DNA of 64,000 bases from Salpingoeca rosetta (lineage: Eukaryota; Protista; Choanoflagellata): the NCBI GenBank assembly GCA_033442325.1, contig JAWQFM010000005.1, positions 365,707 through 429,706 of the forward strand, read 5' to 3'. Under the pieces are notes generated by a model, which was not told the origin of the DNA, did not search any database, and worked only from the letters and a program-made list of their open reading frames with translations. Shown here piece after piece: positions 1 through 64,000 of the stretch. Each line of letters begins with the position of its first letter. Positions within the stretch are counted from its first letter, which is position 1. A program made the translations under genes and the position numbers.

Positions 1-11335: not shown

Positions 11336-14206
11336 CTACACATCTCTCACGCCTCGGTGCTGTGTAGACACATCATGTTCGCGACCGACAAAACCCAAGG
11401 CAAGTTGAGCGAGGTTCATGACGGTGGCGTTGTGAAATTGGCTCAGAGCCGCCGTGCTGACCGCAAACACAAGCGCGTGGATGTCCTCTGGACTCGGCAT
11501 TGGGCCGTGCCGTGCGTGTGCCTTGGGTGTCTGGGTGGCGAGGTTGTTGAGGTTGTTGACATGGGGCAGGAGGCCCAGCAGCACATGCAATCCCGCCTCC
11601 TGAACACCTGCGTCTGCGATATGCGCACGCAGTGCGTTTAGAACTGCCATCGCCAGTGTGCAGCACCAACCACCGCCAACGAGGGCGTCCCCGACAACGC
11701 CACCTGTCCCCGCCAGCCAGCCGCTCTTGTCCTGGGTGCGTGTAGTGCTCGCGCTGCGTGAGAAAGGCATTGAGATGATTGAGGCGAGGCAGTCGCACGC
11801 ATCGATCACCACATCTGCGGCGTCACCGTGGTGCTGAAGCGCTTCCTCGAGCACCTCCAATGCGCCTGCCTTGAGTGCATCTGCAACGGTGTCACTGCCA
11901 ATCAAGGTGCGCACAATGTGACACCCGCTGCGCTGGATCTGAGCGTCACCCGCGTGCGTCTGCATTGCGGTAATCACCGCAGTTTGCCAGATGTTGTACC
12001 GCGTTTGTGCATCGTCTACGGCATCCCCGTGGTGGTGTCGTTGGTGACGCTGTTGCTGGTGCTGTTGTTGCTGGTGCTGTTGTTGCTGGTGGTGGTGGTG
12101 GTGGTGGTTTGCAAGTGCTTGCAACACACAACATGCGTGCTGTTGGAGTGCCTCATCGCCTTGGTGCTCCCACATGGCTGCCAGCACAGGTGTGGGGACA
12201 TCTTTCAGCATGAGCTGCCATGTCTGGAGTCGCCGCTGCTGTCGCTGCGGAAGCCGTGAAGCTGTAGTACTTTGGGTGCTTTCTCCACCTCGGCCTCCTC
12301 GCCCTCCTCGTGGTTCATCATCTTCTGTCCTCTGCTCCTCCTCTGACTCGCCACCACGCTCAGCAATCACGGCCATGTGCGTAACGGCGTGACGGAGAAG
12401 CAGGCACGCGCCACGCTGCAGCTCGAGCATGTGTGGGTGCTTATTCATGGCACTGATGATGGCCTTGATCCTGCCAGGTTGGGTTACGATTGATCTTGCA
12501 ATCACTGGTGAGCTGGAGGTGATACACGTGACGGCTGCCGCGATGGCGCCGGTAGCTGCCTCCCCAGAGTCCACGTGTTTCGCCACACCGTCGAGGATGG
12601 TGCCGAGGCAGCTGCTTAGCGTCCGATACAGCTCCTCATTATTCTTGGTCGTGTGTGTAACTTGATCATCTTCGTACATGTGGAACGCGGTAGGAACTGC
12701 GGGCTGGTCGTAACGACGGTCGCCATCAGCATCGTCGCTGTCATGATCGCTGTCATCGTCACCATGCACATAACTGCCATCGTCACCATCATCAGCACCA
12801 TCGCTTTCATCGCCATCATCGCTCTCTTCGTCATCAGCGTCATCGCCCTGGCCATGCCAACGGATTCGGACTGTGCCATGCGCGTTCTTGCCGAGCCCGC
12901 TGTCAGTGGGTGGCATCGAACAATCGTTCGAGGCGTGTTGGTGTGTGCGGCGGCGTGATACGCTGCTCTGTAGGTGCTGGTGTGGGCGTGCCGGGTGTTG
13001 CTGGTGCTCGCGTGACCTTGCTACCTTGTCTCCGCCCATGATTCTCAATGATGAAGGTTGTCGGCAGAGAGCAGGCGTGGATCGTGTTCGCGGCAGAATG
13101 TGGGATGGTGCCAGCAGTGACAGTTCAGCCCGCCCCTGCTGCTGCTGGTGGTGCTGCTGGTGCTGGCCGTGTTGTTGTTGTTGGTCGTGTTGTTGGTGTT
13201 GGTCGTGTTGTTGGCCGTGTTGCTGGTGCTGGTGCTGCTGGTGCTGGTGTTGGTGCTGGTGTTGGTGGTGTTGTAGGTGTTGGTGCTGCCAGCCTCCCGT
13301 CTTGCCAGGCATGGACACGGTTGAGTATTGTCCAAACGAGGTGGCAATGCCTGCCGAGTTGAGGGAGGGTGTCCAGGGCTCGGACATGGCATCGCTCACA
13401 CTGTCATCAGCGATCTCGTCGTCGTGTTCCTGGCGATTGTACAAGGGTTGACCAGGGTCAAGTTCGTGGTGATGCGTACCGAGGAACCCAAATAGCAGCG
13501 TCTCCAGTGGCGGTGGCGGCGTGGTGACGGCGTGGGCACGCCGCCGCCTCCTTCGGTTGCACAGGTGTGGTGCTTGCGTGTGGGCTGGCAGCGGTGATGT
13601 TTGATGTAGGTGGTGCTGCTGATGGGGCACGCGGCTGGGTGGTGCGGGTGAGGCTGTTGGGGAAGTCTGGGAAGGGGACTGCAGCATGTCCGAGGAACGC
13701 CGACGTTCCGCTGCTATGGCAAACGACTGCTGAATTTGAGGAAGGCTGCTGACAAGTTCCAGGACGCTGTGAGCCACGTGCAGCGGAGGTCGTGCCGTGA
13801 AGGCTCTGGCGCGTGCGAGTGTTGGGGGCGCCCTCTCAGCGATCCAGGTGCACGCGTGGTTGTCGCAGTGCGAAAGGAGGACGCAGGTGGCCGCGTAGTC
13901 GAAGGTTGTGCACATGCGCACGAGAAGCATGGGCTTGTTGCACTGAATGATGCAGTGGAGCTCATCGCGGGTACCAAAGGACCCTTCCCTTCCACGGCCG
14001 CCGTACTTGCTCGTCGCGAGAACGATTGCAAAGTCCACTGAAGAGATGAGGTTCTCCATGCTGTGCCTGATGGCGGCCTGCTTTCGCCGCGCCGCTGGCG
14101 GGCTCATGAACACAACACAGTTCAGCACGCTGTCTTGCAGCCACCGCTGCAGTGCGTGCGCCTCATGCCTGGCTTGCGATTCCTCAAAGGAGACGTAAGC
14201 GAACAT
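11336..14206 (-). CDS. Intronless protein of about 956 aa: N-terminal TIR domain, long His/Gln/Asp-rich disordered linker, C-terminal armadillo-like repeats
   Basis: N-terminus MFAYVSF...ALQRWLQ...VFMS...VDFAIVLATSKYG...GTRDELHCI...KPMLLVRM follows the TIR beta/alpha pattern. C-terminal repeats IISAMNKH..LQRGACLLL, VLAAMWEH..LQQHACCVLQAL, VITAMQTH..IQRSGCHIV, LEEALQHH..VVIDACDCL and VLNALRAH..VQEAGLHVL resemble LRRK2-type ARM repeats. Confidence 0.75.
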   Translation of the reverse strand: MFAYVSFEESQARHEAHALQRWLQDSVLNCVVFMSPPAARRKQAAIRHSMENLISSVDFAIVLATSKYGGRGREGSFGTRDELHCIIQCNKPMLLVRMCTTFDYAATCVLLSHCDNHACTWIAERAPPTLARARAFTARPPLHVAHSVLELVSSLPQIQQSFAIAAERRRSSDMLQSPSQTSPTASPAPPSRVPHQQHHLHQTSPLPAHTQAPHLCNRRRRRRAHAVTTPPPPLETLLFGFLGTHHHELDPGQPLYNRQEHDDEIADDSVSDAMSEPWTPSLNSAGIATSFGQYSTVSMPGKTGGWQHQHLQHHQHQHQHQHQQHQHQQHGQQHDQHQQHDQQQQHGQHQQHHQQQQGRAELSLLAPSHILPRTRSTPALCRQPSSLRIMGGDKVARSREHQQHPARPHQHLQSSVSRRRTHQHASNDCSMPPTDSGLGKNAHGTVRIRWHGQGDDADDEESDDGDESDGADDGDDGSYVHGDDDSDHDSDDADGDRRYDQPAVPTAFHMYEDDQVTHTTKNNEELYRTLSSCLGTILDGVAKHVDSGEAATGAIAAAVTCITSSSPVIARSIVTQPGRIKAIISAMNKHPHMLELQRGACLLLRHAVTHMAVIAERGGESEEEQRTEDDEPRGGRGGRGGESTQSTTASRLPQRQQRRLQTWQLMLKDVPTPVLAAMWEHQGDEALQQHACCVLQALANHHHHHHQQQQHQQQQHQQQRHQRHHHGDAVDDAQTRYNIWQTAVITAMQTHAGDAQIQRSGCHIVRTLIGSDTVADALKAGALEVLEEALQHHGDAADVVIDACDCLASIISMPFSRSASTTRTQDKSGWLAGTGGVVGDALVGGGWCCTLAMAVLNALRAHIADAGVQEAGLHVLLGLLPHVNNLNNLATQTPKAHARHGPMPSPEDIHALVFAVSTAALSQFHNATVMNLAQLALGFVGREHDVSTQHRGVRDV

Positions 14207-14503
14207 GGCTTGGCAAGCAGCAAGAGAGGAGGGAGGGATCTGCCTCTGCGCGGGGAGCACACGCGCGCCGAACCACTCTAGCCGGGACCCGAAGTGAAGC
14301 GTGTACGTATGTGTACTCACAGGTGCACCTGCGTTGGTCGATGGGAGGGGGACAACAAAGAACCAAGCCGAAAGGCAACGCAACAAGGCAGCCGACGTAC
14401 GGGCACATGAAATGACATGACAGGCTGTTCGGGTCACGTCGTGCGCAAGATGCCGCGATTCATGATGACACAAAGAAGGGGAAGAGGCGTCGGCGTTTTG
14501 GCT

Positions 14504-14549
<46 letters not shown>

Positions 14550-14723
14550 TGTGACATGACACTGATTTCACGTTTGGCTCGTGTTTTGGTGTTGCAGCCA
14601 CATTGCAACTCACGTTTGTATGAAAATGAACATGAAAATGATACGACTCGCTGGCTGGCGTTTATTGTTTAAATTTTTATTGGGCTTTTTTATTTTTTCG
14701 ACGTGTCGAAAACACGTTCAAAC

Positions 14724-15722
14724 ATGTGTGGAAGGACTGCCTGGTGGGTTCGGAAGTGTGTGTGCGGATATGAACGAGGCGCGAGAGAGTGGCTGAGCGA
14801 GGAGATGGGAAAGTGGAGTCGGAGGTGCTTGCTGGTGGAGCTTTATTGGCTGGATAGCTGGCTAGCTGGCTAGCTGGCTAGATAGCTCACGCACACACAC
14901 GTACATGCACACACACACGCACACATGCACACATGCATGCACACACGCACATACATGCACACACGCACATACACACACGCACATCGCTATGACAGTACGC
15001 TTGCACCATCCACGGTGGAGGCCGCATGCCGCAACCTGCCAGTCAAGGGTGTAAAGACCACAGGGGATACGGACCGCTATCGCCAATCACACAACACAAC
15101 ACCCCATCAAACCACGTCAGTCAGTCAGTGTGTGTGTGTGTGTATGTCTGTTTCTCATCAACAACCATCCACTGACATGCTACCTCGCACACACACATTC
15201 ACACACGCACACATTCACTCACGCATTCACTCACGCACACGCATTCACACAATTTAGGCCGGTGCTGGTGAAGCAGGGCGACGAGCTGGTTGTGCATTAC
15301 ATGCGGTGGGGCTTGGTGCCATCGTGGCACAAGGGCACTGCCAAGGACTTTAAGATGAACATGGTGAACGCGCGAAAAGAAGGCTTGGGCAACATCAGCT
15401 CCTTTCGCAAGCCGCTGGAACACGGCCAGCGCTGCGTCGTCATCGCAGAAGGGTGCGTGTGTACATGTGTGTGCGTGTGTACATGTGTGTGTGTGTGTAC
15501 ATGTGTGTGTGTGTGCGTCTATACATGTGTCGCCCTGTTGTTCCTCAAGCCGTGCGGCTCACGTGCTTGTTCATGGATCACCAATAGATTCTACGAGTGG
15601 CAGCACACTGAGGATGGAAAGAAGCAGCCTTACTACGTGTTCTTCTCATCCGACACAGCTACGCCGCCAGCACTCGGTATGGGCAATACGTTGTGTGTGC
15701 GTGTACGTGTGTGTGTGTTGTG

Positions 15723-15769
<47 letters not shown>

Positions 15770-16690
15770 CGTGTAGATCCTTAGATCCTTCTTGACACAT
15801 GTTTGAACACTCGTGCCCAATCAAGTCGGCACACTCCTTACAATTCGCCCCCCCTCCCCTTCTCGTGCTTACAGCGGTCAAAGCGGAGGAAGGAAAGCCG
15901 GACGCAAGCAGCACCGCCACCATCAGCGGTCGTGCGCCCGAAACAGCAACATCGCGCACACTTGGGGGGAAGCAGCAGAGGCCGCTGCTCGCCTTTGCGG
16001 CGTTGTACGACGTGCACCAGCCGCCACGCAAGAAACAGCAGCCGCAGCAGCCGCAGCAGCCGCAGCTGGGGAGGAAGATGATGACGCTACATGGCGCGGT
16101 GAAGAAGGAAGAGGAAGAGGACGGGGAGGAGGGACATGGGGAGAAGAAGGGTAGTGGTGTTGGTGCTGGTGGTCGTGTGAAGGAGGAAGTGGGAGGTGGC
16201 CACGCGCACGCTTCATCGCCGCCGAGTGAGCTGCGTGAGGAAAAGCCGCTGTACACCTACAGCATCATCACAGTGCCTGCAAGCAACGACCTGCGCTGGC
16301 TGCACGACCGCATGCCTGCCGTGTTGCCCACGCAGGAGGCCATGATGGCGTGGCTGGACACCAAGTCCACCCCTCTCCTAAAGGCCTTGCAGCTGCTTGT
16401 TCCATATGAGGGCCTTCAGTACTACCCAGTCTCCAGCAAGGTGCTTGTATGCGCTTGCGTGTGCTTGCGTGTGCATATGTGTGTGTGTGCATGGCTGTAG
16501 AGTGTTGGGTCTCTCCCCCCCCCCTCTCTCTCTCTGTGCAACCAGTGCTCATCTCGTTTGCGTGTGATTGCATCATGGCGTCTTCAGGTCGGCAACATCC
16601 GCAACACGGGCGAGGAGTGCAGGCGCCGCATCCAACTCGTGGACAAAACAAAACCAAAACAGAACGCCCTCACGGTATTGTACTTGTGTG

Positions 16691-16725
<35 letters not shown>

Positions 16726-17179
16726 GTTTGTGTTTTTGTGTGTGTGTGTGTGTGTTTGTGTTCGTGCGCGCGATGACGCGATGATGTGATGATGTGATGA
16801 TGTGATGATGCGAGGTTCATGTATCACACGCACACACATACACACACACGCACACCATACATACATACACACGCACACACGCACACGCACGCACACATTG
16901 CAGCGGTGGTTGGTGCCAAGGAAGAAAGAAGCGAAGAAGAGCAAAGAACCAAAGCGGGCAACCAGTGGCCATGATGGTGACAATCATGATGATGATGGCG
17001 CTGATGCCCACGTGCATCTTTCCAAAGCAGCGAAGCTTGGCCACAAACCACCACCGCCGCCACCACCAATGACGACGACGACAGCAGCAGCAGCAGCAGC
17101 AGCAACGGCTGCATCAAGCACAAGCAAGACCGGTGACGATGATGATGACGACGACGATGCAGTTGTCATCATTGACTGA
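14724..17179 (+). CDS. HMCES: Abasic-site-protecting SRAP-domain protein HMCES
   Basis: A 20-nt first exon (14724-14743) joins exon 2 to give MCGRTAC, which carries the catalytic Cys2. Other motifs: MRWGLVPSW, NARKEG, RCVVIAEGFYEW, YSIITV, LHDRMPAVL, PVSSKVGNIRN. Confidence 0.95.
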
Positions 17180-17397
17180 TTGGCGCAATTTCTATGACGT
17201 GCCGAAAGACGTTTTGAATGTTGAAACACATACACACAAGTACACACACGTCCACATCCACACATATCCACCCATATCCGCATGAGCCCGCTTTGAATGT
17301 TGTTTTATTGTCCTGTCCTAATCGAATCAAATTGAAGAGTTGAATGCAAGTACGAGCCAGCAACACACACACACACAGAGGAAACTATGATGAACGT

Positions 17398-20598
<3,201 letters not shown>

Positions 20599-20874
20599 CC
20601 CGCCTCCAGGCCGTGAGCAGAGAGCGAAGAAGAAGGAGGAGAAGGGGAAGACTCAAGGCAGCCACCGACCAACCAACCAACCAAGCCACCGACCAACCAA
20701 GCCACCAAGCAAGCAAGTACACCGAACTGCCACCACACCCAAGCCAGCGGGTTGTCTTTGTCCGTCTCCGTGTCCACCGAGCACCAACGAAGCCACAATT
20801 GAATTGCTGCTGAGCTGTTGTTGTGCTGCTGTTTGTTTGTGTTTGGTGCTGACAACAACAGCAGAGGACACACG

Positions 20875-29392
<8,518 letters not shown>

Positions 29393-29839
29393 ACACACAC
29401 ACACAGTGCATGGAATGTAGATGGCTGTTTCCGTTGTGCTTTCTAGCTTGGTGTGTCAACAGGGGTTTCTCCATGATGTCACACGTTACGCATGCACGTG
29501 CATGTCAGTGATGTCAGTGATGTTGTGGTTGGTGATGGGCGGAGCTCGAAATGCTGCGTGGCGCTGTTTTTTTTCCGTATCATTCGCTCGATAAAGTCAC
29601 ATGGAAAGCAGTTCTACTTGTGCAAATTGACAACAAACAACAAGCGCAGCAGGCATGATGAACAGGCAGGCAATCGACGGGAGCGCATTAACGCACGCGC
29701 ACAGCAGTTACGATGCCAGACAGAATGTGAAACGAGAAGGGAAGAGGGAAGCAACAAGGCGGATGTCAGGCCAATGTGTCGACAGAATCACGCACACACA
29801 CGCACACACACACATACGCACACAACAACAACAGTGAAA

Positions 29840-33653
<3,814 letters not shown>

Positions 33654-34107
33654 GCTTGCTGCCTCTGTGCTGTTCAAGCACGACGGACTGACAGAACGCC
33701 CAAAACACAGTCCCAAACACAAGTAAACGCAAATGAAGCGAAAAGAAACAAGGCTCCAAGCGCTGTGCTGTTTCTATGCTGTTTCTGTGCTGTTTCTATG
33801 CTGTTTCTGTGTTGTTTCTGTTGCTGTTGCTGTGCTGTTGCAAGCGAGCCGGCGGGCTGGCTGGCTGGCACGTCGTACACGCAAGCAAACAAGTCGTGGT
33901 GGGAGCGAGGAGGGAGGAGGCGGGGTGTGTTTGTTTGGTTTGGTTGGTCTGGTTTGATGGTTGGCTGTTGAGGTTTTGCTCGAGCGACGTCCGTTTGCGA
34001 TGAAAATTCGCGTACGATTTCAACCATTATTCCGTAAGCATGTTCCATTTTGTGGTGTCGCGTTTTCATTTTCATCAGGCTTGTGGTGTGGTTGTTTGTG
34101 TTTTCCG

Positions 34108-34195
34108 TGAGTCAACAGCACCCACCCCGCACGTCCTTCCTTGCTTCCTTGCTTGCCTGTCTCCTTGCTTGTTGTTGGATTGTTGTTGTGACTCA
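34108..34195. promoter_or_regulatory. Two consensus AP-1/TRE sites between PKC and the bZIP gene (TGAGTCA 34108-34114; TGACTCA 34189-34195)
   Basis: Both sit in an identical context, GTGASTCAACAG. Function is inferred only. Confidence 0.45.
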
Positions 34196-34549
34196 ACAGG
34201 ACACACACGAGCCTCGTGACCTTGCAGCACCCCCAGTTTGCACTGTCGCAAACGGTTGTGTCGTATCAAAAGGACACCAGCAGGTGTTTTCGTTTCGCTT
34301 TCCTCTTCTTTGTGTGTGACCACGCCTTTGTTGTTGTCCACAAAACAAGCGAGGGCACTTGCCTGTCCGACTGTCCGATTAATACTGTCGTCGTTGAGTG
34401 TTTCTTTGTTGTTGTGTTGTGCCGTTGTTATTGTTGTTGCTGCTGCTGCTGTTGTGTTGAGTGTTTCTTTGTTGTCGTTGTTATCGTCATCGTCATTGAC
34501 TGTTGTGGTCTTCCTCAACGATCGTTACCATCGCCACTCTGCCGCCACA

Positions 34550-35784
34550 ATGGACTGGTCAGAGTCGCTGCGAGACCTTGAAGTCTTCAGCAATAACAAA
34601 CCAGAGGAGCTCACCGTCACCCTTGAAGTTCAGGTGCGTGCGTGTGTGTTTACACCTCGCAGGTCGTGGTCTTAACCTGTTTTCTTGCCACTTCCCCGTG
34701 TCTCTTCCTCCGTTACTCACTTTCTCCCTCTGTCATTCCCTCTGTCACACCCTCTGTCACACCCTTATCTGTCCCTCCCCCCTCCTCCGTTTTACTTGGG
34801 TCGCTGAGTGCAGGACCCGAGCGCAGCGCAGGACTTTATGGCGCTGCTGGATGGCGATGCCCTTCGCAGCGCTTCACAGACGCCGCCAAACGACGGCGAT
34901 CCGTCCCACCCTGGCGCCAACTCAGACCTCATCACACTCCCCATGGCAGAGTTTGGCGGGCCAGCCTCAGCCACAGCGCCAGCAACGTCATTGGCAGAGC
35001 AAGCAGCAGGCCTCTCGTCAGCATCAGCAGCAAGCAGTGACGCCAGACCGGCAGGTGAGGGCGCGAACGGGACATCCGCGCCCACGTTTGCAACGCCAAC
35101 ACCATCGCCGTCGTCGTCCTCATCGTCGGCAACAACAGCAGCGTCCATGGCAACCGTGCTGCCGACGCTCTCCCATCCATACCACCACCACCACCAGCAG
35201 CAGCAGGACGACACGTCATCTGGGGGTGAGGAGCCCGCACGCAAGCGCTCAAAGGACGATGTGCCGTTGACAGACGAAGAGAAGAAGAGGCGCCGGCGCG
35301 AAAAGTAAACACGCATGCTTTGTGTCTGTGTGTGTGTGTGTGTGTGTGTCTGCCTGTGTCTCTGCTCTGCGGCTGTATCTCTGCGGCTGCGTCTGCTTGC
35401 TCTCGAACAACTGCCCATGCCTCGTGTGCCTCCCTTCCTTCCGTCCAATACCTCACCTCACCTCAACCCCCCCCCTCCCGCTTCATCGCCTCCCCCACCT
35501 ATCAAACCAGAAACCGGATAGCAGCACAGCGGTGCCGGCAGCGCCGCCTGGATCGCATCCGCACGCTGGAGGCCGCGTCCGAGGAACAGAAACGCATCAA
35601 CGACTCTCTTCGCGCGCGCATTGCTGAGCTCAACACAAAGGTCGCCACCCTGCAGGCATCCCTCCAGAAGCACAATTGCAAGCTGAAGGGGGATGATGGT
35701 GGTGGTGATGGTGATGATGGTGTGGATGAGAAGAGGAGTGGGGGTGATAGACAACGAGCAGCGAAGCAGAATGAGAAGAGCTAG
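34550..35784 (+). CDS. bZIP transcription factor, Fos/ATF3-like
   Basis: Three exons. Basic region EEKKRRRREK/NRIAAQRCRQRR, leucine zipper LEAASEEQKRINDSLRARIAELNTKVATL and a terminal LQKHNC (His-x-Cys, as in Fos/ATF3/ATF2-type zippers). Confidence 0.88.
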
Positions 35785-36463
35785 GCGCGTTGGCCCATGC
35801 ATGTGCGTGCATGTGTGTGCGTGCGTGTGCGCACTTTCGTGTGTCGTGTTATGTTACCCCTTTTTTGTTTTTGTTGTGGTTGTCATCATAGCGCATTGGT
35901 TACTGCGCCCTCCCAGTTGATGTGAAGGAGCGAGTGTGGAGCCGTGTCACTTTAACTTACCTGGTATTCGCGTTGGTGTTTTGCGAGCGTGCACGTTTGT
36001 ACATATATATGAAAACCCGCACGCGTGCTTGTTACATTCCTTTTGTCGTGGTGATGATTTTGTTTTGCTGCGGCTGTTTGTGTGATAGCTGCACGTGCCT
36101 CTGTGCGTCCAATGTTTGCTGTTGACGCTGCTCATTGTGCGTCTTGTGGATGTTGTGGATGTTGTGTTTGTGCACAGCCCTGTGGTGCTGCTTTCTGTCC
36201 AAGTGTTGCGTGTTTGCGGATATAGCCGAGCCACGCCTTCTCTTTGCTCTCCTTCTCCCCTCTGCTTGTGTTACCCATTTTTTCTTCAATTCAGCCTTGC
36301 GTTGACACCGCGCGCGCTTTTGGAGTGTCGCACGACTCAACTCGGCATTCACATGCTGCGTGAACGCGTGCTATTGACATGTGTTGACATGTGCATATGT
36401 TTGCATGTGTGGACATTTGATATGAGTCCGTGTGGGCACATGCCACATGCTTCCCTTGTGGGT

Positions 36464-36497
<34 letters not shown>

Positions 36498-36871
36498 GTA
36501 TTGGCCCCCTCTTCCTCTTCCCCTATTCTTTCTTCGCTCTCCCTTCTTCTTCCCCTTTCATGCAGCATTCGCTTATCCAATGAACAGTGAACTGGACACG
36601 TCATGTGTGTGTGTGTGTGTGTGTGTTGGGGGGGGGGGGCAAGAAAGGAGGGACACTTGCTGTGTTGGCGAGAGCCGCATGCATTCATGCATTCACGCAT
36701 TTACGCAGGAGAAAGCAACGGACAGGCGACGCAATGGGGAGGTATGGACAATAAAAACACAAATCAAAACAGGGAAGCATAAGCCATGGATGAGATGGTG
36801 GCGGCGCTACGTGGGATGGTTTGGTACTGCTGGTGATGGTGGTGGCGGTGATGACTATGATGCCAGAAGAA

Positions 36872-37993
36872 TCATCTCTTCTCCACACGGCGCAGCTGCT
36901 TCTTGCTCATCCTCTTCAGCGTTCGCGCGCTCGTGATCTGCAGTGAGTGGTTGTGAGAGAGAGTGTGTGTGTGTGTGATTGTGAGAGAGTGTGTGTACGT
37001 GAGTGAGTGAGTGAATGAGTGTGTGTGAGTGAGTGTGTGTGAGCGTGGTTACAAGAGTGCCACTGCTGCATCACTGATGCGGTAGTGTGCAGCACAATGC
37101 ATGTTGATGCTAAGATCGTGGCCATGGAAGTGAATCTGCACCACGTTTCAATGCAATGCGAGTACGCAGCACCTTCTGGACGATTTCGGCCTTGCGCTCG
37201 TTCTCCAATCGGCGGCGAATGCTCTCTTTTCTCTTCTCCTTGCGCTCCTGCATTTGAAGACATGGTGTGTGCGTGTGTATGTGCGTTTGTGTGTGTGTAC
37301 GTGTGTGTGTGTGTGTGTGTTTGTACGTGTGTACGTGTGTGTGTGTGTGTTTGTATGTGTGTACGTGTGTGTGAGTGAGCGAGTGTGCATGTTGTTGGGT
37401 GTGGGGTCAGGTAAAAGATGGTTGGAAAGTAGAGAGTGCTGGAGTGTACCGAGTCACCATGATTGACGTGCATGCAAGTAGACGACATCACACCCACGCG
37501 CGCGCAGTCACACACACGCACATGCACACATGTGTACACACACACACACACGCACATGCACACATATGCACCAGCGCACCTTTTCCTTGCGCTGTGTTTC
37601 TTCTTTGATCAACTCGTGCTGCAGCTTGGCGGCCTTCTGCTCCTCGCGCTCCTTCATCTTCCGGGTCCAGGCCTTCTTCTTCTTCTTGATCATGGCAGAG
37701 GATCGCTGACCCTCCACGGGCTTCCAAAACCGGCCCGACTTTGGCCGTCCGCGAGGCACGGCGCTTCTGTCGCCAGGCGCCTTGCCTTCGTCTTCATCCG
37801 CTGCCGACTGCGCGTGCGTGGTGCCCTCCTTCTTCGAAGACGCATCTTGTTGTTCCTGCTGTTGCTCCTGCTCCTGCTCTTGCTGTTGCTCCTGCACCTG
37901 CTGTTGCTGTTGTTCTTGTTGCTGCTGCTGTTCCACCTCTTCTTGTGCCTGCTGCGCCTCCATGGTGCGCCTGCGCCGTGTCATCACCGCCAT
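36872..37993 (-). CDS. CCDC86: Coiled-coil domain-containing protein 86 (Cgr1 family, nucleolar)
   Basis: PRGRPKSGRFWK, AWTRKMKERE, RRLENERKAEIVQK and ITSARTLKRMSKKQLRRVEKR*. Confidence 0.88.
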
Positions 37994-38249
37994 CTCCGCT
38001 GTTGCCTCGCGTCTGTCAACAACAACACGTGCAGTTGGGACAATTACTGAATGACTTGTGTCAATTTTCTGCATTACTGTGCTCTGGCTGGCGGGCGGTG
38101 GTCCTTCCACAACACAAGACGAGCAAGCAAGAAGCAGACAACGCTGCGCTGCTGGCAAACAAAGCAACACCACCTTCCCCCTTCCCCCTTCCCCCTTCCC
38201 CCGAGTACCCCCAAGTACCGTGCCACCAGCGCCGCTTTGGTTCTTGAAG

Positions 38250-40435
<2,186 letters not shown>

Positions 40436-40778
40436 CGCGTGTGTAACTCTCTCATCACTCGCTCATCAAGAATCGCACCAGGGGCAGTAGGTGTGTTGTG
40501 GAACATGAGTGCACGCGCATGCACGGCTGTCATGATCAGCTTTTCGTGCCAGGTGGGCACCCACTCCCTCACACACGTGTTGCTTGCTTGGTGTCGACAC
40601 TAAAGGATCGTGTAGTTGTTTATTGCCATGAAGCAGACACAAGAGAAGCAAGCAAAGTCGATTCACATAATAAACGAAACTGAGTGAGAAGTGAGAATGG
40701 GTGGTCATCTAACAAAAGGAGTTTGCCATCAAGCAACACACAAACAACGCAGGGGAAGTGCAAGGGACTGTGCCACTG

Positions 40779-40825
<47 letters not shown>

Positions 40826-40851
40826 TACACACACGCAGAGGTGTGCAGGTG

Positions 40852-42087
40852 TCATGATCGTGAGATGTGTGTGATGGTGCTGCGGACGTCTGTGAGAACA
40901 GTCATCATCTGCCGCGTAATTTGATTTGCAACCGCTTCAAGACCATCGCACTCCGCCTGCAGCTCCTGCGCAATCGCATCCGTGTCAGCCTGAGGTGCAG
41001 TGGTGGTGGTGGTGGTGGTGGTGGTGGTGGTGGTGAGCAAGGGATGAGATGTTCGGAGTCACAAGAAAGCTCCTGGACACTGGCGTGGCAGGCAGCGGTA
41101 GGCACAACGCAACAGTGCAACACAACACGCAAGGCCAAGCCATTGAACACACTACACATCACATCATACCACAAAACACACACACACATCACATCACACA
41201 CACCACACCACATACACACACCACAGACATACACACACACCACACCTTCTTGTTTGTGCGCATGGCCTTGTTGAGGCGGCGGTGGAGGTTTCGATGCTTT
41301 GTGGTGAAGGCGTCAACAACATCGTGCAGGCTGTCCTTCTCAAGAGAGGACGACGTGCGTGTCTTCTCAAGCACAATCACACTCATCTCCTGTAGTGGTG
41401 GTGGGAAATGCGGAAAAAGAGATGAGCCAACAAGGCGGGACGAAGACACTCACGCCCCCGCCACATAGCTACAGCTTCAACATCAACATCCAACACCACA
41501 CCACAAATCACACTGCACCACAAATCACACCACACTACACCACACCACGTACCTTCTCGAGCTGGCCCTTTTCAATCTGCAGGAACTCGACCTCCTGCTG
41601 CAGGTCCTCAATGACCGCCTGCAGCCGTCGCTTCTCCTCCAGCCACATCGCCTCCATCACCACAGCATCCATCTGCCGCTCAAAGTCGCGCGCAACAGGG
41701 TCCCGCGACGAGCCCCCATCACCATCACCACCACCATCATCATCACCGCCATCACCATCATCACGGCCTTCGCCTATCGCACTGCCAACACCACTGCGAA
41801 GCCCGCTGTCGTTCACAGCACCGCTGTCGTCGCCAACACTCACGCTGCGACTGCCCTTTGTCTTCGTCTTTTTCCCCTGTGTGCTGGCGAATCTGGCGCC
41901 CGTCTCGCCCTTGCGTCGCATCTCAGGCATTGCCCGCCCACTCTTCACCTCTCCGCCAAACGCAGCGCCGTCACCAGCACGCGCTGACGACGACAGCGCT
42001 GTTGCTGCAGCTGCTGTCCACTTTCCGCGCACATTGCGCCGGTCGTTGCTACCATCACCACCACCACCGGTACCACCGCCACCACCC

Positions 42088-42118
<31 letters not shown>

Positions 42119-45100
42119 CTGGCAGCGACATGGTTGCCGACAGGAGCCCGCCCGTGTGTTGCCGTCGCAGCTTCGTCGTGCCATCGCCCTGCTTCCCCCA
42201 CAGCTCTAACACCAGCACGTTTGTCTTGAGATAGTTGACAAAGTTTGGGCTGCACGTGCGAATGGTGAACTGCTTGCTATATGCAAACTCTGCCGCCTGC
42301 GGCGAGCGATACACCTCGCGCGTTGTGCGCTTCTTCGCGTCCGTGTAGAACCGGTAGCGGCAGGCCACCCCGCGCGTCGTGTCCTGCTGCACCCACTCCA
42401 CATCGCGCGCCCGGTCAATGCGCACCAGCACATCCACGCGCCGGTCGGCAAAGTCAGACGGGTCTTGCACGAGCGCAAAGTCAGGCAGCGTCTTGCCTCC
42501 GTGGTCGCACAGGGACACATGCACATCAAGCAGGGCAACGGTGAGGCCGCGGTAGTCTGTGACGGGCAGCGTCTCGTCCACGCCGACGCCAAACGCCAGC
42601 GGCTGCAAGTACACAAAGCTGCTGCCGAGAAACAGGTCCTCTGGCGGATCCCAGAACGGGTCATTTGCGTGTGCACTCGCGCTGTTGTTGGTGGTGGTGT
42701 TGCTGCTCACCCCTGCTGGTGGCGTTGGTGATGGTGACGACAGCACAGGCGATGTACCGGACACCGCCGTTGCTATTGCTGTTGCTCGTGCCGTGTGCAT
42801 GCCAAAGAGCTCATCACCAGAATTGGTGTGTTCGCGCTGGGCCACTGCGTGCTGCTGCTGCTGCTGCTTGTGCTGGTCTTTCTTCGCCTGCAGGGCACTG
42901 CTATAACTGTTTGCTCGCCGGGGCGCCTTGCCCTTCCCTCCATTCGCAGCACCACCAGTGCTACTGCTACTACTGCTGCTGTGGATCTTCGCATAGCCAG
43001 CGCCACCGCCATTTGGCTTGGACGACGATGTTGTTGCTGTTGCCGCTGATGAGGACGACGACAAGGCACTCGGAAGCACGCTGCTGCTTTTGCTCTTCTT
43101 TCCTCCTCCTCCTTTTCCTCTTCCTGCTGCCTTTGCCTTTCGCCCAGCCCCCACCCCTCCTCCACCATCACCGCTGCTGCCATTCACGGCTCCGTCCTCG
43201 CTAATCGTGCCCGGGTGCATGGCCCTGTGCTTGTTTGCCTGCTGTTTTCGCTCCAGCGACTGCCGGAGTTGACTTCCGCGTCGCTCCCGCTGCTCCTTCT
43301 GCCGCTCGTTGAACATCATCTTCATCAGCTCGCAGCGATTCACAAACTTGGCCCTGTCCCACCGCCACACAAACCCCGTGGTCGTGTCCGTGACCTGCAC
43401 CAGCACCTCTTTGCTCTTGTCGTTCAGCGCGTGCGTCGTGCCGGTCTTCACCACAATCTCAAACCGCACCCCGCGCTTCAGCTCTGCGCTGATGGCGTTG
43501 GCTGTCGTCACCATCGGCGCAACAGCGACAAGCGCCTGCCGCAGCCGCTGCGTGTCCGGATCCATGGAAAGATTTGTGGACGCGCGCAGGAACTGGCCCA
43601 GGCCCTGCGCGCTCGCAATCTCCATTTGCACAAAGTCGTAGTCGTAGTTCTGCACATCAGCAACCGTGTCGCTCTCGCGCGCGCTCTGCTCGGCAAAGTA
43701 GAGGTATGCCTGGCCCGGGCCAAACACAACCCGATCAAGGTGCTGCAGTGCCCTTGCATGGCCAGGCGCAACCACCTCGCCGTTCACCCGCACCTGCACG
43801 TCCTCACTCGTCACACCACCATTCCCGGCCCCACCGCTGTTAGTCGCGCCGTCGCCGCCGCCGCCAATGCTGTGACCGCCGACGGGTTCGGGGGTGAGCA
43901 CCACCTGCGTGCCCTTTCGCTCGAGTTTGCAGTGGCGCTGCTGGATGCTTGGTCCGCTCATTTCCAGGATGTGGTCCACGTCCGCAAACAGGTCGCTGTG
44001 CTCGTCAAGCGTCTCCTCGTCCATGTTGTCGAGCCTGGCCACCATCGTCACGCCCTCCGGCAACACGTGCTTGATCACGTGCGACAGCTGCGGGTCTGGG
44101 TTGATGTTGCTGAGGTGCGCGTCTGCCTGGATTTCGCTCTGCTGTGCGAGGGCAAGCAGGTTGTCGTCCAGCGAGAGCTGCTGCTCCCACTCCTGCCGCG
44201 CTGCCTCCAGCTGCTTGGACCACTGCGTCTCCAAGTCCGCCACCTCTCTCCCCAGCAGCTGCTTGTCTGCGCGCACCTCGGCCAGTTGCTCCGGTGTCAT
44301 GCCGCCCTCGGAGAGCACAGCCATCAGCCGCGCGTTCTCCTCGCGCAGCTCCCGGATCAGCTTGTCTGTTGGGCTCTCGTTCACCACGGCCTTGTTGCGG
44401 ATCTGCTTGGCCCTGTCAGCGTAGCGCAGCGTGGAGAGCGTCTCCTCGTAGTTGATGGCGGCGGGGCTGATGGCTGCGATCATGTTGGTCTTGGAGTTTC
44501 CGCCAAGCGCGTTGTGCAGGAGCTTGGTCAGGGCCGAGTTCCGGTATGGCACCACGACGTCTGTGCGGCCGGCGCCGCGCTCGGCCAGTGCAGATATGAC
44601 GTTGCCCAGGGTGGAGAGGGACTGGTTGATGGCTGCGCCTTCCTTCAGGCGGTCTGAGACGGCGGCGCTTGCTTCGGCGCGCTCGGAGCCCGCCAGGTCA
44701 ACGAGGTGGATGTCCGAGTACTTTGTGGTGCTCTCGCCGCTGGTGTTGAGGAAGATCTGTTTCACGTGCAGAGTGACGACCATGTGGGAGCGGGAGGACG
44801 TCTCGTTCATGGTTGTGGCCGCTGTGGTCCGGTTACGAACGCCGAGGTCCATGCGCTTGCGAACGTCATCGTAGCTGCTCACGGCCACCTTCTGCAGGCC
44901 CTGCACGTAGAAGCCCTGCTTCGGGTGCTGCCTCAGCTTGAGCTCCCCGCCGGCAGATGAGAGAAGGTCGGTAATGCGCTCGTTGTAGATCTCCAGCATG
45001 GAGAAGGTGACCTGGTACTCGATACCGCCGCTGTGACTGCCTTGAGGGGCACCGCTGGGCCCGTTGTTGTTGTTGTTGTTGTTGTTGCTGGGGCGTGCTG

Positions 45101-45611
45101 GCGATGACGCTGCGTCGCCGACCGGGGAGGCGCGGGAGATTGCCGTTTCACGGAAGAGGTCGCGCGTGAGGCGCGGGATGATGCCTTCGTTTGCATTGTA
45201 GCCGACCATGGTGAAGGACTTGCCGGCGCCGGTCTGGCCGTACGCGAAGATGGCGGCGTTGTAGCCGTCCATGGCGTCCTTGACGGCGTCCTTGCCCAGG
45301 TCACGGTACACGGTTTCCTGGTCCGCGTAGTTGTCTGCCTTCTTGACGATGGTGCCATCTGGCTGTGTCTCGAACCCGTCAAAGGACCAGTACGAGTAGT
45401 CGAAGGTGAACGGGCGCGGCTGGCGCGTGCCACTTGGATCCTGCAGGATGGTCTGGCTGCCCTTCATCTCTACCACGCACCGTGCTGCCGAGTGCAGCTC
45501 GCGGCTGTTGAACGGGCGCACGCGCACCGCCACACGCACGGCGTCACTGCCACCCACCCCGTGGGACACAGAGGCCCTCCTCCTCACAGTCCGCTTCCCG
45601 TTCGTCGCCAT
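40852..45611 (-). CDS. Kinesin-3 family motor, KIF28/KLP-6-like (motor, FHA, KIF1B-type region, C2-like, coiled coil)
   Basis: VRVAVRVRPFN, FTFDYSYWS, AYGQTGAGKSFTM, MNETSSRSH, LVDLAGSER, AVVNESP; FHA region HLSNINPDPQLS..LQHLDRVVFG; WDRAKFVNR and DPFWDP. One exon of about 4.06 kb plus two small 3' exons ending ...HISRS*. Confidence 0.9.
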
Positions 45612-45830
45612 GGCGATGTGCTTGAAGCGGGGAGGGGGGGGGGGGCAAGGGGAGAGAAGAAAGGATAAAGGAGGGGAAGGGTGAGGAGAAGGAAGGGCCA
45701 ACAACAACCGGTCAGCGATGCACAACAACCCCAAACAACAACACGACAACACGACCGGACAACGACACGATAAATTGCATTTTCGTGTGTGCAAGCAGCG
45801 CCACCACACAACACACAGCACAGCACGACC

Positions 45831-50187
<4,357 letters not shown>

Positions 50188-50312
50188 CGTGTACACGAGG
50201 AACAGGGCAGCATCCTTTCTCACCACAGCTGGCTGCTTAGCTCTCCTTGAATGTGTTGTGATGTGAATGTGTGCGTGTGTGCGGGGGGGGTGAGGTGTGG
50301 TGATGATGGTGG

Positions 50313-50833
<521 letters not shown>

Positions 50834-51083
50834 AGGGGCTGGGAAGAAACGCGACGCCACAAAAACATCGCCGAACAAAACAGAAATGAAACAGAGCGAT
50901 GGAAGAATGGAATTGCAACTATCACCAGTGCAAACAAAATCAACGGTCTTTGTATCAACCACACAGCACAACAGAGAGGGAGTGGGGTGCTGGGAGAAGG
51001 GGGGAGGGGATCCACGTTCCACGCAAATGTGAACGAACGTGCACTTTCATGCACATGCAGGCGCAACACGTGCACCAGCATCA

Positions 51084-54000
51084 TCACATGAGCACCTGCC
51101 CTTGAACAATGCGGTTCCACACATCGCTGTCGAAGGAGGTCAGTGGATTGGACCTCACGTCGAGGTTGCCTGTGATCACCTGCAGCCGCCCACGCTCGAT
51201 TGTTGTCAAGCGGTTGTTGCTCAGGTCGACATTGCCCTCGACGCGTGTCACGCTTCCAAAATCAAACGTGGTCATGGAGTTGTACCCCAGAAGCACATCT
51301 GACGGCACTGAGGTGAGGGATTGTAGATCCAGCATTGTCAGCTGGCAGCTACGAAGGTCGATCATACCAGAGACAGAGGTCAGCCTGCCAAAATCAACCC
51401 GCTTCAAGTTGAAGTTGGGCCATGCGATGGCATGGTTGAGCGAGGTGAGCTGCCCCAGATCAATTGCAACAAGGTTTTGGTTCTCAGAAGGCCTTTTCCC
51501 AAGCTGCAGCCTGCCTTTGATGGAAGAAATGAGCTGGAGGTCAATGGTGGAAAACCTGTTGCCCCTCAAGTCAAGATCTCCACCGATGCTCTGCAGTGGG
51601 CCAAAGTCAACATTGTACAGGCTCTGGTACTTCAGGGACAGGCTGCCGCCAAGCTGCGTGAGGCCGGCGAAGGCCAGCCTCGACTGATAAGCTGTCACGT
51701 TAAGGGACGAGTCCATGGCAGCGCCGCTGTTGAACTGGATCGTGACTGGCAGGTGTTCCGTGGTACCGCATCTCAGTTCCCCGCGCAAGTGCTGCAAATT
51801 GCGCAGAAGAATATGGGTGATCTGATTTGCTTGGAGGTTCAGGGTTCCGCCCACATGTGTCACGCGTTGGATGTCAAACGCCGTCAGGTCGTTGTAATAC
51901 AGTTCAATGTTGCCTTCCACCCTCGTCAGCTCACCAAAGTCCACGTGCGTGAGCTGGGCGTTAACAAAACTCAGGTCCTGCGAGAGCGTCGTTAACCTGC
52001 CCATGCGCAACTCTTTCAACTTCGATAAGCCATCAAAATTAATGGCACCGCCCAGCTCCTGGAGGCTCCCGAGGTCAATGCTGGTCAGCTCGCGGTTGTA
52101 CCTAAGGTTGAGGCCGCCGCCCACAGACGTGACGTTGGCAAGCGTAATTTCCGTGAAATCGTTGAACGACAGATCCATGTCACCCTTGACAGTGTGCAGG
52201 TCACCAAAGTCAAATCGCGTGAGACCGTTGTCGTGCAGGTCCAGACTGCCGGAAACAGTGGCCAGACCTCGTATCCCACATGACGGCTGGTTGTAACCGT
52301 AGCTGAGCGTGAGATCTGACCTCAATGTCCTGCCCGCATCAAAGTGGATGACAGACAGGGGATTGCCCCGAACATTGACGCTACGAATGTGCTCGATGCT
52401 GCCCAAATTCAGGAACGTCAATCGGTTGTTCTGCAGGGCCAGGGAAGTGGCCACCACCTTCAGGCCACTCAAATCAAGGGAGGTCAGCTGATTGCCACGC
52501 AGGTCAATCTGCCCAGCAACGGAGGTCACGTCGCCAATGTCAAAGTGCGTCAGCCTGCCATGCACTGTCAGCGACGACGCCAGCAGTGTTAGGCCTCCCA
52601 GGTTTACGACTGCCAAGTGCGGGGTGGTGCCCAGGGCAATGTGGCCACCAATGGATGAAACGCTTCCAAAGTCCAGTGTGGTCAGCCGGTTGTTGCCAGT
52701 TAAGTCCAATACTCCGCCAATGCGAATGATTGAGGAGAATTTGAGGCTGTCAAGGCCACTGTGGTCAAGAACCACATCACCCTGCACGGTTCTGAGGGTT
52801 CCACGAACGTCAAGAGTCGACAGCTGGTTGTAGCTGAGTGTCAACGTGCCAAACATGGTCGTTGGGCCTTCAATGTTCACAGACGTCAGCCTGTTCGCGC
52901 TGAGCACCAGCCCTTTGATGGTTGTCATGTTTCCAAAGTGAAGGCTCTCAAGGGTTCGGAAGGCATTGTCTCGCAAATCAATCTCGCCGCCAATGGATTG
53001 AACGTTTCCAAAGTCGCACGATGTTAGCTTGTTGTGACTCAGGTCAACACGCCCAGCAATAGTGAGCGCATTATTGAAGTTCATCACGGACAGTTGGTTG
53101 TGACTCAGGTCAACACGCCCAGCAACAGTGCGGACGTTGCGAAGGTCCACCGTCCCCAGCTGGTTGTTGCTCAGGTCAACGCCGCCGCTGATGGCTGTGA
53201 CAGCACCAAAGGAGATGGTTGTCAACATGTTGCCGCTCACGTCGATCTGCGAAATGTTTGCTAGTTGCGCCAGGTCAAGCTGTGTGAGGCGAGCATGCAC
53301 AGTCAGGGAGCCGCTGATGGTCTTGACGTTGCCCAGATCCAAGGCGGCAAGGTGGGGGTTGTCGGACAGGCGCAGGTGGCCGCCAATCTGGGTGACGGCA
53401 CCCAAGTCAACGGCAGTCAGCCGGTTGCTCATCGCGTCGAGATCACCGCCAATGACCTGGAGGCGATCACCAAAGCTGAGAGACGTCAGCAGGTTGTTGC
53501 TGACACTCACACGGCCGCCAACTTCGCGAATCTTGCCAAAGCTGATCTGCCTGAGTTGGTTGTTGCGCAAGTCAATGCTGTCCTGCACGTGCTTGACAGC
53601 GCCAAAATCCAGGGATGTGATGATGTTGTTGCCCAAGTAGATGGCGCCGATTTTCTTGACGTTCTGGAAGTTGACTATGGAGAGGCGGTTGTAGTTGAGG
53701 TCCAGAGCGCCATCAATGGATTTAGCCTTGCCAAAGTCGATGAGCTCAATCATACCACCCGAGCCACGCACATCGCCGCCAATGGAGCGTATTGAGCCAA
53801 AGTGCACCTGGGTCTGCGCGCTGCTCAAGGATACGACATCCGTGACCTTGTGCAGGCTGTAGAATTCGGGACAGCAGCACTCAATAACGTTGGATGCCTT
53901 GGTGTAGGACATGTCACGGAACTGTTGACGTGTAAAGGGGTCTGAGCAGTCCAGAGGGTGGCCAGGGCCAGACGAGGATGACGAGGACGAGGTGATACCC

Positions 54001-54309
54001 ACAGGGATACCAATCACAAGTGCCAAGATGCAGATGGCACCGATAGCCGCCAGCACAAGGCGGTTCCTGCTGTACGTTGGACCAACAGCAGCGGACGGCC
54101 GAAATGCGTGCAATCCAACGGCACGCGGAGTGGCGATGGTGGCGTCCGCGTGCTCATTGTCTGCTGACTCCACGAGTGCGTCTGTGTCCGTCTCTCCAAA
54201 GTGGCCAACATTCCACATTGGTTGGGTGGATGCTGTTGCGCTGGGCGCAGACACATCTGGCATCGTCGCAGGACCCCGAGCAGGTGGCTGTGTGTGTGTG
54301 TGTGCGTGC

Positions 54310-54404
<95 letters not shown>

Positions 54405-55018
54405 TGCGTGCGTGTGAGTTTGTGTGTGTGTGTGTGAGTTTGTGTAAGCGAGGGGGAAGTGGACGTAAATGACTTGGAAAGTGTGACATGTGATGTGAGC
54501 ATGTTGTGCGAGCGCGCATGCTTGAGGTCAGAGAGCAAGAGAAAAGCAGTGTCAAGCATGAACCCCCATGCAGCAGTACACCGCGAACGGCTGAAAGCAA
54601 GGGGCAAAGAGTGCTTGCAGCAGCAATAGCCTTGTAGCAGGCATGCTTTGGCTGCGGCTCACCGTGGCAGTGGGAAGGTTTGCCGAAGCAGGATTCGGTG
54701 CAAACTGTTGCGCGAACTCCACATCGCCGCTAATGTGGCGGGGCTGCCCATCAAACACAAACGGTGCCTCCTCTGCAAACGAATTCCGTGTGGTCCCTTG
54801 GGCTCCAGGTGATGTGCTTGCTGTGACATCAGCGCTAGCTGCGGCCTGTTAGGGTTGTGTTGGCCAGTGGCATCAATGTGTGTGATGAGCAAGAGGTAGT
54901 GAGGTAAGTGTGAGGTAGTGTTGTTGTGGGGGGGGGGAGTTGTTGTTGCACCGTGCAAAGGTAGAGGGGGAGCAGTCCACAACACGAGAGCACGGGAGAG
55001 AGCACGGGAGAGAGAGAG

Positions 55019-55079
<61 letters not shown>

Positions 55080-55401
55080 GTGTGTGTGTGTGTGAAAGAG
55101 AGAGAAAGCCATACGTCGCGCTCGCTCGCGCACAAACCGTGGTTCCGGTCGCGGTGGTGGCTGTTGAGTGGGGGTGTCCTTGTTCGACCAATTCAATGAC
55201 AGAGTGCATCGGCTGCAGTTCTTGCTGCTGAGGCTGCTCCTCTTCAGAGTCGGCGTCAGCGCGAAGAAAGTGTGCAATGCCTGGCATTGTCGTCGTTGCT
55301 GTTGTTGTTCCCTGCTGGGTTGATGGAGACGAGCCGTTGTTGTTGTGGCTTCCGGCCCTCTTGTCACCACCAGGTTCCCCGTTGTCGGTGTTCCCGGACA
55401 T
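51084..55401 (-). CDS. Type II single-pass membrane protein (about 1216 aa) with about 40 extracellular 22-aa LRR/receptor-L-like repeats
   Basis: Exons 55401-55138, 54845-54663 and 54287-51084 join in phase 0. TM segment LVLAAIGAICILALVIGIPVGI, Cys cap (LDCSD..ECCCPE) and repeat consensus LTxLDFGxVxxIGGxLDLSxNx. Confidence 0.85.
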
Positions 55402-55971
55402 GGTTCAGCGGTATTGTGTGTGGCGGTGTGCTCTTGTGCTGCAGGCTGTTGTGACGCTGAAGGAAGGAAGGAAGGAAGGTAGGAAGGCTGGGCTAGGTTG
55501 TCCTGTTGTCCAGGTTCCTGCTCGATCGAGGTTGTGTTGAAGTGAGCCTTTGAGCTTTGAGTGTTGTCCTGCTACAGTCTTGCAGTTCTGCTGCGGCTGT
55601 GCGGCTGTGCTTGTGGTTTGATCTTCTTGTTCTGGTGTGCTTGGCGTCGCCCTGTTCCGTTGTCGTGGCTCAGCAGCTTCCTCGTTGTTCTTCTGCCGTG
55701 AGTGATGGGATGATTTGATGAAACAGACAAGGCCTTGAAGGTCTGTGAGAGAGAGAGAGAGCGAGAGAAGGAGAGAGAGTGTGTGTGTATGCAGAGGTGC
55801 AGTTGAAGTGCTTGCGTGCTTGCGAGCAACCATCAAACGACTGAGAAACGACCGAGGGGAAGTGGCCGCCAGTTGTGGAGATATCACACGATTTTTTGTT
55901 GGTGTGTGTGCCAAGTTTCTCAACCGATTACATGCTGTCGTTTGTTGATTCTGCTGTTGGCTGCGACGACG

Positions 55972-57072
55972 ATGGGGAAGCCTGTGTCGTTTGGGGAGGT
56001 GGCTGCGCTGATAGCGCTGGTGGCATCCATTGCGTGTCTGCTGTACGCGCACGCCAGCGTGTCTGTGGGCCTGGCGGCAATCGACGCCACGGCCGAACGG
56101 CTGGGCCTGCACGAGCTCCAGCAGGGCGCAGACGGGGTTGCAGGCCGCGGTGGCGACAGTGATGGGCGGCGCAACTACGCTGGCGGCACGCAAGGGCATG
56201 GTGGCGCAGAGAGCAGAGGGATAAGAATAGACGACGCAGAGGACGTGCAGTATGGGGTGGTGCCGACGAAGAAGCTGGCGAAGCTCAAGTCCACCATGGC
56301 AAAGCGGCGAGGCAGCTCCGAAGCTGCCGCGCTGGCGCGCAAGGCCATTGCTGGCCGGTTCTGGGAGGAGGACAACATCTGCCTTCACTCGCACAAGCTG
56401 CTGCCCGGGTGCCCGTTCAATGGGCAGGTGCCGCTGCTGGTGACTGGCGTGGGCCGGAGTGGAACGCACCACATCGCCAGTGCACTTCGCATGAAAGGGC
56501 TGGACATCTGCCACGAAGCCGTGTGCTCGCAAGGCAGCGTGTCGTGGACATACGCCGTGGTGGACCCCGACCACTTCTACCCCTGGGAGGCAAGCAAGCG
56601 GCGCATCAACAACCAGCGGTTCCAGCAGGTCTTCCACGTGGTGCGGCATCCCCTGCGGTGTGTTGCCAGCCTCACGACGTTCACAGGCCTATCGTGGCGG
56701 TTCATTGGCAAGCACACGCCACAGGTGCCTGATTTGGCGACCATGCAGCCTGTGCTTCGGCGCGCCCTCATCCACTGGGTGACGTGGAACCGGATGGTGG
56801 AGGTGTATGCCGACCGCCGCTTTCGCATGGAGGACACAATGCCTGCAGATGTGTGCCGCGCTGCAGGCTTTGAGGAGAACGTGTGCAGCAAGCGAATCAA
56901 CCGCGCCGCGCGGGCGAAGCGGCACCACACCACGGTGACCTGGGAAGACCTGTATCGGGTTGACGCGGAGTTTACGCGGGCAGCCATGCGACTCGCACAC
57001 AAGTACGGCTATGAGGACGCACGCCACGTGGTGGCTGGTGATGACGACGACGCCGGTGATGACGAGCAATGA
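55972..57072 (+). CDS. Intronless membrane-anchored PAPS-dependent sulfotransferase
   Basis: N-terminal TM segment [17 protein letters not shown]; [11 protein letters not shown] (5'-PSB) followed by HE; [14 protein letters not shown] (3'-PB); W..WN and FRMED. Confidence 0.8.
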
Positions 57073-57161
57073 TACCCGTGGTTGACGGCGTGTGTGTGTG
57101 TGTGTGTGCATGTGTGTGTGGTTGGTCGGTGGTGGTGGTGGTGGGTGGGGGGGGCGGGTTG

Positions 57162-57198
<37 letters not shown>

Positions 57199-57581
57199 AC
57201 ATATGCGCGCGTGTGTGGTTGGTTGGGGGAGGGTTGCATGTGTGTGCGCGTGTGTACATGTGCGTGTGTGTGCGAACATGTGTGTGTGTGTGTGCGAACA
57301 TATGCGCGCATGTGTGCGGTTTCAGTTCAGAGTATGGCTAGAGTGTGCATATGGTGTTTTGTGGACGTGCCGTTGCGTGAAATGGCACATGCGTGCGCAC
57401 GCTCGTGCGTGTACTGATAACGGATTCTCTACTCTCCCAACATGACCGCAAGTTGGACTCTCAAAGAATACACGAACGATTACACACGAAACGAACAGAG
57501 ATCAAGGCGATGCGCATGGCAGAGCGAACAAAGAGTTGACGCGCATGAGGAACGCAAACGAAGATGAAAGCTGCCACATCT

Positions 57582-61066
<3,485 letters not shown>

Positions 61067-61140
61067 CACCTCTGTTGTCTTGGAAAACACACAACCATTT
61101 GATAAAAGCAAATTCTTCTACGTCAACATGTGCTCAAGTG

Positions 61141-61213
61141 GCACTTGTGGCGCAATGGATAGCGCTTTCGACTTCGGATCGAAGGGTTGCGGGTTCGAGT
61201 CCCGTCAAGTGTA
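61141..61213 (+). tRNA. tRNA-Arg (anticodon TCG)
   Basis: Cloverleaf: acceptor GCACTTG/CAAGTGT, D-stem GCGC/GCGC, anticodon stem TTCGA/TCGAA with loop CT-TCG-GA, T-arm GCGGG-TTCGAGT-CCCGT. A and B boxes present. Confidence 0.95.
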
Positions 61214-61218
61214 ACTGG

Positions 61219-61225
61219 TTTTTTT
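61219..61225 (+). terminator. Pol III oligo-T terminator of tRNA-Arg
   Basis: T7 run 5 nt after the discriminator base. Confidence 0.8.
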
Positions 61226-61298
61226 GTTCTCTTTCTTTTTTTTTGGGCTAAGACACCACCAAGGAATGGATGTTGCATGCTCATGCTGGTGGTGCTGT

Positions 61299-61694
61299 TG
61301 TTGGAGACTTGTGTGTGTGCAGAGTGTGCTGTGTGTTGTGTGGAAGATTGTCTTGGCAAGAGGGAGTTGTGTGTGTTTACTTGAGTTGTGAAGCAAACAA
61401 GGATGTAGGATGAATGAACACTCCAACAGAAATAAACAGAGCAGAAGACAAGAATTGTCGACAACGCAAAGTGGTGACGTGGCAGTGTTTGTTGAGAGTT
61501 GTGTGGTTATGTGGTGTGTTATGCAAGAGCATGTAACATCGAGCAACCACACAAGGTAAACACTGCACGTGCAACAGATTGGAGGGAAATCACGTGAACA
61601 TTCCAGAACACAAGAGAGGTGAGTGCAAATTTGTGGTGTCGTGAAGAAGGGAGGTCAATGATATGACTCAGCAGACAGGACTTGCCTGTCAACA
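61299..61694 (-). repeat. Putative 3' LTR (about 396 bp, TGTTG...CAACA)
   Basis: Starts TGTTG right after the PPT. The likeliest end is TCCAACA at 61299; alternatives are 61296 and 61271. Confidence 0.65.
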
Positions 61695-61916
61695 CTCCCC
61701 CGCATTGACCTACCTCTCTGCTGCGTTGATGTTCTGAAACGTGATGATGATGATGATGATGTCATGCATGTAGGAATGGCATGGGCAGAGGTAGGTGAGA
61801 TGTGAGTAAGGACGTGTGTTGTGGAACACGTTTAAGAAAATGGTTGGTGCCTGTGGTGCGCAGCCTGTTGTGGAAGGCTGGCCCGAGTGAAGGCGTGTCC
61901 TGTGGTGCGCGGCCGC

Positions 61917-63616
61917 TCAGAGGTCCTGACGCGGAGTCGAAGGACGTGGCGACCGGCCCGAATGAGGACGGGCCCGTGGCTGGCAACCTGGCAGAGGACG
62001 CTGGTCGAACAGCATCGTGCAGAACTGAGCCGTCTTGGGCCGAGGGAGGATCTTCGTGAGGAGATCTGCGATCATGTGCTCCGTGGCGAGGTAGCTCAGC
62101 ACAATCCTCTTGGTGTCGACGCACTCGCGGATGTAGTGGTACTTGACGAGGATGTGCCGCATGCGCGAGGCGGCGTGTTCGGCAACGCGCTGCGCCGGCT
62201 GGTTGTCCGTGTGGACGAGCGTGGGCTCGCACAGGACGGCGCCGGTGAGCTCCTCCTGGAGTTGGCGAAGGAACATGAGTTCCTGTGCGGTGGCTGCGAG
62301 AGCCATGTACTCCGCGTCGGCGGAGGCTGTGGCCACAGTGGCCTGCAGCTTGGAGTTCCAGGACACGGGGCCCGTGGAACAGAAGACGACGAAGCCCGTG
62401 CGGGAACGTCGCGTGTCAACGTCGGAGGCAAAGGACGCATCCGAGTACGCTGAGAGCACGCCGTCGGCAGTGCTGCCGTTGCTGGTGTCGCCAGTGGCGG
62501 CGTACTTGATGGTGTAGGACAAGGTGCCCTTGATGTAGCGAAGAAGGTGCTTGGCAGCCTTCCAGTGGTCCATGCTGAAGTGCTGCATGCGGCGAGACAG
62601 GATGGAGACAGCCGCTGAGATGTCTGGGCGCGTCATCGTCGCAGCATAGAGGAGGGAGCCAAGCAGCTCGCGGAACGGCACGTCCGGCAGTGGCTCCTCC
62701 TTGTCGGCCGGCTTGTCGACGTAGCCCGTGCAGAGCGGCGTGCCGACCGGCTTGCAGTCAGCCATGCCGAAGCTCTCCAGCACGTTGCACAGGTAGTGTT
62801 CCTGGCTCATGGTGACGGTCCTGGCCTTGCGGTCGTGCTGCACCTTGATGCCGAGACATATGTCTGGGCTGCCCAGGTCCTTCATCTTGAAGCGCTTGGA
62901 GATGGCCTTCTTGAACGCGGCCATGTCGCTGTCGCTGTCGGCGAAGATGAGCAGGTCGTCCACGTAGACGGCAACCCACATCATCTTGCCACCCTTGCAG
63001 GTGCGGCGGTAGATGCAGGCGTCCGTGGCTGTGGCGACGAAGTCCTGCTCGCGCATCCAGGCGTCCAGCGTGTGGTTCCACAGGCGCGGGCTCTGCTTCA
63101 GCCCATACAGCCCGCGCTTGAGGCGCAGGACTGTATTCGGCGAGAAGATGCCGTCGACGGCCGGTGGCTGGACGTAGATCTCGTGATCCACGGGCGCGTT
63201 GAGGAACGCCGTGTTGACGTCCATCTGCTGGATGTCCATGCCACGCGCGACGGCCATGGCGAGCATGGTGCGAATGGCTGCGATCGTATCCGTCGGGGCA
63301 AAGGTGTCCGTGTAGTTGTCACCGTGGACCTGGAGTAGCCTTTGGCAACCCAGCGCGCCTTGTACTTGATCACATAACCATGGTCATCACGCTGCGTCGA
63401 AAAGATGACCATAGTACGGAGCAGCTTGTGGCCCTTGGGAAGGTCAGCGCGAGGCACGACGTCGTAGACGTCATTGGCGTGCATTCCCGCACACTCGTCC
63501 AGGATGACTTGGCGCCACTCCTCAGAGTCTGGCGAGGCAAGCGCCTCCTTGACGGTGCATGGATCAGCTGACGTCGCAACATTGCCAACAGCGATGTCTG
63601 GTAGATGACCACCCAC
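61917..63616 (-). pseudogene. pol: copia pol (RT/RNase H) with a frameshift at about 63332 and a degenerate upstream region
   Basis: KGYS/QVHGDNYTDTFAP needs tactcccag but the sequence reads tactccag (one C missing). No open integrase-linker frame upstream of about 63616. Confidence 0.8.
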
Positions 63617-64000
63617 TGCTGATGTCTTTTCCCCCGTACCAGCAGCGCTGGTGGCACCGTGTCACGTGGTGGTTGAGCCACCAGAGGTGTCCTTGTCGCC
63701 GAGGGTCTCGGACACCAGCAGCTGGTCCCAGACGGAGCACACAAGGGCACGTGGCTGGAGCAACGTCTTCTTCTCATATGGTCCAGTAGGAGCGCCGGCA
63801 ACTTTGTCATCGGTTGAGTGGAGAGCGTTAATAGGAGCATTGAAGCAGAGGCACCGCAATTCAGTCGAGAAACAAAAAAGAGGAGACGCAGTCTTCCTTC
63901 ATGATGGCGCCGAAGCGAGCGGTGATGGCGTGACAGACAGAAGTGTCTGGGTCATCCAGGGTGGGCGGGCCTGGTACAGACTAGAAGAATCAGGGTGTTG

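What the first reader, a model, noticed from the sequence alone, without database searches (positions are those of the whole stretch)
11336..14206. Intronless TIR-linker-ARM protein: inverted SARM1-like candidate NADase or immune sensor
Seen: a single-exon ORF in a region where most genes are heavily intron-split. The first ~120 aa follow the TIR pattern (AYVSF beta-A; FAIVLATSKY beta-C; TRDEL with Glu82, codon 13963-13961). A ~450-aa His/Gln/Asp-rich disordered linker follows, then at least five ARM-like repeats (about 12480-11400). Established: in SARM1, plant TNLs and bacterial TIR defence proteins a Glu in helix alpha-C is needed for NAD+ cleavage, and SARM1 is controlled by an ARM domain in the order ARM-SAM-SAM-TIR. 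Inference: this could be an independently assembled ARM-sensor/TIR-effector switch in a unicellular relative of animals, with the low-complexity linker replacing SAM-driven oligomerisation.
Basis: partly seen in the sequence, partly recalled or inferred. Interest (0 to 1): 0.8.

Follow-up and report, generated by a model that had tools for sequence, protein, structure and literature searches.

The report
Choanoflagellate TIR-spacer-ARM protein, intronless family
This is a real, apparently transcribed gene of the choanoflagellate Salpingoeca rosetta that joins a hard-to-recognise TIR domain, with the glutamate that TIR enzymes use still in place, to an armadillo-repeat domain; it belongs to a small intronless gene family, which makes it a reasonable but not unprecedented candidate for an NAD-cleaving immune or stress sensor in a close relative of animals.

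Summary
Window 11336-14206 (-) is an uninterrupted 956-codon ORF. It is identical to a single-exon public gene model on Salpingoeca rosetta scaffold GL832957.1, among intron-rich neighbours.

- **Glu82:** it is one of five invariant residues in 17 related domains. A profile alignment places it on Roq1 Glu86, which I recall as the catalytic residue.
- **Spacer:** residues 151-554 are low-complexity sequence.

Their TIR domains form one clade.

The SARM1 analogy is only partly supported. There are no SAM domains and the domain order is reversed. SARM1's ARM is not among the 50 best ARM matches. The spacer varies from 126 to 435 residues among family members, so it is unlikely to be a conserved oligomerisation device. 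NADase activity is untested.

Richter et al. 2018 already reported TIR with Arm domains in choanoflagellates. First readers of this scan noted several other TIR-ARM genes elsewhere in this genome. I rate it a new member of a known kind, of moderate interest.

The parts
11336..14206 (-). Complete single-exon CDS, 956 aa plus stop; S. rosetta hypothetical protein on GL832957.1
13757..14206 (-). TIR domain, aa 1-150 (core five beta-alpha units, aa 2-120, followed by two helices)
13961..13963 (-). Codon of Glu82, in the first turn of the helix after strand C; candidate catalytic residue
   Evidence: Invariant in 17 sequences that are 23-37% identical to this one. It aligns with Roq1 Glu86 in CLEEL. 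The helix spans aa 79-88 in the model.
12545..13756 (-). Low-complexity spacer, aa 151-554: poly-Arg 218-223, His/Gln tract 306-358, acidic tract 452-496
   Evidence: not conserved in length or sequence among family members
11339..12544 (-). ARM-repeat solenoid, aa 555-956: six repeats with motif A[LM]xxHxxxxxxQxxGCxxL, interrupted by three low-confidence or low-complexity loops (aa about 618-650, 700-726, 816-842)

Best explanation
**What it is.** The gene encodes a protein of Salpingoeca rosetta with no other Pfam domain detected. It has an N-terminal TIR domain, a roughly 400-residue unconserved low-complexity spacer, and a C-terminal six-repeat armadillo solenoid of the LRRK2/ZER1 type. 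It is one of five dispersed, uninterrupted paralogs in S. rosetta. A homolog exists in Barroeca monosierra. All appear to descend from one TIR-ARM fusion.

**Shown here**
- Both folds and the domain order.
- Invariance of Glu82 across the family.
- The paralog family and its single clade.
- Indirect evidence of transcription.

**Inferred mechanism**
- The ARM solenoid binds a protein or peptide partner, acting as a sensing or localising module.
- That binding controls self-association of the TIR domain.
- The assembled TIR uses Glu82 to cleave NAD+ or make a cyclic ADP-ribose-type signal, as catalytic TIRs of plants, bacteria, SARM1 and another S. rosetta TIR do.
- The output would be an immune-like or stress response.

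**My odds**
- Real expressed TIR-spacer-ARM protein: about 0.9.
- Catalytic TIR: about 0.5.
- SARM1-like autoinhibition by the ARM: about 0.15.
For: **Gene**
- The ORF and gene model are confirmed.

**TIR domain**
- TIR fold.
- The language-model and structure look-alikes are all TIR_2, ThsB_TIR or DUF4062 clusters.
- Glu82 is one of only five invariant columns in 17 homologs.
- Glu82 aligns with Roq1 Glu86.
- It lies 11 residues before strand D, similar to the 12 residues between Roq1 Glu86 and its aligned stretch.

**ARM domain**
- Weak Pfam ARM_LRRK2 match here. Above the curated cut-off in paralog P0003 (30.2 bits) and in the Barroeca homolog (ZER1-like_2nd 35.2 bits).

**Family**
- Five S. 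rosetta proteins plus Barroeca, all with the same architecture.
- They form one clade, support 96/93.

**Transcription (indirect)**
- Runs X6, X9, X10 and X11 hold 1.00 of this gene's sampled words.
- The same runs hold only 0.54-0.57 of the intron-containing neighbour. Its exon share is 0.49-0.62, so these runs behave as spliced RNA.

**Precedent**
- A different S. rosetta TIR (F2UPN6) makes cADPR in a Glu-dependent way (preprint 10.64898/2026.04.20.719644).
Against: - No enzymatic evidence exists for this TIR subfamily.
- Pfam TIR models do not reach their cut-offs on this protein. The best is CAP12-PCTIR_TIR at 16.5 bits against a cut-off of 24.7.
- The register of Glu82 rests on a profile alignment that needs a 4-residue gap. 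An ungapped pairwise alignment of relative P0009 to the SNC1 TIR is 3 residues out of register.
- A profile of the strand C to strand E half alone found no TIR in the PDB.
- No residue-level structural superposition was available.
- The window copy has the second-longest branch among the paralogs (1.62). It departs from the family consensus at several positions (LATSKY for LGTxxY, RMC for KMC).
- Nothing shows that the ARM contacts or regulates the TIR.
- Read-level expression data could not be obtained.
Confidence: 0.55

Rival explanations
1. Non-catalytic adaptor. The TIR serves only as a homotypic interaction module that docks onto the TIR domains of choanoflagellate TLR-like or kinase-TIR proteins. 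The ARM solenoid recruits downstream partners, and Glu82 is conserved for structural or interface reasons.
Against: Glu82 is invariant while only four other columns are. This is the pattern expected of a catalytic residue. Enzyme TIRs (RPS4, RPP1, TIR-1, SARM1, ThsB, Cat1) score within 1-3 Z units of the top hit, so the fold ranking does not discriminate between the two readings.
Confidence: 0.27
2. The N-domain is a TIR-like or nucleoside 2-deoxyribosyltransferase-like hydrolase acting on a substrate other than NAD+ (nucleotides or nucleic acids). The ARM domain targets it to a partner.
For: Foldseek's best hits include the CMP N-glycosidases BcmB and MilB, 2-deoxyribosyltransferases and DNPH1. 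Eight of 17 relatives match DUF4062.
Confidence: 0.1
3. Decaying or functionless paralog. The window copy is a fast-evolving duplicate that has accumulated repeat expansions and no longer has a selected function.
For: Long branch of 1.62. It has the largest spacer (435 aa between the aligned landmarks) and His/Gln insertions inside the ARM domain. Pfam scores are weaker than in the paralogs.
Against: The 2.9-kb frame is intact. All five family-invariant residues are kept. Both domains fold with confidence. RNA-like runs from at least two studies cover the whole gene.
Confidence: 0.06

Closest known systems
SARM1 / C. elegans TIR-1 (ARM-SAM-SAM-TIR NAD+ hydrolase)
   Different: The domain order is reversed. 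No SAM domains were detected. The ARM is closest to LRRK2/ZER1-type repeats, and SARM1's ARM is not in the 50 best matches. The TIR shows no special affinity to SARM1's TIR. S. rosetta has separate SARM1-like proteins (PMC6040629).
Intracellular TIR proteins of choanoflagellates with Arm, Ank or SH2 domains (Richter et al. 2018, PMC6040629)
   Same: Same lineage and the same kind of domain co-occurrence (TIR with Arm, no transmembrane segment).
   Different: That survey relied on Pfam calls. In this family both domains fall below or near Pfam's cut-offs, so these genes may not be the ones counted there. None of the family's identifiers was found in papers or in the held supplements.
Plant TIR-domain immune receptors (for example Roq1, RPS4, RPP1)
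   Different: There is no NB-ARC oligomerisation module, the repeats are ARM rather than LRR, and the loop between strand C and helix C is 4 residues longer.
LRRK2 ARM domain / ZER1-ZYG11 ARM repeats
   Different: No kinase, Roc-COR or LRR domain was detected in this protein. The similarity concerns the repeat scaffold only.

Membership tests
TIR domain (Pfam STIR clan) | Flavodoxin-like fold of five parallel strands alternating with helices | tested here: met
TIR domain (Pfam STIR clan) | Score above the curated cut-off of a Pfam TIR-clan model | tested here: not met
   This protein: CAP12-PCTIR_TIR 16.5 bits against 24.7. Relatives do reach cut-offs: P0009 TIR_2 28.7 against 28; P0004 DUF4062 30.7 against 24.7 and TIR_2 28.5 against 28. 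10 of 17 match TIR_2 at E up to 0.01.
Catalytic (NAD+-cleaving) TIR domains | Glutamate in helix C at the catalytic position | tested here: inconclusive
   Glu82 is invariant and aligns with Roq1 Glu86 in the profile alignment. That alignment needs a 4-residue gap, and an ungapped alignment of a relative to SNC1 is 3 residues off. No residue-level superposition was available.
Catalytic (NAD+-cleaving) TIR domains | NAD+ consumption or cADPR-isomer production that depends on the Glu | not testable with these tools
   This needs an enzyme assay. The precedent in the same species is a different protein (F2UPN6).
SARM1 family | Domain order ARM-SAM-SAM-TIR with tandem SAM domains | tested here: not met
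   The order is TIR-spacer-ARM, and Pfam finds no SAM at E up to 10.
SARM1 family | ARM domain homologous to SARM1's NMN/NAD+-sensing ARM | tested here: not met
   The 50 best structural matches are LRRK2, catenins, importin-alpha, APC and designed ARM proteins. SARM1 is not among them. The allosteric pocket residues were not examined.
Armadillo-repeat proteins (LRRK2-type ARM) | Right-handed solenoid of three-helix repeats; match to ARM models | tested here: met

The most novel reading that the evidence does not exclude
The intronless TIR-ARM genes of S. rosetta (five confirmed here, possibly more according to other first-reader notes) are a lineage-specific, expanding family of cytosolic immune sensors. 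LRRK2/ZER1-type ARM solenoids would recognise microbial or damage-derived peptides and release a Glu82-dependent NAD+-cleaving TIR. [quoted passage not shown]
Probability: 0.2. Interest if true: 0.75.

Novelty: new member of a known kind. Interest (0 to 1): 0.45.

Why it matters
Choanoflagellates are the sister group of animals, and S. rosetta can be manipulated genetically. A family of TIR-ARM proteins with a conserved catalytic-type glutamate offers a direct way to ask three things. Did enzymatic TIR signalling operate in the unicellular ancestors of animals? How is a TIR controlled without SAM or NB-ARC oligomerisation modules? What do LRRK2/ZER1-type ARM domains sense? The family is annotated only as hypothetical proteins, and standard Pfam thresholds miss its TIR. 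Surveys based on those thresholds may therefore undercount TIR proteins in protists.

Tried and rejected
1. **PADLOC** scan of the N-domain: no match.
2. **phmmer of aa 1-150 against PDB sequences:** only a chance hit at E 1.
3. **Word-index protein searches:**
   - ARM region: self only.
   - Full-length family alignment: swamped by low-complexity words, returning P0003 itself and one marginal kinase hit.
   - P0003 TIR region: self only.

   This tool is too insensitive for the family, so these blanks say nothing about its distribution.
4. **Profile of the strand C to strand E half against the PDB:** only chance hits to Borrelia CspZ.
5. **Pfam TFIIA match** (E 8e-8, aa 172-497): rejected as a His/Gln low-complexity artefact. 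It lies below its cut-off and covers the spacer.
   - The run search started at 15000, and my tblastn split the window around those places.
   - Locus L005, fetched as flank, contains them; I only read its length in a script and did not search, align or compare it.
   - The stretch is TG-rich simple sequence, and I have no reason to think it is human.
7. **Second copy in the window:** none found by tblastn.
8. **Literature:** no paper mentions the paralogs' locus tags. The family's UniProt and EukProt ids are not in the held supplements of the two 2026 TIR surveys, but some of those files were cut when stored.

Full report
**1. The observation**

Window 11336-14206 on the minus strand is an uninterrupted frame of 956 codons plus a stop. 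From the window's base composition the chance of 956 stop-free codons is about 5e-17. The frame stays open upstream to 14608, but that stretch runs through a (CA)n microsatellite.

The public protein collection holds the identical 956-aa protein. It is encoded as a single CDS on scaffold GL832957.1 of the Salpingoeca rosetta assembly GCA_000188695.1.

The public models of neighbouring genes are split by introns:

| Neighbour | Protein length | Genomic span |
|---|---|---|
| SRAP | 450 aa | 2456 nt |
| Guanylate kinase | 141 aa | 906 nt |
| MORN | 190 aa | 1645 nt |

The Glu82 codon is at 13963-13961, as stated.

**2. The N-terminal domain is a TIR domain**

Pfam alone is not convincing. CAP12-PCTIR_TIR scores E 0.12 on the whole protein and 16.5 bits on the isolated domain, against a cut-off of 24.7. 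PADLOC and a single-sequence search of PDB sequences gave nothing.

An exhaustive phmmer search with aa 1-150 found 16 relatives besides the query itself at E up to 0.001. I aligned 17 N-domains: the window copy, 15 of those relatives (leaving out P0015, a repetitive five-stretch match) and a cluster mate, P0018. Five columns are invariant: L19, L23, G69, E82 and C99. Ten of the 17 match Pfam TIR_2 and eight match DUF4062 at E up to 0.01.

AlphaFold2 with this alignment gives a confident model, pLDDT 88.8 and pTM 0.84, with five strand-helix units. A Foldseek-independent structural search of 48,161 PDB representatives ranks TIR domains first:

|---|---|---|
| IL-1RAcPb TIR | 14.5 | 129 residues, 3.1 A |
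| RPS4 TIR | 13.0 | |
| IL-18Rbeta TIR | 13.0 | |
| C. elegans TIR-1 | 12.8 | |
| RPP1 TIR | 12.6 | |
| SARM1 TIR | 12.3 | |

Foldseek's own list mixes TIRs with CMP N-glycosidases and 2-deoxyribosyltransferases. From my own knowledge, these were the structural relatives that first pointed to SARM1's catalytic Glu. The ESM Atlas look-alikes by features and by structure are also TIR_2, ThsB_TIR or DUF4062 clusters.

**3. Glu82**

The profile of the 17 domains hits the Roq1 TIR (E 0.0056) and the SARM1 TIR (E about 0.02, first 60 residues only) among PDB sequences. The Roq1 alignment puts the invariant Glu on Roq1 Glu86, in 'CLEEL'. By my own recollection that is Roq1's catalytic residue.

In the model Glu82 sits in the first turn of helix 79-88, 11 residues before strand D. 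In the same alignment Roq1 Glu86 lies 12 residues before the stretch aligned to strand D.

There are caveats. The alignment needs a 4-residue gap in the loop between strand C and helix C. An ungapped pairwise alignment of relative P0009 to the SNC1 TIR is 3 residues out of register. A profile of the C-terminal half alone found no TIR. I could not obtain a residue-level superposition. I rate the equivalence at about 0.75.

**4. The C-terminal domain is an ARM solenoid**

- **Pfam:** ARM_LRRK2 at E 3.9e-5, below its cut-off.
- **Homology:** the region is homologous among the family members at 21-32% identity.
- **Repeats:** it carries six copies of the motif A[LM]xxHxxxxxxQxxGCxxL, at aa 586, 677, 747, 789, 858 and 920.
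- **Model:** the AF2 model of aa 555-956 is all helical, pLDDT 79.1. Its low-confidence stretches coincide with the low-complexity loops.
- **Foldseek:** E-values are weak, but the listed matches are mostly ARM proteins.

**5. The spacer**

Residues 151-554 are poor in hydrophobic residues: 25%, against 49% in the TIR and 41% in the ARM domain. They are rich in Q, H, S and D. They carry a poly-Arg run, a 53-residue His/Gln tract and a 45-residue acidic tract, encoded by slippage-type repeat arrays.

Among the family members the distance between the two aligned landmarks (P0001 residues 125 and 560) ranges from 126 to 435 residues, with no conserved sequence.

**6. A family, not a singleton**

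The closest relatives are four other S. rosetta proteins and one from Barroeca monosierra:

| Protein | Length |
|---|---|
| PTSG_01375 | 855 aa |
| PTSG_03536 | 735 aa |
| PTSG_05095 | 659 aa |
| PTSG_03693 | 492 aa |
| Barroeca monosierra homolog | 575 / 602 aa |

All have the same TIR-spacer-ARM layout. The S. rosetta genes lie on four scaffolds with unrelated neighbours.

Four of the five have a CDS span exactly equal to three times (residues + 1). The 24-nt 'intron' annotated in PTSG_03693 reads through in frame and restores a conserved repeat motif, so that gene is an uninterrupted frame too.

In a maximum-likelihood tree of the N-domains the choanoflagellate TIR-ARM proteins form one clade (96/93). 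The five S. rosetta copies group together (91/94). The window copy sits on a long branch of 1.62. This fits one fusion event followed by duplication.

The remaining relatives carry the same TIR subtype alone or with ankyrin repeats. They come from metagenomes and run assemblies, including a Tara Oceans metagenome scaffold.

First readers of this scan noted several further TIR-ARM genes on other pieces of this genome. I did not check those notes.

**7. Expression**

There is indirect evidence. Eleven runs from three studies hold 1.00 of the gene's sampled words. Four of them (X6, X9, X10, X11; two studies) hold only 0.54-0.57 of the words of the intron-containing SRAP neighbour at 15000-17179. 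The exon share there must lie between 0.49 and 0.62. Those runs therefore behave as spliced RNA and cover the whole TIR-ARM gene. DNA carry-over cannot be excluded for an intronless gene.

**8. Comparison with what is known**

- Richter et al. 2018 reported that intracellular choanoflagellate TIR proteins co-occur with Arm, Ank and SH2 domains. They also reported that choanoflagellates have SARM1 homologs with the catalytic Glu (PMC6040629).
- A 2026 preprint showed Glu-dependent cADPR synthesis by a different S. rosetta TIR, F2UPN6.
- Another 2026 preprint describes several uncharacterised, eukaryote-only TIR clades.
- The identifiers of this family were not found in those papers' held supplements or anywhere in the library.

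The architecture class is therefore known. This particular family is annotated only as hypothetical proteins, and I found no mention of it in the searched literature.

**9. Verdict**

It is a genuine TIR-ARM protein assembled independently of SARM1. Catalysis, ARM control and immune function remain inferences, and the linker hypothesis is not supported. I rate it a new member of a known kind, of moderate interest.

Noticed in passing
L004:3001-4503 (S. rosetta GL832962.1, PTSG_03693): The public model removes 24 nt as an intron. The genomic frame reads through without a stop and restores the family's conserved repeat motif (AMHTHTRVSYIQRAACKVL). The 'intron' is probably an annotation artefact, and the protein should be 8 residues longer.
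   Followed up: yes
window 8621-8997: Assembly gap of 377 N, preceded by a long (GT)n microsatellite (about 8485-8610).
   Followed up: partly
window 9018-9083 (+): A short exon reading [22 protein letters not shown], a P-loop, followed by GTAAAC. It lies 20 nt after the assembly gap and upstream of the public guanylate-kinase CDS (window 9608-10513, 141 aa). The public model probably lacks its first exon.
   Followed up: partly
window 14207-14723: The TIR-ARM gene and the SRAP-domain gene (CDS 14724-17179, +) are transcribed divergently, with 517 nt between their start codons. The stretch holds (CA)n and TG-rich simple repeats.
   Followed up: no
same genome, other pieces (scan notes s1-431395, s1-433390, s1-432436, s1-434387, s1-433412): First readers flagged further intronless TIR-ARM genes, some described as next to beta-propeller genes or as myristoylated. 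These may be the paralogs found here or additional ones. The family may be larger than five.
   Followed up: no
window 13538-13555 (-), aa 218-223: A run of six arginines in the spacer. It could be a nuclear localisation signal or just low-complexity sequence.
   Followed up: no
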